Assembly (NCBI GenBank): GCA_038230395.1
Contig: JBBRNI010000005.1
Location: 834 to 64,833, forward strand
DNA from: Candidatus Saccharimonadales bacterium
GTDB taxonomy: Bacteria > Patescibacteriota > Saccharimonadia > Saccharimonadales > UBA4665
Direction: 5' to 3'
DNA length: 64,000 nucleotides
Shown: positions 1 through 64,000 of the stretch, one piece after another
How positions within the stretch are numbered: the first letter of the stretch is position 1
Layout of the letters: every line of letters starts with the position of its first letter
The notes under the pieces: model-generated
What the model was told of the DNA's origin: nothing
Seen by the model: only the letters and a program-made list of their open reading frames with translations
The model's database searches: none
Program-made: the position numbers and the translations under genes

Positions 1-886
1 AAATCGCTGCAACGCCAGCTACCAAACTTGTGAGCAGGTTAAGAATATTTGTACTGGCAGCTTGGCTTTGATTTTGCTTGAGCACACTAAAATCACCTTG
101 GCCGCCATGCAAATCACCAAGTTTAGCACTAATCGCACGTACTGTTTTGTCTGACATATTTGCCTGCTTTGGCTTGGCTAAAATTTCATAAATTGAGGCT
201 GTATTTTTAGTAAGTACTTGAGCTTGGCCATTGGGAATGAAAATCGCGTTATTAAAGTTCGCATCTTGGCTAAGCGGCGTTGTGTCAAAGGCTTTCATGA
301 TGCCTCGAACCATAAACTGTTGATTATGAAAGGTGAATGAACGCCCTAATGGAACTTTTTCGTTGAACATTTTTTCGGCTGCCACGCTACCCAATACTGC
401 TACCTGTTCGCTATCGTCATCATCAGTAAAAAACGCTCCATATTCAACCGGTTGATTAAGTAACGTCGGTAAGTCGGCTGTAGTACCAAGTACCAACCCA
501 CCATTGTAATTACCAGTGTCGGCCTTGACGCTTCCGGCTACAGCGGTTAAGGGCGAGGCAGCGGCAACCTCTGGCAACCCACGTACGCTTGCCGCGTCAG
601 CTGCCGACAAAGAACCCGTGATGGGAGTGCCCGAAAGTAGTGAAACGTTATTAGTATTGAGGCCATCACCAAGCTGCAGTTGCGCCGGACGGACGGTAAT
701 AAGGTCAGAGCCTACATGGCGGATCTGCCCGCTAATTTGTTGCTTAACACCCTCACCAATGCTGACAATTGTAATAACCGAAGATACGCCGATAATCACG
801 CCTAGCATAGTCCAAAAATTACGCCACTTTGCTCGGCGCATAGAATCTAGACCAGTTTTCAGATGGCCACGAGTCAAGGATTTCAT
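1..886 (-). CDS. ABC transporter permease, MacB/FtsX family (N-terminal part; C-terminus runs off the left window edge)
   Basis: Own minus-strand translation from ATG 886..884 gives MKSLTRGHLKTGLDSMRRAKWRNFWTMLGVIIGVSSVITIVSIGEGVKQQI..., a TM helix followed by a MacB-type extracytoplasmic domain. The start overlaps the ATPase stop by 4 nt (ATGA, 883..886). It is absent from the ORF track because it is open at the edge. Confidence 0.85.
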   Translation of the reverse strand, partial: MKSLTRGHLKTGLDSMRRAKWRNFWTMLGVIIGVSSVITIVSIGEGVKQQISGQIRHVGSDLITVRPAQLQLGDGLNTNNVSLLSGTPITGSLSAADAASVRGLPEVAAASPLTAVAGSVKADTGNYNGGLVLGTTADLPTLLNQPVEYGAFFTDDDDSEQVAVLGSVAAEKMFNEKVPLGRSFTFHNQQFMVRGIMKAFDTTPLSQDANFNNAIFIPNGQAQVLTKNTASIYEILAKPKQANMSDKTVRAISAKLGDLHGGQGDFSVLKQNQSQAASTNILNLLTSLVAGVAAI

Positions 887-1764
887 TTTTTGACCTTTCG
901 AGTGGTGCTGGTTTTCGACTTAGGTTTAGACTGTGCGGCTTTTTTAGTTTTACCACGGTTACGTGCTCCTGGCTTGCTGGGCAAGGCTTTCATTAATGCT
1001 GATACGCCAGCCATATCATCATCTTCTGAGGTTGTAGGCAAGGTATACAGGACTTTGCGAGCCTTACTTGCAACTTGGCCAAGAGCGGTTTTTTCGTCGT
1101 GTATAATTCCTCCGTCATGCATATATACGACCCTAGTGGCGTAGCGGGTAAGCTCTGGGTTATGAGTTACAAACAGTATGGTGTTACCCATTTTATGGAT
1201 CTCGCTCAGCAATTCCATTACGAGACGGCTTGCAGCGCTGTCTAAATTACCGGTCGGTTCATCGGCGATAATAAGTTTTGGATTATTAACTAAAGCGCGG
1301 GCGATCGCCGCGCACTGAGCTTGGCCTCCGCTGAGTTGATTTGGCAGGTAATATTCGCGGTTCTGAATGCCAACACGCTCCAGCATTTGGCTAGCTTGCT
1401 TTAGGCGCTTACCAACTGATAGTCCCTTGTACGTTAGTGGTAGGGCAACATTTTCGAGCACATTTAGCCTTGGCAACAGATTGAACGATTGAAAAATGAA
1501 ACCGATCCTATCACGTCGGATCTTGGCTGCCTGGTTAGGACGCAGCCGCCCGACTTTTTTGTCATCAAGGTTATAAGTACCATGGCTTGGACGGTCGAGC
1601 AGGCCAATAACGTTCATAAGTGTACTTTTACCACAACCGCTTGGGCCCATAATCGCCACGAACTCACCATGTTCGATAGACAAGTTGATCTCGTCGAGAG
1701 CTAGGGTTGTAGCATCTCCGAAACCATACAGTTTACTGACGTTTTTTAATTCTATAACTGCCAT
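883..1764 (-). CDS. ABC transporter ATP-binding protein (MacB/LolD type) with basic C-terminal tail
   Basis: Walker A GPSGCGKST, signature LSGGQ and Walker B LIIADEPT. There is a ~55-aa Lys/Ser/Thr-rich C-terminal extension (..RNRGKTKKAAQSKPKSKTSTTRKVKK). Confidence 0.95.
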   Translation of the reverse strand: MAVIELKNVSKLYGFGDATTLALDEINLSIEHGEFVAIMGPSGCGKSTLMNVIGLLDRPSHGTYNLDDKKVGRLRPNQAAKIRRDRIGFIFQSFNLLPRLNVLENVALPLTYKGLSVGKRLKQASQMLERVGIQNREYYLPNQLSGGQAQCAAIARALVNNPKLIIADEPTGNLDSAASRLVMELLSEIHKMGNTILFVTHNPELTRYATRVVYMHDGGIIHDEKTALGQVASKARKVLYTLPTTSEDDDMAGVSALMKALPSKPGARNRGKTKKAAQSKPKSKTSTTRKVKK

Positions 1765-1907
1765 TTGTCTACACAGTTTAAACTGGTACCACGCTTCGCC
1801 GCAAGCACCTTTATATTAATTTTGTCATTTTATTCATGCTTATGCAAATATATAGTACAAGCATGTGTCCCCTGATTAGCATTTTATCTGTATAATACTC
1901 GGAATGC

Positions 1908-1995
1908 GGAGGGGTCGCATAGTGGCCTAGTGCGCCATCTTGGAAAGGTGGTAAGGGGCAACCCTTCGAGGGTTCAAATCCCTCTCCCTCCGCCA
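1908..1995 (+). tRNA. tRNA-Ser (anticodon GGA)
   Basis: 88 nt folded by hand. Acceptor GGAGGGG/TCCCTCC and a 3-bp D stem. Anticodon stem CCATC/GGTGG with loop TTGGAAA. Long variable arm AAGGG-GCAA-CCCTT, T arm GAGGG-TTCAAAT-CCCTC, encoded CCA. Confidence 0.9.
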
Positions 1996-2002
1996 TAATC
2001 AG

Positions 2003-2833
2003 CTATTCAAACTGTTTTGCCAAGGCAAATGTAGCTAGTTCAGCGACAGCCGTCCACATTGTTTGCTTTGGCACATATGAATTATCAATCACAATGGGCA
2101 ACGGGGATGGCTCAGATTGCCATGATTCTGCAATAATCTTCTGGGCCGATTGCTCGCCAGGTACATAGGATACGTGCGTTTCTGGCCACCAAAATGGCCA
2201 CTCAGCCCGGCTGCGATCAAGCGCTCTTCGGTGGGCTATATTTTCGACAATTGGCGCTAACTGCTCATTTGTAGGATGCTTAACACCGCTCCCTAGTAGC
2301 ACTCGAGAAGCAGCCACTGATGGTTCGCAGGTCATATATATATCTAAAATTGTTTTAGTAGTCACGCCCGGTACGCGCACATGTTCTTCCACGTGACGAC
2401 GAGGGTTTCGACCATCTAGTATCATTACCTTCGCGCCGGCCGCGGCAGCTTGCTTAACCGACTGAACGTACCAATCAACTGCGGCTTTCTGAGCTATCGG
2501 CAACTCACCGAGTAGTGACACCGAGCTCGATATAGCGGGGCGTTGTAAATCTCCCAGCGCTGGGTCAACTCTGAAGGCACCACCGTTTTCATACAGCTCA
2601 GTCGCGGCAGCTTCCAGTTCAGCGCGATCTGGCAGATCATCATGTTCATCCAGCTCTAACTGTCGACGTATAATTGCCACATAGCGCCTAAAAAAATCTC
2701 CCGCCACATCATAATAAATAGGAATGCCCTGGGTTTTCAGGGCCTTGGCAATGGCTTCGCTGGCGGCACCTTTGCCGGTCTTGGTTTCGCCTTCTATGTA
2801 GATGGCTAGCAAGTCGCCAGAATTTTGACTCAT
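2003..2833 (-). CDS. P-loop kinase-like protein, function unresolved
   Basis: The ORF is 2003..2851. The second Met (2833) is preferred because it leaves a divergent gap to xth. A GETKTGKG P-loop-like motif sits near the N-terminus. No firmer family call is possible by eye. Confidence 0.5.
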   Translation of the reverse strand: MSQNSGDLLAIYIEGETKTGKGAASEAIAKALKTQGIPIYYDVAGDFFRRYVAIIRRQLELDEHDDLPDRAELEAAATELYENGGAFRVDPALGDLQRPAISSSVSLLGELPIAQKAAVDWYVQSVKQAAAAGAKVMILDGRNPRRHVEEHVRVPGVTTKTILDIYMTCEPSVAASRVLLGSGVKHPTNEQLAPIVENIAHRRALDRSRAEWPFWWPETHVSYVPGEQSAQKIIAESWQSEPSPLPIVIDNSYVPKQTMWTAVAELATFALAKQFE

Positions 2834-2880
2834 TGCTGCTAAGTCTAGCAAAATTACATACCCAAAGCTATACTGACGCT

Positions 2881-3678
2881 ATGAAGTTATACTCCTGGAA
2901 CGTCAATGGTATACGCGCTGTTCAGAAAAAGGGTTTGTGGGATCCATTTATCGCGGCGGAGCAGCCAGATATTATTTGCCTTCAAGAAATAAAAGCTAAA
3001 CCGGAACAGATTGACATAGATTTGCATGGCTATAAGGCCTTTTGGTTCTCTGCCGAAAAGCCAGGCTACAGCGGCACGGCAATCCTCAGCAAAATCGCTC
3101 CGCTGCAGGTTGTTAACGGCTTTCCAGATGACATTATTAAGCAGTACAACGTTACTGGCGATACCTACGGCAACCCCAATCAAGAGGGCAGGGTCATAGC
3201 CGCTGAATTTGACAAGTTCTGGATTGTGACAGTTTACACACCTAACGCTAAAGATGATCTAAGCCGTATTCCGCTGCGCTCGCAGCATTGGGATCCAGCA
3301 TTTTTAGCATATTGTCAGCAGTTAGAAACATCAAAACCAGTCGTCTTTTGTGGTGACCTAAATGTGGCCCATGCCGAAGATGATCTAGCGAATCCTAAGC
3401 CAAACCGTGGCAAAAAGGGTTTTACTGACGAAGAACGTCAGGGCTTTAGTAACTTTGTAGCAGCTGGCTTCGTCGACACACTCCGCCTGTTCGTGCAGGG
3501 CAACGGTCATTACAGCTGGTGGTCACACTTCGCCAAAGCTCGCGATCGTAACGTTGGCTGGCGCATTGATTACTTCCTAGTTTCTAAAAGCCTCAAAGGC
3601 AAGGTCAGCGCCGCGGCCATACACGCCAATGTTTTTGGCTCAGACCACTGTCCAGTATCTGTTACACTAGGTATATAA
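2881..3678 (+). CDS. xth: Exodeoxyribonuclease III (AP endonuclease)
   Basis: MKLYSWNVNGIRA at the N-terminus and ..GSDHCPVSVTL at the C-terminus are typical of the ExoIII/EEP fold. The start is taken at Met17 of track ORF 2833..3678. Confidence 0.9.
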   Translation: MKLYSWNVNGIRAVQKKGLWDPFIAAEQPDIICLQEIKAKPEQIDIDLHGYKAFWFSAEKPGYSGTAILSKIAPLQVVNGFPDDIIKQYNVTGDTYGNPNQEGRVIAAEFDKFWIVTVYTPNAKDDLSRIPLRSQHWDPAFLAYCQQLETSKPVVFCGDLNVAHAEDDLANPKPNRGKKGFTDEERQGFSNFVAAGFVDTLRLFVQGNGHYSWWSHFAKARDRNVGWRIDYFLVSKSLKGKVSAAAIHANVFGSDHCPVSVTLGI

Positions 3679-3687
3679 GGGTTCATC

Positions 3688-4194
3688 ATGAATGATCTCA
3701 TCAATCTAGTAAATGAACAGGGCGTTATAACTGGACGGATGGAACGTTCCGAGATGAAGGCCGACGATAGATGCCTAGCAGTGGCCCTATGGATCACTAA
3801 TAACCTCGGTGATGTTCTGCTAGCCAAGCGTGGCCCACGGCAAACCGTCAACCCAAACATGTGGAGCATAGCCGTCGAGGGTATGGTCGACATCGGTGAA
3901 GCGCAAAAAGATGCTGCTCAGCGTGAGGCTTTTGAAGAGTTGGGATTACGTAATCTAGACATTCCTGACGCCGTCGTTGGGCATATCAATCATGGCTCAA
4001 GTCGAGGCCTGCGCCATAAGCAAGTCTATGCCATCAGCGCCGGTATATCCGTAGATGACATTTTTCTAGAAGACAAAGGAGAAGTAGCTGCCATTAAATT
4101 TGTACCAACTGTCGAACTCCGGCCAATCTGGGAGGCCGAGCCTGACAGCTTCGTCGGGCATTTTCCACTATTCCTTGAGCTGTTCGATTTATAA
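3688..4194 (+). CDS. Nudix hydrolase
   Basis: Complete Nudix box GMVDIGEAQKDAAQREAFEELGL (GX5EX7REUXEEXGU). Confidence 0.85.
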   Translation: MNDLINLVNEQGVITGRMERSEMKADDRCLAVALWITNNLGDVLLAKRGPRQTVNPNMWSIAVEGMVDIGEAQKDAAQREAFEELGLRNLDIPDAVVGHINHGSSRGLRHKQVYAISAGISVDDIFLEDKGEVAAIKFVPTVELRPIWEAEPDSFVGHFPLFLELFDL

Positions 4195-4278
4195 GGTAGT
4201 TATAAGGTTATGATAGGCGCTAGGGTATAACATCTATCTGTTTAGTAGCAAACTTACCAGAGGTGGTACACTGGTGCT

Positions 4279-5211
4279 ATGAAGACTGAACTCATTCAAT
4301 TACTTGCGACCGATAAGCTAATGCTACCTGGCTTGCTATACACACCGGATAAACCTACCAAAAAAGCTGCTATTTGGTTACATGGCATGGGTGATAGCGG
4401 TATGTTCTATAATCCCAAGCGGATTAATGCTCTCGGTGCAGCGCTAACTGATCAAGGCATCGCATTTCTTAGTTTTAATAATCGTGGGGCGCATGATAAA
4501 AAGACACTGTCAATACAGGACGATAGCCTACCAAAAGCTGAACGCGACTTTCAAGGCGGCACTCACTACGAGTTAATCGTTGACTGTGTCAAAGACATAG
4601 ATGGCGCGGTTCAATTCTTGAAGGACAGAAAATATACCGAATTTTACCTAATTGGGCACAGCACAGGGGCAAACAAAATCTGTGTCTACAACCAACGTGC
4701 TGCCAAGAATCCATTTAGCAAATATGTCTTGGCTGGCCCCGGTGACGACAGCGGCTTGTTCTACTCAGAGCTAGGGGAAGCTTTGTTTACTAAAGCACTA
4801 GCCAAGGCCAAAGAACTCAAAAAATCTGGTAACAGACTGGTGATTATGCCAGAAGACAGTGGCATGCACCCGTTTAGTGCTCAGTCAGCCTATGACATTA
4901 TGAATCCCAACGGTGACTACAATACCTTTCCGTTTTACGAAGTTGCTACCAAGCGGCTTGGTACCAAAGCCTTATTTGAGGCCTACCGCAAGATCCGCAT
5001 TCCCATACTGACGGTTTACGGCGAAAATGATGAGTTCGCTTACACAGCTGGCACAGTCAGCGACGCCTTAATTATGCTTGAGGACAACACGCATGAAAGC
5101 ATAGTTAACGACTGCGGCTTCTTGACAATTCCGAATACTGATCACGGCTTTCACGGAGCGGAGGATACGTTCGCAAAAGCAGTGGCTGACTGGCTGGGCG
5201 GAAAGCGCTAG
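4279..5211 (+). CDS. Alpha/beta-fold hydrolase
   Basis: Nucleophile elbow GHSTG, an HG oxyanion-type motif (WLHGMGD) and a C-terminal DH pair (NTDHGFHG). Confidence 0.8.
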   Translation: MKTELIQLLATDKLMLPGLLYTPDKPTKKAAIWLHGMGDSGMFYNPKRINALGAALTDQGIAFLSFNNRGAHDKKTLSIQDDSLPKAERDFQGGTHYELIVDCVKDIDGAVQFLKDRKYTEFYLIGHSTGANKICVYNQRAAKNPFSKYVLAGPGDDSGLFYSELGEALFTKALAKAKELKKSGNRLVIMPEDSGMHPFSAQSAYDIMNPNGDYNTFPFYEVATKRLGTKALFEAYRKIRIPILTVYGENDEFAYTAGTVSDALIMLEDNTHESIVNDCGFLTIPNTDHGFHGAEDTFAKAVADWLGGKR

Positions 5212-5212
5212 T

Positions 5213-5947
5213 ATGACCAACCCCGATGAACAGCCGAGACCCTTCGCTGTCTTCGACATAGATGGCACAGTTATACGCTGGCAACTCTACCACGCCATCG
5301 TCGACGCTCTCCTGCGCCAGGGTTATATTGATGGCGAACGTTTCGAGGCGGTCCGTATCGCCCGTATGAGTTGGAAACGACGCGTCGGTAGTGATTCATT
5401 TAATGAGTACGAAGCTGAACTCGTCAAAGTCTTCAATGACGCGCTCAAAGGTTTACCAGTGAATATGCTCGAAATGGCCGCTCAAACTGTCTTTGGCGAA
5501 TACAAAGAACAAGTCTATGCCTATACACGCGATCTGATTCACGAACTAAAACAACAGGGTTATCTACTGTTTGTTATCTCTGGTTCGCCCTCGTTAATTG
5601 TCAAGAAACTAGCCGAATATTATGATTTTGATGACTATGCGGCCACTGAATACGTGCAACAGAACGGCTACTTCACAGGCGAAATAGATCAAACTATCGG
5701 CAAGAAGGGCGAATTATTACAGCAGCTCATGACCAAGCACAACCTGGAAACATCAGGTAGTATCGGTATTGGCGATAGTGAAGGTGATATCGCCATGCTA
5801 GAACTGTGCGAACGGCCGATAGCTTTCAACCCGAGCAAGGACTTGTTCAAGCATGCCCAAATTAATAAGTGGGAGATTGTGGTAGAACGCAAAAACGTTA
5901 TCTACAATCTTAGTGCCAAACAAGGGCATTACCATTTAGATAAATAG
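5213..5947 (+). CDS. HAD-superfamily hydrolase (subfamily IB, SerB-like)
   Basis: Motif I FDIDGTV and motif IV GDSEGDIAML, with a cap-domain-sized insertion between them. Confidence 0.8.
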   Translation: MTNPDEQPRPFAVFDIDGTVIRWQLYHAIVDALLRQGYIDGERFEAVRIARMSWKRRVGSDSFNEYEAELVKVFNDALKGLPVNMLEMAAQTVFGEYKEQVYAYTRDLIHELKQQGYLLFVISGSPSLIVKKLAEYYDFDDYAATEYVQQNGYFTGEIDQTIGKKGELLQQLMTKHNLETSGSIGIGDSEGDIAMLELCERPIAFNPSKDLFKHAQINKWEIVVERKNVIYNLSAKQGHYHLDK

Positions 5948-5962
5948 CTCGGAACCGTATCA

Positions 5963-6757
5963 ATGCAAGACTACTGGCTTAAACAACAACCCGATAAACC
6001 ACTCTACCCAGACTTATTGTGGAGCCGCCCAGAAAATAAGCTCCAAGCAGGTAAACTCCTCATTATTGGTGGCAATAGCCAAGGCTTCGCCGCGGCAGGG
6101 GAAGCCTTTGGTACAGCAAGCAAGGCAGGTGTAGGCACCGCGCGCGTCTTGCTACCTGTTAGCCTGCAAAAAACTGTTGGTCGTATTTTTGAGGTAGGTG
6201 AATACGCTGCCAGCACCCCGAGTGGTAGCTTTAGTAAAGCTGCCCTGGCTGAGTACTTAGACATGAGCCTCTGGGCAGATGGGGTATTGCTGGCAGGTGA
6301 TCTAGGACGCAATTCCGAAACCGCTATACTGCTTGAGTCATATCTCGACAAATATCCTGGTCAAGTCACATTAACTAGAGATGTCATTACGTACTTCGGC
6401 GAACTACCGACTGTGGTGCTGACTCGACCTAGAACGTTGTTGGTGCTCAGTATGTCACAATTACAAAAATTAGGTGTTAGCAGCCGTTTCACCATGGCCT
6501 TTACGCTGAGCATGGATCTGCTACGGCTCATTGAAAACTTACACGAGTTCACCAAACGCTACCCAATTGCTATCATCACCAAACACCACGATACGATCAT
6601 AGTTGCAGTGGATGGACTAATTAGTACGACCAAGCTCATAACCGACCTTAAGGTCTGGCGCTTGCTCACTGCTACTTACGCCAGTGTTTGGATGCTACAA
6701 AACCCTACTAAGCCGTTTGAGGCTTTGACTACGGCGGTTCATGAAGCCAGTCAGTAA
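5963..6757 (+). CDS. YjeF C-terminal / NAD(P)HX-dehydratase-like carbohydrate-kinase-fold protein (degenerate)
   Basis: LLIIGGNSQGFAAAGEAFGTASKAGVG resembles the N-terminal YjeF_C motif. The downstream kinase motifs are poorly conserved. Confidence 0.45.
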   Translation: MQDYWLKQQPDKPLYPDLLWSRPENKLQAGKLLIIGGNSQGFAAAGEAFGTASKAGVGTARVLLPVSLQKTVGRIFEVGEYAASTPSGSFSKAALAEYLDMSLWADGVLLAGDLGRNSETAILLESYLDKYPGQVTLTRDVITYFGELPTVVLTRPRTLLVLSMSQLQKLGVSSRFTMAFTLSMDLLRLIENLHEFTKRYPIAIITKHHDTIIVAVDGLISTTKLITDLKVWRLLTATYASVWMLQNPTKPFEALTTAVHEASQ

Positions 6758-6798
6758 GTGTCGCGTACTGCTCTAGTCAATGTCGTATACTACTACTT

Positions 6799-7890
6799 AT
6801 GCTTAGCAAAATAAATCGCGCCCATAAACTTGCGCCAATCTTGGCAATATCTGGCGTGATTATAGTAGGGTTACTACTGCTAAGTTTCTATTCATCTACG
6901 CATACGGACGTTAAGAGCGCTGCGAAATCTTCATATAATACGACGTTTCATTACAGCTGTAACACCGCAGACAAAACAAGCTTATCTTGCCAAGAGCAAA
7001 AGTACTCCGATATGACCAGCAGGCTGGGAGCAGTAGTCAGTTTCGCTGCACTTAAAAAAGCGTATAGCAGTGACGCGGCTACTAAAGCAAACTGCCATCA
7101 GATTACTCATGCCATCGGGCGTGCCGAAGCTGACAGTGTCAAGGATGTAGCCCAAGCCTACGCTCTGGGTGATAATTTTTGTTGGTCAGGTTATTATCAC
7201 GGCGTCATGGAATCAATTGTTATCCATATTGGAAGTAAAAAGATGAATGCCAATTTAGCGACTATCTGCGCGCCCCTGAAGGCACAAAAGCTGTATTCCT
7301 TCGCCCACTACAACTGCGTCCATGGGCTGGGACACGGCATCATGTACAATGACGGCAGCGAGCTTTTCACCGCCCTCAAAACATGTGATTTGCTTGAAAG
7401 CAGTTGGGAGCGTCAATCGTGCTACGGGGGTACCTTTATGGAGAATGAGATGGAAGAGGTCAATCCTGACCACACAACCGCTTACCTCAAAGCTGATGAG
7501 CCCATGTACCCATGTACGGCAGTCGATGAAACATACAAATACCAGTGTTATCTAATGCAAACTTCGCACGCGCTTAAGCTAGCGAACAGCGACTTCTCAC
7601 AAGTATTTACCGAATGCGCCGCGGTTGAATCAAACTTCGCGGCCGTCTGCTACCAAAGCCTCGGGAGAGACGCATCTGGCAACAGCATTAGTCAGGTTGA
7701 GCCAACAAAAACTAGCTGTATGTACGGCCCAGATCAAACGGCCCGCCAAAATTGCATTATTGGAGCCGTCAAAGATTTTGTTTCCTATTATCATAGCGAC
7801 CAGCAGGCAACACAGCTCTGTAACGCCCTAGATTCTTCATTGCAGCCAGTCTGCCAGACCACTACAGACAGCTACTACAAAACTTTGTAG
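6799..7890 (+). CDS. Membrane-anchored / secreted Cys-rich repeat protein, unknown function
   Basis: N-terminal TM or signal anchor (LAPILAISGVIIVGLLLLSF). It has 16 Cys, several in recurring C-[YVI]-x-G/H contexts (NCHQITHAIG, NCVHGLGHG, SCYGGTF, QCYLMQ, VCYQSLG, NCIIGAV). Confidence 0.6.
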   Translation: MLSKINRAHKLAPILAISGVIIVGLLLLSFYSSTHTDVKSAAKSSYNTTFHYSCNTADKTSLSCQEQKYSDMTSRLGAVVSFAALKKAYSSDAATKANCHQITHAIGRAEADSVKDVAQAYALGDNFCWSGYYHGVMESIVIHIGSKKMNANLATICAPLKAQKLYSFAHYNCVHGLGHGIMYNDGSELFTALKTCDLLESSWERQSCYGGTFMENEMEEVNPDHTTAYLKADEPMYPCTAVDETYKYQCYLMQTSHALKLANSDFSQVFTECAAVESNFAAVCYQSLGRDASGNSISQVEPTKTSCMYGPDQTARQNCIIGAVKDFVSYYHSDQQATQLCNALDSSLQPVCQTTTDSYYKTL

Positions 7891-8178
7891 CCACTGATAA
7901 TCGACTATCCACCAGCGTATTCCGGTGGGTTGTTCTGTTGCGGAAAGCGGCACTGGTACTCCCGTTCAAGTCCAGGGCATGTGGAGTACGAATCCAGAGC
8001 CCTTGCAGCTGACGGCTGACGTGAAGGTTGGTGCGGTTAGGGAGGCGTGGCATTACTCACTGAGCATGCGCCAAAATTGGTGCTCACGCAGTTGGGATGG
8101 TCATGGCCGCGGAGATGAATATAGAATGAGAATGCTGAGTCTTTTATTGCAAAAATCTAAGCACAAGTTCATACTCAG

Positions 8179-8427
8179 GTGCACACTATGAGTTCCAACG
8201 ATAGCTACATTGGCATCCTGCTTGAGGAGATCCGCGACCAGAACAAGGCCGTACTTGAAGCCGTTGGCGCAATGCAGCAACACGTGGCTACCATCCCGGC
8301 CCTGCATGAGAATCTCAGTGAACTCAAGGCTGACGTGAAAACCATCAAGGCCGCAGTCACCGCCACCAACGCCGATGTCTCAGGCTTAGACGGACGTGTG
8401 GCTCGGCTCGAGCAAGCGGCAACCTGA
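8179..8427 (+). CDS. Small coiled-coil protein, hypothetical
   Basis: 82-aa ORF (GTG 8179, or ATG 8188) with heptad-like sequence (LSELKADVKTIKAAV..RVARLEQ). A TTGCAA-17-CATACT promoter-like pair lies at 8147..8175. The ORF sits in a GC-rich patch, so coding status is uncertain. Confidence 0.4.
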   Translation: MHTMSSNDSYIGILLEEIRDQNKAVLEAVGAMQQHVATIPALHENLSELKADVKTIKAAVTATNADVSGLDGRVARLEQAAT

Positions 8428-8869
8428 CTTACAGCCCTAGGCGCCGACAGGAATCGGATCGTCCGCGGCAAGTAGCGGGAGCAACTGACTATTTGCTTCA
8501 GCGTCTAGCGCGTCAAATACCGCCTCAATCGCAACTTTAGTATCAGCGTGGTCTCTTCCTGCAATTGCAAGCGCATAGCAGAAGCGCTCGTAGCTAACTT
8601 TAGTTAACGGCGGGCCACGCACACTCCGTACTGATCAACCGGGAGACTATCTCGGAGCTTATTGACCGCGGCCGACACCTGGGTCCGACCGCCCCCCCGT
8701 GAGCGTCAACATCTGCACGCACCAAGTAACCCTTGAGAGAAACGCTCGAAACAACACAACAGAGGTGATCGGGAGAGCCAGGTCATTAGTTTGTCAGTTT
8801 GCAAGGTACCGAGCGGACACAAAAGCACCCCTGTTGTCAAGGGTGCTTAATGGTAATGGAAATCATTAT

Positions 8870-8880
8870 TGGTGGGCGAG
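8870..8880. repeat. Distal att-like direct repeat (copy of tRNA-Leu 3' end)
   Basis: Exact 11-mer TGGTGGGCGAG. With flanks, 15 of 16 positions match 13867..13882. Confidence 0.6.
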
Positions 8881-9001
8881 CTAGATAAAAGGTGGCACCG
8901 CTTTTTACCTTGTTTATACAGGACATACGAACGACTTGTCAGTCTAGGCTTCATGACGCGTGGTAGTCAGATTTACTACCCAGGCATTGAGGAGGTCGAG
9001 C

Positions 9002-9475
9002 ATGTTTAAACGCAACCGACCAGTAGGCGACTTTCAGACATCATGCCTACTTGACCAGGACACCTTCTACGACCGCTTTCTAAGTGATCTGAAGCACTGC
9101 AAACATGAAGCCATCATCGAGAGTCCGTTCATCACCAATCGACGACTCAACCAGCTCATGCCGACGCTGGAGAAGCTGAAGGCTCAGCGCGTCCGGCTGG
9201 TCATCAACACTAAAGATCCGGAACACCACGATGACGACTATTTTCGCACTGATGCTAGGCAAGCCATATCGCGGTTGCAACATATGGGAATCCATGTGCT
9301 GTTCACGGTCAGCCACCACCGCAAGCTGGCGATAATCGACCGCAAAATCCTATATGAGGGCAGTCTGAACATTCTATCTCAGAACGATAGCTGTGAGATC
9401 ATGCGCCGGATTGAATCAGTGCAGCTGGCCTGGGAGATGGCAGCGTTCATCAAGATTGACAGGTTTTTAAGATAA
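9002..9475 (+). CDS. Phospholipase D / HKD-family nuclease (Nuc-like, single HKD)
   Basis: HKD motif HHRKLAIID followed by EGSLN. A GAGGAGG Shine-Dalgarno precedes ATG 9002, which is Met15 of track ORF 8960..9475. Confidence 0.75.
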   Translation: MFKRNRPVGDFQTSCLLDQDTFYDRFLSDLKHCKHEAIIESPFITNRRLNQLMPTLEKLKAQRVRLVINTKDPEHHDDDYFRTDARQAISRLQHMGIHVLFTVSHHRKLAIIDRKILYEGSLNILSQNDSCEIMRRIESVQLAWEMAAFIKIDRFLR

Positions 9476-9489
9476 CGAGGTGTATAGTT

Positions 9490-9708
9490 ATGACTACTAT
9501 GAGCAATTACCACATTAGCGACGAAGACATTGAGGCGTCCATGCGCTACCTTAAATATCACGACCCGAAGCACGCCACTACGGCGGATGCCGAAAAGCTA
9601 CTTCATGACTTAAAGGCTGGTCACGCCAGAATTAGCGACCACGACCCAGCTGAGCTCGCTGAGCTACAAAAGGAAATTGATGGAGCAGCGCCCGAAGCGG
9701 ATGCCTAA
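9490..9708 (+). CDS. Small acidic hypothetical protein
   Basis: 72-aa ORF starting 14 nt after the HKD gene stop, on the same strand. No recognisable motif. Confidence 0.4.
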   Translation: MTTMSNYHISDEDIEASMRYLKYHDPKHATTADAEKLLHDLKAGHARISDHDPAELAELQKEIDGAAPEADA

Positions 9709-9926
9709 AAACCCAGAATATCGGTTGCCGTGACGCCGAACAGTTTAGCCAGCTTGGCAGTTGTGCCGCGCGAGATTTCATGCTCGCCTCGCTCTAGGCG
9801 AGCAACCGTATTCGTGCTGACGTCCAGCTTTTCAGCTAAGCCAGCCTGGCTCAGACCTTTTGCTAGTCGAAGATCTTTGATGCGCTTGCCGGTGGTGAGT
9901 AAGGCTGCTTTGTCTGAATCTTTCAT
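9705..9926 (-). CDS. XRE-family helix-turn-helix transcriptional regulator
   Basis: Classic HTH_3 sequence LRLAKGLSQAGLAEKLDVSTNTVARLERGE. The start overlaps the hepT stop by 4 nt. Confidence 0.85.
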   Translation of the reverse strand: MKDSDKAALLTTGKRIKDLRLAKGLSQAGLAEKLDVSTNTVARLERGEHEISRGTTAKLAKLFGVTATDILGF

Positions 9927-10258
9927 ACAATAGCTAAAACAAGCTCACGAAATGATGCAAAATGCTCACCAGCCACGACTTCCCAAATGATCTCGTAATC
10001 GACGTTGCCATACTCGTGGGCGATGATATTGCGCATGGCGATCGCTTGGCGCCACGGCAGCTCGGGGTGAGCATCTTTGAAGCCCTCACTGAGTGAGCGC
10101 ATATGTTCACCGATGGCTAACACGCGCAGGGCAGCTGCATCGCGCAGATTCAAGTCTTCGAGAAATGCTTGCTTGTCAGTAGGCACATTGGCTATCGTCA
10201 GATTCAGTAAATCCAGCACTTCTTTGAGTAGGACGGCGTCACGTTCCTCGAAACTCAT
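9923..10258 (-). CDS. hepT: HepT-like (DUF86) toxin RNase
   Basis: RX4HXY motif present as RNIIAHEY. Its size and its position after the MNT gene are typical. Confidence 0.85.
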   Translation of the reverse strand: MSFEERDAVLLKEVLDLLNLTIANVPTDKQAFLEDLNLRDAAALRVLAIGEHMRSLSEGFKDAHPELPWRQAIAMRNIIAHEYGNVDYEIIWEVVAGEHFASFRELVLAIV

Positions 10259-10560
10259 AATATAACGACTTTCTCTCTGTCGATAAATGGTTTGATGTGA
10301 CGCGACAAGGCCCGCTCTGATACGACATCTACTCGCTTGCCACTGCGCGATTCTAGGATGTCTTTTAATTCAAAGTGCTCGAAGAGCGATACGCCTGGGG
10401 CGTATCTGACGAGAATATCGACGTCACTATCGGCTCCGGCTTCGCCGCGGGCGTACGAACCGAACACGCTGGCAGCCAGAACATTGTGCTCCTGTAATAA
10501 TGCCTGTAGGTCAGCTAGGGCGATCGGTAGTTGCAAATCTTGGGCTTTCATAGCTATCAT
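10255..10560 (-). CDS. mntA: MntA-like minimal nucleotidyltransferase antitoxin
   Basis: GSYARGEAGADSDVDILV, i.e. the GS-X10-DXD nucleotidyltransferase motif. It overlaps hepT by 4 nt. Confidence 0.85.
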   Translation of the reverse strand: MIAMKAQDLQLPIALADLQALLQEHNVLAASVFGSYARGEAGADSDVDILVRYAPGVSLFEHFELKDILESRSGKRVDVVSERALSRHIKPFIDREKVVIL

Positions 10561-10778
10561 TATAACCTAAAAACCGTACAACCTACTCCTCTAGGGGAGA
10601 CGCACTCGATGAACGGGACTGACAGCTGTACGGCAATTCCATCTCAATAGTGAGATAAGGCTACACGTAACGTCAATATTAGACTATTTTAATAACATTC
10701 TTGACGAAAATATAAATTAGCAGAAGCATACGAGCAATATTAGGTTATTAACGGTGGTGGACAATAGTAGGAACAATT

Positions 10779-13364
10779 GTGGCAACCTCACTCTCCTGGA
10801 TCGTCGAATACATCGTCCTCACTAGCCTACTAATCTTATGTGCCGACATTCTCCGAAGACACAAAAACTTCCAGCATTACAAAAAATTAAACAGCGTTAT
10901 TCTTGAGTTGACGCCGCCAGCCTTCGCGCGCAAGACGCCACTAGCGACCGAGCAGCTGTTCCAGACGCTGCATAGCCTCGGCTCAGCGCAGACACTCAGG
11001 GAGCGCCTGCTCGACCGTGGTAATCGATATTCATTCGAGGTCGTGTCGTCACGTTCGGCAGGCATTCGGTTCATGGCCCGGATGAAGCAGTGCGATGTTG
11101 CAATATTTCAGCAACAGCTGGCAGCCTACATGCCGGATGTGAAGTTTGCTGTAGTGCCGGACTATCTGCCAGAGCTAGTGGCAGGCAAGCAAACAACGTT
11201 AGCTTGTTATGAATTCAAGCAAGGCGGGCACTTTGCTTTTCCACTAGCGGCGCACGACGCACTCATACAGCACGACCCGATTGCATACATAACTGGCTCG
11301 ATGACTAAGTTGGCGCCGAGTGAGCTAATTGCTTATCAAGTTGTCTTGTCACCGGCAAACAAGCGTGAAGTTACCCGGATTCGCAACAAGCTGTACTTAG
11401 GCAAGGACCCTGATTTGTACGGCAAAAATCGTACGCTTGGTAAAAAAGCACTGGTCTTGATGCTACAGATTCCGTTCATCATACTAAGCGGAATACTCGG
11501 CTTGATTGGCAGCTTTTTTGATGACACGTCGTATCACAGCAAATCGAATGCCTATAAAGCGCCAGTCGTGCCGCAGCGCGCACCTGAGCATCAAGAATTA
11601 CTAGCCACGCTCGGAGACAAGCTCAAACAGCCACTATTTCACGCTAGTATCCGCGTTTTAGTCGTTACAGACGATCGCATGAAAGCCGGGCAGAGCATCC
11701 AAGGCCTCAGCTCAGCGCTGGGATTGTTCAGCGTGCCAGGCTTTCAAAGTTTGATCGCCAAGCGCAATTTCCCAAGAAGCAAGATGAATGTACACCGACT
11801 GCATAGCTTTGCCAGCCGGTGGCTACCGATACTGATGCGCCATAGCAGTATCGTGTCCGTATCGGAAGTCGCCAGCTTGTACCACTTTCCGTTCGGCGAG
11901 ACAGCTCGACCAGAGAATTTGGCGCGGTCGCAAAGCCGGACATTGCCAGCACCATTCGCTTTGAAAGCCAGGGCTGATGAACAAGCCTTCGACGTCGTCC
12001 TCGGTGAAAACCAACACCACGGCAGCACCAATCCGATTGGCTTACTGGCCAGCGAACGCCAGCAACATGTTTACGTCATTGGTGGTACCGGCAACGGTAA
12101 AACTACAATGCTGCAATATGCCATTGTCCAGGACATGCGAGCGGGTAAAGGTGTGGCCGTGATCGATCCGCACGGCGATATGGCTCAGACGCTGCTAACC
12201 TACGTGCCGAAAGACCGGATAGACGATGTCGTCTACCTCAATCCCGTTAATATTGATTACCCAATTGGTATTAACGTCTTAGAGCTTCCGACTGGCCTGA
12301 GTGGCAGCCAGCTGCTACTTGAGAAGGAGCGTGTGACTGAGGCTGTCATTTCCATATTACGCAAAGTCTTCTCTGACGATGCTAACAATGCACACCGCAT
12401 CGAAGGCATCTTGCGCAATGCCATTCATACCGCTATAAGCGTCGAGGTTGCCACGTTGTTTACCGTCCTCAAGATTCTGCGTAACACTAACTACCGCAAA
12501 ACCGTTGTAGCTCAGCTCACCGACGAACACCTGCGCGATTTCTGGAAAGAAGAGTTCGGCCAAGCCGGTGACATGCAGCGCGTTAGCCTAAGCAAGGGTG
12601 TCACCAACCGCATCGACCGCTTCCGCAGCTCAAAGCCAGCCGAGCGGATGCTCGAGCAAGCCCATTCAACAATTAGCTTCGAGGACATCATCGATTCTGG
12701 CAAGATTCTGATCTGCAACTTTGCTGAGGGCAACTTAGGCGAAGATACTTCGGCACTGTTTGGCACGACTATTCTAGCCAAGCTTAAGCTGGCTGCTGAG
12801 CGCCGAGCACGCATGTCGGCGGAAGACCGCCAACCATTCTATCTCTACGTCGATGAATTCCAGAACTTCGCGACCACACCGTTCGTCAAGATGCTGTCTA
12901 GCTCACGCAAATACAAACTATTCTTGGCGCTTGCACAGCAGTCCACCAGCCAGCAGGATGAGCAGCGCCTTACCGAGACGATTCTATCTAATGTCAGCAC
13001 CGTCGTCTGCTTCCGTACCGGCAGCCCAGCTGACGAGCAGTTGATCCTGCCGCGCTTTAGCCCGTTCATCGAGCAAGGGGAAATCGGCAACCTGCCAGCC
13101 TATCATTACTACATCCGTGTCCAGGCGCAGGAATCGCTGGAGCCGATGTCGGGCGTCACACTCCAGCTGGATGATGACTGGAGCGAAGATGTTGCTGACG
13201 CAGTGGCCGAAGCTTCTCGGAAGAACTATGCTTTGCAGTATGTAGAAATGCAGCCTGAACAAAAGCTTGCCAAGCCTAACACGGGCAGGGCAGCTAAAAC
13301 TACCCATAAAAAATCTAGTGGCATGAAAAAGCCGGTCAAACACAAATCAAAAGCCACAAAGTAA
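10779..13364 (+). CDS. Type IV coupling protein-like (TraD/VirD4/HerA-FtsK superfamily) membrane ATPase
   Basis: Two N-terminal TM segments. Walker A GGTGNGKTT followed by VIDPHGD. Walker B-like FYLYVDEFQNF followed by SSRKYKLFLALAQQS. Lys-rich C-terminal tail. Confidence 0.7.
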   Translation: MATSLSWIVEYIVLTSLLILCADILRRHKNFQHYKKLNSVILELTPPAFARKTPLATEQLFQTLHSLGSAQTLRERLLDRGNRYSFEVVSSRSAGIRFMARMKQCDVAIFQQQLAAYMPDVKFAVVPDYLPELVAGKQTTLACYEFKQGGHFAFPLAAHDALIQHDPIAYITGSMTKLAPSELIAYQVVLSPANKREVTRIRNKLYLGKDPDLYGKNRTLGKKALVLMLQIPFIILSGILGLIGSFFDDTSYHSKSNAYKAPVVPQRAPEHQELLATLGDKLKQPLFHASIRVLVVTDDRMKAGQSIQGLSSALGLFSVPGFQSLIAKRNFPRSKMNVHRLHSFASRWLPILMRHSSIVSVSEVASLYHFPFGETARPENLARSQSRTLPAPFALKARADEQAFDVVLGENQHHGSTNPIGLLASERQQHVYVIGGTGNGKTTMLQYAIVQDMRAGKGVAVIDPHGDMAQTLLTYVPKDRIDDVVYLNPVNIDYPIGINVLELPTGLSGSQLLLEKERVTEAVISILRKVFSDDANNAHRIEGILRNAIHTAISVEVATLFTVLKILRNTNYRKTVVAQLTDEHLRDFWKEEFGQAGDMQRVSLSKGVTNRIDRFRSSKPAERMLEQAHSTISFEDIIDSGKILICNFAEGNLGEDTSALFGTTILAKLKLAAERRARMSAEDRQPFYLYVDEFQNFATTPFVKMLSSSRKYKLFLALAQQSTSQQDEQRLTETILSNVSTVVCFRTGSPADEQLILPRFSPFIEQGEIGNLPAYHYYIRVQAQESLEPMSGVTLQLDDDWSEDVADAVAEASRKNYALQYVEMQPEQKLAKPNTGRAAKTTHKKSSGMKKPVKHKSKATK

Positions 13365-13417
13365 AAGCTGACTTCACGCACCGCATCGCCTTCAGCAACG
13401 ACCACATAGACGAGCTA

Positions 13418-13870
13418 ATGGCCGCGGTGCAGGTTGTGTGGGGCAAGCGCCAAGTAGAACTAAACAAGGAGGAGGTAGCCGTAGAAACAAACCTCAAGGG
13501 TCTCTACGCCCAAGCAAAGGCCATTATGGACAAGATAAAGATGCTAAGTAGCCAAACAGTAATTAAGTATATGGAGGACGAGCTGATGCAAGTCGAAACT
13601 GAGATCGAGAACATCAAAAACGTTACCAAACAAAAAACCGCCATTCCAGCGGTCAATATTACGGTCGTTACGGCCTGCGTACGATACTTTCTGCAACACC
13701 TAGACTACTTGTTGTTACAGCAGAGTGATCCTGAGCAAAAAGCCAACTTTTTTGGCCTGATTTACGAGAAAGTGCCCACTTATCAAGAAATGGTTTCTGT
13801 AACCGAAAATTCCGGAGAATTAACAGGGGTAAGTGAACTTTTTTTAGCTCGAAACATTGAAAGGTACTTA
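13418..13870 (+). pseudogene. Recombinase/integrase C-terminal remnant (family unresolved; resembles the coiled-coil C-terminal part of large serine recombinases)
   Basis: The frame is open only from 13319, after an in-frame TAG at 13316. There is no start codon before 13418, so there is no room for a catalytic domain. Track ORF 13418..14002 reads straight through the antisense of tRNA-Leu, so its last ~45 codons are not genuine. Confidence 0.35.
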
Positions 13871-13871
13871 C

Positions 13872-13958
13872 TGGTGGGCGAGGGGGGACTTGAACCCCCA
13901 CGAGCTTGCGCTCACAAGATTTTGAGTCTAGCGTGTATACCAATTTCACCACTCGCCC
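13872..13958 (-). tRNA. tRNA-Leu (anticodon CAA)
   Basis: 87 nt folded by hand. Acceptor GGGCGAG/CTCGCCC and D stem GTG/CAC. Anticodon loop CTCAAAA, with one U-U mismatch in the anticodon stem. Variable arm GAGC-GCAA-GCTC, T arm GGGGG-TTCAAGT-CCCCC, encoded ACCA. Confidence 0.9.
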
Positions 13959-14094
13959 GCGCTACTAGATCTGTGCATTTCATTACGCTTACGATTCAGT
14001 AGGCCACCAGGGGCGTATTGTACTATACTTAGGAGGTAAGATCCAAGTACACATACTCGCAAAGCCTGGGTACTTCTTATTTGTACTGTTTATT

Positions 14095-15354
14095 ATGGCA
14101 ACAAACCCGCTTACTCCAATCGAACCAAACAAATCAGCCCTGGCGGCGGATGTTATTCGTGATAAAGTCGCCCGACTCTATAGCAGTGAGCCCGACGCCG
14201 CTACCGAAGAACTTGAAGCCGAAGCAGCTACACACCGCAGCCCCCATCAACAGTTCATGTATGACCTGAGTGCCTCTGGCAAAAGTCTAGCAACAATCCA
14301 GACCGAATGGCACAGCTACTACCTGTCTTTGTCTGAGCACGAGCGGCGGCAAGTATGGCAAGAATTTTACGCTAGTCAGTCTAGCGTTACTGGGATCAAG
14401 CCAATTGAAGTAGCACATGTCGAAGCGCAACATAAACATGCTGTCGTCCCAAAAGGACATCGCAAGCCAACTAAAACTAGGTCTCTCAAAGACTTAAGAA
14501 GCCCAGGAGCAATTCAGGCGACAATCCGCGACACTGTGACCGGAGGCGGTAAGTTAGAAGTTAAGCACCACGTTCAGTCGCTATTATTTGGGCTTGGAAT
14601 GGGTAGTATCGTGGTTGTTATATTCTTATTTAGCTTCTTTAACGAGGTTATTATCGCGCCGTTCATCCAACCAAGTCGAGTTGCCGCCGCTACGCCACTT
14701 ATTATTAGTGCCGACAGTGTGGCGCCATCCAAGACGCCCGAAGTAATTATTCCTAAAATCAACGTAGAAATACCGGTAAATTATAGTGAGTCCTCGACGG
14801 TGGAAGCTAATATAGAAAACGACCTGGAGAGTGGAATCGTTCATTACCCAGGCACAGTTGTGCCAGGCGAGAATGGCAACGCCGCATTTTTTGGGCACAG
14901 CAGTAATAACATCCTCAATCCTGGCAAATACAAATTCGCTTTCGTTCTGCTCCATACCATGGTGCCTGGTGACACCTTTTACTTGACCTACAGCGGTAAA
15001 GTGTTCGTCTATAAAGTAATAAGTAAAACCGTCGTTGATCCGAGTGATGTCGGTGTATTAGGTCCAGTGCCTGGTCAGACAGCCACAGCCACGCTTATTA
15101 CCTGTGACCCACCCGGCACAAGCCTTAAACGATTAATTTTGGTAGGTCAACAGATTAGTCCAGCAATAACTGGTAACTCTACGCCGGCAGTTACAGCTGT
15201 ATCGGCAGCCCCAGCCACAGCGGCTTTACCAGGCAACGGACCGACGCTACTAAACCGAGTTTCCAAGACAACAACAGGCAAGATAATCATGGCCGTGATT
15301 ATACTACTAGCTATTGGCCTTGTAATTCGCTGGATCCGCAAGCCATATCGGTAA
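14095..15354 (+). CDS. Sortase-family transpeptidase with long N-terminal region and C-terminal TM
   Basis: Catalytic TLITCDPPG (TLxTC) and an upstream FFGHSSNN His. TM segments flank the catalytic domain. Confidence 0.85.
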   Translation: MATNPLTPIEPNKSALAADVIRDKVARLYSSEPDAATEELEAEAATHRSPHQQFMYDLSASGKSLATIQTEWHSYYLSLSEHERRQVWQEFYASQSSVTGIKPIEVAHVEAQHKHAVVPKGHRKPTKTRSLKDLRSPGAIQATIRDTVTGGGKLEVKHHVQSLLFGLGMGSIVVVIFLFSFFNEVIIAPFIQPSRVAAATPLIISADSVAPSKTPEVIIPKINVEIPVNYSESSTVEANIENDLESGIVHYPGTVVPGENGNAAFFGHSSNNILNPGKYKFAFVLLHTMVPGDTFYLTYSGKVFVYKVISKTVVDPSDVGVLGPVPGQTATATLITCDPPGTSLKRLILVGQQISPAITGNSTPAVTAVSAAPATAALPGNGPTLLNRVSKTTTGKIIMAVIILLAIGLVIRWIRKPYR

Positions 15355-15377
15355 GGCTTAGAAGGTCAAAAAGCCTT

Positions 15378-16874
15378 CTACAAGTCCGATGGTATCAACA
15401 GAAGAGTATTGGTTAAAATAGCTCCATTACCAGATGCTACAAAGCTATAAACGTTTTTATAGTCAGGTGTAAAAAACGGAGTGGACGAGGGGCTACCTGG
15501 TATAAAAGAACGTTGATTTGTTTGATCAAAATCAAGAATTTGGATCATTGCAGATCCCTCCGATGGACTAACACCCGTATAGGTTAGCCTATTACCATCC
15601 ATCCACTTTACATGCGGCTGATTCGAATTAATTGAAACTTTGGTCGCCAGATCATAGTTGTACCCATTTTTATTTTCTAAATCATAAATGGCAACTTGGT
15701 TCCCGTGCTCCGCCAAGATGTACTGCGAATTACTGGAAAAACTTTCGTAGTCAGGGCCTCTCACACGCAATACCTGGATAGGTACAATCACTTGGGCCGG
15801 ATGTACTGCTAGTTGAGATGCGGGATCCTTGTAAATGTAGACCTTATTTTCATCAACACTGCTGGCGACAACATACGGAGTATTGCTATAGTTTGCCAGG
15901 TCAACAATGTAGCGCGTACTGGCTGGGAAACTCCGCAGTAGAACGGTGCGACTGCCAGTTTGTTGCTTGAGTAGCACCTTACCAGCTGGCGCATCAACGC
16001 TAGTAAAGTACACTAGCGTACTATCTCCATAAGATTTATAAGCTAAAACGTCACTGATAAGACTTACAGCCGCAGGAGCTTTGAGTGATGCGGTTCGCAA
16101 ATTATGGTCAGCAGAATTATAAAGGTAATATTGGTCATACTTCTTATTGCTTAAGGCTACTGCGGCAGTCGTGTTCTCGAGTGTTTTAGTAAGATTCAGT
16201 GATTGGTCAGGATTCTCACGGTCAAGCATAATATACTCGACAGTAGTATCAGCAGTGTGTTGCAAAAGGAGATGTTGATTATCGTCGGCCCACTCCACAA
16301 CCTGCCAGTTCTCACTGGTCGCTGCTTTAGTCGCTATATCGATTGGTAGACTAATTGTTAGGGCTAGTTTGGTTGGGTTCTTCAAGTCATATACAGCAAA
16401 ATTATCAGGGCCAGCAATATCATTGGTTACTAACCAGCGGCGATCCGGACTCTGAGAAGTTAGTCCAGGCATGGTCGCTAAGGGCAGGAGCGTCGTTGTT
16501 TTGACCACTTTGGGAAGCAAGAGCGGATAATCATAGTGGGTAACGCTGCCGCCATTTACCTCAATTGTGCGCTGCCAATCTTGGTAACCCGGCCTTGACA
16601 TACGCACTCTGTAAATACTAGCCGGTAACGCTACCCGGGCGTTAGTGTCTGATGTAGCGCGCTTACCATTAAGGAACACTTTGGCAGGGTTAGGACTGCT
16701 AGAGAAAAAAACTATGCCGTTTTGGATTACTGTACCGTTTTTATCGATACCAAAACCATAGGCCTGGTAGACCAGCACAACAGTAGCAATAATTATAGCA
16801 ACTGACATGCAGACGTAGCCAAACAGTAATAAAATGCCATGTCGGCGTTGTTTTTGAGGGTCAAGATAATCCAT
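15378..16874 (-). CDS. PEGA-domain envelope protein with beta-propeller-like C-terminal region
   Basis: N-terminal TM, then a PEGA-like segment (AKVFLNGKRATSDTNARVALPASIYRVRMSRPGYQDW). Confidence 0.7.
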   Translation of the reverse strand: MDYLDPQKQRRHGILLLFGYVCMSVAIIIATVVLVYQAYGFGIDKNGTVIQNGIVFFSSSPNPAKVFLNGKRATSDTNARVALPASIYRVRMSRPGYQDWQRTIEVNGGSVTHYDYPLLLPKVVKTTTLLPLATMPGLTSQSPDRRWLVTNDIAGPDNFAVYDLKNPTKLALTISLPIDIATKAATSENWQVVEWADDNQHLLLQHTADTTVEYIMLDRENPDQSLNLTKTLENTTAAVALSNKKYDQYYLYNSADHNLRTASLKAPAAVSLISDVLAYKSYGDSTLVYFTSVDAPAGKVLLKQQTGSRTVLLRSFPASTRYIVDLANYSNTPYVVASSVDENKVYIYKDPASQLAVHPAQVIVPIQVLRVRGPDYESFSSNSQYILAEHGNQVAIYDLENKNGYNYDLATKVSINSNQPHVKWMDGNRLTYTGVSPSEGSAMIQILDFDQTNQRSFIPGSPSSTPFFTPDYKNVYSFVASGNGAILTNTLLLIPSDL

Positions 16875-17053
16875 GAGTCTAGGATGATTATAAGCTAGAA
16901 CATGAAATAAACCTTAAATTAAGCCAAAAGTAATCCCTGTACCTTTGATTGGGCACTTGCAGACCAACTCAAGACAGTTTAAGATGATACTTACAGCGCT
17001 AAAAGCGTTAGCAACTTGTATTAGTACCAGAATTCGGACAAACATAGAACAAC

Positions 17054-18178
17054 GTGAGCAAACTAACCAATAGCATCGAAATAAATGGTAAGCGCTACGA
17101 CTCGCAAACGGGTAAAATGCTGGTTAGCATCTTGTCACCTAAACAACGGGGCAGTGTTGATGGCGTTATAAGTAGTAAAGCCACTCCATCATCTGCATTA
17201 GCAGCGCCCAAGATAGTGGCACTTAAGACTATCAAGCCCCTGTCTGATGCCAAAGTAATGGATATACAATCAGCCAAACATCAAACTCGGATTGCAGCAA
17301 AGGCTGCATCTAGTCACAAAACTCAGTCTTCCCAGACCTTGATGCGACATGTGGTAACCAAGCCAGTCGCTACTTTAAAACGTAGGCACCGCGCAGTTAG
17401 CCATACTGACGCTAATGTCAACGCTTTGGTCACGCAGCCAGCCAGGTCTTTCTTGGCTAAAGCCTCTTTAAGTGTCGTGCCAGCCACGCGCCTTAAGCGA
17501 GCCACACAAGCAGCCAGGAGTACTCAAATTAGTCGTTTTTCTAAGGTATCACCTAGCCTAATCAACTATCACTCAGCCACGAAAGCTGGAGGCGCCCATG
17601 CTGCTGATGGATTACCCCATACAGCTAAACCGCTAGATATTTTCGAAGTAGCTCTAGAGAGAGCTACTAGTCATATGCAGCCAGCGGTAAAGCACTACAA
17701 GCATCCTCGACGCCAACAATTTTTATCAAAGCGGCGGGTTAGCTTGGCAGCTACAGGCATATCAGTTCTGCTACTAATTGGTTTTGTGGGTTTTGAGAAC
17801 CGGACTACTCTCAGCGTGCGGATGGCGGCCAAAAAGGCCGGCTTTAGCGCAGCACTGCCTTCGTATCAACCCTCTGGGTTCAGCGTCAGTCATCTTAATT
17901 ATAGTGCTGGGAATGTTGCCATACAGTTCCGTAGCAATAGCGACAAGCGGGCATACGCTATTACCGAAAAGCCCTCATCTTGGGATAGCACTACACTACG
18001 TGATAATTTTGTTGCCACCACTGATCAGCAGTATCAGACGGTGAACGTTGGAGGACGAACCGTGTACTTATACGGTAAAAATAACGCTTCATGGGTTAAT
18101 GCCGGTGTTTGGTACCAAGTTCAATCTGAAGGCTCACTGAGCGACCAACAGCTCAGCCAATTGGCCTCATCGCTTTAG
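17054..18178 (+). CDS. Membrane-anchored hypothetical protein (basic cytoplasmic N-terminus, extracytoplasmic C-domain)
   Basis: 374-aa ORF with a single TM (VSLAATGISVLLLIGFVGF). No catalytic motif recognised. Confidence 0.5.
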   Translation: MSKLTNSIEINGKRYDSQTGKMLVSILSPKQRGSVDGVISSKATPSSALAAPKIVALKTIKPLSDAKVMDIQSAKHQTRIAAKAASSHKTQSSQTLMRHVVTKPVATLKRRHRAVSHTDANVNALVTQPARSFLAKASLSVVPATRLKRATQAARSTQISRFSKVSPSLINYHSATKAGGAHAADGLPHTAKPLDIFEVALERATSHMQPAVKHYKHPRRQQFLSKRRVSLAATGISVLLLIGFVGFENRTTLSVRMAAKKAGFSAALPSYQPSGFSVSHLNYSAGNVAIQFRSNSDKRAYAITEKPSSWDSTTLRDNFVATTDQQYQTVNVGGRTVYLYGKNNASWVNAGVWYQVQSEGSLSDQQLSQLASSL

Positions 18179-18234
18179 CCTTATCAAAACGGTATGCTGT
18201 TCAAGCAGGGCATTATCTCTTATAATAATCAGTT

Positions 18235-19662
18235 ATGAAACCAACCAGAACTCGCTTCGCTCCTAGCCCAACTGGGTTTTTACATGTCGGTGGTATCCGA
18301 ACGGCGCTGTTTGCTTGGCTGCTGGCTCGCCAGCATAACGGCGCATTTATACTTCGCTTTGAGGATACCGACAAAAAACGAGAAGTCGAGGGTGCTCGAG
18401 AGCACCTTATGGCCAGCTTACGTGCCCTTGGGCTCGATTACGATGAAGGGCCAGACATTGGTGGTCCATTCGCGCCATACGTACAAAGCGAACGACTGGA
18501 AAACTATCAAGCCTGGGCCCAAAAACTAATTGCTAGCGGCCGAGCTTACGCTGACCCGTACAGCGCAGAAGAAGTTGATACTTTTCGCGCCCAAGCGCGC
18601 GCCGAAAAGCGGGCTTTTTTGTATCGACATCATCGACCCGAAAATCCACCGGCCTGGGACGGATCAACACCGTTACGTTTTCGTTCTGAGCCCAAAGCTT
18701 ATACCTGGCATGATGAAGTTATGGGTGACTTGAGCACCGGCCCTGAAGTGATTGATGACTTTATACTCATTAAATCAGATGGCTACCCGACCTATAATTT
18801 TGCCCACATAGTAGATGACGCTGAAATGGAAATTAGTCAGATTATCCGAGGGCAAGAGTTTTTAGCTAGCGTACCAAACTATTTAAATTTGTATGAAGCC
18901 TTCGGTATTGCCCCGCCAAGTATGGCTACGGTGCCACATATCCTAGGGCCAGATGGCAATAAAAAGCTCAGTAAGCGTGATGGAGCAAAGGATGTACTAG
19001 ATTATATTCGTGATGGATACCTGCCTGAGGCACTTATTAACTTCATAGCCTCACTTGGCTGGAACGATGGCACCGAGCAAGAGATATTTAGCCGCCAAGA
19101 TCTAATTGAAAAATTTAGTATGGATCATGTCCAAAAGAGTGGCGCCCGCTTTGATGAGCGACGGCTGCAGTGGCTCAATGGCGCCTACATTAGGCAGATG
19201 CCGCTCGATCAGCTGTACACCTGCGTCAAACAATTTTGGCCCGCCGAAGCCACTGAGTACGATCATACCTATAAGCTTTACGTGCTGGGGCTGGTGCAAG
19301 AGCGACTAAAATACTTTTCGGAATTGCCAGAACTAACTCGCTTTTTCTTCGTTGACCTGCCAATAAATCCAGAACTTATCACTACCCATAAGCAACTCCG
19401 GAAGTTATCGCTGGATGAGCTCCGAAAACTCCTATTAGCGGCCCAAGCCACACTGTCAGAAAGTGCATTTGATGTTAAAGATCTCATTGCACGCTTAAAT
19501 GACTTATTGGAGCAAACCGAGCAAAAACCAGCGGTACTTTTTAGTTTGATCCGTATTGCTACAACTCAAGCTGCGGCTAGCCCTGGGTTAGCTGAAAGTT
19601 TAGCGATTCTTGGTCCCGAACGAAGCCTTGCCCGTGTTCAAGCCCAAATCGATGCCCTTTAG
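18235..19662 (+). CDS. gltX: Glutamate--tRNA ligase
   Basis: RFAPSPTGFLHVGGIRTALF (HIGH region) and KLSKRDG (KMSKS). Confidence 0.95.
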   Translation: MKPTRTRFAPSPTGFLHVGGIRTALFAWLLARQHNGAFILRFEDTDKKREVEGAREHLMASLRALGLDYDEGPDIGGPFAPYVQSERLENYQAWAQKLIASGRAYADPYSAEEVDTFRAQARAEKRAFLYRHHRPENPPAWDGSTPLRFRSEPKAYTWHDEVMGDLSTGPEVIDDFILIKSDGYPTYNFAHIVDDAEMEISQIIRGQEFLASVPNYLNLYEAFGIAPPSMATVPHILGPDGNKKLSKRDGAKDVLDYIRDGYLPEALINFIASLGWNDGTEQEIFSRQDLIEKFSMDHVQKSGARFDERRLQWLNGAYIRQMPLDQLYTCVKQFWPAEATEYDHTYKLYVLGLVQERLKYFSELPELTRFFFVDLPINPELITTHKQLRKLSLDELRKLLLAAQATLSESAFDVKDLIARLNDLLEQTEQKPAVLFSLIRIATTQAAASPGLAESLAILGPERSLARVQAQIDAL

Positions 19663-19714
19663 GTATTGGGAGTGTTGAAACGGGTTAGACACTTACCATA
19701 AGCATTGATATACT

Positions 19715-21055
19715 ATGGCTATGAAGAACGTCAATCCGGAGGGTAGGCCGGTGGACAGTAAAACTGAAACTGAACCCAAAACAGAAGCTGAGCCAAAAAC
19801 GGCAACTGAACCGGTTTTTCCACAAACTCCCGAAACAAAAACAGATGAGCCAACCGAGTTCAAAACGCCTGATCAGGTGGCAGCCACCGATGATATTGCT
19901 GCTGTTGTGCCCGAAACGACTCCTCCAGCTGAAGCTACTTTGCCCGAGCTAAAAGCTGCCAGTAGTGAAGGCTGGAAAGCGCGCTTCGCTCTACATTGGC
20001 CTCCAGGCAATAAAGAGTATGTTGTCGCGGCCGTCGTGTTAGTACTGCTTGCTGGTATAGGTTCCGCCCTGGCGCTCAGCCACACCTCTAAGCCAGTAGT
20101 CAGCCATGTAGCGAAACATCGTGTCAAAAAACAAAAGCCCGCTCCAGCGCCAACAGTTGTAGCCTCAACACTCAGTGGGCTACCAGTGGCGCCAGCCATA
20201 AATCAACGCCCAGTGACGGCAGTTATGATCGAGAATAGCCTCGATGCTCGACCTCAATCTGGCTTGAGCCAAGCAGGAGTTGTGTTTGAAGCAATTGCCG
20301 AAGGCGGCGTTACCAGGTTTATGGCGCTATACCAAGATACCGCACCGGATAACATCGGTCCGATCCGTAGCGCCCGCCCATATTATGTAAATTGGTCGCT
20401 GGGCTTTGACGCGGGGTATGCTCACGTGGGTGGCAGCCCAGATGGTTTGCAGGCTATCAAAGACTTACATGTGCGGGACTTAGACCAATTCTTCAACAGC
20501 GGAGCTTACCACCGTATTGATACTCGTGATGCACCACATAATGTCTATACTGGGGTTCCGACTCTTACTGATCTCCAAGTCAGCAAGGGCTATACAACGA
20601 GCAATTACAGTGGTTTTGTGCGAAAAGTAGCGGCTCCAAACCCAGCTCCGAATGCCAAAACTGTCGATCTATCCTTGTCAGGGTATTATTACAATCCTCA
20701 CTTCGATTACAACCCAGCTTCCAACAGCTATGGACGCAGCGAAGCCGGTGCTCCCCAAACCGACCAAAACACTGGTCAGCAGCTCTCTCCAAATGTTGTG
20801 ATTGCCATGGTCACACCGCTGGGTCAGGGCGAGCTTGATGATAGTGGAGCTTATTATTCCAATTACACTGTCATAGGTAGTGGTGCGGCCTATGTTTTTC
20901 AAGATGGAGTAGTGACTATAGGCCAGTGGAACAAAGTTAGTCCAACTGCTCAAATAACATTTACTGACGCCGCCGGCAAACCAATTGGACTTAATCCTGG
21001 CCAAACCTGGCTGACTGCCGTGAGCAGCTCAAACGGTATCACCTACGCGCCGTAA
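19715..21055 (+). CDS. DUF3048-like secreted/anchored protein
   Basis: TM anchor after a Pro/Glu/Thr/Lys-rich repeat (TEPKTEAEPKTATEP). The core PVTAVMIENSLDARPQSGLSQAGVVFEAIAEGGVTRF matches my memory of DUF3048. Confidence 0.7.
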   Translation: MAMKNVNPEGRPVDSKTETEPKTEAEPKTATEPVFPQTPETKTDEPTEFKTPDQVAATDDIAAVVPETTPPAEATLPELKAASSEGWKARFALHWPPGNKEYVVAAVVLVLLAGIGSALALSHTSKPVVSHVAKHRVKKQKPAPAPTVVASTLSGLPVAPAINQRPVTAVMIENSLDARPQSGLSQAGVVFEAIAEGGVTRFMALYQDTAPDNIGPIRSARPYYVNWSLGFDAGYAHVGGSPDGLQAIKDLHVRDLDQFFNSGAYHRIDTRDAPHNVYTGVPTLTDLQVSKGYTTSNYSGFVRKVAAPNPAPNAKTVDLSLSGYYYNPHFDYNPASNSYGRSEAGAPQTDQNTGQQLSPNVVIAMVTPLGQGELDDSGAYYSNYTVIGSGAAYVFQDGVVTIGQWNKVSPTAQITFTDAAGKPIGLNPGQTWLTAVSSSNGITYAP

Positions 21056-21057
21056 TT

Positions 21058-22596
21058 ATGGATCAAATACACCAACTTCTTCGCAGTATCCGTCAACATT
21101 TATTGTTAGTGGTATTAGCCGAGAATGCCGCGCTACTAAGCATTTGGGTAATTCTAGAAGACTTTGCTAAATTATCAAATATTTTGACACTACTAATTAG
21201 TTTTTGGCTGATAATTGGTGGCAGTATCCTTATCGCGGCTTTCAGTGGTCGTTACCTTATTCAGCCAATCCAAGCCTTGTGGCAAGCGGTTATGCACCTC
21301 AGCCCCTCGGTACAGGGCGTATCTGCGCCCGACCTCGCTAAAATCACTCTTGGCGCTGGCTTAGTAACTAATCTTATCTCCCAGATTCACCAATTAACTG
21401 ATGTTGCCGAGCAATCTGCCATTGCCGCCCAGAAGGCGATAACAGATATCAGCCACAATTTTGTTGCCCAAAATTTGCCACTACCATTTATTACTCTCGA
21501 CTCGAGCGAAACCATAACTTTCGCTAACGACTCCATGTCGAAATACCTTGGGATTAGCGCTACAGATTTGATCGGCAAAAATATTTATTTCGTCATGGAC
21601 TTGGCGTTCCCGAGTGAAGACACCTTCGATATGTGGCTAAAAGAAGCCAAACTTCACAGTGCCACTGCCACGCGCTCCTGGGAGCGGGTCAAAATGGACG
21701 TCCGTGATAACCACCCACTACGGCTATTTGATTTGGCAGCCTATTATAACCGTGATAACGGCGATCATATCGAGACAATGTTAGTGCTGCTCGACCACAC
21801 CAAAACCTACAGTCAAGATGATCAAGCTATCAGCTTCATTGCCTTATCAGTCCATGAACTTCGTACACCTCTGACATTACTTAGGGGTTATATCGAGGTT
21901 TTCCAAGATGAATTGCAGGGTAAGGTAGAACCTGATCTGCTCGATTTTATGAATAAGATGAGTGCTACTGCGCAGCAACTAATGGCCTTCGTGAACAACA
22001 TTCTCAACGTCGCGCGAGTAGATGATGATCAACTGCAACTAAAACTGCAAGAAGAGCAGTGGGGTGATATCCTCAAGAGTAGCCTCGACACACTAAGTTT
22101 ACGGGCCGGTGTCCGCGGAATTACGCTCGAATACAGCTTGGCTCCTAACTTACCGACCGTCGCGGTGGATCGCCTGAGTATTTATGAAGTGCTGAATAAC
22201 CTCGTTGATAATGCTATTAAATACAGTAACGGTAGTAAGATAATCAAGATCGCCGCCCATCTGGATGCTCAGGGTATGGTCGAGACCACAATTCAGGACT
22301 TCGGTGGAGGCATGCCGGCGAATGTTCTGCCAAACTTATTTACCAAGTTCTATCGTGATCACCGCAATCGTGCTCAAATTGGAGGTACTGGCCTAGGTTT
22401 GTATCTGTCAAAAGCTATTCTCACGGCTCACGGTGGCAATATATGGGTTACCAGTAAAGAGAATGAGGGCAGTACCTTTGGTTTCACACTCGTGCCATAT
22501 GCTCAGCTCGGTACCGAGCTGAAACAGAGTCAAAACCAAGAAATTGTACGAAGTGCTCACGGCTGGATCAAAAACCACTCACTCTATCGTCGATAA
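21058..22596 (+). CDS. Membrane sensor histidine kinase (PAS + HisKA + HATPase_c)
   Basis: H-box SVHELRTPLT, N-box DNAIKYS and G-box GGTGLGLYLSK. There are two N-terminal TM segments. Confidence 0.9.
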   Translation: MDQIHQLLRSIRQHLLLVVLAENAALLSIWVILEDFAKLSNILTLLISFWLIIGGSILIAAFSGRYLIQPIQALWQAVMHLSPSVQGVSAPDLAKITLGAGLVTNLISQIHQLTDVAEQSAIAAQKAITDISHNFVAQNLPLPFITLDSSETITFANDSMSKYLGISATDLIGKNIYFVMDLAFPSEDTFDMWLKEAKLHSATATRSWERVKMDVRDNHPLRLFDLAAYYNRDNGDHIETMLVLLDHTKTYSQDDQAISFIALSVHELRTPLTLLRGYIEVFQDELQGKVEPDLLDFMNKMSATAQQLMAFVNNILNVARVDDDQLQLKLQEEQWGDILKSSLDTLSLRAGVRGITLEYSLAPNLPTVAVDRLSIYEVLNNLVDNAIKYSNGSKIIKIAAHLDAQGMVETTIQDFGGGMPANVLPNLFTKFYRDHRNRAQIGGTGLGLYLSKAILTAHGGNIWVTSKENEGSTFGFTLVPYAQLGTELKQSQNQEIVRSAHGWIKNHSLYRR

Positions 22597-22625
22597 GCGC
22601 TCGTAACATCTGATACAATACTGCT

Positions 22626-23039
22626 ATGGACTCAGAACAAAACCCTCCAGCACAAAATCCTCCAGCTAATGGTCGCACCGTACTGTGTATCGAAGATGAA
22701 CATTTTATTAGTGAATTATACGCCCGTGCCCTGAAAAAGAGCGGCTACCAAGTAACGGTGATTGCTGATGGCCAAGTTGCCCTTAACGAAGCCCAGAAGG
22801 ACATCTACGATATCATCTTGCTGGATCTTATGGTACCAAACTTAACAGGCATAGAAATCTTGCGGGTATTACGTGACCCAGCTCGAGTTCCACCACTCAA
22901 GGCCAAGATTATCATCACAACTAATCTCGAGCAGCGTGAAGATGTTCGAGCTGACATCGAAAACCGAGCTGATGGCTACTTGGTAAAAGCCGAGATGACT
23001 CCCCACGAACTCGTCAGCTTCATCGACACCGTCAAATAG
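22626..23039 (+). CDS. Stand-alone receiver-domain response regulator (no output domain)
   Basis: 137 aa with CheY-like VLCIEDE...ILLDLMVP...IIITTN. Confidence 0.9.
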   Translation: MDSEQNPPAQNPPANGRTVLCIEDEHFISELYARALKKSGYQVTVIADGQVALNEAQKDIYDIILLDLMVPNLTGIEILRVLRDPARVPPLKAKIIITTNLEQREDVRADIENRADGYLVKAEMTPHELVSFIDTVK

Positions 23040-23067
23040 ACTTGGGCATACTGCAGTAAATATCACG

Positions 23068-23095
23068 TTGCATCGAGCGGGCGAGCGGGTATAAT
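23068..23095 (+). promoter_or_regulatory. Candidate sigma70-type promoter (TTGCAT-16 nt-TATAAT)
   Basis: TTGCAT at 23068..23073 and TATAAT at 23090..23095. It would give a ~250-nt leader ahead of the gene at 23353. Confidence 0.3.
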
Positions 23096-23352
23096 AAGCA
23101 CTAGCCACGTTGGGACTTCGAGACATTGCCTTGATTTCCCCTCGGACTATTTACAAGCAACCATACTCCGGTCACTGCGCGCTTTTCTATATTTTTACGT
23201 TTTTAGCTTAACGGTTTTGCCCCTGGAACGGTGGCCCAAAATCTCGCTCAAAACTACTCCAACTAATCCGTTCACTGATCTGTTAATACTCATCAGACCT
23301 CTTTTTATTAATTCTGGTTTTCGCCCCCGGGCAAAACTACAAGGAGCTTTTT

Positions 23353-23652
23353 ATGACTATTTCTCGATACGATGACTTACAAATTCAAGACGAAGTGCAG
23401 ATTACTGCCGTGACCTTTCGATCTAACAGTGAAGTGCCCGGTGACGCCCGGCTAGAGAGCTACCCGCGCCGTATGGTTTACGACGGCCGTGAATATACCT
23501 TTGTCGAATTAGGTATGCGCTACCTCGTCCAAAAAGGCCAAGAGCTCGTCAAGCTGTTTGATGTCAGCGATGGCCAAAGCTTGTTTCGTTTACGCTGCGA
23601 AGCTGACCACTGGACCCTCGTCAACATGAAACCATCGCTGCAGGCAGCCTAA
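23353..23652 (+). CDS. Small protein of unknown family, paralogue A (TLS-module accessory)
   Basis: AAGGAG Shine-Dalgarno 6 nt upstream of the ATG. It shares a P-x-RM..G..E-x-G-x-R..F..SDG..R-x-E-x-D..WTLV-x-M pattern with the ORF at 24070..24342. Confidence 0.6.
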   Translation: MTISRYDDLQIQDEVQITAVTFRSNSEVPGDARLESYPRRMVYDGREYTFVELGMRYLVQKGQELVKLFDVSDGQSLFRLRCEADHWTLVNMKPSLQAA

Positions 23653-23683
23653 TGAAGACCCAAACTAACTCGGAGGAACGACT

Positions 23684-24058
23684 ATGCAATATGATCTTGA
23701 AACTATGGCCTACAGCGACGAATTTTATGGGGACTCCGTCTCCGTTCACGCCGGCTTATCCAATCCAGCGGCTGATCGCCGCAGAGCAGGCGTCCAGCTA
23801 TTGCTCGACCTCAATCAGCACCTAATCAAACGCCCCAGCAGTAGTTTTCTATTTAGAGTAGCTGGGCACCGCTGGGCTTCCCATGGCGTCTTTGATGGTG
23901 ATATCGCCATCATCGACCGAGCGCTAACACCACAGCCCACTGATATGGTCATCATATGGCAGGATAGTGGCTTTAGCTTGAGCGCTCAGAGACAGCTATC
24001 CCTCGAGGATGAGCCACTTGGCGTTGTCACGTCCGTTATTCATCAATACCACCGCTAA
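23684..24058 (+). CDS. UmuD-like S24-fold protein lacking the Ser/Lys catalytic dyad
   Basis: Hand alignment to E. coli UmuD gives VHAGLSNPAAD vs VQCGFPSPAADY, VAGHRWASHGVFDGDIAIID vs [20 protein letters not shown], and FSLSAQ vs FTVKKL. Confidence 0.7.
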   Translation: MQYDLETMAYSDEFYGDSVSVHAGLSNPAADRRRAGVQLLLDLNQHLIKRPSSSFLFRVAGHRWASHGVFDGDIAIIDRALTPQPTDMVIIWQDSGFSLSAQRQLSLEDEPLGVVTSVIHQYHR

Positions 24059-24069
24059 CACCCACCGCT

Positions 24070-24342
24070 ATGGATCCAACAATACAAATCAATGAGCGCG
24101 TCGATATAGTCGCGGTTTACCGTAAACACGGTGACATTGCTTCACTTTGCATGCCCTGCCGGATGCGCTGGCATGGTCAAGATGTTGAGCTCACTGAATT
24201 TGGGCTCCGTCATCCAACGGTCGCCGGCAAGCGAATGATCCACGTATTCCATATGAGCGATGGTACCAACGGCTACCGCATTGAGTTCGATGCTGAGTCA
24301 CTGACTTGGACACTAGTCACCATGATCGCAGGGTCAGCGTGA
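24070..24342 (+). CDS. Small protein of unknown family, paralogue B (TLS-module accessory)
   Basis: 90 aa. Paralogous to 23353..23652, at roughly 30% identity by eye. Confidence 0.6.
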   Translation: MDPTIQINERVDIVAVYRKHGDIASLCMPCRMRWHGQDVELTEFGLRHPTVAGKRMIHVFHMSDGTNGYRIEFDAESLTWTLVTMIAGSA

Positions 24343-25592
24343 ACTACCACCTGAACCGCGAAGAGCCACAAATAATGCACATAGACCTCAACAGCGCCTT
24401 TGCCTCTGCCGAGCAACAAGCTTGGCCAAGTCTTCGTGGTCGGCCAATGGGCGTCACGAACCGCCTATCCAAAGAGTGCTGCGTAATTGCCGCAAGCTAC
24501 GAAGCCAAAGCCCTCGGCATCAAGGTTGGTACTCGTCGCACAGAAGCCATGGCTCTGTGCCCAGACTTTGTCATGCTCGAAACCGACCCCAGTAAATATA
24601 CACACATGTACCAAAATCTGATGCGCATCATGAAAGACTACTCGCCAAATATCAAAATGAAAAGTATTGACGAGGGTATTATAGATTTTCACGGTACCCG
24701 AGAAGTAAACAATCGAACACTGGTAGAGATCGGCTACGAAATCAAGCAGCGCATGTACACCGAAGTTGGCAGTCATATGCGGGTCAATGTTGGCATTGGG
24801 ACGAATCGCTTCTTAGCTAAAACCGCGGCTGGGCTCCACAAGCCAGACGGACTTGATCTGATCGATCACCGTAACCTGATAGATGTCTACAAATCTATGG
24901 AGCTCGAAGACATTACTGGTATTGCCGATGGCTACGGTAGTAGGTTGCGGGCACATAGCATCTATACGCCACTGCAATTCTTAGAGGCGTCAGATGAGCT
25001 GCTGAGGCGTAAGATTTTCAAGAGTATCAACGGGCTGCATTGGTATAACCGCCTCAGAGGCTACGAAGTCGATGACTACCAAACTAATCTCGGGATGGTC
25101 GGTCGGCAATGGGTTGTAAAGAAGCCCTCTAATAATGACTCCTATCTTCGTTCATGTCTCCATTTCTTGGTTGAGACTACCGGTATAAAATTACGCTTTC
25201 GCAACGTCGAAGCGCGTGGCGTCTGTGTTTGGGTGTCATTTGCTGCTGGCGGCGGCTGGTCTGATAAAAAGATGCTGCGTGCAACGTTTTACACCAATCA
25301 AGATATTTGGCTCCATGTCTCGAGGCTGTTTGATCACCGGCCGAAGCATATGGTGGTGCGTACCATGGGGCTATACCTGTATCAGTTAACACCGTCTCAG
25401 CGAAGTCAGATCAGTATGTTCGATGATGTCATCAAGGCAGATTACTTGACCAAAACTATGGACGAGATCAACGACTTCTATGGCTCGTTTACGGTCTACT
25501 CTGCCGATACACTTGTTGGTAAGCAGGAGGTGAAGCAAAAAATACCCTTTGGCGGCACAGAATACTTCGAGCTCCTGCTAAAACGGGCTTAA
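24306..25592 (+). CDS. Y-family DNA polymerase (UmuC/DinB-like)
   Basis: N-terminal IMHIDLNSAFASAEQQ (D-x-N-S-F-x-AS-x-E as in UmuC), followed by palm, finger and little-finger length. The start is uncertain among ATG 24306, GTG 24340 and ATG 24375. Confidence 0.9.
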   Translation: MDTSHHDRRVSVNYHLNREEPQIMHIDLNSAFASAEQQAWPSLRGRPMGVTNRLSKECCVIAASYEAKALGIKVGTRRTEAMALCPDFVMLETDPSKYTHMYQNLMRIMKDYSPNIKMKSIDEGIIDFHGTREVNNRTLVEIGYEIKQRMYTEVGSHMRVNVGIGTNRFLAKTAAGLHKPDGLDLIDHRNLIDVYKSMELEDITGIADGYGSRLRAHSIYTPLQFLEASDELLRRKIFKSINGLHWYNRLRGYEVDDYQTNLGMVGRQWVVKKPSNNDSYLRSCLHFLVETTGIKLRFRNVEARGVCVWVSFAAGGGWSDKKMLRATFYTNQDIWLHVSRLFDHRPKHMVVRTMGLYLYQLTPSQRSQISMFDDVIKADYLTKTMDEINDFYGSFTVYSADTLVGKQEVKQKIPFGGTEYFELLLKRA

Positions 25593-25608
25593 AGTGTAGA
25601 CAACGGCA

Positions 25609-26247
25609 TTGGGATATAAGTATGCTAGACAGATGAAATACCAGCAGTTACTTGGCCAATACCCAATTATTTCAGATCAAATTGGTAAGCCAGCCATGGG
25701 CGTAGTGTTACGTGAGTTAGAATCTGTGTTAGGGCGGGGCATCGCCGGTGACGTCGTGGAACTGGGCTGTTACATCGGCACGACAACGTTATTTATGAGA
25801 CGGCTTATGAACGAGCTGGCCTCAGGCAAACTGCTATACGCATATGATTCGTTCGAGGGGCTACCTGCCAAGCAAGCTAGTGATGCCAGTGGGGTGGGCG
25901 AGCAGTTTCAGAGAGGCGAGCTAAGAGTTACTAAGAAACAATTTATGCGAGAATTTCAGAAAGCTAATTTACAAGCCCCTATAACCCATAAAGCATGGTT
26001 CAAAGATTTACAGCCTGACCAACTACCTCAACAGATAAGTTTTGCTTTTTTGGATGGTGACTTTTACGAGTCGATCATTGACTCACTACGCTTAGTTTGG
26101 CCTCGACTTAGCAAAGGTGGGGTAATAACGATTGATGATTACCAACGAGGCGCACTACCTGGGGTAGAACGCGCAGTCAACGACTTCATTCAGGGTAAAA
26201 TTGTGCGAGTTCACCATGAACATAACATCGCTGTTATTACATGCTAG
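25609..26247 (+). CDS. Class I SAM-dependent methyltransferase, TylF/MycF-like
   Basis: VVELGCYIGTT (SAM motif I) and FAFLDGDFYESI...GGVITIDDY. The track start is TTG 25609, and ATG 25633 is an alternative. Confidence 0.7.
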   Translation: MGYKYARQMKYQQLLGQYPIISDQIGKPAMGVVLRELESVLGRGIAGDVVELGCYIGTTTLFMRRLMNELASGKLLYAYDSFEGLPAKQASDASGVGEQFQRGELRVTKKQFMREFQKANLQAPITHKAWFKDLQPDQLPQQISFAFLDGDFYESIIDSLRLVWPRLSKGGVITIDDYQRGALPGVERAVNDFIQGKIVRVHHEHNIAVITC

Positions 26248-26324
26248 TCTGCCAGCCCACCTGCCATTGAAAGCTATAGCCTCAATTGGGATGGGCATGG
26301 TAATAGGAGTGGTATGATACCCCT

Positions 26325-26753
26325 ATGAAAATGCATATTATTACTGTTGGTAGCCCCAAGCTTGCCTACGCCAAACTTGGCTGGGAGGAGTATTGCAATC
26401 GGCTCAGCCACTATCACCAGTTACGGGTTACGCATATAGCAGATAAACATAACGATGCCAGCCATATCCAAGCGGCGATTGGTGTCAGCTACAGCGTTGG
26501 ACTGGTCATTACAGGTAATGAATTTACTAGCCCCGATTTGGCTCTATTCTTAGAAAAGCGAGCTCAAGATGGCCGAGAAATTTGTTTTATCATCGGTGGC
26601 CCAGACGGTATACCACAAGAAGTCATCACAAAGTTAGACCATACCTGGAGCTACGGCGCCCTGACCTATCCACATGATCTGGCAATGGTTATGCTGGTAG
26701 AGAGCTTGTATAGAGCAAGCACTATTAGCGCTGGCCTACCGTATCACCATTAG
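26325..26753 (+). CDS. rlmH: 23S rRNA (pseudouridine1915-N3)-methyltransferase
   Basis: Size is typical of the SPOUT fold. FIIGGPDGI and a C-terminal PHDLAMVMLVESLYRA are typical of RlmH. Confidence 0.85.
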   Translation: MKMHIITVGSPKLAYAKLGWEEYCNRLSHYHQLRVTHIADKHNDASHIQAAIGVSYSVGLVITGNEFTSPDLALFLEKRAQDGREICFIIGGPDGIPQEVITKLDHTWSYGALTYPHDLAMVMLVESLYRASTISAGLPYHH

Positions 26754-26902
26754 TCATCAACGATTATCGCTGACTATCACCAAGTAAGCATAAGCATAAA
26801 TATTGTAAAATAATCTCGCACTTGTGTAAAAATTCATACAGTTGATGTTTATTTTGAAGCCTATGATGACCAACAGGTATATAAATTTCAGAGGAGGGTA
26901 CT

Positions 26903-28111
26903 ATGCGTACTATGCAGCAATCTACAGTGTGGCAGAGATCAGCAACTATTATTACTACAGCCGTTACGGCTTTGTTCGGGTTTAGCGGCTTCGCGGCAGC
27001 TGACGCGATTATCACTACGGGTCCGGGTTCAACTAATTCAATTAGCGCCAGCCAGGACAACACGTGTAATGTTTCTAATTCGAACCGACTAAATCTCAAT
27101 TCTTCCAACAGTCAATCAGCTGAGAGCGGTTCCGCTACCGCTGCTGGCAACACCAGCGCTGGTTCAGCAACAACTGGCGAAGCTAGCAACAACAATGCCA
27201 CAAACGCCACAGTAAACGTCGACAATAGCGGGGCATCGCTAGCTTGTGTTTGTGAAGCCGCTCCGGCACCAGTCGCGGCTAATAACACCATTAGCAACAC
27301 TGGCCCACAATCTCATAACAGTATCAGTACCTCGTCCGAAACAACTACGAATGTTACGAATTCCAATACGGTTAATATCAGCAATAACACCAATAGTGAA
27401 AATGAGGGTAGCAACCAGAATGCCACGACAGGCGACGCAGTAGTCACTGACAATACCTCCGGCGGTTCGGCCAGTACTGGTGATGCTAGTAATAGCAACC
27501 AAAGCGACTTTGTAGTCAACCTCGTAAATGGCGCCGACGCAGGCATAGCAGCAGCAGTCAACAACAACTTTAACGATGCCTGCGCTACAAACACAGCACC
27601 AACCGTATCTAATAACTTCGGTGGCCTGGGTGGCGGTTCATTAACTCCTTCATCAGCACCACTAGTTACTAGTGCACTATTTCGCCCCAGCTCTCCACGA
27701 TCCACAGGATCAGGATACGGTGGTGGAAGTAGTCGCTATTACGCAACACCCGTGATAAGCCGCTCTTCGGCCCCAGCTCCACAAGTTACTAACTGCCCGC
27801 CTGCAGCAGTCACACCTGTCAGTAGCCAGCAATCCAGTGCCCCGGTAACAGCTGTCGCCCGCACAGCCCCAGCACCAGTCACAAGCACAATTAGTAACAC
27901 TGGCCCAGGCTCAGATAACAGTATCAGTAACAACAATTCAAGCTCAACAACAGTCAGCAACACTAACAATGTCTCAGTCTCCAACAACAATAATCAAAGT
28001 TCCAGCACTGGTTCAGCAGTAGTCACCGACAACACCACTGGCGGTTCAGCAACGACAGGAACTGCTAGCAACTATGACGCAGCTATCAGCAACACCTACG
28101 TCAGTAATTAG
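26903..28111 (+). CDS. Secreted Asn/Ser/Thr-rich protein with three ~70-75-aa modules
   Basis: Signal peptide ends ..FSGFAAADA. Modules start at about 27008, 27287 and 27887. Each begins I-[ST]-[NT]-TGP-[GQ]-S-x-NSIS and ends ..GDA/GSAVVTDNT-x-GGSA-[ST]-TG-x-ASN. Confidence 0.7.
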   Translation: MRTMQQSTVWQRSATIITTAVTALFGFSGFAAADAIITTGPGSTNSISASQDNTCNVSNSNRLNLNSSNSQSAESGSATAAGNTSAGSATTGEASNNNATNATVNVDNSGASLACVCEAAPAPVAANNTISNTGPQSHNSISTSSETTTNVTNSNTVNISNNTNSENEGSNQNATTGDAVVTDNTSGGSASTGDASNSNQSDFVVNLVNGADAGIAAAVNNNFNDACATNTAPTVSNNFGGLGGGSLTPSSAPLVTSALFRPSSPRSTGSGYGGGSSRYYATPVISRSSAPAPQVTNCPPAAVTPVSSQQSSAPVTAVARTAPAPVTSTISNTGPGSDNSISNNNSSSTTVSNTNNVSVSNNNNQSSSTGSAVVTDNTTGGSATTGTASNYDAAISNTYVSN

Positions 28112-28151
28112 TATCTTGCAAGATATATATTAGTGGCTAATGCCATTTGAG

Positions 28152-28203
28152 AAGTCGACAGCAATGTTTAGGGTTTATTCCCTGATGCAGCTGTCGACTT
28201 TTT
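28152..28203 (+). terminator. Hairpin + T-tract terminator for the 26903..28111 gene
   Basis: 11-bp perfect stem AAGTCGACAGC (28152..28162) / GCTGTCGACTT (28190..28200) followed by a T run. The loop is large (27 nt) and contains the stop codon of the convergent gene. Confidence 0.4.
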
Positions 28204-29865
28204 GGTCTTTATTGGTTTGACTGATATTGTCTTAGAGGCTCGAGTTTTTAAGCGTTCCGCGACTGAGGCGGCTGGAAAGTTGTCTGACTCAGTAATTACT
28301 GACTGATTAGGAATATGCTGGGAGCTTTGTTTTGCAACCAATGGCGCGAGTATAGAATCAGACACAGGCCGTGATTGAACCAAAGGCGTTACATCCGAAA
28401 CAATTCTTATGCTGTCAGTTTTAATAATTGGCGCTGAAGCAACTTGGCTATGTGCCGGTGCAGTAGTTGGTAACATGTCATTGACCATTAGATCAGTCCT
28501 ATGCGTGGTAATAACAGGGTCTGGCTGTGTAGTGGTGGTACCGCTAAGCGTAGTGACGGCTGAAACAGGTGCGACAGTAAGCCTATCAACCTTCTGGTCA
28601 AGTGTACTAAATAATGCCGTTCCAGCATCATCAGTAACATGAGCGGCTGCTAATGAGCGCGAAGAGCCTCGATGTCGCCAACCTACAAGTTTCATAACAA
28701 AGGTTGAACCAAACAAGACTAGATCCAGCCCCAACAGGGTCAATACGATTAGAACTAAACCGAGTGAGGTTAGCATCCAGTGATTTAACGGCTGTTTGGC
28801 CATATCAAGTTGGAATGGCGGTAGCGGTTTAGTGGCTCGAGCTACAGTAATTGGCCGTCGTATAGTGAACCCATTGTAGGTAATCACTACTTGCTTACTG
28901 CCTAGGCTGGCAGTAAGGTTTGCCTGACCTTTGGCGTCTGTAGTGGCAGTTTGATTATCAAGAGTTACATCCGCGTTCGGCTGGGGCTTGCCATTGTCCG
29001 CACGTACTATCACTGTTACCGGGACTCCTGGTAATTGCAATGTTTGGTCAGTACCAGTTTGGACGTTTCCTGAAGCGTCGGCGCTCTTAACCCTAAAATG
29101 CAGGAGAGCTTTTGGGGTCAAGAAAGAGCTTGATAGACTGACCTCGTGTGTGGTGGTGGCCCCAGTTTGGGAGGCGGATAACCCATAATTAGCATCTAGA
29201 CCATAATCGACCACTGAATCAGATGACTCATCGGTCGTCCAATCAATTAGTGCACTATAAGGCGTCTTCGATTTAACTTTGACCTTAGTTATAACCGGTG
29301 GCGTAGTGTCCTTGGGTGGAGCCGGTGTCTCAGGTGCAGCGGGAGAAGACGATGTGCTAGATGGCGCTGACGTCGCTACCTGGCCAAAGTTAACGCTGAC
29401 ACCACCTGGAGAAAAACTAACTGCATTACCATCTGTGACTAACGCGGAATTACCACCAACGCTAATAGCTGCACTACCACTGCTGACGAGGGCTTTAAAC
29501 GTGATCGTGGCAACAAGTCCTGCCCCACTGACGCTTGAGGTGGTGCCACGATCTAACGTAATCGCGCCATCACCACCGCCACCAGAAGCGCTTATTTCGA
29601 AAGCACTACCACTGTAATTGACGCCGACATACTGCAGCTTACTCGCCGGGTAACTAATATCTGCTTCAACTCCATTAATCCCACTGCCGCCGCCGTTCAT
29701 GTAAACGGCTACTATCAGCGAGCCTCCGCTTGCGACCATGGCTTTGTTAGCTACAAGTGATATTGATGCTCCAGCCGCATAGGCTGGAACGGCGGACAGT
29801 ACGGCAGCGGCGCTCACTAACAAACTAAGTACTAATGCGGAGAGTTTATGTTTCATATTTTTCAT
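28168..29865 (-). CDS. Membrane-anchored surface protein with cohesin-like domain, FN3-like and CarboxypepD_reg-like modules, and a cytoplasmic tail
   Basis: Signal peptide ends ..AVPAYA. Cohesin-like segment SISLVANKAMVASGGSLIVAVYMNGGGSGINGVEADISYPASKLQYVGV...GLVATITFKAL. TM at ..LTSLGLVLIVLTLLGLDLVLFG. Confidence 0.6.
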   Translation of the reverse strand: MKNMKHKLSALVLSLLVSAAAVLSAVPAYAAGASISLVANKAMVASGGSLIVAVYMNGGGSGINGVEADISYPASKLQYVGVNYSGSAFEISASGGGGDGAITLDRGTTSSVSGAGLVATITFKALVSSGSAAISVGGNSALVTDGNAVSFSPGGVSVNFGQVATSAPSSTSSSPAAPETPAPPKDTTPPVITKVKVKSKTPYSALIDWTTDESSDSVVDYGLDANYGLSASQTGATTTHEVSLSSSFLTPKALLHFRVKSADASGNVQTGTDQTLQLPGVPVTVIVRADNGKPQPNADVTLDNQTATTDAKGQANLTASLGSKQVVITYNGFTIRRPITVARATKPLPPFQLDMAKQPLNHWMLTSLGLVLIVLTLLGLDLVLFGSTFVMKLVGWRHRGSSRSLAAAHVTDDAGTALFSTLDQKVDRLTVAPVSAVTTLSGTTTTQPDPVITTHRTDLMVNDMLPTTAPAHSQVASAPIIKTDSIRIVSDVTPLVQSRPVSDSILAPLVAKQSSQHIPNQSVITESDNFPAASVAERLKTRASKTISVKPIKTKKSTAASGNKP

Positions 29866-29889
29866 TTTATGGTGCCTTTTTATAGTTCT

Positions 29890-32175
29890 TTATTGGTAAT
29901 TGCTGTTATCGTTTCCGAAGCGAGCCAATAAAGTGCTTAAGTCAAATATATCAACTTTGCCGTTATTATTGAAATCTCCTGTCCCTGGTTTGTTGAAATG
30001 TGACAGTAATATACTTAAGTCGTAGATGTTAACTTTGTGATCACCGTTTAAATCGCCAATGATTGGTGGTGGTGGGTTGTTTATCGCAATATTTATCGAT
30101 TGTGAAGAAAAGTTACCACTGCCATCAACGGCCTTGGCGGTTATGGTGTGAGCGCCATTGTGTACGGCATAGCTGTTCCAGTTAAGACCAAAAGGCGCAG
30201 CTACAACGCTGCTAATAAGCGTGCTGTCTGCATAGAATTCAACCCGGCGCAGGTCTAAATCATCACTAGCCGTGGCGTTAATAGCGAATGTTAGCTGCAG
30301 ACTTTGGCCGTTGCTGGGGCCGGTAATAGCCACTACTGGCGCTGTTGTGTCAGCAAGGGTTACAGCGTCTAAAACCGCTGATTTTGGTGACTCATTAACT
30401 GCGGCGTCAGTGGCTGACACGCTGTACTGATAAGACGTGTTATAGCGTAAACCAGTGTCACTGTATCCAGTACCGGATTGGGTTACTAAGAGCACACCGT
30501 TACGGTACAGGTTATAACTAATGGCCGAGGGCGGTGAAGCGTCATCTATCGCGGCGTTCCAGGTAAGATCGATGCTGGTAGTTGTAGACGTGGGCGAGGC
30601 TAGACCTGCTGGGGTAGCTGGCGGCACAGTGTCTGGGATGGTACTAATGGTTACTGGGCTAGACTGAGCTGAATTGTTGTTAGAGCCATCATGGGCACGT
30701 ATTCGGTAAGTATAACTGGTGTTCACACCAAGGCCAGTGTCGGTAAAATTAGTTCCCGTGGTAGTAGTAATAATGGCATTACCTCTGTACAAATCGTAGC
30801 CTGTAACAGCCACGTTGTCAGTCGCGACGCTCCAGCTCAAACTAATAGTAGTGTCGGTTATTGCGCTCGATTGTAGGTTGGCCGGTATAGATGGAGCGGT
30901 AGTATCGTAAGCAGTGGTGATGCTGAGCGTGGTAGATGCGGCTGAATCATTAGCTGCGGCATCGTAGGCCTTAATGGTGTAATCGTACTGAGTCACTGGT
31001 ATTAACCCAGTGTCATTGTAGCTGGTCGTCGTAGTCGTTCCTAGCAAAGTGCCACCACGATATACTTTGTAGCCTGTAACGGCCACGTCATCAGTCGAAG
31101 CGGTCCAGGCTATCGTAACAAACGTATCGAGGGTGCTAGTAGCGTGAACACTGGCAGGGATTGTTGGAGCAGTCGTGTCATTTGAGCTTGATGTATTGTA
31201 CGGCGCTGATTGCGCAGAGCTGTTACTAGCAGCGTCGTATGCTTGAACTGTATAAGTGTAGCTGCTACTAACATTTAATCCGTTATCGGTGTAACTAGTG
31301 CCTCCTACAGATGCAATCAAGCTTCCACTTCGGTAAACCCGGTAACCTGTGACACCAACGTCATCAGTTGCCGCGTTCCACGCCAGACTGATACTAGACA
31401 CAGTGCTGCTAGTTTTACGGAGATTATCGGGGACGCTAGGAGCAGTTGTATCCGGAGCCGTTCCAGCATTGAGTGAAGCTGAAAGATTAGACCCGTTATT
31501 AGCCGCGTCATGAGCGGCAATCGCGTAGACATAGCCTGTATAAACTGCCAGTCCTGTATCTGTGTATGCTGTCCCGGGTTGGGAACGAACCAGCGCGCCA
31601 TTGCGATATACATCATAACCAGTGACTCCAACGTTGTCATTTGAAACGTTCCAAGCGATCGAAATAGAGTTAGTGGTTTGACCAGTTTGGTGTAAATTCC
31701 CAGGGACACTCGGTGGTGATGTGTCGGCCAGCGTCGCGGCTGTCAGCCCAGAAGATTGTGCCGACTCGTTAGTAGCGGCGTCAAAAGCGCTAACAGTGTA
31801 CAAGTAACTTGTGTTAGGGGTCAGCCCAAGGTCACTGAAGTTAGGGGTCACCGTGGTAGCAACCATGGCTGCATTGCGGTACACGTGGTAACCAGTTACC
31901 CCAACATTATCAGTGGAGGCTGCCCACGATAAATCAATTTCGGTAGCAGATCTACCAGATAGAACCAGGCCAGTTGGTATACTAGGTGGTGTGATATCCG
32001 GATTAGCACCAACAAGTACCGCCCAGAAATTTTGGGCTGCCGCTAAAACGATAACTCCAACTAATAATTCGCCCAGATGTGCCAGGAAGGGGACGTGCTG
32101 ATGTAATGTGTGCCAGCGCGTAATTTTGTGCTTTTTCATGTCTGTTTTGTAAATTGCTAGCCCACCGACTAGCAC
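29890..32175 (-). CDS. Surface protein: N-terminal anchor + six FN3 repeats + Ig-like domain + C-terminal type I dockerin
   Basis: Six D-T-[TS]-[AP]-P-S-[VI]-P...[LI]-[SA]-W....D-[ND]-V-[GA]-VTGY-x-[VL]-YR units. The dockerin has two F-hand repeats, DLNGDHKVNIYD and DFNNNGKVDIFD (29893..30075). Met13 (32139) is an alternative start. Confidence 0.8.
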   Translation of the reverse strand: MLVGGLAIYKTDMKKHKITRWHTLHQHVPFLAHLGELLVGVIVLAAAQNFWAVLVGANPDITPPSIPTGLVLSGRSATEIDLSWAASTDNVGVTGYHVYRNAAMVATTVTPNFSDLGLTPNTSYLYTVSAFDAATNESAQSSGLTAATLADTSPPSVPGNLHQTGQTTNSISIAWNVSNDNVGVTGYDVYRNGALVRSQPGTAYTDTGLAVYTGYVYAIAAHDAANNGSNLSASLNAGTAPDTTAPSVPDNLRKTSSTVSSISLAWNAATDDVGVTGYRVYRSGSLIASVGGTSYTDNGLNVSSSYTYTVQAYDAASNSSAQSAPYNTSSSNDTTAPTIPASVHATSTLDTFVTIAWTASTDDVAVTGYKVYRGGTLLGTTTTTSYNDTGLIPVTQYDYTIKAYDAAANDSAASTTLSITTAYDTTAPSIPANLQSSAITDTTISLSWSVATDNVAVTGYDLYRGNAIITTTTGTNFTDTGLGVNTSYTYRIRAHDGSNNNSAQSSPVTISTIPDTVPPATPAGLASPTSTTTSIDLTWNAAIDDASPPSAISYNLYRNGVLLVTQSGTGYSDTGLRYNTSYQYSVSATDAAVNESPKSAVLDAVTLADTTAPVVAITGPSNGQSLQLTFAINATASDDLDLRRVEFYADSTLISSVVAAPFGLNWNSYAVHNGAHTITAKAVDGSGNFSSQSINIAINNPPPPIIGDLNGDHKVNIYDLSILLSHFNKPGTGDFNNNGKVDIFDLSTLLARFGNDNSNYQ
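30352..31998 (-). repeat. Tandem coding repeat array (FN3 units; five of exactly 91 aa = 273 nt, one of 94 aa)
   Basis: Unit boundaries were counted by hand from the translated protein (aa 60..608). Confidence 0.8.
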
Positions 32176-32307
32176 CTCTATAGTTCTAGAGATAATTTTA
32201 GCACAACCGCTATTACTTTGACAGTGTTCCGGGGCTTCACTTTCGTCCTTTTAGACTCATCAGTACAAACACGCATTTGTATAGTGAAGAGAGAGGTGAG
32301 GAAGGGC

Positions 32308-32360
32308 GGTGGGCGAGAGAAGATAGGCAGTCAATTACTTGACAAAATCTCTCGCCCACC
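32308..32360. repeat. 53-nt perfect-stem inverted repeat built from the tRNA-Leu 3'-end sequence
   Basis: GGTGGGCGAGAGA (32308..32320) pairs with TCTCTCGCCCACC (32348..32360). The loop contains a GTCAA-TTAC-TTGAC sub-hairpin. The right arm plus the next A reads CTCGCCCACCA, which is the tRNA-Leu 3' terminal 11-mer. Confidence 0.8.
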
Positions 32361-32415
32361 AGCGCCATTTCACCACTCAGGTGCGTCTCGATCACCCGGG
32401 ATCATCCTTAGGTCT

Positions 32416-32691
32416 CTACTTGCAACAATCGCGCAGCCACGTGAAAAGGTTGCGAAGGTGTTCCGCGCGTTTTCTGTCGTGCTGGTCGAGCTCGTCGAGT
32501 TCGCTGACCTCCTGCATGATGCTTTTGATCGCTTCATCAAGAACGTCAAGCAACTTGCTGGAGCCGCTGTCGACCATCTCGTGGACTTCGGGCCTGCTCC
32601 CTTTTGGGAAGGCTCTTTTGATCATGGATCCCAACGTCTGGGGGAAAACAATTTGATAGGGTTGGCCGTGAAGTCTCACAATACTCTCCAA
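32416..32691 (-). CDS. Small hypothetical protein, possibly AbrB/MazE-like N-terminus (orphan)
   Basis: The ORF lies in a locally GC-rich patch. GQPYQIVFPQTLGSMIKR resembles a SpoVT/AbrB swapped-hairpin strand-turn, and the C-terminus is an acidic helix. The likely start is GTG at 32679, preceded by GGAGAG. Two long plus-strand ORFs here look like antisense shadows. Confidence 0.35.
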   Translation of the reverse strand: MESIVRLHGQPYQIVFPQTLGSMIKRAFPKGSRPEVHEMVDSGSSKLLDVLDEAIKSIMQEVSELDELDQHDRKRAEHLRNLFTWLRDCCK

Positions 32692-32792
32692 ACACTGGGT
32701 CTCTCCGGGTGAGAAACACTAGCATATTTTACCATTTTATTTCTGTTAGATCAACTTCATGCTTTCGTTATGTGTCTACTATAAAGGGAGTT

Positions 32793-33509
32793 CTACTGCT
32801 TAGAGAATACGTATGGTGCTTTAAATCGTAGTGGCGAAGGTAGTTGAGGCGCCGTTAAGCCTGTGCGGCGAGGCGTCGATTGGGGCTTGGTATTTTTTGC
32901 TTTCGGAATTACACGGCTGACAACTAGCTGCGGATCAAATAAACTACCAAAAGCCGAAAAATTCGGTAATCGGTAATCAGGCCCTGCAATGTTAGAATCG
33001 GCCGAATTGAGATAAACTATCGCACTATAACCATCAGCCTGATAATTATGTAGTGCCTGGCCCACTAAAGTTTGTTGTAATATCGGGTCGGCTTTACCGG
33101 CCCCGAACTCAGCTATCCATACTGGCTTACCAAGACTTTGTAACCATGAACGGGCACTGGCTAAATCATCAAAATTCGGCTTAAAATCAGGGTAAAAATA
33201 TTTGTCGTACAAAATGGTCGTAGCGATGACGTCAACGTCGTCGTCGCCAGGATAATAGTCGTTAGACCCAACATTACCAGCTGGAGACCAAACCCACCTT
33301 GATTGCACTCCACCATGCGTTCGCACAAAATCAACGACATGGCGATAAGCAGCGATGTACAGGCTTGGGTCCTGATTGGACCAAGGATATAAGCCTACAA
33401 GTTCCATTTCATGAGCAAAGCGAATATAAACGGGCCGGTGCGAAGCCGCCAACACTGAGCTAATCTGAGACAGTTGTGCGTCGTAGCCGCCATCAACAAT
33501 GCGTTGCAC
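32793..33509 (-). CDS. GH26-like glycoside hydrolase, apparently N-terminally truncated
   Basis: IRFAHEMEL (acid/base Glu context), YYPGDDDVDVIATTILYD and VWIAEFG (nucleophile Glu context). It has a GTG start, no signal peptide, and only ~22 open codons upstream. Confidence 0.55.
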   Translation of the reverse strand: MQRIVDGGYDAQLSQISSVLAASHRPVYIRFAHEMELVGLYPWSNQDPSLYIAAYRHVVDFVRTHGGVQSRWVWSPAGNVGSNDYYPGDDDVDVIATTILYDKYFYPDFKPNFDDLASARSWLQSLGKPVWIAEFGAGKADPILQQTLVGQALHNYQADGYSAIVYLNSADSNIAGPDYRLPNFSAFGSLFDPQLVVSRVIPKAKNTKPQSTPRRTGLTAPQLPSPLRFKAPYVFSKQ

Positions 33510-33610
33510 TGTATTATGAAGTTCACAACGAGAGCGTATCCATGCTGTATTCCGGTTGATTGAGTCGAGCAGTGACTATTTTTACAGATGAACGCTCAGA
33601 AGTACGGCGG

Positions 33611-34555
33611 TCATTGGCTATACGCAGTAAAGGACTTATCTGAAAGTTCAGCAGTTATTCTGGAATTGGGAGTAATAGCAAAAACCTCACCATCAACATG
33701 GCCTAAAATTGGCTCTTCACCGATGTTAAAAGCAATGCTGGTTCGCCTCTCTGCAGGAGCGACCCCGAGCGCCATCTGAACAGCAGCTTTGGCAATAGAC
33801 ATCCGGGTCGGCTGACTATTAACAATATCTAAGAAGTAATTACTGGTATGGTTAACAGCAAAACGACCATACTTGCCAGCTTTTGCAGAATGAACAAGCG
33901 TTCGATCAAGTAATTGGCGAGGTTCTGTTTCACCTGATTCGAAACAGCTAAACGTCTTCAGATCCGCCAGGCTGGAAACCACACTGCGCAGCTCTTGAGT
34001 AATTTGGCCAACTAATGGTACGTTTCGAAGTCTGCTGGTGCGGTGATCGGTAGAGTCAAGACGCTGAGCAAAATCAGCCGTATAGTTAAACCCGGCGTTA
34101 TTTACCGCCATAAACGTGCGCACTGTGTCATCGTCATCAACACTAACCATAAGTGGATGAATGACAACCTGATGGTCACGCTCCAACAACGCAGAAATTG
34201 CTCGTTGACCAGACATTTTACCACTGTGGATTCGGGCAAAATCATTTGCCGAACCCTGCGGAATAGCTATGAGCCGAACGGCTTCTTTTGAACTGGCGAC
34301 TAAACCGTCAGCCGCTACATTGAGTGTTCCATCACCTCCAGCAACTATCATTAAATCGTTGGCTCTCAGTGCTTCTTGAATTTTATATTTTGAGTGTTGA
34401 CGGTCAGCTTCGGTGCTAAGGTATGTCAGTGGCAAATCGTACATTTCACTAGCATATATTAGCTGTTTTTGGGCACGTACAAAACGCCGGCTCGTAGCTT
34501 TGAGCGGATTAAACACCACCAGACCGCGCTCGTGCGGCAGCGAAAGTTTATTCAT
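33611..34555 (-). CDS. Diacylglycerol/lipid kinase family protein (DAGK_cat, YegS/BmrU-like)
   Basis: IVAGGDGTLNVAADGL glycine-rich catalytic motif. Length is typical of the family. Confidence 0.8.
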   Translation of the reverse strand: MNKLSLPHERGLVVFNPLKATSRRFVRAQKQLIYASEMYDLPLTYLSTEADRQHSKYKIQEALRANDLMIVAGGDGTLNVAADGLVASSKEAVRLIAIPQGSANDFARIHSGKMSGQRAISALLERDHQVVIHPLMVSVDDDDTVRTFMAVNNAGFNYTADFAQRLDSTDHRTSRLRNVPLVGQITQELRSVVSSLADLKTFSCFESGETEPRQLLDRTLVHSAKAGKYGRFAVNHTSNYFLDIVNSQPTRMSIAKAAVQMALGVAPAERRTSIAFNIGEEPILGHVDGEVFAITPNSRITAELSDKSFTAYSQ

Positions 34556-34565
34556 AAATTCTATA

Positions 34566-34640
34566 TGGTGATCTCGCGGAGAATCGAACTCCGATTGCCA
34601 GGATGAGAACCTGGCGTCCTAACCGTTAGACGACGAGACC
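34566..34640 (-). tRNA. tRNA-Glu (anticodon CTC)
   Basis: 75 nt folded by hand. Acceptor GGTCTCG/CGAGATC and D arm GTC-TAACGGTTAG-GAC. Anticodon stem CCAGG/CCTGG with loop TTCTCAT. T arm CGGAG-TTCGATT-CTCCG, encoded CCA. Confidence 0.9.
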
Positions 34641-34757
34641 GGGCTAGGCTTGAGGCAGTAATAATAGCCAGAAATTAGCTCGATTATCTTACCACATCTG
34701 TTAGCTTGCGTCCAGATTCCTACTAATAAGCATTAGAAGATTGCATTTAGCCGCTGA

Positions 34758-34783
34758 TGACTAGATAATAGTGACTAGATAAT
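34758..34783 (+). promoter_or_regulatory. Tandem 14-bp-period direct repeat TGACTAGATAAT x2 upstream of the histidine kinase gene
   Basis: Exact 12-mers at 34758..34769 and 34772..34783, about 65-90 nt upstream of ATG 34847. Confidence 0.3.
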
Positions 34784-34846
34784 GCACACACGAACAACAA
34801 CACGTAAGACGGGCAATTGCTCGAGGCAGCCTGGGGGAGCCAAATA

Positions 34847-36115
34847 ATGTTTGGTATGGGTAAAAATAAATCTGATAGCAATGTTCCGGGCAGTAAGCTA
34901 TCGGCTAATTTAGAAGATGACCAACTACGTTTTAAGGTTATCATCGATAACATCGAAGACGGTGTCCTAATGATTGACAAAGACCATGTTGTACGTCTAA
35001 TCAACCCTGGGGGCGCGACAATATGCGGTTGGTCTTCTGAAGAAGCGACGGGCATCGATGTTGGCAGCGTGCTGAAATTGGTTGATAGCAAAGGGGAGCC
35101 TCATAGCGACGCTGATGACCCTTTCGCCAAAGTGTTTAAAGCGGGGCTAGCGATTCGCGACAATGGCGCGTTCTTAATAAACCGTGAAAAAAAGCAGGTG
35201 CCAATCAGCCTCAACATATCGCCGCTGTTTGATAGTGATAAGCAGGTCATGGCGGCCGTGGCCGTATTTCGTGACGCCAGCGATGAACGAGCCGAGGAAC
35301 AGCAACGTGCCGACTTTATTAGTACTGCCAGTCATGAAATGCGCACCCCTGTGGCGGCGATTGAAGGATATTTATCATTGGCACTTAATGCTAAAGTCTC
35401 GACAATCGATACTAGAGCCCGTGACTACCTCGAAAAAGCCCACTCCTCAACCCAACACCTCGGACAATTATTTCAAGATCTACTTACTAGCGCCAAAGCC
35501 GAAGACGGCCGGCTGACTAGCCATCCAAGCGTAGTCGAACTAGGCGGCTTTTTGGAACAGCTTACCAATGATCTGAGATTTGTGGCAGAAAAAAAGGGCT
35601 TATTCATGGACTTTATTGTTGGCTCAAGTAACACTATTAACGCCAGTAACAACGCGGTTGGTGGTGGCAAAGTCATCCGACCGCTTTACTACGTCTATGT
35701 TGACCCTGATCGCTTGCGCGAAGTCATAACTAATCTATTTGATAACGCGGTTAAATATACCCCCGAAGGTAAAGTTTCAATTGGAATCACTGGCGATGAC
35801 GCTGTTGCCCAGTGTTATATTCGGGACACTGGCCCAGGTATTCCCGAAGTAGACGTTGGTCACTTATTTCAGAAGTTTTACCGAGTTGATAATTCTGCGA
35901 CTCGTACAATAGGTGGTACTGGCCTTGGTCTGTTCATCTGCCGTAAAATTGTCGAATTATATAACGGCCGTATCTGGGTAGAAAGCGAATTTGGCAAGGG
36001 CAGCAGCTTTTATATTAACTTCCCCAGGCTTTCAGCACAGCAGGTAAGTAGCCTCCAGAGTTCGGCAGCTGCTTCAACTGAACTACAGCCTATAAGTTCC
36101 TTGGCCGGATCCTAG
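34847..36115 (+). CDS. Soluble sensor histidine kinase (PAS + HisKA + HATPase_c)
   Basis: H-box ASHEMRTPVAAI, N-box DNAVKYT and G-box GGTGLGLFICRK, with no TM segment. ATG 34847 has a GGGGGAG Shine-Dalgarno 7 nt upstream. The track ORF starts at TTG 34817. Confidence 0.9.
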   Translation: MFGMGKNKSDSNVPGSKLSANLEDDQLRFKVIIDNIEDGVLMIDKDHVVRLINPGGATICGWSSEEATGIDVGSVLKLVDSKGEPHSDADDPFAKVFKAGLAIRDNGAFLINREKKQVPISLNISPLFDSDKQVMAAVAVFRDASDERAEEQQRADFISTASHEMRTPVAAIEGYLSLALNAKVSTIDTRARDYLEKAHSSTQHLGQLFQDLLTSAKAEDGRLTSHPSVVELGGFLEQLTNDLRFVAEKKGLFMDFIVGSSNTINASNNAVGGGKVIRPLYYVYVDPDRLREVITNLFDNAVKYTPEGKVSIGITGDDAVAQCYIRDTGPGIPEVDVGHLFQKFYRVDNSATRTIGGTGLGLFICRKIVELYNGRIWVESEFGKGSSFYINFPRLSAQQVSSLQSSAAASTELQPISSLAGS

Positions 36116-36183
36116 ATACACGCCATAAGACACGTGATACAATAAACCTAATAATCATAAGCAATACGTATAGGAACTAATCC

Positions 36184-37455
36184 ATGGCAAAAGTAATGCT
36201 CGTCGAAGATGACAATAACTTACGTGAAATTTACGAAGCTCGAATGCAAGCTGAGGGCTACGACGTCGTTTCCGCCAAAGACGGTGAAGAAGCATTAGTA
36301 GTTGCTAAAGCCGAAAAGCCAGAGCTGGTAATCTCGGATGTTATGATGCCCAAAATTAGTGGATTCGAAATGCTTGATATTTTGCGTAATACCGATGGCC
36401 TAAAAGACGTTAAGGTCATTATGCTGACAGCTCTTGGGCAAGCCGATGACCAGCAACGGGCGGACCGCCTAGGAGCTGACCGTTATTTGGTAAAATCACA
36501 GGTGACACTAGAGGATATTGTTAATGTCGCGCATCAGCTACTTGGTGATTTGCCAGATGAAGTCTCAGCTGAACCAGTCATAGCGGCTACGGCTGAACCA
36601 GTCGCAGTGGCTACGGCTGAACCAGTTGCTACTACTGTGGAGCCTCCGGTGGCAGTCGCACTTGCTCCAGCACCCGAGCCTGAGGCGACAACACCTGCTG
36701 CTGTACCAGTTGCGGCAACGCCTATTGTGGCCGACCCAGAACCAGCCTTGGATACAACTCAAGCAAGCCAAGCTCTTGTTGTTGCACCACTAGCAGCAGA
36801 CGAGTCTGTATTACCCCAAACTAGCTTTAGTGCCGTTCAGGTTGAGCCTCCTGCAACAGCTGTTGCAGCTAATCCAACGGCGGTAGCTGAGCCATCAGCA
36901 AACGATGCAGTACCTGCTAATGCTGGCGATGGCGCGCAGTCTAGTGCTCAGGAAGAAGCTGTAGTTGAAGCTCAGATAGAAGATTTTGTAAGTGGCGCGA
37001 CCAGCAATGCACCTGCGCCAGTTGTTGCTGAAGTAGCGCAGCCTAGCGCAACTGCCGAGCAGGACACTAACGCGGCGACTGACGATAAGATTATGGCTGA
37101 CGCGGTAAGCAATCTCGTGTCTAATACCACCGCAGAGCCTGTACCCATGCCTCCGGCAGCGGAGCTAGTAATCACACCCTCACCCGAGAGCGTCGTCGCC
37201 CTATCGCCAGCTGAAGAAACTGCTGCCACAGGCGCGCCGGTTCCTGATGCGAGTGTGTCAATGATTGCCGGTAAAAAAATAATCTCACCGATGTCCGATG
37301 CTGCTGCTAAGCCCAACTTGAACGACTTACTTGCTAAAGAAGAAGCTAAAGAGATTGCAGCCAAGACCACCAGTGAGGCCATTCCAGCGCCAGTCTATTC
37401 TGCGCCCCCAGTTGATACATCCAACAAGCCCGATCCAAGTAGTATATCTCTGTAA
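36184..37455 (+). CDS. Response regulator: receiver domain + ~300-aa Ala/Pro/Val/Glu-rich low-complexity tail, no recognisable output domain
   Basis: VMLVEDD...LVISDVMMP...MLTALG receiver. The tail has short tandem units (ATAEPVAVATAEPVATT). Confidence 0.85.
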   Translation: MAKVMLVEDDNNLREIYEARMQAEGYDVVSAKDGEEALVVAKAEKPELVISDVMMPKISGFEMLDILRNTDGLKDVKVIMLTALGQADDQQRADRLGADRYLVKSQVTLEDIVNVAHQLLGDLPDEVSAEPVIAATAEPVAVATAEPVATTVEPPVAVALAPAPEPEATTPAAVPVAATPIVADPEPALDTTQASQALVVAPLAADESVLPQTSFSAVQVEPPATAVAANPTAVAEPSANDAVPANAGDGAQSSAQEEAVVEAQIEDFVSGATSNAPAPVVAEVAQPSATAEQDTNAATDDKIMADAVSNLVSNTTAEPVPMPPAAELVITPSPESVVALSPAEETAATGAPVPDASVSMIAGKKIISPMSDAAAKPNLNDLLAKEEAKEIAAKTTSEAIPAPVYSAPPVDTSNKPDPSSISL

Positions 37456-37515
37456 GGTATTCCTAAGTCGTTGATGAGCTTTACAGCATGGCCAAAGCAA
37501 TTTAGACTCTAAACT

Positions 37516-38175
37516 ATGCGCATAAACAAATATATAGCCAGTGGCACTCAGCTAAGCCGCCGGGCAGCAGACGCCGCAATTGTTGAGGGCAGGATACTTA
37601 TAAACGACAAACCGGCTGATGCTGGCAGCCAAGTTGGTGACTTGGATATCGTGACACTTGACGGCCAGCCGATTTTTGCTGATAAGCAGCTTATAACCAT
37701 TATGCTCAATAAGCCCTTTGGGTATGTCGTGTCGCGTGATGGGCAGGGCAGTAAAATAATATACGATCTGTTGGCGCCACAGTATCAGCAACTCAACCCG
37801 GTTGGACGACTTGATAAAAATTCATCTGGGTTGCTACTACTTACAAATGACGGTGCGCTAGCCAACGAGCTTACTCACCCCCGTTATGCCAAAGTAAAAG
37901 TCTACGAGATTCGCCTTAACCAGCCATTAGCCCCCTTGCATCAACAAATGATTAGCGATCGCGGTTTAAGCCTTGATGATGGGCTAAGCAGATTGCAACT
38001 CGAAAAGCTTGACGACGCGGGCAATGATTGGCGTGTAACTATGACCGAAGGTCGTAATCGCCAAATTCGCCGAACTTTTAGTGCCCTCGATTATACCGTT
38101 ACAAGGCTGCATCGCACGCACTTCGGTAGCTATCAACTAGGCGACTTAGCCAAGGGCAAAATAAAAACGCTATAA
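37516..38175 (+). CDS. Pseudouridine synthase, RsuA/RluB family (S4 domain + catalytic domain)
   Basis: N-terminal S4-like RINKYIASGTQLSRRAAD and catalytic GRLDKNSSGLLLLTNDG. Confidence 0.85.
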   Translation: MRINKYIASGTQLSRRAADAAIVEGRILINDKPADAGSQVGDLDIVTLDGQPIFADKQLITIMLNKPFGYVVSRDGQGSKIIYDLLAPQYQQLNPVGRLDKNSSGLLLLTNDGALANELTHPRYAKVKVYEIRLNQPLAPLHQQMISDRGLSLDDGLSRLQLEKLDDAGNDWRVTMTEGRNRQIRRTFSALDYTVTRLHRTHFGSYQLGDLAKGKIKTL

Positions 38176-38241
38176 TAAACAGGGTCTGAAACAATAATTA
38201 TAACCTGTCAATAGTCACCCACATCTGTTACAATAGGAGTA

Positions 38242-39735
38242 ATGTCTAAAAAATTACCTATTGTAGCAATCGTCGGACGAGCCAATGTCGGCAAGTCTAG
38301 TTTGTTCAACGCGATTTTGGAGCGCCGCGAAGCAATCGTTGCCCGTGAAGCCGGCACAACTCGCGATAGCATCATGGCTAAAGCCAGCGTCTACCTAGAA
38401 GACGAATACACAGTTGACGGCGACCAAGCACGCCAAGATTTCTGGTTAGTAGATACCGCTGGCATGAAAGACGCTGAGGACGACTTTGAGTTTACGATTC
38501 AAGAGCAAATTACCCAGGCTGCTGACAGCGCTGATGTTATCTGGGTGATGGTAGAAGCGGACATTCCCATCACGGAAGACGACCGTCGGGTCGCCAAGAT
38601 GGCTCTAAAGAGTAAAAAGCCAGTCTTTTTGATCATTAATAAGATCGACAAAGCCAAAGGGGCTGACCTTAGCGGTTTTGATAGGCTTGGTATCAAGCCC
38701 ATTATTCGCACCTCTACGACTCAGCAAATTGGTATCGACGAACTTATAAACAAATTACTAGTTGTTATAGAAAAGGGAACTGAAGAGCCTGACGATAATC
38801 GCTTGCGCGTAGCGCTGCTTGGTCGTCCAAACGTCGGTAAATCACAGTTATTCAATACCCTATCAAAGAAGCAGCAGGCTATTGTCGCTGACCGCGCCGG
38901 CACCACTCGTGACATCAACCACTCTGTTATTCGCTACCTCGGTCGTGAAATAGAAATTCTCGATACCGCAGGTATACGACGCTCAGGTAAAATTGAGGTT
39001 GGTATTGAACGATTTAGCGTAATTAGGGCTATTAGCGCTATCGAACAGGCCGATGTCTGCTTCTTACTTATGGATGTTAATGAGCTACACGTTCAACTTG
39101 ACCAGAAAATTGCTGGCATGATCAAAGACGCCGGCAAGGGCCTTGTGTTGGTGGTTAGTAAATGGGACATTGCCGAGGAAAAAGATGCCTTTACGCGCGA
39201 TTCATTAGCCCCACAAATCGCCCATGATTATGATTTTGTACCTTGGGCTCCTCTGATCTTTACCTCTGCTGTCTCTGGCCAAAACGTGACTAAACTATTC
39301 GATCTAGCGCTCGAGATCGATGCGGCACGTAATACCAACGTAAGTACCCGCGAACTCAATGTATGGCTGCGACAAATGGTAGACGCCCATCCTCCGGCAG
39401 GGTTGAAGAACCGTGCGCCCAAGCTCAATTACATGGTGCAAGAAGAAAATAGCGTACCGGCCTTTAAGATCTTTGGTAGCCATACTAAGTTTCTGCATTG
39501 GAGCTACAAAAGGTACCTCGAAACACAGTTACGCCGCAAGTATGGCTTTGAAGGGACCGCGTTGCAGCTATGGTTTATCGAAAAGCACATTACTCACAAA
39601 CACGGTAACAGCCCAACCAAAGAGCCCCGCAGCAACCGTCAGCAGCGCTACAAGCCGTCTATGACCGGAAAAGATAGCAAAACCACCCGTATCCACAAAA
39701 AAGCTGCTACTAGCTTTAAAACCCCCGCCAAATAA
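38242..39735 (+). CDS. der: Ribosome-biogenesis GTPase Der (EngA) with basic C-terminal extension
   Basis: Two G domains (GRANVGKSSLFN and GRPNVGKSQLFN; DTAG in both), then a KH-like domain, then a Lys/Arg-rich tail. Confidence 0.95.
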   Translation: MSKKLPIVAIVGRANVGKSSLFNAILERREAIVAREAGTTRDSIMAKASVYLEDEYTVDGDQARQDFWLVDTAGMKDAEDDFEFTIQEQITQAADSADVIWVMVEADIPITEDDRRVAKMALKSKKPVFLIINKIDKAKGADLSGFDRLGIKPIIRTSTTQQIGIDELINKLLVVIEKGTEEPDDNRLRVALLGRPNVGKSQLFNTLSKKQQAIVADRAGTTRDINHSVIRYLGREIEILDTAGIRRSGKIEVGIERFSVIRAISAIEQADVCFLLMDVNELHVQLDQKIAGMIKDAGKGLVLVVSKWDIAEEKDAFTRDSLAPQIAHDYDFVPWAPLIFTSAVSGQNVTKLFDLALEIDAARNTNVSTRELNVWLRQMVDAHPPAGLKNRAPKLNYMVQEENSVPAFKIFGSHTKFLHWSYKRYLETQLRRKYGFEGTALQLWFIEKHITHKHGNSPTKEPRSNRQQRYKPSMTGKDSKTTRIHKKAATSFKTPAK

Positions 39736-40451
39736 TGTCACGGCTGTTCCGTCGCAAGTCACCACAACCTCAGCCTCAAGAGATAGCAGGGCAGTGGTCG
39801 TCATCTACCCCAGAAGACTCTGCGCGCGTCGTCAAAGTTCTAGAATTGCTACGGGCGAAAAACGAACGGACAGTTAAAGATATAGAGGAGCTATACGCCG
39901 CAGATTACGGTAACGGTGAATCTGCCGATATCCCCGGAGGTTACCACCAAAGAGCCGATTTGCTCATTGACCGTTTTCGGCCCCAACCAGCTGTTATATA
40001 CCACCCTGGCAGTCACCTTGACCTCGGCGTTGCAAAGCGCCACCCACATACGCGTGTCATGCATGTTGATAAAGAGCAGTGGGTAATTGATCTTATGCAA
40101 CAGGGTGGCTACGAAGCTCACGCAGCCGACCACAACCAATTCATCCCTGACACAGCTGCCGATGTCACCATTTTATTCAACGCCGGACGCATACCAAATG
40201 ACCAACTTCTTAAAGTCACGCAGCATGATGGATTAGTAGTCGTCAACAACTATCATTACGCCGCCACATACATGGCACTCTATTGTCCAGATTTTAAACT
40301 GGTGGGCGCCATCGAGCCCGATGACCCACTCACAATTCTGAGTGACTTCGACATGAGTCGGCTAGGCGTCATACCAGCACCAAATGAAATCGTTTGGCCT
40401 GCGTACGCTGACACCATCTTTGCATTTCAACGCCAAGCTAGCGCCCAGTAG
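39735..40451 (+). CDS. Hypothetical protein
   Basis: 238-aa ORF starting at the der stop codon. No motif recognised. Confidence 0.5.
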   Translation: MSRLFRRKSPQPQPQEIAGQWSSSTPEDSARVVKVLELLRAKNERTVKDIEELYAADYGNGESADIPGGYHQRADLLIDRFRPQPAVIYHPGSHLDLGVAKRHPHTRVMHVDKEQWVIDLMQQGGYEAHAADHNQFIPDTAADVTILFNAGRIPNDQLLKVTQHDGLVVVNNYHYAATYMALYCPDFKLVGAIEPDDPLTILSDFDMSRLGVIPAPNEIVWPAYADTIFAFQRQASAQ

Positions 40452-40466
40452 TTTATACTTGTAGAT

Positions 40467-41108
40467 ATGGGACTTTTCCAACAGCGGCCGCAAACATCTG
40501 ACCCCATCAACTATGTGACAATTGGCATGAACAAGACGATGCTCATAGTCGGGCTCGGTAACATCGGCGCCGAATACAATGGCACCCGCCACAATATCGG
40601 TTTTGCCTGCGTCGACAATTTCGTGCGTGCCAACACTCTCGATGCATGGATCCTCAAAAAAGACCTAAAATGCCATCTCAGTACCGGCCGCATCGGTGAG
40701 GTTCGAATCTATGCAATAAAACCAACGACCTTTATGAACCTTAGCGGGGAAGCCGTGCAGGCTGTAGCTGCTTTTTATAAAATTCCACCAGAGCATATCG
40801 TTGTTCTACACGATGAACTCGACATTGATTTTGGCGGGATCCGTATGCGAGTAGGTGGCAGTGCTGCCGGGCACAATGGTATAAAATCTATTTCTCAACA
40901 GCTTGGCGTAGAAGAGTACGGACGCGTGCGTATTGGCATCGGGCCCAAACACCCAGCTCGAATTCCCAGCGAAAAATTCGTTCTGCAAGCATTCTCCGTT
41001 GATGAGCAAGCCCAGATCAAAAATCTTGCCCAAGAAGTCAACGCCATCCTATCTGAATACACCTACAGCGGAGCATTGCCGAACGAAACCCGGAATTTCC
41101 TAGTTTAG
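40467..41108 (+). CDS. pth: Peptidyl-tRNA hydrolase
   Basis: LIVGLGNIGAEYNGTRHNIGF and HDELD...GGHNG motifs. The start may be the internal Met at 40527. Confidence 0.9.
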   Translation: MGLFQQRPQTSDPINYVTIGMNKTMLIVGLGNIGAEYNGTRHNIGFACVDNFVRANTLDAWILKKDLKCHLSTGRIGEVRIYAIKPTTFMNLSGEAVQAVAAFYKIPPEHIVVLHDELDIDFGGIRMRVGGSAAGHNGIKSISQQLGVEEYGRVRIGIGPKHPARIPSEKFVLQAFSVDEQAQIKNLAQEVNAILSEYTYSGALPNETRNFLV

Positions 41109-41125
41109 TAAGCACTAAAAAAGGC

Positions 41126-41154
41126 CGATGAGAGGGGGTGGGCACCGCTCATCG
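41126..41154 (+). terminator. Candidate intrinsic terminator after pth
   Basis: Stem CGATGAG (41126..41132) / CTCATCG (41148..41154) with a 15-nt loop. An A-run lies upstream and TATTTTA downstream. Confidence 0.4.
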
Positions 41155-41692
41155 ACCTATTTTAGTGCAGAAGCCCATCTTGGGAGACGAACTTCTGCGT
41201 AACATCCCTTCAACCCACCCCAGCGAAGCATCATTGTCTAAAATTAATGACATGTGCCGATTGCCCCGAAGGACACTCACCATTTAGGCTCACTTTGAAT
41301 TGGGGACCTCTGACTTTCGCGTGAAGCGAATGGGAGGGATCTGTTAAAGGGGTTAGTATGCTTTAGAACGTTGTCCGCTCAGGGGCGGATAGCTAGAGAA
41401 AGTGGAGGGTAACAACTTGGCCTTAGCACGCTCTAAAACAATCTAACAAATTGTTAGAATTGGGTATAAAAGGTACAAGAATCACCACGACTAATAGTTA
41501 TAGGATTCACAACTTGCTATTTTAGCAAAAGAGTGTCTTTATGTCAATACTAAAAAATGTTTGCATAACTATTACAAGAGGCTAATGCTTAATATGTACA
41601 ACCAAAATCAATTGTTAAATAGAGCTTAAATTACGTGCAAACTTGTTGCAGCTTCACTACACTGACCGATATTTTAACTTCTAAGTAATGTC

Positions 41693-41903
41693 GAATTCTG
41701 AATCTCGAGATATGGCATACACAAAAAATAAGCTTCGCCCAAGCGTGTGTAGTCATAGAGCTTGATACCTTACCCATCCATTGCAGGAAAACGATTTATG
41801 AGCTCCCAAATTAAAGTTACGGCTTTGCTGAAAGCTTTCTCGCGAAAAGAGGTTGGGGTAGTGTTCTACTTTTGGAGATGATATATCTCGAGATTCAAAA
41901 TTC
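41693..41903. repeat. 21-bp inverted repeat pair (20/21) enclosing 169 bp of AT-rich DNA
   Basis: GAATTCTGAATCTCGAGATAT at 41693..41713 versus ATATCTCGAGATTCAAAATTC at 41883..41903. Confidence 0.8.
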
Positions 41904-42101
41904 TGGAATGCTAAGGTGTCATAAATTTATGGAGTCTTAAAAGTTGATTGAAATATTAACTTCAGAAATCCAACAGGTGCAAGGCGCTCCATGTAGTACA
42001 AGGCAGACCAGCAGCTTATACAATAGAAAAATGAGTTGCAGCTGGCTAGCAAATACATGTCATAGAGAAGCCCGACTGTTAGCCATGGTAGACTTATAAT
42101 T

Positions 42102-42275
42102 ATGAAGCTTATGATTATGCTTGGCGTGACCGTTTTTGGTACAATTGGTGGCTGGATTGGCGCCGCGATGACCCATGGTAACTGGTTTAGTGGCTGGAGC
42201 ATTTTGTTGGGTGGCGCCGGTTCGCTAGTTGGCATCTGGGCAGGCTACAAAGCAGGCCAGTATCTAGGCCAGTAA
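42102..42275 (+). CDS. Small (57-aa) Gly-rich two-helix membrane protein
   Basis: Own translation gives MKLMIMLGVTVFGTIGGWIGAAMTHGNWFSGWSILLGGAGSLVGIWAGYKAGQYLGQ. It is below the track size cutoff. The 102-aa minus-strand ORF 41927..42235 is probably its antisense shadow. Confidence 0.5.
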   Translation: MKLMIMLGVTVFGTIGGWIGAAMTHGNWFSGWSILLGGAGSLVGIWAGYKAGQYLGQ

Positions 42276-42338
42276 ACACCGGCTATTCTTATATATAAGT
42301 TGCATTATGTGGGCAAATGCGGTTACATGAAGTACGTT

Positions 42339-44693
42339 ATGCCCAAAAACCTAGTTATCGTAGAGAGCCCAGCCAAAGCCAAAACCATTGAAAAATTTCT
42401 TGGTCCTGACTACGTTGTTAAGTCCAGTTTCGGACATATTCGCGACCTGCCTAAAAAGGGTCTCAACATCGATATAGAGAACAATTTTGAGCCACACTAC
42501 GAAGTTAGCGCTGACAAAAAGAAAGTTGTTGCCGAGCTCAAAAAGCTCGCCAAAGGAGCTGAAGTCTGGTTAGCATCCGATGAAGACCGTGAAGGGGAGG
42601 CGATTGCCTGGCATCTAGCCCACGCCCTCAAGCTTGATCCTGCCAAAACGAAGCGTATTGTCTTCCACGAGATTACTAAAACCGCAATTGAAGCTGCTAT
42701 CAAGAATCCTCGAACCGTCAATCTCGAATTAGTAGACGCCCAACAGGCGCGCCGTATACTTGACCGTCTAGTGGGCTACGAACTGAGCCCAGTTCTCTGG
42801 AAAAAGGTGCGCACGGGTCTGAGCGCTGGTCGCGTTCAGTCAGTCGCAGTTCGGTTGATCGTAGAGCGTGAGCGCGAAATCCGCGAATTCTCAGCTGCTA
42901 GTAGTTACAAAATTACTGCAATTTTTAAGACTAATCGAGCTGATTTACCTGCTGAACTTAGCGTCAAACTTAAATCCGCTGAAGAAGCCACAGAATGGCT
43001 TGAAAGTATCGTTGACGCAAGTTATCAAATCTCGGATATCGCGACTAAGCCCAGTACTAGAAGCCCGGGTGCGCCGTTCACTACTAGTACGCTTCAGCAA
43101 GAGGCCAGCCGCCGCTTAGGCTATAGTGTTCGGCAAACAATGACTCTTGCCCAGCGCCTATACGAATCTGGTGCTATCACTTATATGCGTACCGACAGCA
43201 CAATCCTGTCAAACTTAGCCCTAAATGCAGCAGACAAATATATTACCTCAAATTTTGGTAATGAATACCACAAACAACGTCAATTCAAAACCAAGAACAG
43301 TAGCGCACAAGAAGCCCACGAGGCCATACGTCCAACTGAATTCCGCACACTAGAAGCTGGCGGGGACGATGCCCAAATCAAGCTTTACAAACTGATCTGG
43401 CAACGCGCTGTCGCCAGCCAAATGACAGAAGCTAAGCTCGAGCGCACCGAAGTTAGCATCGACATATCTGGCAAAAAAGAAGTGTTTGTGGCCAAAGGTG
43501 AAGTATTGCAATTTGATGGTTTCATGAAAGTTTACGGCGGAGGCAAAGACGATACGCTACTGCCAGCGGTAGCTATTGGCGATAAACCAACGCGTGACAG
43601 TGCCACCGCAACCGAAACATTTAGCAGGGCACCCGCGCGTTACAGCGAGGCGGCACTAGTAAAGAAGCTCGAAGAGCTCGGTATTGGTCGACCGTCTACC
43701 TACGCTCCAACAATTACCACCGTTCAAACACGTGGATACGTCGAAAAGACTGACCTAGAGGGCGCTGAGCGTGATGTAACCGTTATTAGCCTGATTGCAC
43801 AAGCAGTATCAAAAGAGACAACTAAGACCCCGTATGGCGCCGACAGGAACAAGCTAGTGCCAACACCAATTGCCGAAATAGTCACTGACTTCCTGGTCAA
43901 ATATTTCCCAAGTATCGTTGATTATGACTTTACAGCCAAAGTCGAAGCCGACTTTGATAATATCGCCGATGGTAAACAACAATGGTCAAGTATGATTAGT
44001 GACTTCTATAAAGGCTTCCATCCGCTTGTCGAGAATTCAGCTGACATCTCTCGCTCAGAAGTGTCTCAGGCCCGAGATATTGGCAAGGATCCGAAGACTG
44101 GCGACACAATTTACGCTCGATTTGGCCGCTACGGTCCTATGCTTCAAAAGGGTGAAACAGATAACGAAGAGGTTAAGCCCGCTTTTGCCCCAATGCCAAC
44201 TGGCGCTACTATCGATACAGTTACGCTCGATCAAGCTCTTGAAATGTTTAAGTTACCTCGCATGGTTGGCCAAACACCAGAGGGCGAAGATATTAAAGCT
44301 AACATCGGTCGTTTTGGCCCATACGTGCAAGTTGGCAAGGTTTTTGTATCTATAAAGCCTCTCGATCCCCGCACTGTCACTCTAGAAGAAGCCCTCGAGA
44401 AATACGCCGAAAAACTTACCAAAGACGCCGCCAAAAACATTGCTGGATTTTCATCCGGCATCAAAATACTCAATGGTCCATATGGTCCTTACATCACTGA
44501 CGGCAAGAAGAATGCCCGAATCGCCAAGGATGTTGATCCACTGAGCATTACCGAAGCTGAAGCCAAGAAAATGATCAAAGAAGCCCCTACCAAAGGCAAG
44601 GGCAAGCGCTTCACCAAGCGCGCCCCAGGCGCCAAGACCGCTCGCACAGTCAAAGCCGGCACCACCAAGCGCAAAGCCCCTGCAAAGAAGTAA
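42339..44693 (+). CDS. topA: DNA topoisomerase I
   Basis: TOPRIM LVIVESPAKAKTIEKFLG and DEDREGEAIAWH. Active-site Tyr context ITYMRTDS. Lys-rich C-terminal tail. The start is taken at MPKNL, Met14 of the track ORF. Confidence 0.95.
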   Translation: MPKNLVIVESPAKAKTIEKFLGPDYVVKSSFGHIRDLPKKGLNIDIENNFEPHYEVSADKKKVVAELKKLAKGAEVWLASDEDREGEAIAWHLAHALKLDPAKTKRIVFHEITKTAIEAAIKNPRTVNLELVDAQQARRILDRLVGYELSPVLWKKVRTGLSAGRVQSVAVRLIVEREREIREFSAASSYKITAIFKTNRADLPAELSVKLKSAEEATEWLESIVDASYQISDIATKPSTRSPGAPFTTSTLQQEASRRLGYSVRQTMTLAQRLYESGAITYMRTDSTILSNLALNAADKYITSNFGNEYHKQRQFKTKNSSAQEAHEAIRPTEFRTLEAGGDDAQIKLYKLIWQRAVASQMTEAKLERTEVSIDISGKKEVFVAKGEVLQFDGFMKVYGGGKDDTLLPAVAIGDKPTRDSATATETFSRAPARYSEAALVKKLEELGIGRPSTYAPTITTVQTRGYVEKTDLEGAERDVTVISLIAQAVSKETTKTPYGADRNKLVPTPIAEIVTDFLVKYFPSIVDYDFTAKVEADFDNIADGKQQWSSMISDFYKGFHPLVENSADISRSEVSQARDIGKDPKTGDTIYARFGRYGPMLQKGETDNEEVKPAFAPMPTGATIDTVTLDQALEMFKLPRMVGQTPEGEDIKANIGRFGPYVQVGKVFVSIKPLDPRTVTLEEALEKYAEKLTKDAAKNIAGFSSGIKILNGPYGPYITDGKKNARIAKDVDPLSITEAEAKKMIKEAPTKGKGKRFTKRAPGAKTARTVKAGTTKRKAPAKK

Positions 44694-44744
44694 TTAGCGC
44701 AGCCTACTATTGTATTTGTACTATATATATTGTATTATATATGG

Positions 44745-47048
44745 ATGGACAAGAATGCAGCATTTAATTATGTTGAAAACTTTCAGGCTGAACTAGCAGT
44801 TATCGGTGACGATGTGGTGCGCGCCAAATACGAAACAATGAGCAGCCAACTGCCTGAGCATCAAGCTGCTCGCACCGCATTGCTTGGCGAGCTGGCAGTA
44901 CAAATTAGCGCTCTGACAACCGAATGGACAGCCGATCGGCTCGATCAACAAATACCACCATTCGCTCAGATATCGCCCAAAGAATCAACACCGGAAAATA
45001 TAATTAACGGCGTGGCGCGCACTCCCGAAGAAGAGCATGCGATCAGCTGGGCTAGTGAACTATGGACAAACTATCATCAGCCTATACATCAGCTAAAGGC
45101 CTCGAAGCGCCGGGCGGCCGAACAACGACTGGATCGTCAGTTAGCCCGTGCTATCAGTGAGCAGACACCTAGTGGCGCGCATATGGCGCATGACGGCGCA
45201 CTACTAAATAGTGCTTATTATGGTTGCTGGGTAGCAGAGTGGGCGCGTCAGCCCGACGATCGAACCGAACGTTTTATAAAAACCGTCACTGAGACTTTGG
45301 GCACAGAAGTTCGTGACAATTGGCAGCAGGTACCGCATGAAACATTGCGGAATTGGGTAAGCTCGGATGTCGCGGTGTCACCGCTGTTACCACCTGAGTT
45401 ACCCGTGCTCAATGTTGGGCACCTACTGCTCAAAGAATATTTCAAAGGTCCGGGTACTTCCACTGAAATTATTGATGCAGGCAGCACATTTATTGAGGCC
45501 AGTCTAGATTTTATTCCTAACAGCCAAATAAATAGCCTTAAATACGCCGCCAAAATTATCAATTTCGAAACTGATATTATCCCTTGGGGCTCTCGTTTTT
45601 GCGAGACTACATTCGCCTTTCCACGAGCATCTATTGGCGCGCCCGAAGCTTATGCGCAAGCAGCTATTTTCTGCGAAGCGGCATTAAAAACATACATATT
45701 TTGCTACGGTGTAGTGCCTCCAGCAATCATATCTTCAGCCATGAAAGACCTGCTTCAGCAACCATCTTTCGCCAAGCTCCAGCAACAAATTTACCAGGAG
45801 TTTTCCAGAGGTACGGCAAGCCCTAAGGAGCTTGATCGACTACAGCGACATGTTAGGAGTACCGACCCGGGATCAACCAGTTTTTTGCAATCATTTTCGG
45901 AGCAATACCACCCGGACGGCAACATTGTAATTCCCGGGGATGATGACCCAAAATTCAAGGCCATCAATGATGCTCTCTACCGTGGATACGACCTGCTTGG
46001 ACGCAAACTGGACGCTTACATTGGATATCACTTCGGTACCAATCTATCACCGACTGAATTTCCAGGGGTCAAAATACGTGGAGTCGCCTCGGTTCCATTG
46101 CCTGATGGCCTGATGTTTGACGTACTTTTGCCTGAGGGCATCGAAACTAATGACAAAGAAGACTTAATGTACGCTACACTCGAAGCCACGCAGAATCTGC
46201 TAGCAGGTGAGTCAGACGAAATGCAGGCCTTTCGACAAGTTCGTGCAGCGAATTTATGCCACATTCGACCGCTTTTACGCCTGCCAATCCAGACGAACTT
46301 CTTGCCGGAATCTACGTTGATCCAGCTACGCGAACGAGTCAAGGCTGATGACGTGATGATCCATGAGCTTACTGAGCTTGCAGCCATTGGAATGCCCGAG
46401 CCACTATTGCCAGAGGGCGTAAGCGCGATTGATATGATTCGAACATTAACTGCCACGATCCGTACCAATCCCAACCGATTCGTTGGCCATCAAGGTATTC
46501 GATTTCCATTATCTGACCCTGTTCTGACCAGTCGTGGACTTCAGCAGATAGACATGAAACGCCTTGAAGACAATCGCCTCAGAATCAGCCTCAAGCGACA
46601 CGCCGCTAAGCCAATCGTGTTTCATGCCGATGCTAGCACGCTAGAACTACTGTCAGACGGCAGGGCAGTGCATATGGCCTACGAAACAACTAAACTGTGG
46701 TACCTCAGCTTGAGCATGCTTAGCGAATGGATGACCCGTCCGGCCGTTGAAACCAGCGAGGGCATGGTTGAAGAAGGCCGAGAAAACCCTGTAGGGGTGG
46801 GGCATTTTGGTTATCTCAGAGTTGAAGAGAATGGTAAAAAATATCAACGAGGTACTGCGCAGTGGTATGTCTTCTTAGATGAGCAAAACGGCGATCTGGA
46901 CGAAGCCAGCGCGCGACGAGCGCTGAAGGATCCAACTGGCAAAGGCCGAAATTCTACCTATTACGGCGAGCGGTCTGATGCTATCGAACGTGAGCCCTTA
47001 GAAATCTATATCGCGCCACCACCATTCATCCCACATCACCGAGATTGA
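44745..47048 (+). CDS. Large (767-aa) cytoplasmic protein of unknown function (ORFan by eye)
   Basis: Long uninterrupted ORF with normal amino-acid composition. It has no TM, no signal peptide and no nucleotide-binding or catalytic motif that I recognise. ATG 44745 is preferred over the TTG at 44730. Confidence 0.65.
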   Translation: MDKNAAFNYVENFQAELAVIGDDVVRAKYETMSSQLPEHQAARTALLGELAVQISALTTEWTADRLDQQIPPFAQISPKESTPENIINGVARTPEEEHAISWASELWTNYHQPIHQLKASKRRAAEQRLDRQLARAISEQTPSGAHMAHDGALLNSAYYGCWVAEWARQPDDRTERFIKTVTETLGTEVRDNWQQVPHETLRNWVSSDVAVSPLLPPELPVLNVGHLLLKEYFKGPGTSTEIIDAGSTFIEASLDFIPNSQINSLKYAAKIINFETDIIPWGSRFCETTFAFPRASIGAPEAYAQAAIFCEAALKTYIFCYGVVPPAIISSAMKDLLQQPSFAKLQQQIYQEFSRGTASPKELDRLQRHVRSTDPGSTSFLQSFSEQYHPDGNIVIPGDDDPKFKAINDALYRGYDLLGRKLDAYIGYHFGTNLSPTEFPGVKIRGVASVPLPDGLMFDVLLPEGIETNDKEDLMYATLEATQNLLAGESDEMQAFRQVRAANLCHIRPLLRLPIQTNFLPESTLIQLRERVKADDVMIHELTELAAIGMPEPLLPEGVSAIDMIRTLTATIRTNPNRFVGHQGIRFPLSDPVLTSRGLQQIDMKRLEDNRLRISLKRHAAKPIVFHADASTLELLSDGRAVHMAYETTKLWYLSLSMLSEWMTRPAVETSEGMVEEGRENPVGVGHFGYLRVEENGKKYQRGTAQWYVFLDEQNGDLDEASARRALKDPTGKGRNSTYYGERSDAIEREPLEIYIAPPPFIPHHRD

Positions 47049-47177
47049 TCAAATCTATGCCCATATTTTGGGTTATACACAAAGGGATGAGATAGTAACA
47101 TTTTTACAACATAGACTAAGCATATACGTCATAATTGTGCTAGAATAGGTATTAGAACGATAAATGATCAAATGTGA

Positions 47178-47206
47178 TTGACTTTTAAAAATTTAAGTTA
47201 TATAAT
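47178..47206 (+). promoter_or_regulatory. Near-consensus sigma70 promoter (TTGACT-17 nt-TATAAT)
   Basis: TTGACT at 47178..47183, a 17-nt AT-rich spacer and TATAAT at 47201..47206, 43 nt upstream of ATG 47249. Confidence 0.55.
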
Positions 47207-47248
47207 ACTTGTAAATATAGTAAGTATTTAAGAAAGAGTCCGACCCCT

Positions 47249-48301
47249 ATGGCCGAAGCTGTAACTACCGAATCTACCCCCGTAACATTGATCACTGAGA
47301 CAATTGTGACCGAAGTTCTGGCAACGATCGACCGTGAGCGAGAACGCGAGATTATCGCTCGCCGCTTTGGTTTGTTTGACCGCAAAGAGACGTTAGAGCA
47401 GATTGGTGAAATGCTTGGCATAACCCGTGAGCGCGTCCGTCAGCTAGAGAAGTCAGTAATTACTCGACTCAAAACAACTGCGCAACAGGGCAGTGTACCT
47501 CACATTTCTGACTTTCAAAACCGTTTACTGACTCTGTTAGATACCAAAGGTAATGTCGCACGTGTTAGTAGTTTAACTGCCGTAATAAGCAACGCTCCAA
47601 GTCGTGAAGAGCAGGCACGCGTAGCATTCTTGGCGCAGCTATGCCCCCTGCTAGTAGTCGTCTCGGAGGATGATAACTTTCATAACGCAGTCGGCATCAA
47701 GAAAGTGCGTGATGAAAAGGCTCTAAAAGCTGCCGTCAATAGCCTCGTTGCCACAATCAAAGAGCTTGGTGAGCCAAAATCAATCGAAGAAATTACCGCC
47801 GCCACCGACCTTGAAGACGCAATCGAAACAGCCGCTTTAGCTAGCACCTCGAAGCTATTAGCTACCTTAAACAACCGCTGGGGACTCATCAAATGGCCAA
47901 TGGTTAACCCTAAGAATATTCGTGACAAAATTTACGTTATTCTCAAAGAAAATGGCAAACACATGCACTTCAACGAGATTGCAGACGCCATCAAAGACAG
48001 TGAATTTAAGCGCAAAGACGTTACCACTCAAGCTATCCACAACGAACTAATCAAAGACAAGCGCTTCGTGCTGATTGGTCGAGGTATATACGCTCTGAAA
48101 GAATGGGGTTACGAAAAGGGCACAGTCGCTGATATCATCACCGAAGTACTCAAAGAAGCAGGCGAACCACTACACCGCGACGAAATCGTTAAGCGCGTGC
48201 TAGCCAGCCGCTTCGTCAAAGAAACCACTATCCTGTTAAATCTTCAAGGCAAGCCGCAGTTCAAACGCGTAGCTAAAGCTACATACGAACTATCTGAGTA
48301 G
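47249..48301 (+). CDS. Sigma-70 region-4-like HTH protein with two C-terminal HARE-HTH/RpoE(delta)-like winged-helix repeats
   Basis: RRFGLFDRKETLEQIGEMLGITRERVRQLEKSVITRL (region 4.2-like). Two similar segments follow, IYVILKENGKHMHFNEIADAI and IITEVLKEAGEPLHRDEIVKRVL. Confidence 0.6.
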   Translation: MAEAVTTESTPVTLITETIVTEVLATIDREREREIIARRFGLFDRKETLEQIGEMLGITRERVRQLEKSVITRLKTTAQQGSVPHISDFQNRLLTLLDTKGNVARVSSLTAVISNAPSREEQARVAFLAQLCPLLVVVSEDDNFHNAVGIKKVRDEKALKAAVNSLVATIKELGEPKSIEEITAATDLEDAIETAALASTSKLLATLNNRWGLIKWPMVNPKNIRDKIYVILKENGKHMHFNEIADAIKDSEFKRKDVTTQAIHNELIKDKRFVLIGRGIYALKEWGYEKGTVADIITEVLKEAGEPLHRDEIVKRVLASRFVKETTILLNLQGKPQFKRVAKATYELSE

Positions 48302-48314
48302 TTTTACTTAAGTA

Positions 48315-48974
48315 ATGCCAGTCGTTCCTTCATTCTTAACAGAAAGCGAATACAGCGCCGTTGCTCGCAACATGCTGGTTGCCAACCCCAAATTGCTATC
48401 TGCTACCATAGACGTTAGTGTTGGCGATGAAGCAGAACAACTTCTTCCATGGACTTATGACACATCGTTTGCACGACAAATGAATGATCTGAATAGGCCA
48501 GGTTATGGCACACAGTCTCTGCCAGATATATATGCGGTAACACTCAATTCAGCTGTTCCCGTGTCAGATTCTATTCGCGGTTATTACAAAAAACTAGAGC
48601 AGGCCTGTCCACCAATAATTGGCATAGATGCCAACAGTGTTGACGGTTTTCGTTTTTTTCTTGGAGAAAAGCAAAGGCAGCTTAGTGCTCGACAACTCTC
48701 ACACGTTGCTCAGTTAGCCTTAGCTGGCACAAAAGACGCTCATGTTTGCATCATTGACCAATTTGTCGCGAGCGGCCGCACAATCGCCATAGCAGCCGAG
48801 ATGCTGTACGCCAGCGGTGCGGGCCAAGTAACTGCTATTCGTGGAAAATGGTATACAGATGCTATGAAGCCACCTAAAAAAGCCGAAATACAGGATCTGA
48901 CTTCGCGTCACGCATCATTTATGCATGGTGTTGGCCGACTTGCCGCCACACACAGCTTAGCACTAATAAGTTGA
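48315..48974 (+). CDS. Phosphoribosyltransferase-like protein
   Basis: PRPP-binding-type motif VCIIDQFVASGRTI. The rest is not assignable. Confidence 0.55.
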   Translation: MPVVPSFLTESEYSAVARNMLVANPKLLSATIDVSVGDEAEQLLPWTYDTSFARQMNDLNRPGYGTQSLPDIYAVTLNSAVPVSDSIRGYYKKLEQACPPIIGIDANSVDGFRFFLGEKQRQLSARQLSHVAQLALAGTKDAHVCIIDQFVASGRTIAIAAEMLYASGAGQVTAIRGKWYTDAMKPPKKAEIQDLTSRHASFMHGVGRLAATHSLALIS

Positions 48975-49623
48975 ACGTTTTACGAACAGGGTATACGTAT
49001 AGCCGCCGTGGGGTATCACAGAATTTGATAAGCAAAAGCATTATGTGGAGTTATGGACAGGTTAGTAGTCTTAAATGCCTAAAATTTTAAAATAACTATA
49101 GGTAGGGACTAAATAATTTTTATTGATACTGCAAGGGGGGCTCACATCAAGATGGTAACTGCATGTCGCACAATATATCTTTTACGACTCGAATATAGGG
49201 CTGAGGGTTGATCACAGGTATGTCTTCTGCAGGGGACTTTCAAGTACTGACGCCGTATTTTGTTTATTATTTACTTACTACTGCACAACGAGCATCATCT
49301 GTTAATCTACACTTACGCCTATTAGTTTAGCGGCTCTTCTGCCTAGTGTCTGGTTGTGATTTATGGCACTAGAGACTTATATTTGACTTTTCCACAGTTA
49401 CGTCGTGAAAACTTTACTTTTCACAGCTATTTTGCAGATATTTGACATCCCCTGCTTTTCTATACTTTTATATAGTTTTTTGACATTTATTAATATTGAT
49501 ATGTTTATATGTTTTTTTATTTGAACGCAGTTTTAATAAACATGAACAAAATACGAACTACAGCGGGGCAACGGAGGAGTGACATTCTAAAACGCTAATA
49601 CCGCTACTAGTCTTTGCTACCAT

Positions 49624-50589
49624 TTACTGGTAATATGCCCGGCCATCGACTCGAACATCTATGTAGTGTGCTGGAGTGATGCTCTCCCCTGTTAAACGCT
49701 GTTGTACAGCTAAAAAGCTGCCTACCTGTAATTTGGCAGAGGCTGCATGCAAGTTGAACTTCACGAAGTAAGGCTTGCCACTAATAGCCACGTCAAGCTC
49801 GTTAGCAGCTGTAGGAAGCGTCATTTCAGTTATAGTCACCTGTTTTGCCTGCAAACCTGCAACTACTGTCTGGATGAAGCTTATATCGTTACTACTGAGA
49901 ACTTGGCTATTAAGCGCCAGCTTAAAGCCACTTTGATCGTTAACAGATGGTAGCCCCAAGACGACTGCTTCTGGACTCGTCGGCGCTAAAACCTTACCGC
50001 TAGTATCAAGCACGAAAGAGCCGGTTAAATTATGAAGAATGAGTGCCGGTTGTGTGTAGCTAATATAAACGATGGGTCGATGAGATAACAATGGAAGCGT
50101 CAGCGTCGCACTAGCTAGTTCTGGGTACCTAGTCAGCAGCTCACGACTGAGCTTAACACTGTCAATCGTGATCTTGTTGTGGTTGAGCAATGAGCTATTC
50201 AATAGCTCAGTTGCAGTCGCTTGGTAGGCGGCTTGGTTATGAAACAGACTGCTGCGATTAGCCGGGCCAATCTGTTGTAGTTTGACGTCACTGGACAAGG
50301 TCAGCGCGCTGAACAAACTGGCTAAACCTACAATCAGCAAAATGCCCAGACCAAATCTTTGCAGCCAAAAATTACCAATAGTTTTAGCTGCCGATCCAAT
50401 AACTTGGCTGCGAAACTTGGCGCCATCACGACCAGTGTTAGTTGTCTGATCTGAACGCTGGGTATGATATGAAAATGTCTGAGCTATAGTGCGCCGTGAC
50501 TCAGTTTGGTCCGGGCGCAACCGTTGGCGCAGTGTCGCTTGTTTATTTTTTTTCTTGATGTGCACGCTACTACTTTCCTGCTTGTTCAA
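49624..50589 (-). CDS. ftsQ: FtsQ-type (POTRA) cell-division protein
   Basis: Basic cytoplasmic N-terminus, a single TM and a POTRA-sized extracytoplasmic domain. It is the last gene of the dcw cluster, directly after murG. Confidence 0.65.
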   Translation of the reverse strand: MNKQESSSVHIKKKNKQATLRQRLRPDQTESRRTIAQTFSYHTQRSDQTTNTGRDGAKFRSQVIGSAAKTIGNFWLQRFGLGILLIVGLASLFSALTLSSDVKLQQIGPANRSSLFHNQAAYQATATELLNSSLLNHNKITIDSVKLSRELLTRYPELASATLTLPLLSHRPIVYISYTQPALILHNLTGSFVLDTSGKVLAPTSPEAVVLGLPSVNDQSGFKLALNSQVLSSNDISFIQTVVAGLQAKQVTITEMTLPTAANELDVAISGKPYFVKFNLHAASAKLQVGSFLAVQQRLTGESITPAHYIDVRVDGRAYYQ

Positions 50590-51781
50590 TTAAAATAGCT
50601 GCTAAATCCTGCGCCGCGTTTGGTCGAGCTAGTGTATTTAGGGTTTTGCCAAGCTCCGCTCTCTGCTCAGAACTGTCGAGTAGCTCTGATATCGTCTTGG
50701 CTAGTCTGCCCTCCTGCTCGGCTTGCAACTCTGTTAATTGAAGAACAGCTCCTATTTTGGCCAGTTGCTGATTATTTTTGACGTTCCATATTAGTTGCGG
50801 TGAAGGAATTATCAGACAGGCCTTAGATTGGATTGCCCATTCAGCCATATTAGTAGCCCCTCCCCGGCCAATAATAACATCGGCAGCACCACTGTAACGA
50901 TACAAATTATCCAGGAAACCTCTTACCACTACTCGCTGTCGCTCCGAAGTACCCAGTATCTTGTTATACGACTCACTCAGCGCCGTTTCTAGGGTCCTGC
51001 CCGCCACATGAACAATCGTTAAGTTTGGGTGTCGCTTGAGTAACAAAGGCGCGGCCTCCAGCACAAATTGGTTAAGCTGATGCGCTCCATTGCCTCCACC
51101 GGTAATAAATAACATACGTCCAATAGTCGGGACACCTATTTGCCTTCGGTAGTCGGACTGTAAGCTAGGGGTTACTGCCCGGTAATCAGGGCTAAGCGGG
51201 ATACCAACCTTGATAGTCTTAGCCGCAATATAGGGGTAGGTGCTGGCTTCAAACGCCACGGCGTGCAGTCTTGCCCAACGCGCTATCAAGCGATTTGCTA
51301 GGCTGGGCGTACTATCTGAATCATGGGTGATATAAGGCACGCCGCACAAGCGGCCACCTAGAGCAACTGGTACGCTTACGAAGCCTCCTCGAGTAAAGGT
51401 TATCTGGGGCCGCAAGCGCCGCATCAATCGCCAGCTCTGGATGAGTCCAATGGCAATGTAACCTAGGTCACGGATGTTTAGAAACAGAGTCTTCAGATCA
51501 AATATTTGGCGTATTCCTAAGCCGTGATAGCGTCTAAACTTACCCGCACGCACAGTGTATACCTCATCAATATTTGGATCTTGAGCTGGAATGTCAGCTA
51601 ATCGATCGCCCTTTTGACCGATGTAAATTATCGTAATCGTAGGATCAGCTGCTTTTAGTGCCGTTGCAACAGCCAGAACTGGCGTAATATGCCCACCGGA
51701 ACCGCCACCGGTAACAACAACTTTAATAGTCGGGCCTCCTGAATGCCTGTAAGTTACGGCTTGGTCGGTTCGAGAGTTCAA
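50570..51781 (-). CDS. murG: UDP-GlcNAc:lipid I N-acetylglucosaminyltransferase
   Basis: TGGGSGGHITP N-terminal G-loop and GT28 length. It has an apparent 59-nt overlap with ftsW, so the true start is uncertain. Confidence 0.9.
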   Translation of the reverse strand: MNSRTDQAVTYRHSGGPTIKVVVTGGGSGGHITPVLAVATALKAADPTITIIYIGQKGDRLADIPAQDPNIDEVYTVRAGKFRRYHGLGIRQIFDLKTLFLNIRDLGYIAIGLIQSWRLMRRLRPQITFTRGGFVSVPVALGGRLCGVPYITHDSDSTPSLANRLIARWARLHAVAFEASTYPYIAAKTIKVGIPLSPDYRAVTPSLQSDYRRQIGVPTIGRMLFITGGGNGAHQLNQFVLEAAPLLLKRHPNLTIVHVAGRTLETALSESYNKILGTSERQRVVVRGFLDNLYRYSGAADVIIGRGGATNMAEWAIQSKACLIIPSPQLIWNVKNNQQLAKIGAVLQLTELQAEQEGRLAKTISELLDSSEQRAELGKTLNTLARPNAAQDLAAILIEQAGK

Positions 51782-53000
51782 CAGCGCGGGGAGAACTAAG
51801 CGCTGTGTAACGCGAAACCTGAAAGACTAAGCCCACAGCTGCCGCAATAAAGACCACACTAGTGCCCCCATAGCTAATAAACGGTAAGGTTATGCCCTTG
51901 AGCGGTAATAGTCCGACCATTGCGCCAATATTAATCAACGACTGGACACTTAGCCACGCTAGTACGCCAATCACCAGTAGCCTGCTAAAGGCATCACTAG
52001 AACGTTCTGCAATCGTCTTGAGCCGGCTAAAGAAGCCCACAAAAACAGCCAGTAAAATGACACTTCCGATAAAGCCGAACTTTTCAGCAAATATAGCAAA
52101 TATAGAGTCATTGGCAGCCTCCGGTACATAGCCATAGGCCTGTGCTCCACCCCCGAGACCAGCACCAACAATACCGCCACTACCAACACTAATCAATGCC
52201 TGACAGGCCTGATACCCGGCGTTCTGGCAATCTGATTCTGGATGCATAAAGGTTGTCAAACGCTGACGTCGGTAGCCAGATGGCAAAATCACTAAGGCCA
52301 AACCAATCGCTAATATGCCAGCGAACATCATCAAACGTTTCATCGGCAAGCCAGCTATAAAACACATCGTGCCGGCCATAGCTACCATAACGCCCATCGA
52401 CCCGAGATCTGATTGGGCATGTAGTTTTTGTGGGCCAGCAATAATAATACCCATAACGACAATAGCAATAATCAACGGTTTAAATGTTTTAGCACTATCC
52501 GATAATAATTTAGAGCTAATCCGCTCGGCTAAAAAGCCAGCTAGCGCGATAAGCACGGCGAACTTTACAAGCTCAACTGACTGAAACGACAAGCTACCAC
52601 CAAGCCTTACCCACCGGTGCGCAGGATAAGCTGGGTTTACTGGTAACAATAGTGCGAGCATGGTAGCTACCCCGGCTAATATTAATAGCGGCTTGTAGGC
52701 TTGACGCCACCACCTGAGCGGCACTTGAGCGGTAGCAATAAAGGCCACAATACTAAGCGTAATAGCCAGTAGCTGTTTGCCAACATAGTAGGTGTTACTT
52801 ACGTGGTTAGCTACTGCCAGCGCCGGGCTAATTGCATACACCACCACTAACCCTGTAGCCAGCAATATGGCACTGAATATTAGTAACCAATAATCTGGAC
52901 GGTGTCGCCTACCGAGGTTAAGTTCTGTCGATTGACGCGTCAATGGTCGCCTACTTCTTTGGCTTCTCATGCGGCTGCTAGGTGGCACCTGCGGCCCCAT
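51723..53000 (-). CDS. ftsW: SEDS-family peptidoglycan polymerase FtsW/RodA
   Basis: Polytopic membrane protein (~10 TM) with the SEDS-typical C-terminal PLKGITLPFISYGGTS. Confidence 0.9.
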   Translation of the reverse strand: MGPQVPPSSRMRSQRSRRPLTRQSTELNLGRRHRPDYWLLIFSAILLATGLVVVYAISPALAVANHVSNTYYVGKQLLAITLSIVAFIATAQVPLRWWRQAYKPLLILAGVATMLALLLPVNPAYPAHRWVRLGGSLSFQSVELVKFAVLIALAGFLAERISSKLLSDSAKTFKPLIIAIVVMGIIIAGPQKLHAQSDLGSMGVMVAMAGTMCFIAGLPMKRLMMFAGILAIGLALVILPSGYRRQRLTTFMHPESDCQNAGYQACQALISVGSGGIVGAGLGGGAQAYGYVPEAANDSIFAIFAEKFGFIGSVILLAVFVGFFSRLKTIAERSSDAFSRLLVIGVLAWLSVQSLINIGAMVGLLPLKGITLPFISYGGTSVVFIAAAVGLVFQVSRYTALSSPRAVELSNRPSRNLQAFRRPDY

Positions 53001-53003
53001 GGC

Positions 53004-54044
53004 TTAAACTCCCCGTCCCAAAAGAAAGACCATAATCCCCAGCACACCAGAGACTTGGCCCAAAATCCAAAAACGCATTGTGACCTTTGTTTCAGGCCAA
53101 CCGATAGCTTCGAAGTGGTGATGGATAGGTGATGATAAAAACACTTTTTTACCATTACGTAATTTTCTCGAAGTCCGGTTAATAATAACTGAGCCCGTTT
53201 CCATTACATATACAGCCCCAATAATTGGAAGTACGTAAATAGTATCTGTTTGCAAGGCGATAATACCCAAGGCAGTACCTAATGCAAACGAGCCAACATC
53301 CCCCATAAAGAACCGAGCCGGATAAATGTTGAACCACGTGTAGCTAAGTAATGCGCCAATAATGGTCAGGCAAAAAGCCGCTAAGGCATACTTGCCTTCG
53401 ATGACACAGATTAAGGCGTAGGCCGCGAACGAAGAAGTCAGCAAGCCACCCGCTAGGCCATCAAGTCCATCGCTAATATTAACGGAGTTAGCTGTAGCGA
53501 TTACCACTAACCAAAACAAACCAATCACTAAGGCTCCGATGTGCCAGTGGTGAATGATTGGCAAGTAGACTGATGTAACCCCTAACTTGTTATAAAACCA
53601 CCAACCGCCAGCTAGTAGAACTACGCTGTACAAGGCAAATTTAACAGAAGCAGTCATTCCAGCGACTTTGCTAGTTCCACGGATATTCATAATATCGTCA
53701 ACGAGCCCAATAAAGCCGGCAGCCAACATACCTGCCAGCGGTAGCCATGTTTCACTCCGGTGCAGGTTACCAAATAGCGTTACAAGTGTAATAGCCGCGA
53801 TAAATATCAAACCAGCCATATTTGGTACGTTTCGCTTGTGCTTGGCGGCGTGTAGCTTGGCGTAGACAGTTGCTGCCCCGCCCGACCAGGCTTCTGTACG
53901 CTGCTTTTTCCACCATTCATGTTTATAGGCTAAATTTGTGAAGACTGGCGTCAGCGCCATTGCTAGCAAAAAGCTCAAAAAACCAAGCAAGAAGATATGC
54001 ACTAGGGTGTTGGTGTGGACGGCTATATACAATGTTTTTGACAT
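53004..54044 (-). CDS. mraY: Phospho-N-acetylmuramoyl-pentapeptide transferase
   Basis: DDIMNIRG, NISDGLDGLAGG and SPIHHHFE motifs. Confidence 0.95.
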   Translation of the reverse strand: MSKTLYIAVHTNTLVHIFLLGFLSFLLAMALTPVFTNLAYKHEWWKKQRTEAWSGGAATVYAKLHAAKHKRNVPNMAGLIFIAAITLVTLFGNLHRSETWLPLAGMLAAGFIGLVDDIMNIRGTSKVAGMTASVKFALYSVVLLAGGWWFYNKLGVTSVYLPIIHHWHIGALVIGLFWLVVIATANSVNISDGLDGLAGGLLTSSFAAYALICVIEGKYALAAFCLTIIGALLSYTWFNIYPARFFMGDVGSFALGTALGIIALQTDTIYVLPIIGAVYVMETGSVIINRTSRKLRNGKKVFLSSPIHHHFEAIGWPETKVTMRFWILGQVSGVLGIMVFLLGRGV

Positions 54045-54083
54045 GATGAAATTTGTACTAAGTATACCATTTCACACGATAAT

Positions 54084-55865
54084 TTACTGCTTAGGTGACA
54101 CATAAGAATTATTAATTAACATATGCGCCAAATTAACAAAGACCGGCTGAGCCGCCGCCGTACCTGCATAATAGTCAACAACCGGTTTCTGCATGTAAAC
54201 ACATATAACGTACTGCACTTTGTTGCCGCCAACAAATCCTAAATAGGTTCCGTTGAATTCTGTATCTGAATAAACTCCTTTAACAGCCAGCTGCGCGGTA
54301 CCAGTTTTGCCACCAACGATATACTTTGTCTGATCAAAAGCTGGCTGTGGATTGTGATGCTGCAACGAATACTGTAACATCGGTGCTAAAGCCTGTCCGG
54401 TCGACACCTTAAAATCATTGGATTTTACTATTTTGGATGATTGCGGTGTGGATTTACCACTACTGTCAGTCACAGCGTCAACAAGATGTGGCTGATAATA
54501 AGTACCGCCATTAAGCACTGCTGAGAGGGCTGCGGACATCTGGATCGGAGTAGTTAATATGGCCTGGCCAAATGACGTCTCGGCATAAGTCAGGTTGATT
54601 GCTGAGCCAGTATCATTAGGGCCAGTAACTAGTCCGCCGGACTCGTAGCCCTGCTCTACGCCAGTTGGTTTGTTAAACATGTAGTGATTTGTTAAGTAGT
54701 CATACCAGGCCGCACGGGCTTTGGTGTTTATCTCGCCGCCACCCATTTGCATCAACTCCCAAGTAGCGCCGGTGTTGAGTGACAAGTTAAGCAAATCATA
54801 GAGACTTTTAGTGCCTGCACCGCCGTCTTCCTCGACGTTCTTGATGGTAAAGCCATCAACTAACCAGTGCGCCGGATCGTAGTAGGTTGTACCAGGCTGA
54901 ATAACGCCCTGGTCCAGTGCGGCGGCTGTAGTCAGCGCCTTCATGATCGAACCAGGTTCAATTGGATCACTGACTGCCCCATTTTGAAAAATGTTTGGGT
55001 CTGTGACTTTAGAATATTGTGATGGGTCATAAGACGGGAAATTAGCCATAGCTTTAATCGCACCACTGTTAACGTCCATTATCAGCGCGCTAGCGCGCTG
55101 AGTATGGGTCTTTTCAGCACCTTGCTGCAATATTGCTTCTAGCTGGTGCTGCATAGCTAAGTCAATTGTGAGCGTGACATCAGTGCCATTTTGAGGCGCG
55201 ACCTCGATATTATCTTTGCTAGCCGCCAGGGGTACTCCACTAATATCGGTAATCGCCCGCAACTGGCCAGGCACACCGCTCAGCTGTTTGTTGAGCGCCT
55301 GCTCCACGCCATATTCTCCAGTACCATTATCACTTACAAAACCAAGTTCCTGCCCAGCAAGCGCACCCTGTGGGTAAGTACGGTAATTTTGAGCTTGGGC
55401 GCCCACACCTGGGTACCTGAGCGCTAAGACTTTGGCTTGATTGTCACTGTTAAGGCGCTTAGCCAGCACGACGTAGCGAGTATTTTTAGCTTTCAACAGA
55501 TCACTGTAAGTTTTTGATTGGCCTCCTATAATACTAGCCAGCTTCGCCGCTACCACATCTGGATGCTTAATAAATGTTGGGTCAGCGTAGAGCGTGTATA
55601 GCTGCTCGTTTAGGACAATTGCAACCGTACTATTACCGTCATGGGCAGAGATAATACCGCGAGACGCTGGAATCTGATACTGCTTGAGTTGGTCGCTGAG
55701 AGCGGCGTTTTTATAGTGGTCATATCGTATGATTTGGACGTAGAATAATCGCACAACTACGACCGCGAACAACACTAATAACACGCCATACCAGATGCGA
55801 ACACGGCGGACGGCGACTGCTGCTTCAGATAAAGTATTTGTGTTTGGCAATGCCATTACTACCAT
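54084..55865 (-). CDS. ftsI: Class B penicillin-binding protein (FtsI/PBP2-type transpeptidase)
   Basis: N-terminal TM, SxxK (GSIMK), SxN (SLN) and KTGT (GGKTGTA). Confidence 0.9.
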   Translation of the reverse strand: MVVMALPNTNTLSEAAVAVRRVRIWYGVLLVLFAVVVVRLFYVQIIRYDHYKNAALSDQLKQYQIPASRGIISAHDGNSTVAIVLNEQLYTLYADPTFIKHPDVVAAKLASIIGGQSKTYSDLLKAKNTRYVVLAKRLNSDNQAKVLALRYPGVGAQAQNYRTYPQGALAGQELGFVSDNGTGEYGVEQALNKQLSGVPGQLRAITDISGVPLAASKDNIEVAPQNGTDVTLTIDLAMQHQLEAILQQGAEKTHTQRASALIMDVNSGAIKAMANFPSYDPSQYSKVTDPNIFQNGAVSDPIEPGSIMKALTTAAALDQGVIQPGTTYYDPAHWLVDGFTIKNVEEDGGAGTKSLYDLLNLSLNTGATWELMQMGGGEINTKARAAWYDYLTNHYMFNKPTGVEQGYESGGLVTGPNDTGSAINLTYAETSFGQAILTTPIQMSAALSAVLNGGTYYQPHLVDAVTDSSGKSTPQSSKIVKSNDFKVSTGQALAPMLQYSLQHHNPQPAFDQTKYIVGGKTGTAQLAVKGVYSDTEFNGTYLGFVGGNKVQYVICVYMQKPVVDYYAGTAAAQPVFVNLAHMLINNSYVSPKQ

Positions 55866-55879
55866 TATAGCAGTGCTAG

Positions 55880-56251
55880 CTAGTTTGTGACTGTATCGCT
55901 TGGCGCGACTGGCACTAGGGCTTTTGCTTCTGTACTGTTTTGAACACGCGCTAATGCTTGCAAACGAGCTGAAGCAACCTGCAAATCAGCGTTTTGGTTC
56001 TTGAGTGAAGTTTGGTGCTGTTGTAAGCCGTTAATCTGGTAACCGTAGGCATTAGTTTTAGTTACCTGCGTCAGATACAGCAAGCCAAGTAAGCAGGCTA
56101 AAACGATCAGAATAATGCTGTTACTAATCGGGCCAAAGGCACGAGTGGCTTCGCGGAGACTAACAGTGTTTTGATTACGGCCAGTGAACTGAGATCGACT
56201 TGCCCTGGCGGGCGAGCGATGATTCATGGCGAGGCTACTTGAATATGTCAT
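55880..56251 (-). CDS. ftsL: FtsL-like septum-formation protein
   Basis: 123 aa with a single TM followed by a coiled coil (LQQHQTSLKNQNADLQVASARLQ). It sits between rsmH and ftsI. Confidence 0.55.
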   Translation of the reverse strand: MTYSSSLAMNHRSPARASRSQFTGRNQNTVSLREATRAFGPISNSIILIVLACLLGLLYLTQVTKTNAYGYQINGLQQHQTSLKNQNADLQVASARLQALARVQNSTEAKALVPVAPSDTVTN

Positions 56252-56341
56252 AAGATGAGGCTTGTTTTGTTTATTTTTATTTTTTGTTTTGGGTTTTTAG
56301 TTTTTTGTTTTGGCTCAGCTTTTAGGCTGAAATTTGGTGTT

Positions 56342-56368
56342 CCGGACCCAGAATTTTGCTGGGCCCGG
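56342..56368 (-). other. Stable 10-bp hairpin in the rsmH-ftsL spacer
   Basis: CCGGACCCAG (56342..56351) / CTGGGCCCGG (56359..56368), 7-nt loop, one G-T pair. There is no U-tract on the coding strand, so it is not a canonical terminator. Confidence 0.6.
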
Positions 56369-56439
56369 CCCCCTTCTTACTTAGACGACTTTGACGACGA
56401 CTTTGTAAGAGCGGGAGGTGCTCTTGATGCGGATTGGCA

Positions 56440-57396
56440 TTAGGCATTCCCTTCTTTGTTTTTATTTTTCACTGCGGCTCGTAACTTGGCGCTACGGGCT
56501 CGCGGATTAGTGACGGTTTCGGTGGGGTCAGCTGACACGGGACGCTTGGTCAGTATCTGGATATCAGCGTCGTAACGCTCGCCACCAGCTTCCGCAAACG
56601 CCCGTTTGACCAAACGATCTTCGAGGCTGTGGAAACTAATGATGGCTATCCTTCCTCCTGGTTTCAGCAGACTTAGCCATAATGGCAAAGCTTCTGTGAG
56701 GAGACCCAACTCATCGTTAACAGCGATTCTGAGTGCCTGAAATGTACGGGTTGCCGGGTGAACCCTACTATGTCCGGGCCAGGCTTTCGCAGCTAGTGCC
56801 GCCAGTTGCTCAGTAGTCGACAACAATTGTTGAGATCTGTGAGCAATTATGGCTTGTGCTATCTGCCGGGCCTTTGGCTCTTGGCCATAGCGGGTCAGAA
56901 TGTCTGATATTGCTGTTTCGCTGTAGGTGTTAACGATGGTTGCGGCGGTCAATTCCTGTCGCTGGTCCATGCGCATGTCGAGCGGTCCATTGCTTGCTAT
57001 AGCAAAGCCGCGACTAGCCTCGTTTAGATGTGGTGACGATACTCCAAGGTCCGCCAAAATTAGGTCAAACTTCCTAAGAGAGGTTGTGAGGCTTCTCGTA
57101 GCAGTCAGAAAATCTTCTGAAAGCAGCTCTATTATGTCAGTGCTGTTATTTTCGGTAGCGCCAAGCGTGTTAAATCGACTATGCAATGCACGTATGGCGT
57201 TCTCGTCACGGTCGACGAGCACACTGTCAGCGTAGTTATGGGTTATATCCAGTATGGCGCTGGCGTGCCCACCGTATCCAGCTGTCAGGTCGAGATAAGA
57301 ATCTCCGGGCTGAGGGGCTAAATACTGCAGGACTTCGTCAAGCAGAACTGGAATATGCAATGTTTGGTTATTATTTTGGTTTTTGTTTTGGTGCAT
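56440..57396 (-). CDS. rsmH: 16S rRNA (cytosine1402-N4)-methyltransferase
   Basis: HIPVLLDEVL, DLTAGYGGHA, DLGVSSPHL and SFHSLEDR motifs. The start is taken at Met24 of the track ORF (MHQNKNQ..). Confidence 0.9.
   Translation of the reverse strand: MHQNKNQNNNQTLHIPVLLDEVLQYLAPQPGDSYLDLTAGYGGHASAILDITHNYADSVLVDRDENAIRALHSRFNTLGATENNSTDIIELLSEDFLTATRSLTTSLRKFDLILADLGVSSPHLNEASRGFAIASNGPLDMRMDQRQELTAATIVNTYSETAISDILTRYGQEPKARQIAQAIIAHRSQQLLSTTEQLAALAAKAWPGHSRVHPATRTFQALRIAVNDELGLLTEALPLWLSLLKPGGRIAIISFHSLEDRLVKRAFAEAGGERYDADIQILTKRPVSADPTETVTNPRARSAKLRAAVKNKNKEGNA
57377..57389. repeat. 13-mer TGGTTTTTGTTTT (AAAACAAAAACCA on coding strand), copy 1
   Basis: Exact copy, located in the first codons of rsmH. 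Confidence 0.9.
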
Positions 57397-57565
57397 CTTG
57401 ATCTTGTTTTTGTTTTTAGTGGATTGCCCTCGTGATGCGACTATGCGCCCACTACTGCGTTCCAACGCGCAAGGTTTTGCTATCCGAGGGGCTTATGCGC
57501 CCTGCGGTTGGCTAACCCTTGCTTTGCAAGGTCACCTAATCAGCAATCAACTATTTGTTTTTTTG

Positions 57566-57578
57566 TGGTTTTTGTTTT
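57566..57578. repeat. 13-mer TGGTTTTTGTTTT, copy 2
   Basis: Exact copy, located in the mraZ-rsmH spacer. Confidence 0.9.
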
Positions 57579-57859
57579 TGTGTATTCCTAAGCTGATAGT
57601 TATTGACGAGGGTCATTGCTGACTAGTCAGAACGTTGGCCGAGGAAAAAGTTTTGAGAGACTTATGTGTGAGGTGGAGTTTTGGGAGGTGTTTTAAAAGG
57701 TGCAAGATTTTTTATTCTGGTTTTCTCTTAATTTTCCAGTTGTTGATTGCCGAATAGGCAAACTCGAGTGTCTAGTACTGCATCGCAGCACTTGAACAAG
57801 TGTTTTGTATTCGTTTTTGTTTCTAGTTGTTAATGATCAGCAATTATATGTGCAATGGC

Positions 57860-58219
57860 TCAAGCAGCTAACAGCCGCCAATACTGGCCAACGCCTACAG
57901 CAACAACATTGCGAGTAATACCAGCGTAATCGAGCAAATGTTGCTCAAGTGTCACGCGGCCTTGCTTGCCGTCAGGCTGCTGCTCAATTTTACCCATTCG
58001 GAATTGCACATTTAGATCAGCTATTCGCTCATCCAATATGTCACCGGCTAGGCGTGGCTCCACGAGGTTTTCCCAGACATCCTTCGGGTAAAGATGCAGG
58101 TATTGACCAAATCCGCGTGTAACGACTGCTCCGCTTGCGAACTTATCACGAAGTTCAGGCGGTATGGTTAACCGACGCTTATCGTCAAGCTTGCGTTCGA
58201 AGTAGTCCACCGTGGCCAT
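57860..58219 (-). CDS. mraZ: Transcriptional regulator MraZ
   Basis: Two SpoVT/AbrB-like halves with DDKRRLTIP and DGKQGRVTLEQHL (DXXXR-type motifs). It is the first gene of the dcw cluster. Confidence 0.85.
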   Translation of the reverse strand: MATVDYFERKLDDKRRLTIPPELRDKFASGAVVTRGFGQYLHLYPKDVWENLVEPRLAGDILDERIADLNVQFRMGKIEQQPDGKQGRVTLEQHLLDYAGITRNVVAVGVGQYWRLLAA

Positions 58220-58265
58220 TTGGTTGCCCTTTGCGGTTAGCCTTGAGGTTTTTGTAAATTACTAG

Positions 58266-58278
58266 TGGTTTTTGTTTT
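58266..58278. repeat. 13-mer TGGTTTTTGTTTT, copy 3
   Basis: Exact copy, located 47 nt upstream of the mraZ start codon. Confidence 0.9.
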
Positions 58279-58310
58279 GTGATTAGGAGCTGTTTTGGCT
58301 TCCTTTATTA

Positions 58311-58349
58311 CCCACTGCAATGAGTGTACTACCCACCATCACCCCCCAC
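58311..58349 (-). promoter_or_regulatory. Candidate MraZ operator: three GTGGG repeats upstream of mraZ
   Basis: CCCAC on the plus strand at 58311, 58332 and 58345 (GTGGG on the coding strand), with spacing of 21 and 13 nt, 90-130 nt upstream of the mraZ ATG. Confidence 0.35.
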
Positions 58350-58364
58350 AATACACAAACTACG

Positions 58365-58389
58365 AAAAAAGTGGTGTTTCTCACACCAC
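58365..58389 (-). terminator. Intrinsic terminator of the 58416..58919 gene
   Basis: The minus strand reads GTGGTGT-GAGAA-ACACCAC followed by TTTTTT. Confidence 0.65.
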
Positions 58390-58415
58390 TTTTCCACACT
58401 TGTTACACAGGTTAA

Positions 58416-58919
58416 CTACTTAGAGTGTTCGGGAGCTGCTGGTACGGTTACAATTCCGTTTCCTGGGGCGGTAGGCTCAAATACAATTGAAGTTCCAGGG
58501 CTTACAGGTGCAAGATCGGTAGGTGCTGACACTCCGACTTGACCGTCTGGAAGGTAGTCGGCGGTACGGTCCGTTACGCCATCTTGCTTCATTTGGTGCT
58601 GATACTGTTGATGTTCATTTCTTTCGATTCTACCAAATACGAAATCTTCTGCACTACGTATGCCGCCTAGAACGTCGCGGCCTGCTATCGCTGGAATGTT
58701 AGGAATGGCTGGTACTACGTGACTAGCGGCCACATTGCCCGATCCCAAAGCAACAGCTGCAATAAAACGACGAACTGCAAAGCGGTGATCGTTGATTTTA
58801 GGGGATAAGTCAACATGCTTGCCTGGGTGATTAGGCTTCGTAGGGGCTTGACGTGCAGCTACACTCTGACGAGCAAGGCGTTCTGTATCTTCAAATGATG
58901 ACTGAGTAGGTGTTTGCAT
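58416..58919 (-). CDS. Hypothetical protein
   Basis: 167-aa ORF followed by a good terminator. It has a possible internal hydrophobic segment (FIAAVALGSGNVAA). Confidence 0.5.
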   Translation of the reverse strand: MQTPTQSSFEDTERLARQSVAARQAPTKPNHPGKHVDLSPKINDHRFAVRRFIAAVALGSGNVAASHVVPAIPNIPAIAGRDVLGGIRSAEDFVFGRIERNEHQQYQHQMKQDGVTDRTADYLPDGQVGVSAPTDLAPVSPGTSIVFEPTAPGNGIVTVPAAPEHSK

Positions 58920-58956
58920 AAATTTATACTATCATATTAAATCAGATTAGTCAAGA

Positions 58957-59298
58957 TTAAAAGCGACCAGTTCGACCCGGTGTACGCTGGGCGACACTGT
59001 AGCTAATGTAGTGTGGAGCACTCTCTTCGCGCTCACGACGTAACGGGTTGTTGCCTTCTTGTGATAACTGGGTAGCAAACGCGAACGTTGGTTGACTTGG
59101 GACCACTACTTTGGCACTGCTACGATCAGGTAATTCAAGCATGCCGAAGGTTGCAGCGGCTGCCATAAGAACTAAACCAACTTGTTGGCTGATCTGGTCG
59201 AGTGATTTGGTAGTGGTCTTCATGATTTTTATATTTGTTTGAATGTTGGTTTTATTACATTCTAGGCTTAGCATAGCAAAACATATGCTTTTTGTCAA
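58957..59298 (-). CDS. Small membrane-anchored hypothetical protein
   Basis: The start is more likely at MKTTTKS (59223). It has one TM or signal segment (VGLVLMAAAATFGML). Confidence 0.45.
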   Translation of the reverse strand: MTKSICFAMLSLECNKTNIQTNIKIMKTTTKSLDQISQQVGLVLMAAAATFGMLELPDRSSAKVVVPSQPTFAFATQLSQEGNNPLRREREESAPHYISYSVAQRTPGRTGRF

Positions 59299-59337
59299 GC
59301 TTATGGTTATTGTGCTAATACTAGTTGTCTACGTGTG

Positions 59338-59967
59338 CTACAGATCAATATCGAGTGGAAGACCGGTTTCGGGTTTGAGGAAAGTGATACCCTGAGCTTT
59401 TAATATTGCTTCAAAATGATCGTAAGTTTGCATGCGGGCTTCATCTCGCCAATGCCAATCATGGATCGGGATGATGTATTCTGGCTTAAATTCAAGGGCT
59501 ATTTTGAGCGCCTTGACGCTAGTGCCCCATGGACCAGTCATAGGCAGGGCGAGTATTGCCTTGGTTTCGCTAAAACTATGACTATCTCCCGGGTGAGTTA
59601 GCTGATCCATATAATGTACCCCAATTTCTTCTGGCTGCGGATACATAGGCTCTACTGATTCGTGTGGCGAATCGAAAATTTCAATGCCGGGCGACGAGTT
59701 ATCAGTAGCGCTGATACCTAGCTTTGCCAGTGCCACCACGACTTCTGTAGGCGCAGTTATGAGCGCACCTGGAAATTGGACCAGTAGTGACTGTACAAAG
59801 CTTGGGCTAAAGTGGTCACCATGCTCATGGGTAATGATAATGTCGTCAAGTTGCATCAGCTGGTCAACCGGAAAAGATGATTCACTCATCATACCGGGGT
59901 CAAAAACCGCTGTTCTATCGGGTGTTTCAACTAGTAAACACGAGTGAACGTATTTAGTTACTTTCAT
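59338..59967 (-). CDS. Metallo-beta-lactamase-fold hydrolase
   Basis: HEHGDHF (HxHxDH) motif. The start is taken at MKVTKYV. Confidence 0.8.
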   Translation of the reverse strand: MKVTKYVHSCLLVETPDRTAVFDPGMMSESSFPVDQLMQLDDIIITHEHGDHFSPSFVQSLLVQFPGALITAPTEVVVALAKLGISATDNSSPGIEIFDSPHESVEPMYPQPEEIGVHYMDQLTHPGDSHSFSETKAILALPMTGPWGTSVKALKIALEFKPEYIIPIHDWHWRDEARMQTYDHFEAILKAQGITFLKPETGLPLDIDL

Positions 59968-60048
59968 TATATGTATCTCCATTAATCTAAATAGTAAAAC
60001 TATTTATAACAGATGAAGTCGTTATGCTTTGTAAAAATATTGACAGCG

Positions 60049-60780
60049 TTAGCGGTATTCTGGGTTTTCAAAGTCAAATCGAGCGCCCGCGTCCCACTTA
60101 GAGCGCTGATTACCATATGCTGGAATGCCGCCGTTGTCTTTAAGCATTTTGGCCATGTGCATTATATTCCAAGTCATAAACGTCGTATTGCGGTTAGTAA
60201 AGTCGTTATCAAGACCCTCAAAACTGCCATCTTCACGCTTATCACCATAGCTGGGGCCCGGGCCGGCTTCGCCGATCCAACCGGCATCAGCCTGTGGCGG
60301 AATCGTGCAACCAAGGTGTTGCAAACTATACAAAGTGTTCATTGTACAATGCTTGATGCCGTCCTCGTTACCAGTTATGAGTGACCCACCCACCTTGCCG
60401 TAATAAGCGTACTGACCCTGCGCATTAAGTAAGCTACTACATCCGTACAGTCGCTCAATCACTTTCTTGGTCATTGAGCTATTATCACCCAGCCAAATCG
60501 GCCCTGCTAGAACCAATATATCAGCTGCCTCAACACGTTTATAAATTTCGGGCCATGCATCTGTCTCGGCACCGTGCTCACGCATATCAGGATAAACGCC
60601 GGTGGCAATGTCGTGGTCAATAACCCGAATTATCTCTGTTTCAACACCATGCTTTTGCATGATATCAGTACTTATCTTAATTAGCAGATCGGTGTGGCTG
60701 GCAGCCGGTGATTTGGTTAGAGTGCCATTAAAAAATATCGCTTTGAGACCTGAGAAATCGTAATCAGTAACTTCTGACAT
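60049..60780 (-). CDS. Flavodoxin-fold NAD(P)H-dependent FMN reductase-like oxidoreductase
   Basis: FFNGTLTKSP... and ILVLAGPIWLGDNSS are typical of the NADPH-dependent FMN reductase / flavodoxin-like fold. Confidence 0.7.
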   Translation of the reverse strand: MSEVTDYDFSGLKAIFFNGTLTKSPAASHTDLLIKISTDIMQKHGVETEIIRVIDHDIATGVYPDMREHGAETDAWPEIYKRVEAADILVLAGPIWLGDNSSMTKKVIERLYGCSSLLNAQGQYAYYGKVGGSLITGNEDGIKHCTMNTLYSLQHLGCTIPPQADAGWIGEAGPGPSYGDKREDGSFEGLDNDFTNRNTTFMTWNIMHMAKMLKDNGGIPAYGNQRSKWDAGARFDFENPEYR

Positions 60781-60853
60781 AATAAACTCCTATTAATATG
60801 CTCAGTGTAATAAATTTCTGGGTAATTTAACAGTAAATGATCTCGCTCGTGGG

Positions 60854-61447
60854 CTATTTCTTTTTGCGATCGTGATAAGTCAGCTGGCGGCGCAGGGTGT
60901 CTAACCGGACTATTTTGTCATCAAAACCTTTTAATAGGCTGGAATACTGCCAATTTGGAGTTAAGATATTAGCGAGTTTACCCTGCTCTTCTAAGTACTC
61001 TATGAGAGTAAAAAAGTCGCCGTCGCCAGACACAATGATGGCTTTATCATAATGTGGGAATTCCTTCATGGCATACAACACCAAGTCAGCGTCAATATTG
61101 CCCTTGATAGCTGGCTTGTCCTTTTCATCAGCCTCTTTTTTTGCCCTTTGCTCAGGGGTTTGAGCGGCTAGTTGCTCGGCGGTGAGTTCATCGGGGTGTA
61201 TCATCGCCACATCGAGGGTTGGCTTGAGTACAATTAGAAACCCTAGTTCGTACATGTACTCATATAGCTGCTCGTTTTCGGCCATGTAACCGATGAACAT
61301 ATAGGCATTAGTAACGCCGTATTCGTCTAACAAAAATTTGCGGAATTTACGCCAGTCTAGCTTCCAGCCCATGCGTTGGGTACCGAGGTTAAGGTTCTGG
61401 CTGTCGATAAAAGCGTAGACAGTAGGCTTCTTAGGTGGTCTTGGCAT
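60854..61447 (-). CDS. NYN-domain (LabA-like) putative RNase
   Basis: FIDSQNLNLG at the N-terminus and IVSGDGDF. A charged ~35-aa insertion and a basic C-terminus are present. Confidence 0.75.
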   Translation of the reverse strand: MPRPPKKPTVYAFIDSQNLNLGTQRMGWKLDWRKFRKFLLDEYGVTNAYMFIGYMAENEQLYEYMYELGFLIVLKPTLDVAMIHPDELTAEQLAAQTPEQRAKKEADEKDKPAIKGNIDADLVLYAMKEFPHYDKAIIVSGDGDFFTLIEYLEEQGKLANILTPNWQYSSLLKGFDDKIVRLDTLRRQLTYHDRKKK

Positions 61448-61464
61448 ACCTCTAGTCTACCCTA

Positions 61465-62004
61465 TCAATGACGTAATAGCCTATATCTGGCTGGGCGATA
61501 ATAGCTAGCTACCTGCTTTGCTTGAAGCCCAATGACCACGACTGCTGGTAAATAAATCACCATACCAAGGCCATACGGCGTCTTAATCCAGCTCAATAGT
61601 TTGCCAAGTCCTGGGGCTACCGCCCAGACTTGGCCAACCAATATTGAACTGTCTATAGGCGGATCTACAGTCGATACAGCATCCCCTTTGGTTCTGAGAC
61701 GCGTTACACCTCCCGATACCTGCTTGGAGATGATCCTGTGGCTGATGATTACCCTAGGATCATGTAGGCTGTGGTAGCTGATGATATCACCGACTTTGAG
61801 CTGAGACGGCAGCACCCTCCAAGCGATAACGGCGTCGCCTGGTCGAAACACTGGTGTCATACTGCCCGTTTGGACGCTCAGCACCACTCCGCCTCGCCGC
61901 TCGAAACGAAGGCCGACGCTGATAGCAACGGCTATCGTAGCGATTAAGCCGATATTGAGGGCTCGCCTGACAGAAACGGCAAGCACATTTGTTGGCAATG
62001 ACAT
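61465..62004 (-). CDS. Signal peptidase I, archaeal/SipW type (S26B)
   Basis: GSMTPVFRPGD (Ser box), ISHRI (His box), TKGDAV, and a C-terminal TM. Confidence 0.75.
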   Translation of the reverse strand: MSLPTNVLAVSVRRALNIGLIATIAVAISVGLRFERRGGVVLSVQTGSMTPVFRPGDAVIAWRVLPSQLKVGDIISYHSLHDPRVIISHRIISKQVSGGVTRLRTKGDAVSTVDPPIDSSILVGQVWAVAPGLGKLLSWIKTPYGLGMVIYLPAVVVIGLQAKQVASYYRPARYRLLRH

Positions 62005-62021
62005 TGCGCAGTAACCCCACC

Positions 62022-62609
62022 CTAATTGACCGCCGTGGCGTCAAAGTTGAAGATTAAGTTACCAATATTCGCACTTGAGCCGCTTGTAGCATCGCTCTCT
62101 AACATAATCTGCATGGCGAAGCCGGCGTTGCCACCCGCATTGACATGATTGAGACCTCCGCCTATCAGAGCAATCCCCCCTGTAGCACTAGCTGCCACTA
62201 AATCTTTCAAGGTAATGTTCTGTAAAGCGCCCCCGCCAAATGGCAGCAAAATTACATGAACTTTAGTCAAATCAACATTATTTGGATTACTGAGTGCTTC
62301 ATTGACACTGATTTTAGCGGCTAGCGCAACCGATCCAGTATTCTGTAAATATATTGGATTGCCATTTGTCGGCGTTGGTGAGCCACCAGGAATAAGATTG
62401 TTGTACGTATAACCATCAACTACAGTGGCATAGGAAATGTTGTCTTTACTAATTTTGAGCTCGGCCATTGCAGTTGCCAGGCTATTACCTTTTAGGACCA
62501 CTTGCTGGCTTTGTAATGCCGCAAAGGTAACGCCCGTGACTAGCACCATGACCGCCGTGATGATACCCATGGCCTGCACGAGTGGTCGCATCGTTTCTAG
62601 TTTGTACAT
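62022..62609 (-). CDS. TasA/camelysin-like secreted protein with SipW-type signal peptide
   Basis: Long N-terminal signal ..ITAVMVLVTGVTFAALQSQ, then a ~160-aa beta-rich domain. It is encoded immediately upstream of the SipW-type peptidase. Confidence 0.55.
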   Translation of the reverse strand: MYKLETMRPLVQAMGIITAVMVLVTGVTFAALQSQQVVLKGNSLATAMAELKISKDNISYATVVDGYTYNNLIPGGSPTPTNGNPIYLQNTGSVALAAKISVNEALSNPNNVDLTKVHVILLPFGGGALQNITLKDLVAASATGGIALIGGGLNHVNAGGNAGFAMQIMLESDATSGSSANIGNLIFNFDATAVN

Positions 62610-62801
62610 GTGTTATTTGCTCCTCGTTTAGTTAGTTGCGCAATCATGGCAAACTAGCTTGTTCAAAGTCAACAAAACCGTCGTTCTTATTTACAACAAG
62701 CTGATTTTATGTTTAAGCTTGAGCTTAATGCGGATCTGTTATTTGAAACCTTGAGCGGCTTGGAATGATTTAATCTAAAGTTAATATTTGAAAATAATAG
62801 A

Positions 62802-64000
62802 TTATTGTTTTTGAGACTTGTGCGTCGTGATAATTGCTAAGATATCGTCACCATAAGTAGCAACTTTTTGTGGACCGAAGCCAGCTACACCGAGTAGTTC
62901 CTGCTTGGTTGTTGGTTGAGAGGCGGCTAAAGCCATCAAGGCGTTATTATGAGCCACGATAAAGGGAGCAACCTTGTCTTCCCTAGCTCGAATTAGCCGC
63001 CATTGTTTCAGCGTATCAAATAATAATTGGTCGGCAGCTACAGCTGAAGCCACAGTCGTGGCCACAGGTTCGGCAGCGATGTCTTCGGTGGTTTCAGCAA
63101 GCGTGGCCGAAGCCTTACGTAGTTCACGATCAAGTTCAAAAATCTGCGGGTGCATCTGCAACGCAGTTGCATTAATACCCTGCAAATACAGACCATCTAG
63201 GCTGCGTACACGGCTGAGCGCGACGTATCCCATACCGGGTGTAAAGGCTCGCGACAAATCAATTTCAGCGGCGTCTAGGCTCATACCTTGGCTTTTGTGG
63301 ATGGTAATGGCCCAGGCTAAACGCAGCGGCAGTTGATTAATCTCGGCCTTTACGCGGCCATCCTCGCTCAGGCTCCAAGTATGCGGCGCGACATCAATTA
63401 CTCGACCATTCATCAGGCGTACCCGTGGTACCTTATTTTCAAACTGAATGACCATACCACGGCTTCCATTCACAAAGCCCTCACCAAAGTTGTTAGCCAC
63501 GAACATGACTTCAGCTCCAACTTTTAGGGTTAGTTTAGGGGGCGCTAGTAAGCCTTTGGCAAGCTGTTCGATTTTGGCTGCGGCGCCTTTGGTTGTCATC
63601 TCATAGCTATACTCTTGATCGTTAATAGCCGCTAGATGCTTACTATTTATCGATTCGACATCGATGTTGTGGGCATAAAGCCTAGTAATCGCCCGACCAT
63701 CAATCTCACGGCCAATACGATCTTGTAAAGCCTCGTGATGCATAGTATCAAAACTACCATCACGCATGGCTTCGAGTAGCTCAAGCAATCCATCACTGTT
63801 CTGCTGACGATGTTGCTCAGTTATATAGCAGATATGTAGGTTAAGCTCTGACCAAGCTCCGGACATGTGGGCAAAATCAAAACCATTACCTCCATAACCA
63901 CGGCTAACTGGCGGCAGCTGGAACAAATCTCCCACCAGAATAACCTGCATACCGCCATACGGTTTGTCATTGGCCCTAAGTACTTTGGCGAGCTGGTTAA
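62802..64000 (-). CDS. Pif1/RecD-family SF1B DNA helicase with C-terminal HRDC domain (N-terminus beyond the window)
   Basis: VILVGDLFQLPPV, ITIHKSQGMSLD and YVALSRV motifs. HRDC-like LFDTLKQWRLIRAREDKVAPFIVAHNNALMALA. The frame stays open upstream of Met 63950 to the window edge. Confidence 0.85.
   Translation of the reverse strand, partial: NQLAKVLRANDKPYGGMQVILVGDLFQLPPVSRGYGGNGFDFAHMSGAWSELNLHICYITEQHRQQNSDGLLELLEAMRDGSFDTMHHEALQDRIGREIDGRAITRLYAHNIDVESINSKHLAAINDQEYSYEMTTKGAAAKIEQLAKGLLAPPKLTLKVGAEVMFVANNFGEGFVNGSRGMVIQFENKVPRVRLMNGRVIDVAPHTWSLSEDGRVKAEINQLPLRLAWAITIHKSQGMSLDAAEIDLSRAFTPGMGYVALSRVRSLDGLYLQGINATALQMHPQIFELDRELRKASATLAETTEDIAAEPVATTVASAVAADQLLFDTLKQWRLIRAREDKVAPFIVAHNNALMALAASQPTTKQELLGVAGFGPQKVATYGDDILAIITTHKSQKQ

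Follow-up and report, generated by a model that had tools for sequence, protein, structure and literature searches.

A probable internally deleted remnant of a large serine recombinase integrative element at the 3' end of a Saccharibacteria tRNA-Leu(CAA) gene

The 64 kb window (the whole stretch of DNA analysed) includes an intact tRNA-Leu(CAA) gene at 13872-13958 on the minus strand, identified by ARAGORN and by Rfam (tRNA, 57.1 bits), and its sequence is the same as that in relatives L169 and L170, in which the site is empty. The 11-mer TGGTGGGCGAG, which is the complement of the 3' acceptor strand of the tRNA plus ACCA, is present at 13872-13882 and again at 8870-8880, both on the plus strand. 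The recurrence of the last 11 nt of the tRNA in the same orientation, reported in a preliminary description of the locus, is exact, while the flank-extended match given there as 15 of 16 positions proved to be 14 of 16 (TTAT/TTAC, the 11-mer and C/G). As judged by shuffled sequences, 0.01 copies of the 11-mer are expected in the window, and the chance of a same-strand copy at most 5 kb from the tRNA 3' end, calculated from base composition, is ~0.0008. The 11-mer is rare in the window; besides the two junction copies, one more identical copy, absent from the earlier account, lies at 32351-32361 (minus strand).

The segment between the two repeats carries the genes that had been listed for it. 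A small single-HKD protein (PLD-like, Nuc-type; Pfam PLDc_2, E 7e-10) is encoded on the plus strand at 8960-9475, with ATG at 9003 as the likely start, and is found together with a 72-aa ORF (9490-9708, plus). The MntA-HepT-XRE operon lies on the minus strand and consists of genes for a predicted MntA-type nucleotidyltransferase antitoxin (10255-10560; Pfam NTP_transf_2, E 1e-12), a predicted HepT toxin (RNase; 9923-10258; Pfam HepT-like, E 6e-18) and, as the last gene, an XRE-family HTH regulator (9705-9926; Pfam HTH_3, E 2e-14). The MntA translation contains the motif GSYARGEAGADSDVD (GSx10DxD), the HepT translation shows RNIIAHEY (Rx4HxY), and the two genes overlap by 4 nt, features by which the pair is predicted to be a type VII toxin-antitoxin system. 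The plus-strand gene at 10779-13364 is full-length and encodes a VirD4/TraG-like coupling protein (T4CP), whose N-terminal membrane domain is DUF8128. It gave Pfam matches to TrwB_AAD_bind, TraG-D_C and T4SS-DNA_transf, and its translation includes the Walker A (GGTGNGKT) and Walker B (YVDEFQ) motifs of VirD4/TraG coupling proteins; the NCBIfam matches to TraD/VirD4 were all sub-threshold. More than 1430 homologues, of about 860 aa, were found. A VirB4-like gene was found neither in the island nor elsewhere in the 64 kb window, and no Replic_Relax-like or relaxase-like gene was detected in the window, the best match (E 0.015) being located outside the island.

The ORF beside the tRNA (13319-13870, plus) had been read as a recombinase gene that lost its N-terminal half. 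Its frame is open from 13319, has its first start codon (ATG) at 13418 and runs across the tRNA antisense to 14002, exactly as described. Pfam and NCBIfam searches with 13319-13870 gave no match. A profile search with the same ORF returned 468 matches, 225 of them at E<=1e-10, and the full-length ones are 546-600 aa long. Full-length homologues (P0153, P0170, P0226 and P0256) have Resolvase and Recombinase Pfam domains together with a zinc ribbon (PF13408), and the N-terminus of a full-length homologue matches the catalytic domain of the TP901-1 integrase (3BVP); the profile of the recombinase family gave no match in the PDB. In tblastn, residues 393-553 of P0153 align to window positions 13373-13855 (34% identity, E 2e-20), and matches of full-length proteins to the window are confined to 13355-13900. 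The recombinase is thus borne out, and its type is that of a large serine recombinase (LSR). Homology begins at ~13355-13373, at the stop codon of the T4CP gene, and in the alignment the remnant starts immediately after the CxxC...YHC zinc ribbon, with only the last ~165 residues of the LSR matched. Hence the N-terminal part is indeed lost, though it amounts to ~70% of the protein and not half. The coiled-coil and C-terminal region is homologous to LSRs, whereas the resolvase-type catalytic domain (PF00239), the Recombinase domain (PF07508) and the zinc ribbon (PF13408) are missing; without a catalytic domain, the window ORF is a 3' gene fragment and not a functional member of the family. The frame of the remnant is open over 184 codons (p 7e-5), which suggests that the deletion was recent.

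The genomic setting of the family was examined in 80 metagenome loci selected by similarity to a tRNA-Glu-type LSR. In 65 of the 65 loci with enough sequence, the full-length LSR gene lies against a tRNA 3' end, the tRNA is on the opposite strand, and the LSR stop codon falls within the tRNA antisense. The LSR ORF has no stop before the att core, and its last 7-200 codons are supplied by the tRNA antisense once the element is integrated. Nine different tRNA species are used in these loci, and at least ten are seen for the family overall; no other member was found at tRNA-Leu(CAA) among these 80 loci, picked as they were via a tRNA-Glu-type LSR. A second remnant of the same ORF, in L087, abuts tRNA-Gln(CTG), and the DNA and protein directly left of the proximal repeat in the window (13826-13850, GVSELFLA) are conserved with it. 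In L118, the 3' end of tRNA-Glu is repeated over 18 nt at the two borders of an intact 7.9 kb element. The HKD gene is at the left end of this element, and the right end carries the LSR (called there as two ORFs) together with a Replic_Relax gene. The repeat measures 6 nt in L126 and 9 nt in L093 and L108, and most intact loci have no exact repeat of at least 10 nt in the 10 kb available; repeat length therefore varies. Members of the family occur in Saccharibacteria and on metagenome contigs with Patescibacteria-type coupling proteins.

The genes of the window island also recur in these elements. Five LSR elements (L093, L108, L118, L126 and L128) have a homologue of the HKD protein (43-59% identity) at the left end, and homologues of the 72-aa ORF lie directly 3' of the HKD gene in L126 and L128 (tblastn, 38-41% identity), a position occupied in L118 by a 69-aa ORF that gave no tblastn match. 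XRE genes are in the same position as in the window in L118 and L128. T4CP homologues are on the element side of 20 of 41 LSR loci and on the chromosome side in 0 of 27 (Fisher p 4e-6), and the T4CP is part of the element backbone. As the T4CP and the HKD, 72-aa and XRE genes recur in this way, they are not random cargo, and the view of them as typical accessory material with an 'orphan' T4CP cannot be maintained. The interval between the T4CP and LSR genes in relatives spans 3-6.5 kb and includes a Replic_Relax-type gene; a Replic_Relax-like gene is located at most 1.5 kb upstream of the LSR in 41 of 61 related loci, and of five such ORFs that were scanned, three pass the Pfam Replic_Relax cut-off and two stay below it. 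In L148, a VirB4 fragment and an M23 hydrolase gene are upstream of the T4CP gene. P0198 and P0158 represent two independent T4CP::LSR deletion fusions.

The distal repeat (8870-8880) is followed at 8884-8899 by the motif GATAAAAGGTGGCACC, which is 14/16 identical to GATAAAAGGTGGAACA in L126 and is separated from the TGG of the tRNA-end copy by the same 14 nt in both (p about 3e-7 to 3e-6 at fixed register). In L126, the copy lies at the left end of an element at tRNA-Arg(CCG) whose LSR is intact, and L128 and L152 contain the related motif AGGTGGAAC. The motif in the window is a conserved left-arm (P') motif, and the distal repeat has the characteristics of an attR-type junction comprising outside flank, core and left arm; the proximal repeat (13872-13882) would be the attL-type junction, made up of the end of the recombinase gene, core and tRNA body. 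On the outer side of the distal repeat, a hairpin with a U-tract at 8817-8848 on the minus strand (RNA fold: 11-bp stem then UUUUGUGU, z -4.0) is predicted to be an intrinsic terminator, situated 21 nt past the distal core on the tRNA strand. No hairpin of comparable strength was found by RNA folding 3' of the present tRNA end (z -1.6), and the 8817-8848 terminator probably served tRNA-Leu before the insertion. Terminators directly outside the distal repeat are also present in L118, L093 and L108.

These data bear on whether the repeat could be coincidental, i.e. whether illegitimate recombination filled a hypervariable spot beside the tRNA, with the recombinase fragment having no relation to the boundaries. 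Any 9 kb region contains many 11-nt repeats, relatives are hypervariable at this site, with no recognised integrases among their gap ORFs, and the third copy at 32351 means that the sequence is not unique to the two junctions. However, it is the tRNA terminus itself that is repeated, in the correct orientation and on the correct side (p about 0.0008-0.001), the 16 nt beside it agree in register with an intact element's left arm (p about 1e-6) and are followed by the HKD module, as in five intact elements, a terminator stands directly outside, and the LSR family lies against tRNA 3' ends without exception in the 65 loci. Coincidence is thus highly improbable.

Empty tRNA-Leu sites, the expected counterpart of an integrated island, are present in relatives L168, L169 and L170 (72-92% nucleotide identity). 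In these, the 363-aa gene is followed directly by tRNA-Leu(CAA) and then by the sortase gene, the distance from the 363-aa gene to the tRNA being 117-636 nt, and no island gene is present. In more distant Saccharibacteria, the upstream gene is at most 48 nt from the tRNA in 18 of 61 cases. None of the island genes was found in the loci of 80 relatives, in which an 82-aa ORF from outside the island gave weak matches. The composition of the island is atypical, with a GC content of 0.504 against a background of 0.475 +/- 0.008 (z 3.6) and a tetranucleotide distance that exceeds every background window.

The extent of the island given previously was correct with respect to its repeat-bounded part (8870-13882), but the DNA missing from the closest relative, L168, begins at 7976 and not at 8881. 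Homology to L168 (92% identity) stops at 7975-7981, which leaves an extra segment of 894 nt (7976-8869) with an 82-aa coiled-coil ORF (8179-8427). The flank outside the distal repeat is therefore not a native flank of the L168 type, and the native terminator is absent from the window. It is conceivable, if doubtful, that the island is composite, with all of 7976-13871 foreign; in that case 7976-8869 would be what is left of a first insertion at this tRNA, whose rebuilt end the LSR element entered later. Such a tandem arrangement would account for the arrival of L168 at the tRNA only 42 nt after the equivalent of window position 7975 and is consistent with the elevated GC content of 6758-8869 (0.503; 0.52-0.53 in 1-kb windows over 7501-9000), with the tRNA-Leu 3'-end repeats at the site in L048, L038 and L024, each beginning at the CCA end, and with a gap of 4 to 6812 nt at the site across 61 relatives. 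However, neither a tRNA-end copy nor a recombinase remnant is located near 7976, DNA similar to 7976-8869 was found among the loci compared only in L001 (same sample), the small ORF family aside, and loss of the segment by L168 is equally possible. A composite origin would refine the main explanation and would not replace it.

The 8870-13882 segment is thus very probably an internally deleted, non-autonomous remnant of an LSR integrative element from a family that targets tRNA gene 3' ends, here that of tRNA-Leu(CAA). The empty sites, the homology of the recombinase remnant, the rarity of the 11-mer and the atypical composition uphold the original proposal of a decayed integrative island at this tRNA. 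From these findings, the association of the family with tRNA genes and the conserved left arm, we infer that recombination took place, where the crossover lay and in what order the steps followed. The LSR would have recombined attP, placed at the extreme end of its own gene just upstream of the HKD gene, with attB at the tRNA-Leu 3' end. The 11-nt core (CTCGCCCACCA) would be common to attP and the tRNA site, so that the tRNA was rebuilt unchanged, and the original core copy with the terminator beyond it would have been displaced 5 kb to 8870-8880. Later, everything between the T4CP stop codon and roughly codon 390 of the LSR gene would have been deleted. The catalytic, recombinase and zinc-ribbon domains of the LSR would have gone with it, as would the DNA between the two genes, including the relaxase-like region.

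What is still present comprises both att junctions, the HKD/72-aa/XRE left-end module, the MntA-HepT pair, the intact T4CP gene and the LSR tail. An ICE has complete mating-pair formation genes and an IME its own relaxase, and the window island contains neither; it is a genomic island located directly downstream of an intact tRNA gene, with a direct repeat of the tRNA 3' end at its far boundary. Given that both arms and both cores are kept, that the T4CP, HKD and toxin-antitoxin genes are intact ORFs and that the remnant frame is still open, the cognate LSR of another element, plus a directionality factor, might excise and move the remnant in trans, in the manner of a satellite. This is unlikely, as no second LSR of the same family was found in the 64 kb window by tblastn, the window has no relaxase-like gene, and a tRNA-Leu-specific LSR was not seen among the loci examined. 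No further copy of the island turned up either: the assembly index has no record of the exact T4CP product, and the protein cluster of this T4CP consists of a single member on a single contig.

The remnant resembles tRNA-targeted islands and IMEs of Firmicutes, such as the streptococcal IMEs catalogued in PMC5357655, in its insertion at a tRNA 3' end, the reconstitution of the tRNA by a short direct repeat, the integrase gene adjoining the tRNA, its own coupling protein, the non-canonical relaxase-like gene of intact relatives and the decay to an immobile remnant. In streptococcal IMEs, however, tRNA sites are used by tyrosine integrases (family Tyr_8), and serine integrases disrupt protein-coding genes from inside (PMC5357655), whereas here a serine recombinase is associated with tRNA 3' ends, and the coupling protein is VirD4-like with a DUF8128 N-terminal domain and not TcpA. 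As in known LSRs (TP901-1, A118/LI, Bxb1, phiC31 and CcrAB), the Resolvase catalytic domain of full-length members contains the RVS(T/S)xxQ serine motif and is accompanied by a Recombinase domain, by a zinc ribbon (CxxC...YHC) and by a C-terminal region with a coiled coil, and the cores are short and of variable length. Unlike them, the family is very divergent (Pfam E-values 1e-6 to 1e-10), is consistently at tRNA 3' ends and reaches the att core before the ORF stop. Archaeal integrases of the SSV1 type also have attP inside the integrase gene and target a tRNA gene; these enzymes are tyrosine recombinases, and integration splits their gene into two non-functional parts. The LSR family shares the attachment core within the recombinase ORF and the tRNA target, but the exchange is limited to the outermost, unconserved tail of the C-terminus and leaves the enzyme whole. 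An LSR family with tRNA 3'-end targeting and a frequent conjugation coupling protein is apparently undescribed.

In Patescibacteria, 5,713 T4CPs of the VirD4 kind were counted in 2,918 genomes, in a study in which integrases, recombinases and tRNA sites go unmentioned (PMC12102498). Like most of these, the window T4CP is away from virB4 and has no MOBscan-type relaxase nearby; unlike them, it lies inside an element with both att junctions defined, and in related loci the T4CP is linked with an LSR and Replic_Relax-family genes, and in a single case with a VirB4 fragment plus a cell-wall hydrolase. Tentatively, the island may be the first fully bounded example of a class of integrative elements that is undescribed, possibly large, and present in Saccharibacteria and probably in other Patescibacteria. 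If so, the class would be characterised by a divergent LSR aimed at tRNA 3' ends, by an attP core within the end of the recombinase ORF, such that integration swaps the C-terminal tail of the protein, and often by genes for a VirD4-like coupling protein and for a Replic_Relax-family protein, possibly a relaxase, sometimes with T4SS genes. Many of the thousands of 'orphan' T4CP genes of Patescibacteria would then belong to mobilizable or conjugative elements, and Replic_Relax genes would be candidate relaxases missed by MOBscan-based surveys.

The tRNA-Leu(CAA) gene lies at 13872-13958 on the minus strand, and the 11 nt at its 3' terminus are CTCGCCCACCA, read as TGGTGGGCGAG on the plus strand. 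The direct repeat of this terminus reported in the preliminary description was confirmed, TGGTGGGCGAG being present exactly at both 13872-13882 and 8870-8880, though the match including flanks is 14 of 16 positions and not 15. Shuffled sequences gave an expected 0.01 copies of the 11-mer in the window, and base composition gives a probability of 0.0008 for a copy on the same strand in the 5 kb downstream of the tRNA. A third copy of CTCGCCCACCA at 32351-32361 is on the strand opposite to the island repeats.

The island repeat aside, the three best non-self matches to tRNA-Leu in the window are grouped at 32308-32378, within a 600-nt gap between the gene for an fn3/dockerin protein and a GH26-like gene. 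There, CTCGCCCACCA at 32351-32361 (+) pairs with its 10-nt complement at 32308-32317 in a perfect hairpin of 12 bp that has an inner stem-loop (fold z -6.1) and resembles an acceptor-stem minihelix with an ACCA end; GAGTGGTGAAAT (tRNA positions 5-16) is found at 32367-32378 (-). Either a scrambled pseudogene of tRNA-Leu or the scar of an old att site may be present here.

A comparison of composition, suggested in the preliminary description for GC and codon usage, found the island (8870-13882) to be atypical. The GC content is 0.504 versus 0.475 +/- 0.008 in 5-kb background windows (z 3.6), none of which is as high, the tetranucleotide distance of 0.240 exceeds the background maximum of 0.237, and GC3 is 0.52-0.60 in the island genes versus 0.41-0.50 in the flanking core genes.

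The window is part of a Saccharibacteria (TM7) genome, and the best 80 genomic relatives of the flanking sortase gene were all from metagenome-assembled genomes, mostly labelled Saccharibacteria or Saccharimonadales. In 61 Saccharibacteria loci, genes for a HAD hydrolase and a 264-aa protein are followed by a gap, tRNA-Leu(CAA) and the sortase gene, the gap before the tRNA ranging from 4 to 6812 nt (48 nt or less in 18 loci), and island genes were found in none of the 61. The larger gaps hold a mixed set of ORFs (ABC transporter, IS1595, Fic, Zeta, ParE, patatin and PLD). In 17 relatives, 48 ORFs of the variable gaps matched 34 Pfam families, and no recombinase or integrase family is among the 25 of these that were listed; the gap ORFs therefore do not show how these gaps were filled.

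Three closer relatives were reached via the 363-aa gene (6799-7890), which belongs to a widespread Saccharibacteria family, and they have the empty tRNA-Leu sites that the preliminary description had suggested seeking. The distance between the 363-aa gene and tRNA-Leu is 133 nt in locus L168 (92% identity over window 4279-7981), 636 nt in L169 (80% identity) and 117 nt in L170 (72-77% identity), and the tRNA-Leu sequence is identical in the window and at the empty sites. Homology with L168 stops at 7975, hence the 894 nt of 7976-8869 are also extra. In L168, 42 nt including a terminator separate the end of homology from the tRNA; this native terminator is missing from the window, and 7976-8869 holds an 82-aa coiled-coil ORF and a terminator of its own. 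The segment is either the stump of an earlier insertion or strain-specific DNA absent from L168.

The 82-aa ORF (8179-8427) has a high GC3 of 0.66, and its relatives (37-43% identical) in loci L005, L025, L035 and L044, which form tandem pairs twice, are located upstream of the HAD gene and not at the tRNA site. Two other comparison loci, L048 (9479-9821) and L038 (4921-5088), carry inserts of 148-152 nt at tRNA-Leu(CAA) between 19-nt repeats of the tRNA 3' end. The inserts are alike by eye and include their own terminator, and the L048 insert is tandemly duplicated (171-nt period). They could represent miniature elements or what extreme deletions left behind. A 10-nt repeat is located 895 nt from tRNA-Leu in L024. 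The terminator after tRNA-Leu in L168 (11193-11240), L169 (~11650-11700) and L038 (5045-5100) is a long hairpin, the stem of which takes in the CCACCA end of the tRNA itself (CCACCAACTAAATAAGACC...GGTCTTATTTAGTTGGTGG), and the tRNA 3' end and the terminator thus overlap structurally in these relatives. The only Logan contigs encoding the flanking proteins of the window, L001 (window 4955-9169) and L002 (window 13930-16161) from run SRR19962015, break within the gene for the PLD-like protein HKD and within the tRNA-Leu gene, respectively, which is consistent with assembly-graph branching at the island and is not informative alone.

The ORF layout and Pfam assignments of the preliminary description were correct. 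Its recombinase-like ORF that has lost the N-terminus (13319-13870) gave no recombinase match against Pfam and NCBIfam, and a word-indexed homology search found a single relative besides itself, the 146-aa protein P0002, which abuts the 3' end of tRNA-Gln(CTG) and reads into the tRNA antisense in the same frame. The P0002 ORF is a 330-nt scar with aroE on one side and tRNA-Gln(CTG) on the other. Word-indexed and domain scans being insufficient, the ORF was identified solely through an exhaustive search, in which a two-sequence profile run against 1.84 billion representatives gave 468 matches, 225 of them at E<=1e-10. The full-length matches are of 546-600 aa with Resolvase and Recombinase domains, as in large serine recombinases (LSRs); a zinc ribbon is visible in one partial homologue, and the N-terminus of one full-length homologue matches the catalytic domain of TP901-1 integrase. 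A PDB profile search with a 7-sequence LSR alignment returned nothing. By tblastn, residues 393-553 of a full-length LSR align to window 13373-13855 (34% identity, E 2e-20), and in the multiple alignment the window fragment starts just past the zinc ribbon. Together, the profile matches, the tblastn alignment and its starting point indicate that the ORF is the last ~165 residues of an LSR, bearing out the earlier suggestion. About 390 residues are missing, and with them every catalytic and DNA-binding domain that precedes the coiled coil. A tyrosine-recombinase island was rejected, as neither the island nor the sequence beside it holds a gene of that type or a remnant of one.

A metagenome scan built on the 7-sequence alignment retrieved 80 loci with full-length LSRs of this family. 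In all 65 loci with sequence past the LSR gene, the LSR reads into the antisense of a tRNA gene on the opposite strand and has its stop codon there, the overlap being 21-610 nt (mode 40 nt). The target tRNAs are of nine species, namely Glu(TTC), Glu(CTC), Gln(TTG), Gln(CTG), Arg(CCG), Arg(GCG), Lys(CTT), Lys(TTT) and Asp(GTC). Of the other loci, 12 end at the contig end, and L094, L152 and L157 have non-tRNA sequence after the gene end and core. The sequence past the core in L152 bears the left-arm motif AGGTGGAAC. No terminal overlaps were found in a circularity check of these three loci, and, tentatively, they are possibly excised (attP) or plasmid forms. Their non-tRNA junctions are at 3830-3860 (L094), 2780-2830 (L152) and 3730-3770 (L157), and L094 runs on past the core into restriction/defence-like genes.

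Cores in related elements can be as short as 6-9 nt. Among exact tRNA-end repeats of at least 10 nt upstream of 64 intact LSRs, only that in L118 is at the tRNA terminus; nine other such matches, at random offsets, were dismissed as noise. In L118, an 18-nt repeat of the tRNA-Glu 3' end flanks a nearly intact 7.9 kb element, and a terminator lies immediately beyond the distal copy. The genes of the element run in the order HKD, 69-aa ORF, SLFN/AlbA-type ATPase, XRE, cargo, Replic_Relax and LSR, the last called as two ORFs (472 and 80 aa).

The cargo of related elements is rich in defence-like genes (reverse transcriptase, SLFN/AlbA-type ATPase and AIPR; L104 2382-3947, L118 4733-6226, L126 1526-3238 and L094 4891-10445), with methyltransferase- and restriction-like ORFs in the same loci as judged from sequence alone, and parallels the MntA-HepT toxin-antitoxin pair of the window (10255-10560 and 9923-10258, both on the minus strand). 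A ~70-codon remnant of the LSR family adjoins tRNA-Glu(CTC) in L055 (18006-18224). The tRNA-Glu(CTC) gene of the window (34566-34640) is matched by the tail of the LSR P0153 in the tRNA antisense only, and has no element alongside.

The left end of the island is also shared with these elements. Immediately inward of the distal repeat, the window sequence is CTA-GATAAAAGGTGGCACC, and the far end of L126, where the LSR at tRNA-Arg(CCG) is intact and the HKD gene shares 59% identity with that of the window (8960-9475), reads TGGTAC-GCTCAGTG-GATAAAAGGTGGAACA. The left-arm motif is identical at 14 of 16 positions in the two and at the same 14-nt distance from TGG (p 3e-7 to 3e-6). HKD homologues are at the left end of five elements, the 72-aa ORF (9490-9708) follows HKD in L126 and L128, its position in L118 being held by the 69-aa ORF, and an XRE gene, as at 9705-9926 on the minus strand of the window, comes after it in L118 and L128. 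A strong terminator hairpin at 8817-8848 (fold z -4.0), missed by a consensus terminator scan and detected by folding, lies 21 nt past the distal repeat on the tRNA strand, and folding found no strong hairpin at the present tRNA-Leu end. This arrangement fits a displaced original tRNA terminus.

The VirD4/TraG-like coupling protein (T4CP) encoded at 10779-13364 is of 861 aa, and its family has more than 1430 members of ~860 aa. Of 41 loci with at least 5 kb of sequence upstream of the LSR (the element side), 20 have a T4CP homologue there, against 0 of 27 downstream (the chromosome side; Fisher p 4e-6), and the T4CP is a component of the element. Independent deletions have produced two T4CP::LSR fusions among database proteins: P0198 consists of T4CP residues 85-602, the last 80 LSR residues and tRNA antisense, and P0158 of T4CP residues 1-167 and an LSR portion that starts at the zinc ribbon. 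LSR homology in the window begins at the T4CP stop codon (13355-13373 versus 13364), and hence a third such deletion took the LSR N-terminus and the intervening region, which is 3-6.5 kb in relatives. A homologue of a Replic_Relax-like ORF is located within 1.5 kb upstream of the LSR in 41 of 61 loci, and three of five such ORFs scanned reach the Pfam Replic_Relax family. The 64-kb window contains no Replic_Relax-like gene, VirB4, second T4CP or other LSR. The remnant frame is still open over 184 codons (p 7e-5), suggesting that the deletion is recent.

In L083/L084 (10001-20515), a Replic_Relax gene and an LSR gene, the latter split into two or three ORFs, lie ~6 kb downstream of a T4CP homologue 54% identical to that of the window, and DUF6119 and HTH genes are on the other side of the T4CP. 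This LSR is only distantly similar to the window's family, and the BLASTP comparison of the remnant ORF with the C-terminal piece of the split LSR in L084 was not significant. The locus is probably another decayed element of related kind.

The decayed island at tRNA-Leu proposed in the preliminary description is therefore a real observation and its interpretation is supported by what is seen directly, namely the repeat geometry, LSR remnant, family-wide tRNA association, conserved left arm, empty sites and foreign composition. For integration, the LSR would have recombined attP with attB, crossing over within the 11-nt core, the T4CP-LSR deletion would have come at a later stage, and the island would now be non-autonomous. 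As a decayed integrative element at a tRNA hotspot, the island is an ordinary kind of object; the family to which it belongs has unusual features that are apparently undescribed.

Patescibacteria are ultra-small and host-dependent, and their mobile elements are poorly charted. Type IV secretion genes are widespread among them, and whether these act in conjugation or in interactions with the host is debated. In a 2025 survey of type IV secretion systems of Patescibacteria, 5,713 VirD4-like T4CPs were recorded, just 148 of them near virB4, along with few relaxases, and integrases and tRNA sites are unmentioned (PMC12102498). Integrative mobilizable elements of streptococci use tyrosine integrases at tRNA sites and serine integrases within genes (PMC5357655). 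Within the literature collection that was searched, no account of serine-recombinase/tRNA elements came up for Saccharibacteria or for the CPR at large.

Taken alone, the window provides a more modest result, a well-documented element that is dead and occupies a hypervariable tRNA hotspot. Serine integrases work without host factors, and an LSR family whose natural sites are in conserved tRNA genes might provide integration tools aimed at organisms for which very few genetic tools exist. The locus places a coupling protein inside an element with both ends readable from sequence, and its relatives link the coupling protein to a site-specific recombinase and relaxase-like genes, making the conjugation question testable.

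Follow-up and report, generated by a model that had tools for sequence, protein, structure and literature searches.

A modular translesion-synthesis operon of Saccharibacteria with two putative ImuB-C-type proteins and a UmuD homologue lacking the Ser/Lys dyad

The window analysed here, a 64,000-nucleotide stretch of a Candidatus Saccharimonadales genome (contig JBBRNI010000005.1), comes from a member of the Saccharibacteria (CPR) and carries an operon of the DNA-damage-tolerance, translesion-synthesis (mutasome) class. A sequence-only reading of this DNA had described four tightly packed same-strand genes, here called A, D, B and the polymerase gene, and their coordinates were confirmed, with gaps of 31 nt between A and D and 11 nt between D and B. 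It had also placed B and the polymerase in overlap or less than 35 nt apart, as is indeed the case: the polymerase frame is open from a TTG at 24306, within B, while the conserved start MHIDLNS corresponds to the ATG at 24375, 32 nt past the B stop. The locus comprises the following features.

23222–23312, forward strand: conserved structured leader upstream of gene A
23226–23231 with 23268–23273: leader helix P1, GAACGG pairing with CCGTTC
23275–23296: terminator-type hairpin of the leader, followed by a U-run at 23300–23311
23316–23337, forward strand: GC-rich hairpin GGTTTTCGCCCC/GGGCAAAAC, read from the sequence, just 5' of the ribosome-binding site of A
23342–23346, forward strand: ribosome-binding site of A, AGGAG
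23353–23652, forward strand: gene A, the first gene, 99 aa, putative standalone ImuB-C-like (DUF6504-related) all-β protein
23684–24058, forward strand: gene D, 124 aa, UmuD-like protein of S24 fold without the Ser/Lys dyad
24070–24342, forward strand: gene B, 90 aa, second putative ImuB-C-like protein, partner of the DinB-like polymerase
24375–25592, forward strand: polymerase gene, 405 aa, Y-family, DinB/Pol IV-like ('Pol2a')
24051–25632: exchangeable cassette of B and the DinB-like polymerase, in place of which the close relative L057 has a umuC-like gene
25407–25421, forward strand: clamp-binding-like motif QISMF, from a C-terminal alignment of polymerases
25443–25505, forward strand: RecA-N-terminus-like motif YLTKTMDEINDFYGSFTVYSA, from comparison with the E. 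coli RecA N terminus

The locus is a modular translesion-synthesis operon that varies on mutasome gene sets already known and does not amount to a new kind of system. Comparison of the window with the four-gene relative L181, whose operon is collinear at 84.5% nucleotide identity, gave dN/dS values of 0.05 for A, 0.07 for D, 0.05 for B and 0.03 for the polymerase, and all four genes are under purifying selection in this four-gene form. No recA gene was found within the window, dnaE2 is not present at the locus, and lexA and SRAP genes are likewise absent from the operon.

The two small proteins had been taken for paralogues at roughly 30% identity, which is borne out by BLASTP (33% identity over 86 aa, E = 4e-14), and for members of no recognisable family. 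The latter view holds for direct searches, in which Pfam, NCBIfam and PHROG returned no match for A or B and neither protein came in at any Pfam or NCBIfam threshold, but gives way before profile methods, which link both to ImuB-C/DUF6504. A match to a known family had been named as an outcome that would count against the reading, with YolD-like as the example; ImuB-C/DUF6504 is the family found instead. PF08863 gave no match for A, D, B or the polymerase at E ≤ 1, nor for any of 120 family members at E ≤ 0.01. Searches with A recovered 221 homologues, all of about 90 aa and 56–99% identical among the 120 matches listed; most carry no source name, and the named ones are nearly all from Saccharibacteria/Patescibacteria. 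Across 120 diverse members of the A family P38 and W87 are invariant, and arginines at positions 56, 79 and 81 are nearly so within the A group. B has 387 homologues, mostly 60–80% identical. The homologue searches and gene neighbourhoods together confirm that A and B are conserved and linked to Y-family polymerases. They form separate orthologous groups with different partners, A standing at the head of every version of the locus and B occurring only directly upstream of a DinB-like polymerase; they are old paralogues, not the local duplication implied by an earlier description as a duplicated accessory protein.

A profile search with A reached 188 clusters of 80–120-aa proteins. One member of this family, P0358, matches the A profile at E = 7e-6 and B at E = 8e-12 by BLASTP, and scores 25.9 bits on PF20114 (DUF6504), for which the gathering score is 24.2. 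It is the only one of 40 individually tested members above the Pfam cut-off, and for most of ten further members of that sample DUF6504 was the top or sole Pfam match at sub-threshold values (E 0.003–0.13). With five Deinococcus ImuB-C proteins as the reference for profile comparison of B, hhalign aligned B-like sequences at a probability of 79% (P = 1.5e-5, score 31.1), the confidently aligned stretch being the N-terminal half (31 columns). The match stands at z ~10 above 200 column-shuffled templates (mean 10.1, maximum 18.7); the reversed template scored 8.2, and the accepted pair of DUF6504 and ImuB C-termini, used as a benchmark, scored 26.4. The same B-like sequences showed no significant match to four ImuB C-termini (probability 2.7%), so that the link of A and B to ImuB itself is transitive. 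The Deinococcus deserti protein Deide_1p01890 is annotated as a 'DUF6504 family protein', scores 30 bits on PF20114 and is named imuB-C in PMC8072749; as one protein carries both names together with the PF20114 match, DUF6504 can be equated with the standalone ImuB-C. A enters this family through its homology to B and the link of B to DUF6504.

ImuB-C has been described as small and mostly β-strand, with a Trp near the C terminus that is highly conserved as well as conserved basic positions (PMC3765255), and as a β-barrel without PDB relatives (PMC12926913). The A/B family fits the domain description, being 80–100 aa long and β-rich with a conserved C-terminal Trp. The AlphaFold model of A (pLDDT 82) has eight strands and no helix, and found no significant match in the PDB or BFVD, libraries which contain no ImuB-C structure; an all-β model without a PDB relative agrees with the statement in PMC12926913 but is no proof of a shared fold. 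On these comparisons, A and B are best described as divergent standalone ImuB-C/DUF6504-type small β proteins and remote members of the superfamily, of which standalone representatives are known beside DinB, UmuC and DnaE2 (PMC3765255, PMC12926913).

The polymerase had been called UmuC-like, a designation that we revise. Its best NCBIfam matches are Pol IV models, the highest at 172.8 bits against an equivalog cut-off of 399, whereas nine Pol IV models rank above the UmuC model NF002955, which gives 83.6 bits (cut-off 431), and a search with PF13438 (DUF4113) gave no match. The enzyme falls short of every equivalog cut-off among the NCBIfam Pol IV models and so belongs to a distinct subgroup. 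Pfam recognises IMS (PF00817, 2.1e-33, whole domain) and IMS_C (PF11799, 2.3e-5), and identity to the window enzyme is 81% for L025, 62% for L010, 38% for Pol2b and 21% for the UmuC-like Pol1 of sister genomes. In contrast, NF002955 matches the polymerase of the sister genome L003 from end to end at 334.5 bits, though this too is short of 431, and DUF4113 appears in the precomputed Pfam listing of that polymerase; the UmuC-like Pol1 of relatives matches NF002955 at 9e-100 and carries a clamp motif, a RecA-N-terminus (RecA-NT) motif and an SPRYTTxWxELP tail. By inspection, HIDLNSAF...E and SIDEG are present in the window polymerase, which we take to be the DinB Asp and Asp-Glu catalytic motifs. 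It is a DinB-like Y-family enzyme that, by this inspection, keeps its catalytic acidic residues and looks active. The definition of the RecA-NT motif was taken from PMC6511836.

D is UmuD-like, as had been suggested, and has the S24 (LexA/UmuD) fold. It matches the UmuD models of NCBIfam (7e-14) and PHROG (UmuD-like, 1.6e-15), falls just below the Pfam Peptidase_S24 cut-off when searched alone (22.5 bits; cut-off 23.3), and as a family profile matches both UmuD of E. coli (8gmt_B, 1.4e-19) and LexA (~1e-5). Its predicted core superposes on UmuD/UmuD' with a TM of 0.6–0.7 and a root-mean-square deviation of 2.5 Å, and Foldseek returned 8gmt_A, 1ay9 and 1umu at probability 1.0 (TM 0.56–0.71). 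The Ala-Gly noted at the position of the scissile bond was recovered, A23-G24 aligning with C24-G25 of UmuD, as was the replacement of both dyad residues, S60 by R63 (GDSM to GHRW) and K97 by S100 (FTVKKL to FSLSAQ). Among 101 members of the D family the K97 column contains no Lys (S 46, C 16, T 13, H 12, others) and the S60 column varies (H 23, E 22, A 11, T 10, others; S in 5), and all 101 lack the Ser/Lys dyad. An HMM alignment of the family agrees with these counts. With the general-base Lys in none of the 101 and the nucleophile column variable, D is predicted to be incapable of self-cleavage, as was claimed of it, and the dyad loss implies that the RecA-stimulated reaction would be absent. 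The roughly 20 residues thought to be missing from the C terminus are instead an internal gap of ~19 residues, UmuD ~101–125 being replaced by six; the C-terminal strand is retained (DVFGVVIHVV in UmuD, PLGVVTSVIH in D).

The N-terminal arm of D is disordered and bears the cleavage-site-like motif VHA-GLSNPAAD. Across the family this motif, H-x-G-F-P-N-P-A, is nearly invariant (consensus H-[AST]-G-F-P-N-P-A); 98 of the 101 members retain the P1' Gly, and the residue at P1 is small throughout (A 35, S 30 and T 26, together 91 of 101). Such conservation might mean that D is cut in trans at [A/S/T]-G by another protease, LexA-type S24 or unrelated, and that the switch from UmuD to UmuD' has been kept; E. 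coli UmuD itself cleaves intermolecularly. We give this little credence and regard it as highly improbable, as the locus encodes no candidate protease, Ser or Thr at P1 is to our knowledge not typical of LexA/UmuD sites, and the D proteins of L018, L032 and L042 begin merely 7–10 residues before the Gly, which leaves little to remove. Models of UmuD' and YqjX have the arm bound in the cleft of the polymerase (PMC12926913), and binding of this kind explains the motif equally well.

The gene order was surveyed in 40 species-level Saccharibacteria genomes. An A-D-UmuC-like layout is found in 23, an A-B-DinB-like layout without D in seven, and the A-D-B-DinB-like layout in one, besides the clade of the window; eight have A alone with its leader intact and neither D nor an adjacent polymerase, and one locus breaks off after D. 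The gene directly downstream of B encodes a Pol2-type polymerase in 9/9 genome loci and also in L059 and L181–L183; in L059, from another lineage, the two genes overlap. Independence of the small genes from polymerases, which the sequence-only reading regarded as evidence against its module, is therefore seen for A (8/40 without an adjacent polymerase) but not for B, which is always polymerase-adjacent. The window and L057 (~85% nucleotide identity) are homologous over 20162–24050 and again from 25633, and between the homologous blocks L057 carries a UmuC-like gene with DUF4113; against L182 the window forms one collinear block (23055–26255, 84.5%). In close relatives, then, the stretch that separates D from the gene after it holds either the pair of B and DinB-like polymerase or umuC, the one having replaced the other.

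Following such a replacement, D could be the relic of a UmuC-like partner and in the course of being lost, with A, B and the polymerase as the working unit. We consider this unlikely, although the distribution lends it some weight: D pairs with the UmuC-like Pol1 in the 23 genomes and is absent from the seven A-B-polymerase loci, so that in some lineages the DinB-like enzyme can do without it, and a D pseudogene with an in-frame stop is present in L012, a genome of the A-alone type. Possible decayed D fragments can be seen by visual alignment in the A–B gaps of L025 and L035, where tblastn was not significant. In L010, the one further distant locus with all four genes, the arm is degenerate (RRFSDAAFD), and the window D itself has changed at two arm positions that are at least 90% conserved (F25L, P26S) and carries nine private substitutions against two in L057, the flanking genes showing 20 in the window against 22 in L057 (binomial p = 0.03, Fisher p = 0.086). 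However, its dN/dS against L181 (14 nonsynonymous and 40 synonymous changes) is as low as that of its neighbours, its reading frame is intact with a good ribosome-binding site, and L181 and L182 retain the canonical GFPNPAAD arm alongside a DinB-like cassette.

A conserved HisKA kinase and REC-only regulator precede A in nearly all loci, and divergent copies of A in L043 and L044 adjoin other regulators. As A lacks an adjacent polymerase in eight genomes, its role is possibly not tied to the polymerase. A, perhaps with the leader, might then be a stress or signalling protein of the upstream kinase/regulator pair or of general damage sensing, and the polymerases frequent downstream passengers, much as damaged-DNA sensing has been proposed for standalone ImuB-C proteins next to non-polymerase repair genes (PMC3765255). 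This we hold to be very unlikely, given that a Y-family polymerase lies in the same operon in 31 of the 40 loci, that intergenic gaps of 11–34 nt indicate co-transcription of A with it, and that A shares homology with B and with DUF6504/ImuB-C proteins, which are known from the neighbourhood of mutagenic polymerases.

The leader is alignable in 36 loci, with invariant ACGGT and CCGTT cores and a conserved AGCUCC-like sequence in the P1 loop; the outermost P1 pair covaries (GC 20, AU 8, GU 6). A hairpin of at least 5 bp directly follows P1 in 37/37 leaders tested, with 17 different stem sequences and a mean z of -2.9 against shuffles, and in metagenome contigs seven further leader copies are each followed by an A gene (7/7). 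An Rfam search to E ≤ 10 gave no match. On this comparative evidence the leader is a candidate new cis-regulatory RNA; alternatively, it could simply terminate the two-component operon that lies upstream. Hairpins analogous to GGTTTTCGCCCC/GGGCAAAAC occupy the same place in L003, L007, L009, L012, L016, L018 and L020. A search for a LexA-type box (GAAC-N4-GTTC) in the 400 nt upstream of A found none in 38 loci.

We tentatively propose the following account of how the operon might work. The clamp motif would bring the polymerase to stalled forks, where RecA, acting on the RecA-NT-like motif, would activate or modulate it in the way that has been proposed for complexes of PolY with RecA. B and, in all probability, A would serve as non-catalytic adaptors in the fashion of ImuB-C and bind the polymerase, RecA or damaged DNA. 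D would be a constitutively UmuD'-like subunit whose N-terminal arm binds the polymerase with no need for RecA-stimulated cleavage, and control would be exerted on expression by way of the leader/terminator element, with proteolytic maturation playing no such part. Taken as a whole, a modular operon with ImuB-C-type A and B, a non-cleavable D, a DinB-like polymerase and control by the leader is the explanation that we favour and consider reasonably probable. An activation logic different from the RecA-stimulated conversion of UmuD to UmuD' is plausible, as D is predicted to be non-cleavable, no LexA-type box was found and the RNA leader is conserved. In its most far-reaching form, a non-SOS logic of Saccharibacteria, D would be born active, A would be a universal organiser serving interchangeable catalytic cassettes, either UmuC-like or ImuB-C with DinB-like, and the leader would be a damage-sensing attenuator or riboswitch, the on/off decision shifting from LexA/RecA proteolysis to the GAACGG...AGCUCC...CCGUUC helix and terminator. 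This joint reading we judge decidedly unlikely; if true, the mutagenic polymerases of Saccharibacteria would be run distinctly from the classical SOS paradigm and the leader would be a previously undescribed RNA.

The locus adds Saccharibacteria to the bacteria in which multi-subunit error-prone polymerases are catalogued; neither these nor Patescibacteria or the CPR are mentioned in the 2019 and 2026 surveys (PMC6511836, PMC12926913). A natural, family-wide UmuD predicted to lack self-cleavage while its arm motif is almost invariant bears on the role of the UmuD' arm in the polymerase. Catalytic cassettes, umuC or imuB-C with dinB-like, are swapped behind a constant A-D platform in close relatives. 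ImuB-C is a poorly understood domain, and an operon with two of its paralogues, each specific for different partners, would make a convenient system for finding ImuB-C ligands. The leader offers a candidate cis-regulatory RNA in a phylum whose regulation is almost unexplored.

One close comparison is with the operons of standalone ImuB-C and DinB described by Aravind, Anand & Iyer 2013 (PMC3765255) and with the 'PolY associated with ImuB-C and RecA' of PMC12926913, in which an 80–100-aa all-β protein with a C-terminal Trp likewise lies upstream of, or overlaps, an active Y-family polymerase with a RecA-NT-like motif. B with Pol2a, and the L059 locus, have exactly this layout; B and its DinB-like polymerase are the already described 'ImuB-C + DinB' pair, a two-gene cassette. 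However, the Saccharibacteria proteins have diverged too far for the Pfam model to capture them, the operon here has two paralogous ImuB-C-like genes with a UmuD-like gene between them, A occurs whatever the polymerase type and is retained even where there is no polymerase, and the operon is without lexA or SRAP. With E. coli Pol V (UmuD'2C-RecA-ATP) the locus shares the UmuD fold and the G-F-P-x-P-A-A-D arm motif of the D family, and a UmuC-subfamily polymerase is the partner in 23 of the 40 relatives; it differs in the dyad-less D family with its internal ~19-residue deletion, in the ImuB-C-like gene that always lies ahead of umuD, and in the catalytic subunit, which in the window is DinB-like rather than UmuC. 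The Deinococcus operon similarly places a standalone ImuB-C/DUF6504 protein beside a Y-family homologue in a damage-response operon, but there the Y-family protein, predicted to lack activity, serves DnaE2 and LexA heads the operon, whereas the window polymerase looks active, dnaE2 is missing and a structured leader takes the first position.

A non-proteolytic small subunit with an arm in place of UmuD', beside a Y-family polymerase with a RecA-NT motif, is also found in the putative YqjW-YqjX and UvrX-YolD mutasomes of B. subtilis (PMC6511836, PMC12926913), and ImuB-C has been reported together with YolD and UmuC-like genes (PMC3765255). D differs from these in being a true UmuD homologue rather than YolD, A, B and D all being without a PF08863 match. 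It also matches the NCBIfam HumD model NF051876 (3.9e-5). HumD of phage P1 is a naturally 'pre-cleaved' UmuD' homologue without the N-terminal pro-segment, and so provides a precedent for a UmuD-type subunit without a self-cleavage step; in the window D, by contrast, 23 residues still precede the Gly, and it is the catalytic residues that are gone.

The genes here make up a modular translesion-polymerase operon whose parts are of known kinds, namely ImuB-C-like proteins, a UmuD-like protein and a Y-family polymerase with clamp and RecA N-terminus-like (RecA-NT) motifs. The identities of these parts are well supported; how the operon assembles and is activated we infer. Four features set it apart: the loss of the UmuD dyad across the whole family of the UmuD-like protein, two ImuB-C-like paralogues with differing roles, interchangeable catalytic cassettes, and a conserved RNA leader where an obvious LexA site is missing. 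The sequence-only reading had made a real observation here, but mis-filed the small-protein family, the position of the deletion in the UmuD-like protein and the type of polymerase. The elements concerned are:

23222-23312, + strand, leader element of about 90 nt
23353-23652, + strand, A, ImuB-C/DUF6504-like, 99 aa
23684-24058, + strand, D, UmuD-like, 124 aa
24070-24342, + strand, B, ImuB-C/DUF6504-like, 90 aa
open from TTG 24306, conserved start MHIDLNS at ATG 24375, + strand, Y-family polymerase (Pol2a)

The ORF listing bears out the four closely packed genes on one strand that had been described, with gaps of 31, 11 and 32 nt between A and D, D and B, and B and the polymerase, and base composition is even over the region. 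No recA gene lies in the 64-kb window. Source names are mostly absent for the homologues, and those given are nearly all Candidatus Saccharibacteria, Saccharimonadales or Patescibacteria. Further downstream, at 26903-28111 (+), a 402-aa Ser/Asn/Thr-rich ORF combines a hydrophobic N-terminal segment with several repeats of 'ISNTGP.S.NSIS...N.TN.N.V..SN' units, and probably encodes a secreted or surface repeat protein.

That A and B are paralogues, as had been judged by eye, is upheld by BLASTP (33% identity, E=4e-14), and the two fall into separate orthologous groups, both well conserved. Of the 221 relatives of A, the best 120 are all far nearer to it than to B, with identities to A of 56-99%; the 387 relatives of B are mostly 60-80% identical to it. 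Neither protein matches an entry in Pfam, NCBIfam or PHROGs. An exhaustive family profile search returned 188 clusters, every one a single-domain protein of about 80-120 aa. When 120 diverse members are aligned, P38 and W87 (A numbering) are the sole invariant residues. AlphaFold predicts an all-beta fold of eight strands for A (pLDDT 82, pTM 0.73); this fold has no significant match in the PDB or BFVD, and the A/B family profile has none among PDB sequences.

The two proteins had been read as matching no recognised family, but intermediate sequences and profile-profile comparison place them beside ImuB-C, a small beta-rich domain whose C-terminal Trp is conserved and which occurs both at the C terminus of ImuB and as a standalone protein beside DinB, UmuC/YolD or DnaE2 (PMC3765255), and which has been modelled as a beta-barrel without PDB relatives (PMC12926913). 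DUF6504 (PF20114) is a recurrent weak Pfam match among A/B family members, and one member, P0358, exceeds its gathering score (25.9 against 24.2 bits); a search of 1.8 billion proteins with the A profile recovers this member at E=7e-6, and it matches window B at 8e-12. DUF6504 can in turn be equated with standalone ImuB-C, because the D. deserti gene Deide_1p01890, which PMC8072749 names imuB-C and which has a Y-family gene on one side and dnaE2 on the other, carries the annotation 'DUF6504 family protein' and reaches 30 bits with PF20114. Compared directly, a profile of 30 B-like sequences matches five Deinococcus ImuB-C proteins with a probability of 79% (P=1.5e-5, score 31.1), the confident alignment being confined to the N-terminal half; 200 column-shuffled templates gave a mean score of 10.1 and a maximum of 18.7, the reversed template gave 8.2, and the accepted pair of DUF6504 and four ImuB C-termini reached only 26.4. 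Against four proteobacterial ImuB C-termini, taken from plasmids via DnaE tblastn, neither the A/B HMM nor hhalign gave a significant match; querying plasmids with a B-like protein by tblastn gave none at all, and the neighbourhood of a Streptomyces plasmid dnaE contained no ImuB-C. An identity with YolD was rejected, YolD being specifically absent from the family searches. Taken together, the comparisons support a remote homology, and A and B are divergent standalone ImuB-C-type proteins. Outside the window's clade, another locus (L059, 2334-3753) carries a B-like protein, P0393, with a 'W.LEEV.D' C terminus near that of classical DUF6504; its gene shares 23 nt with the start of a gene for a 392-aa IMS/IMS_C polymerase, and two HhH-GPD glycosylase genes adjoin this pair.

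The window polymerase has IMS and IMS_C domains and had been called UmuC-like, an assignment that does not hold, as Pol IV models score 173 bits against 84 for UmuC and DUF4113 gives no match. Comparison across loci resolves three polymerase groups. Pol1 belongs to the true UmuC subfamily (NF002955, 9e-100; tail SPRYTTxWxELP) and is 21% identical to the window protein; Pol2a is DinB-like and comprises the window, L010 and L025 proteins, 60-81% identical within the group; Pol2b, likewise DinB-like, is found in L021, L022, L026, L028, L035 and L039, at 38% identity to the window. Common to all three are a clamp motif of the QxxLF type, which in the window reads QISMF, and a motif resembling the RecA N terminus (YLTKTMDEINDFYGSFTVYSA in the window, compared with E. 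coli RecA), as defined for the RecA-NT motif in PMC6511836.

A single scan of species-representative genomes, in which ORFs were scored with A, D and polymerase profiles, yielded 40 loci. Their architectures are A-D-Pol1 (23 loci), A-D with the contig ending after D (one), A-D-B-Pol2a (one, L010), A-B-Pol2 (seven) and A alone (eight). Among the last, L012 carries a D pseudogene, and in L019 and L024 the methyltransferase genes that usually lie 3' of the polymerase come straight after A. B-type genes always stand directly 5' of Pol2 and never of Pol1. Synteny is kept on both sides, with GluRS, DUF3048, a histidine kinase and a REC-only regulator upstream and TylF-type and SPOUT methyltransferases downstream. 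L057, a close relative at about 85% nucleotide identity, stays collinear with the window as far as the end of D (24050) and rejoins it at 25633; where the window has B and Pol2a (24051-25632), ahead of the TylF-type methyltransferase, this relative carries a umuC-like gene (L057 3868-5192). The breakpoints of this cassette are clean, and the genomes compared are 85-92% identical. L181-L183, representing 22 contigs, have the window's four-gene order and align with it in one block (23055-26255) at 84.5%. Since L182 is nearer to L057 than to the window by its A-D sequence, and umuC is present in the more distant relatives L058, L005 and L006, at least two exchanges of the cassette must have taken place.

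We demote the reading that D in the window is a relic left by a recent swap and now decaying, because the four-gene operon of L181/L182 is collinear and under purifying selection. Nei-Gojobori dN/dS between the window and L181/L182 is 0.05 for A, 0.07 for D (dS 0.74), 0.05 for B and 0.03 for Pol2a; flanking genes give 0.03-0.06, and in the four-gene form selection therefore maintains D. In some lineages the constraint on D shows signs of being weaker. The seven A-B-Pol2 loci lack D, the D arm is degenerate in L010, and window D has F25L, P26S and nine private changes against two in L057 (p=0.03 to 0.09); as the arm is canonical in L181 and L182, the arm changes are a feature of the window genome and not of the arrangement. 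The L012 pseudogene (about 5289-5400) has an in-frame stop (MRDDL*TMADS...), and the A-B gaps of L025 (5235-5420) and L035 (5238-5405) hold short stretches that resemble decayed 5' D fragments by eye, with no significant tblastn match. Over the start of D, an alternative-frame ORF of 57 codons (23652-23825, +) begins at a TAATG overlap with the A stop and encodes LCNMILKLWPTAT; many loci show its motif LCxxIxKLWPTAT in the same alternative frame. We rejected it as a gene, as Leu codons that change synonymously in the D frame read as L, Y or W in the other, and judge its conservation a by-product of that of the D N terminus. Similar short ORFs in L025, L035 and L012 are best read as putative decayed 5' fragments of D.

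In 38 loci the 400 nt upstream of A contain no Gram-positive-type LexA box (GAAC-N4-GTTC), and the sole perfect site in the window (33892) is inside an ORF. Essentially all loci instead have the leader element upstream of A (the window, L001-L042, L069, L075, L104, L126, L127, L128 and L140). Its GAACGG/CCGTTC helix is invariant, with a covarying outer pair, its conserved loop contains AGCUCC, and directly after the helix come a hairpin of variable sequence and kept structure and then a U-run. The leader has no match in Rfam; a metagenome pattern scan, in which 113 of 120 matches were chance hits in unrelated contigs, is uninformative on its absence elsewhere. It is a candidate operon attenuator, riboswitch-like leader, small RNA, or terminator of the upstream kinase and regulator genes. 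A GC-rich hairpin (23316-23337, +) lies a few bases 5' of the A ribosome-binding site; about seven other loci have analogues, and it may belong to an expression platform. Directly 5' of the leader and A, window 21058-23039 (+) encodes a PAS/HisKA histidine kinase (512 aa) and a REC-only response regulator (137 aa); the same pair occupies this place in almost all loci, and a functional tie to the operon is possible.

The homology between D and UmuD is solid. In an alignment of 100 D homologues with E. coli UmuD, the Gly of the scissile bond is retained in 98 of 101 sequences and 91 have A, S or T at P1, whereas residues vary in the Ser60 column and the Lys97 column never contains Lys; with R63 and S100 at the catalytic positions of window D, the proposed loss of the Ser/Lys dyad is confirmed and extends to the family. 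A C-terminal loss had also been proposed, but in the HMM alignment to 8gmt_B six residues of D stand in for UmuD residues ~101-125 and the C-terminal strand is kept, and the deletion is therefore internal. The modelled core (residues 50-120) has pLDDT above 88 and the arm (residues 1-40) is disordered, its motif H-[AST]-G-F-P-N-P-A being nearly invariant in the D family; certain members start just 7-10 residues ahead of the Gly. The arms of UmuD' and YqjX have been modelled as polymerase-binding (PMC12926913), and by analogy with these models D may act as a permanently UmuD'-like subunit whose arm would bind the polymerase.

Follow-up and report, generated by a model that had tools for sequence, protein, structure and literature searches.

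A dockerin-bearing FN3 stalk protein and a membrane-anchored cohesin protein encoded side by side in Saccharibacteria

The locus considered here consists of two neighbouring genes on the minus strand of a 64-kb window, the window being the whole stretch of DNA that was analysed. Gene A, whose product carries a dockerin at the end of a long stalk, is an open reading frame of 761 amino acids at 29890..32175 (ORF list and Pfam domains), and gene B, whose product is a membrane protein with a cohesin, encodes 565 amino acids at 28168..29865 (ORF list, Pfam, structural model and Foldseek). All of the features of the two genes given below lie on this same strand. A preliminary description of the DNA had placed the two reading frames at these positions and on this strand, in agreement with the ORF list, and had put 25 nt between them; the spacer from the stop of A to the start of B is in fact 24 nt (29866..29889), containing a weak AAAGG ribosome-binding-like site, and no terminator-like site was found between the genes. 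The true start of gene A is likely to be the ATG at 32139 (residue M13), as most orthologues in the alignment start at the equivalent MK... position. Just 5' of gene A there is a sigma-70-like promoter match, CTGTCA-18-TAAAAT with a TG extension (32195..32224), which is a consensus match only, in a region where 10 such sites were found against 6.2 expected by chance.

From Pfam and the family alignment, the product of gene A is built of an N-terminal hydrophobic segment, six FN3 repeats, a Big_7 Ig-like domain and a dockerin, which is the order that the preliminary description had given. The hydrophobic segment (residues 33-56, 32008..32079) is either a signal-anchor or a signal peptide, and an alignment of 42 orthologues reveals the conserved pattern E..GQNxW..A(N/D)PDITPPSVP within it. 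With such conserved polar residues the segment may be an uncleaved anchor. The N-terminus also contains V-G-A|N, which is compatible with a signal-peptidase site. The six tandem FN3 repeats occupy residues 60-608 (30352..31998) with a period of about 91 residues and boundaries at residues 60, 151, 242, 333, 424, 515 and 609, and are detected as six stretches by Pfam fn3 (E 1.8e-36). The Ig-like domain that follows (residues 613-695, 30091..30339) matches Pfam Big_7 over residues 613-680 with 72.5 bits and, in a Foldseek search, superimposes on the CbhA modules of C. thermocellum (3pe9) with a TM-score of 0.84. A model of residues 600-761 has a mean pLDDT of 93.9, with block means of at least 91 from model residue 11 up to the C-terminal tail, and consists of a beta-sandwich and then two helices. 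Pfam recognises only FN3, Big_7 and dockerin in A, with no catalytic, CBM or other recognisable binding domain.

The dockerin itself spans residues 705-753 (29917..30063; Pfam, PDB match and model) and contains two F-hand segments, DLNGDHKVNIYD and DFNNNGKVDIFD. Dockerin_1 (PF00404), the profile that the preliminary description had proposed as a check, matches residues 707-749 with 24.0 bits and so passes the gathering cut-off of 22.9. The F-hands lie at residues 708 and 734 and present oxygen-donor residues at loop positions 1, 3, 5, 9 and 12 in both cases, and the 22-residue segments, DLNGDHKVNIYDLSILLSHFNK and DFNNNGKVDIFDLSTLLARFGN, are identical at 11 of their 22 positions. The module thus has the make-up of a type I dockerin, with duplicated segments of about 22 residues that each comprise a Ca2+-binding loop and a helix, the helices being found at model residues 118-126 and 144-152 in blocks with a mean pLDDT of 91-98. 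The near symmetry of the two halves makes plausible a dual binding mode like that of type I dockerins. At the sequence level the PDB match is the Cel48 dockerin of B. cellulosolvens (2y3n_B, E 0.0022); in the Foldseek search with the combined Big_7 and dockerin model the top 50 places were taken up by Big_7-like matches, without a dockerin chain. The dockerin is the most conserved module of A, at 78% identity.

The product of gene B runs from a signal peptide through a cohesin, an FN3-like domain and a CarboxypepD_reg-like domain to a single TM helix and a disordered tail, and here too the model and Foldseek agree with the modules first described. The signal peptide (residues 1-30, 29776..29865; helix 5-23 in the model) ends in the putative cleavage site VPAYA|AGAS, with an AxA-type motif that is conserved in the family alignment. 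The cohesin domain (residues 31-160, 29386..29775; Pfam, model and Foldseek) is modelled with block-mean pLDDT values of 84-97 as a beta-sandwich/jelly-roll of about nine strands that superimposes on solved cohesins. Its top Foldseek match is 2w1n, the cohesin and FN3 double module of the C. perfringens GH84C (E 2e-11), and the TM-scores are 0.80 for 2vo8 (rmsd 2.6), 0.79 for 2jh2 (rmsd 2.5), 0.73 for 2xdh and 0.68 for 1g1k. The cohesin assignment holds on structure but falls short on the Pfam Cohesin profile (PF00963), which matches residues 39-147 with 20.6 bits (E 5.5e-4) where the gathering cut-off is 24.1. At the sequence level, B finds no match in the PDB. Several members of the B family have precomputed PF00963 matches, and the B cohesin profile matches the Pfam-certified cohesins of another Saccharibacterium (locus L062) at 1e-22. 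At 66% identity the cohesin is among the best-conserved modules of B.

Beyond the cohesin, the FN3-like domain, which resembles Pur_ac_phosph_N (residues 189-280, 29026..29301; block-mean pLDDT 88-98), has Foldseek matches to 2w1n and 3zk4, and PF16656 is precomputed for it in homologues. The CarboxypepD_reg-like beta-sandwich (residues 281-345, 28831..29025) has block-mean pLDDT values of 94-98 through residue 340; its Pfam score of 27.4 bits is below the cut-off of 32.3, and the same domain is above the cut-off, at 40.8 bits, in a Woykebacteria relative. A TM helix follows (residues 362-385, 28711..28782; helix 362-384 in the model), within which Asp381 is nearly invariant across the family alignment. 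The remaining 180 or so residues (386-565, 28171..28710) form a predicted cytoplasmic tail that is disordered on the basis of the model, where the block means of pLDDT stay under 45 from residue 401 onwards, and that has no recognisable domain in Pfam and only 17% identity. The exceptions to this low conservation are a (V/I)A-x-RLK(K)P motif near the C-terminus (28237-28263, family alignment) and the Lys-rich end. Pfam detects no SLH repeats in B, and the sole LPxT[GAS] match, LPTTA, is found inside the predicted cytoplasmic tail without a hydrophobic segment after it.

Fundamental to the interpretation of the two genes is the constancy with which they are found together. In every one of the 21 distinct related loci whose flanks could be read, as counted after removal of duplicate contigs, the dockerin gene directly adjoins the cohesin gene. 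For each of L001-L023 the dockerin profile picks out exactly one dockerin ORF, immediately next to the B-like gene, and it picks out another in L062. In relatives the two genes overlap by 1 nt at one extreme and are 21 nt apart at the other. The named homologues come from MAGs of Candidatus Saccharibacteria and Saccharimonadales, and for 43 of the 66 full-length B homologues there is an A homologue whose longest contig has the same or nearly the same size, which is taken to mean that the two reside on the same contig. Adjacency is kept at identities down to 27%, and through changes of both cargo and gene order: the cargo is an S8 protease-FN3-Big_7-dockerin protein in L007, a protein with a shorter stalk and an extra Big_7 in L023, and a multi-cohesin scaffoldin of three cohesins, five FN3 domains and a dockerin in L062, while L008 is the single case of an inverted order and has a 314-aa cargo with an ordinary signal peptide. 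As the adjacency spans 21 loci, cargo swaps and a changed order, it is difficult to account for without a direct functional link; it strongly backs the functional partnership that the preliminary description had proposed, and the pairing is more than chance. Within the window a motif scan together with dockerin and cohesin profiles finds exactly one dockerin and one cohesin, such that the suggested search for other dockerin-bearing proteins returned none besides A; because the window covers 64 kb of the genome, further cohesins or dockerins may be encoded elsewhere.

A GH26-like ORF at 32793-33509, which had been listed as a fragment just upstream, is indeed present, scoring 29.9 bits in Pfam where the cut-off is 20.2. 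It does not belong to the module, however: the ORF is N-terminally truncated, with a match confined to profile positions 146-232 of 311, no dockerin was found in it by motif scan or by HMM, and it is not syntenic, with a non-homologous gene as the examined neighbour in the closest relative (L001) and no GH26 gene near the pair in any Pfam-listed relative locus.

Is such a pair new? Starr et al. (2018) have reported, as a "two-subunit cellulosome", a dockerin gene and a cohesin gene next to each other in the soil Saccharibacterium Candidatus Teamsevenus rhizospherense; the pair consists of a 476-aa protein with a dockerin, CBM22 and CE4 and a cohesin protein of 309 aa, annotated as type II (PMC6031116). 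This literature was absent from the preliminary description. Like A and B, that pair comes from the same phylum, has both genes on one strand with the dockerin gene first and the cohesin gene following after a gap of 2 nt, and combines one dockerin with one cohesin. Since a comparable pair has already been published for Saccharibacteria, A and B represent no new principle. Compared by description, the two pairs differ in their cargo, which bears CE4 and CBM22 in T. rhizospherense and is a catalytically empty six-FN3 stalk in A, and in the cohesin protein, to which B adds a pair of further beta-sandwich domains, a TM anchor and a long tail.

Cohesins are fixed to the cell in other ways by the anchoring scaffoldins, with SLH domains in SdbA and OlpB of C. 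thermocellum and a sortase signal in ScaE of R. flavefaciens. As with B, for which binding is predicted, a cell-bound cohesin holds a dockerin partner on the surface (PMC9012536). In place of SLH domains or a sortase signal B has a C-terminal TM helix and a predicted cytoplasmic tail, and whereas the partner of an anchoring scaffoldin is an enzyme-loaded scaffoldin or an enzyme, A is neither. In C. perfringens, cohesin modules are found on secreted glycoside-hydrolase toxins, where they join enzymes together. These cohesins (GH84C 2w1n, GH33 2vo8 and 2jh2) are, like that of B, single and non-cellulosomal and provide the best structural matches, with 2w1n sharing the order of cohesin then FN3, but they are borne on enzymes rather than on a membrane protein with a non-enzyme partner, and the identity is only 11-20%. 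The archaeal modules (A. fulgidus 2xdh; ANME, PMC9012536) and those of the R. bromii amylosome (PMC4611034) also function outside cellulose degradation, those of ANME archaea with a proposed part in interactions between cells of a consortium (PMC9012536), yet they belong to other lineages and architectures, with no conserved two-gene operon with a TM-anchored single cohesin described. Comparable to A by description is SEML1_0315 of Southlakia epibionticum, a dockerin-containing Saccharibacteria envelope protein with Ig/FN3-like domains that is essential in Tn-seq (Wang et al. 2023, PMC10633639). Its gene also lies in a neighbourhood like that of A and B, flanked on one side by tRNA-Glu, a response regulator and a histidine kinase and on the other by a PAS protein and another regulator, but the protein has 927 aa and an alpha/beta hydrolase as neighbour, with no adjacent cohesin gene annotated, in contrast to the 761 aa of A and the adjoining gene B.

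The reading that best accommodates these features, to which we give a probability of roughly 0.68 as a whole, is that B serves as an anchoring scaffoldin with one cohesin and a TM anchor, and A as its non-enzymatic cargo. The two genes would be co-transcribed. B would be exported by way of its signal peptide and would carry its one cohesin clear of the membrane by means of a Pro/Thr-rich linker, the FN3-like and CarboxypepD_reg-like domains and the single TM helix. A would also be exported, and its C-terminal calcium-type dockerin would then plug into the cohesin of B, thereby fixing on the cell surface a stalk of six FN3 domains and Big_7 that, by rule of thumb, would be roughly 25 nm long. 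If A is uncleaved at its N-terminus then both of its ends would be tethered, unlike a classical cargo.

Among the alternative explanations, a minimal cellulosome, in which the pair recruits glycoside hydrolases such as the GH26-like protein for polysaccharide degradation, comes to mind given that cohesins and dockerins are hallmark cellulosome modules, that the GH26-like ORF is about 600 nt upstream of gene A, that the T. rhizospherense dockerin protein bears CE4 and CBM22 (PMC6031116) and that an S8 protease is the cargo in L007. This is very improbable, though, as A has neither catalytic domain nor CBM, B has one cohesin and is no multi-cohesin scaffoldin, the GH26-like ORF is partial, without detected dockerin or synteny, and the window holds no second dockerin. 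It also seems unlikely that A and B are merely co-regulated, with the dockerin binding another partner (a cohesin, calcium or a glycan) and the cohesin-like domain acting as a spacer or binding a different ligand. The adjacency of the two module types in every examinable locus, at identities down to 27%, and the single dockerin and cohesin of the window argue against such independence, even though the B cohesin scores below the Pfam threshold, numerous orphan modules resembling cohesins and dockerins have been reported (Peer et al. 2009, via PMC9012536), covariation between dockerin and cohesin columns in 42 pairs showed no enrichment in what is an underpowered test, and a single-chain fusion model gave a dockerin pLDDT of about 50, so that the dockerin is not confidently placed.

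Possible, if less likely than not, is that the complex has a housekeeping function in the envelope instead of acting as an adhesin, either as a strut or fence that spans the wall or as a closed arch, with A anchored by an N-terminal TM helix of its own and clipped at its C-terminus to B, and where the TM helices of A and B might touch in the membrane. In closer loci (L001-L021) the conservation of A, at 59-91%, keeps pace with that of the RlmH, TylF-type methyltransferase and histidine kinases encoded there, which is unlike a fast-evolving, host-specific adhesin; the conserved E, GQN and W of the A hydrophobic segment, the nearly invariant Asp in the TM helix of B and the lack of any ligand-binding domain found in A point the same way. 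Against it, the fit of V-G-A|N to a signal-peptidase site means that the A N-terminus might be cleaved, and double anchoring is not general, since the L008 cargo has an ordinary signal peptide.

For the anchoring scaffoldin reading, the downstream role of the displayed stalk might be that of envelope strut, adhesin or spacer, and the host attachment or signalling that was originally suggested is speculation. Because in related lineages this cohesin gene has other dockerin-bearing cargoes as partners, the module would represent a general surface-display device of Saccharibacteria.

On the evidence of sequence, the adjacent dockerin and cohesin genes appear to form a modular device for surface display that is conserved among soil Saccharimonadales. 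The two minus-strand genes of the preliminary description, ORF A (29890-32175, 761 aa) and ORF B (28168-29865, 565 aa), were both found by the ORF call, and the module content claimed for A was borne out by Pfam: six fn3 stretches (E 1.8e-36), a Big_7 domain (residues 613-680, 72.5 bits) and a Dockerin_1 domain (residues 707-749) that, at 24.0 bits, lies slightly over its cut-off of 22.9. The FN3 repeats have strictly periodic boundaries, at residues 60, 151, 242, 333, 424, 515 and 609. The two F-hand segments of the dockerin, DLNGDHKVNIYDLSILLSHFNK and DFNNNGKVDIFDLSTLLARFGN, are identical at 11 of 22 positions and both carry Asp or Asn at loop positions 1, 3, 5, 9 and 12, and the dockerin is the most conserved module of A, with a mean identity to orthologues of 78%. 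Pfam and NCBIfam found neither a catalytic domain nor a carbohydrate-binding module in A, the one extra NCBIfam match, far sub-threshold, being to the FN3/X1 region of exoglucanase CbhB.

The C-terminal end of A was also compared with known structures. In a phmmer search of the PDB its last 149 residues matched Big_7-like modules and a dockerin of Bacteroides cellulosolvens (2y3n_B, E 0.0022), and residues 600-761 were modelled by AlphaFold from 69 sequences at a mean pLDDT of 93.9 as a beta-sandwich with two short helices after it, dockerin-like as expected. The Foldseek matches of this Big_7 and dockerin model include modules of Clostridium thermocellum CbhA (TM-score 0.84, over the Big_7 part), and because Big_7 dominates the match list the dockerin type is left unclassified by this comparison. 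A homologue search with the C-terminal 162 residues as sole query gave 8 matches. At the other end of A lies a hydrophobic segment (32008-32079, minus strand) with the conserved pattern E..GQNxW..A(N/D)PDITPPSVP, in which the conserved polar residues Glu, Gly-Gln-Asn and Trp are unusual for a cleavable signal peptide.

What, then, of the cohesin that had been proposed for B? In Pfam it covers residues 39-147 at 20.6 bits, under the gathering cut-off of 24.1, just as the CarboxypepD_reg domain of B reaches 27.4 bits against a cut-off of 32.3, and a sequence search with B against the PDB gave zero matches. The fold, however, matches solved cohesins. In a model built from 49 family members, residues 31-160 have block-mean pLDDT values of 84-97, the second domain (189-280) 88-98 and the third (281-340) 94-98, with helices for the signal peptide (5-23) and the transmembrane segment (362-384) and a disordered tail. 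The best Foldseek match to this model in the PDB is 2w1n, the cohesin-FN3 double module of Clostridium perfringens GH84C (E 2e-11), with further cohesin matches to 2vo8 (TM-score 0.80), 2jh2 (0.79) and 2xdh of Archaeoglobus fulgidus (0.73), as well as to 1g1k and 2vn5 of Clostridium cellulolyticum (0.67-0.69) and the type II cohesins 3l8q and 1qzn. Since solved cohesins are thus recovered by structure, the cohesin assignment stands. Within B the cohesin is, at 66% mean identity, among the most conserved modules, with the tail at 17%.

B appears to be held in the membrane by its transmembrane helix (28711-28782, minus strand), which contains a nearly invariant Asp381 and leads into a tail (28171-28710, minus) that is otherwise variable and ends in a (V/I)A-x-RLK(K)P motif (28237-28263, minus) and a Lys-rich terminus. 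The motif recurs in most members of the B family and might serve as a short linear motif recognised by some cytoplasmic partner. Other modes of attachment were considered. SLH repeats were not found in B by Pfam, and the only LPxT[GAS] match in B sits in the predicted cytoplasmic tail, a position which, with no hydrophobic segment after it, makes it unfit as a sortase signal; both sortase-type and prepilin-type processing of A or B were rejected, the motifs being unsuited. A coupling ATPase of type IV secretion, VirD4/TraG-like (861 aa), is encoded 12-17 kb from the pair (10779-16874), as are a sortase (419 aa) and a PEGA-domain protein (498 aa); although the genome thus has a sortase, B appears to be TM-anchored.

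The two genes are closely linked. From the stop codon of A to the start of B there are 24 nt, with a weak AAAGG ahead of the ATG of B, and no terminator-like site was found between them. They share a reading frame, being separated by TAA and eight codons (29866-29892, minus strand), and spacings in multiples of three are also seen in two related loci (L001, 21 nt; L005, 9 nt) and not in two others (L003, a 1-nt overlap; L006, 1 nt); the common frame is probably a coincidence and not a sign of programmed readthrough. Homologues of B at 77, 63, 55 and 53% identity all have an FN3-Big_7-dockerin gene directly upstream, the two genes overlapping by 1 nt at one extreme and lying 21 nt apart at the other. 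With more distant relatives the partner changes: at 35% identity (locus L007) it is an upstream S8 protease, subtilisin-like, followed by FN3, Big_7 and dockerin (pair at L007:252-4517), and at 27% (locus L008) the order is inverted, with a secreted 314-aa protein directly downstream that consists of a signal peptide, a beta-rich unknown domain with a weak GH115_C-like match, Big_7 and dockerin (pair at L008:6001-8567).

When the B family profile was run against 185,579 species-representative genomes, full-length relatives were confined to Saccharibacteria (loci L009-L023) and one Woykebacteria contig that ends on the critical flank. In a separate exhaustive search with the B family profile the best 150 matches contain about 16 full-length family clusters and are dominated by giant multi-FN3-like proteins. 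A dockerin HMM was made from A orthologues, which renders it circular for the A family though not for distant partners, and was run on every ORF of all fetched loci. Adjoining the B-like gene it found exactly one dockerin ORF per locus in L001-L023 and a further one in L062. With duplicate contigs removed this amounts to 21 distinct loci, with zero counter-examples where the flank is readable. In addition, 43 of 66 full-length B homologues have a longest contig identical or near-identical in size to that of an A homologue, which is taken to mean one contig, many of these being just 5-7 kb. Judged by such gene neighbourhoods, the pairing of A and B is evidently in excess of chance. Modelling and covariation of the two partners speak neither for nor against docking: in a single-chain fusion model of full B and the last 160 residues of A the domains of B are excellent and the dockerin has a pLDDT of about 50, and mutual information between dockerin/Big_7 and B columns, calculated at low power from just 42 pairs, is unenriched for dockerin against cohesin.

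The 64-kb window contains one dockerin, that of A, and one cohesin, that of B. A GH26-like fragment had also been linked with the pair. This ORF (32793-33509, minus strand) passes the Pfam threshold over profile positions 146-232 of 311, with approximately the first 125-145 positions missing, which suggests a gene remnant; no dockerin was found in it by motif scan or dockerin HMM, and it has no homology to the gene flanking the pair in the closest relative, L001. It was ruled out as part of the module for being truncated, non-syntenic and without a detected dockerin, so that of the preliminary reading the modules and the functional partnership stand and the GH26 link falls. Together with the genes for a DAGK-family lipid kinase (33611-34555) and tRNA-Glu (34566-34640) that come after it, the ORF looks like part of a block (32793-34640) of lineage-specific content, given its lack of homology to the L001 flanking gene. 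Between it and A, directly upstream of A, is a helical-looking 91-aa ORF (32416-32691, minus) that shares 62% identity with an 83-aa gene at the same place in L001 and is unseen in more distant loci. On the other side, convergent with B, lies a 402-aa protein (26903-28111, plus strand) that has a hydrophobic N-terminal segment and three repeats of ~80 residues rich in Ser, Asn and Thr (ISNTGPGSxNSIS...TGGSAxTGxASN); it has no match in Pfam or NCBIfam, keeps its place next to the pair in L001 (66% identity), leaves remnants in L003 and L006, and may be another surface protein of this neighbourhood. Elsewhere the window resembles a CPR chromosome of monoderm type, also encoding GltX, topoisomerase I, a cell-wall and division cluster (MraW, PBP2, MraY, FtsW, MurG), two two-component systems and three tRNA genes, and the named homologues of A and B all come from metagenome-assembled genomes of Candidatus Saccharibacteria/Saccharimonadales.

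Cohesin and dockerin are found outside cellulosomes in the toxin complexes of C. perfringens, and type I dockerins can have a dual binding mode, as in 2vn5/2vn6. By analogy such a mode is plausible for the dockerin of A, because its two halves are near-symmetric. In the mechanism proposed here B would be a monovalent anchoring scaffoldin, its anchor a TM helix and cytoplasmic tail rather than SLH repeats, and A would be its cognate cargo, catalytically empty, a stalk of seven beta-sandwich domains presumably fixed to the cell through Ca2+-dependent dockerin-cohesin binding. Is such a stalk more likely to be an adhesin or a part of the envelope? The conservation of A over the nearer of the related loci (59-91%, L001-L021) parallels that of the cytoplasmic housekeeping neighbours there. 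This speaks against a host-specific adhesin that diversifies rapidly and favours a structural role of the FN3 stalk in the envelope.

The polar segment of A, together with Asp381 and the tail motif of B, would also allow a doubly anchored arch and trans-membrane coupling, and the hydrophobic segment of A and the TM helix of B might make an intramembrane contact. In its fullest form, which we consider a long shot, A would be held by its polar TM segment and clipped to B by the dockerin in a closed trans-envelope arch, with the Asp-bearing helix and (V/I)AxRLKKP tail of B relaying host contact or bond load to the cytoplasm, as a mechanosensor or contact sensor. An arch of this kind may be kin to a dockerin protein that is essential in Southlakia epibionticum. 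This protein, SEML1_0315, is 927 aa long, has a dockerin and Ig/FN3-like domains and is essential in Tn-seq (Wang et al. 2023, PMC10633639). To one side of it lie tRNA-Glu, a response regulator and a histidine kinase, to the other a PAS protein and another regulator, with no cohesin gene annotated beside it (PMC10633639). The SEML1_0311-0319 neighbourhood of strain ML1 resembles the placement of A and B between two two-component systems in the window and in L001-L006, and SEML1_0315 may be positionally equivalent to the pair.

Non-cellulosomal cohesin and dockerin modules are well documented (Peer et al. 2009, cited through PMC9012536) and occur for instance in ANME archaea (PMC9012536) and in the amylosome of Ruminococcus bromii (PMC4611034). 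In the gene table of Starr et al. 2018 for T. rhizospherense a 476-aa protein with dockerin, CBM22 and CE4 adjoins a 309-aa 'Type II cohesin' on the same strand, a pair which the authors read as a two-subunit cellulosome (PMC6031116), so the idea of two such genes lying side by side in an episymbiont-type genome has been published before. A larger cluster is found in Ca. Saccharibacteria UBA5148 (L062:2972-9589, DHXU01000009.1), where three consecutive genes encode (i) a 1000-aa protein in which three Pfam cohesins and five FN3 domains are joined to a dockerin, (ii) a B-like protein with cohesin, Big_7, TM helix and tail, and (iii) a 706-aa protein that combines two cohesins with Big_7, which suggests true scaffoldin-type assemblies in some Saccharibacteria. 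Two other Saccharimonadales loci (L076:3751-4638 and L083:5878-6762) each encode a ~290-aa protein with two tandem cohesin-like domains, near which the dockerin HMM found no dockerin gene in the fetched flanks.

What is new is an architecture in which two extra domains and a tail accompany a single, TM-anchored cohesin and six FN3 repeats make up an enzyme-free cargo, together with the strict operon conservation across Saccharimonadales, the pattern of cargo swapping and the model support for the cohesin fold. The socket is constant and membrane-anchored and the cargo exchangeable, being an FN3 stalk, a protease or a multi-cohesin scaffoldin and, from the literature, an esterase with CBM. As the cargoes vary in this way, from the S8 protease of L007 and the scaffoldin of L062 to the CE4 and CBM22 protein of T. 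rhizospherense, such pairs point to a display system of general use. For cohesin-dockerin biology as a whole the picture is unchanged, and A and B could serve as an orthogonal pair for protein engineering. Attachment to host cells is the way of life of Saccharibacteria and other CPR bacteria and, to our knowledge, few of the molecules at this interface are known; the pair provides a handle on a dockerin protein that is essential by Tn-seq in a cultivated Saccharibacterium.
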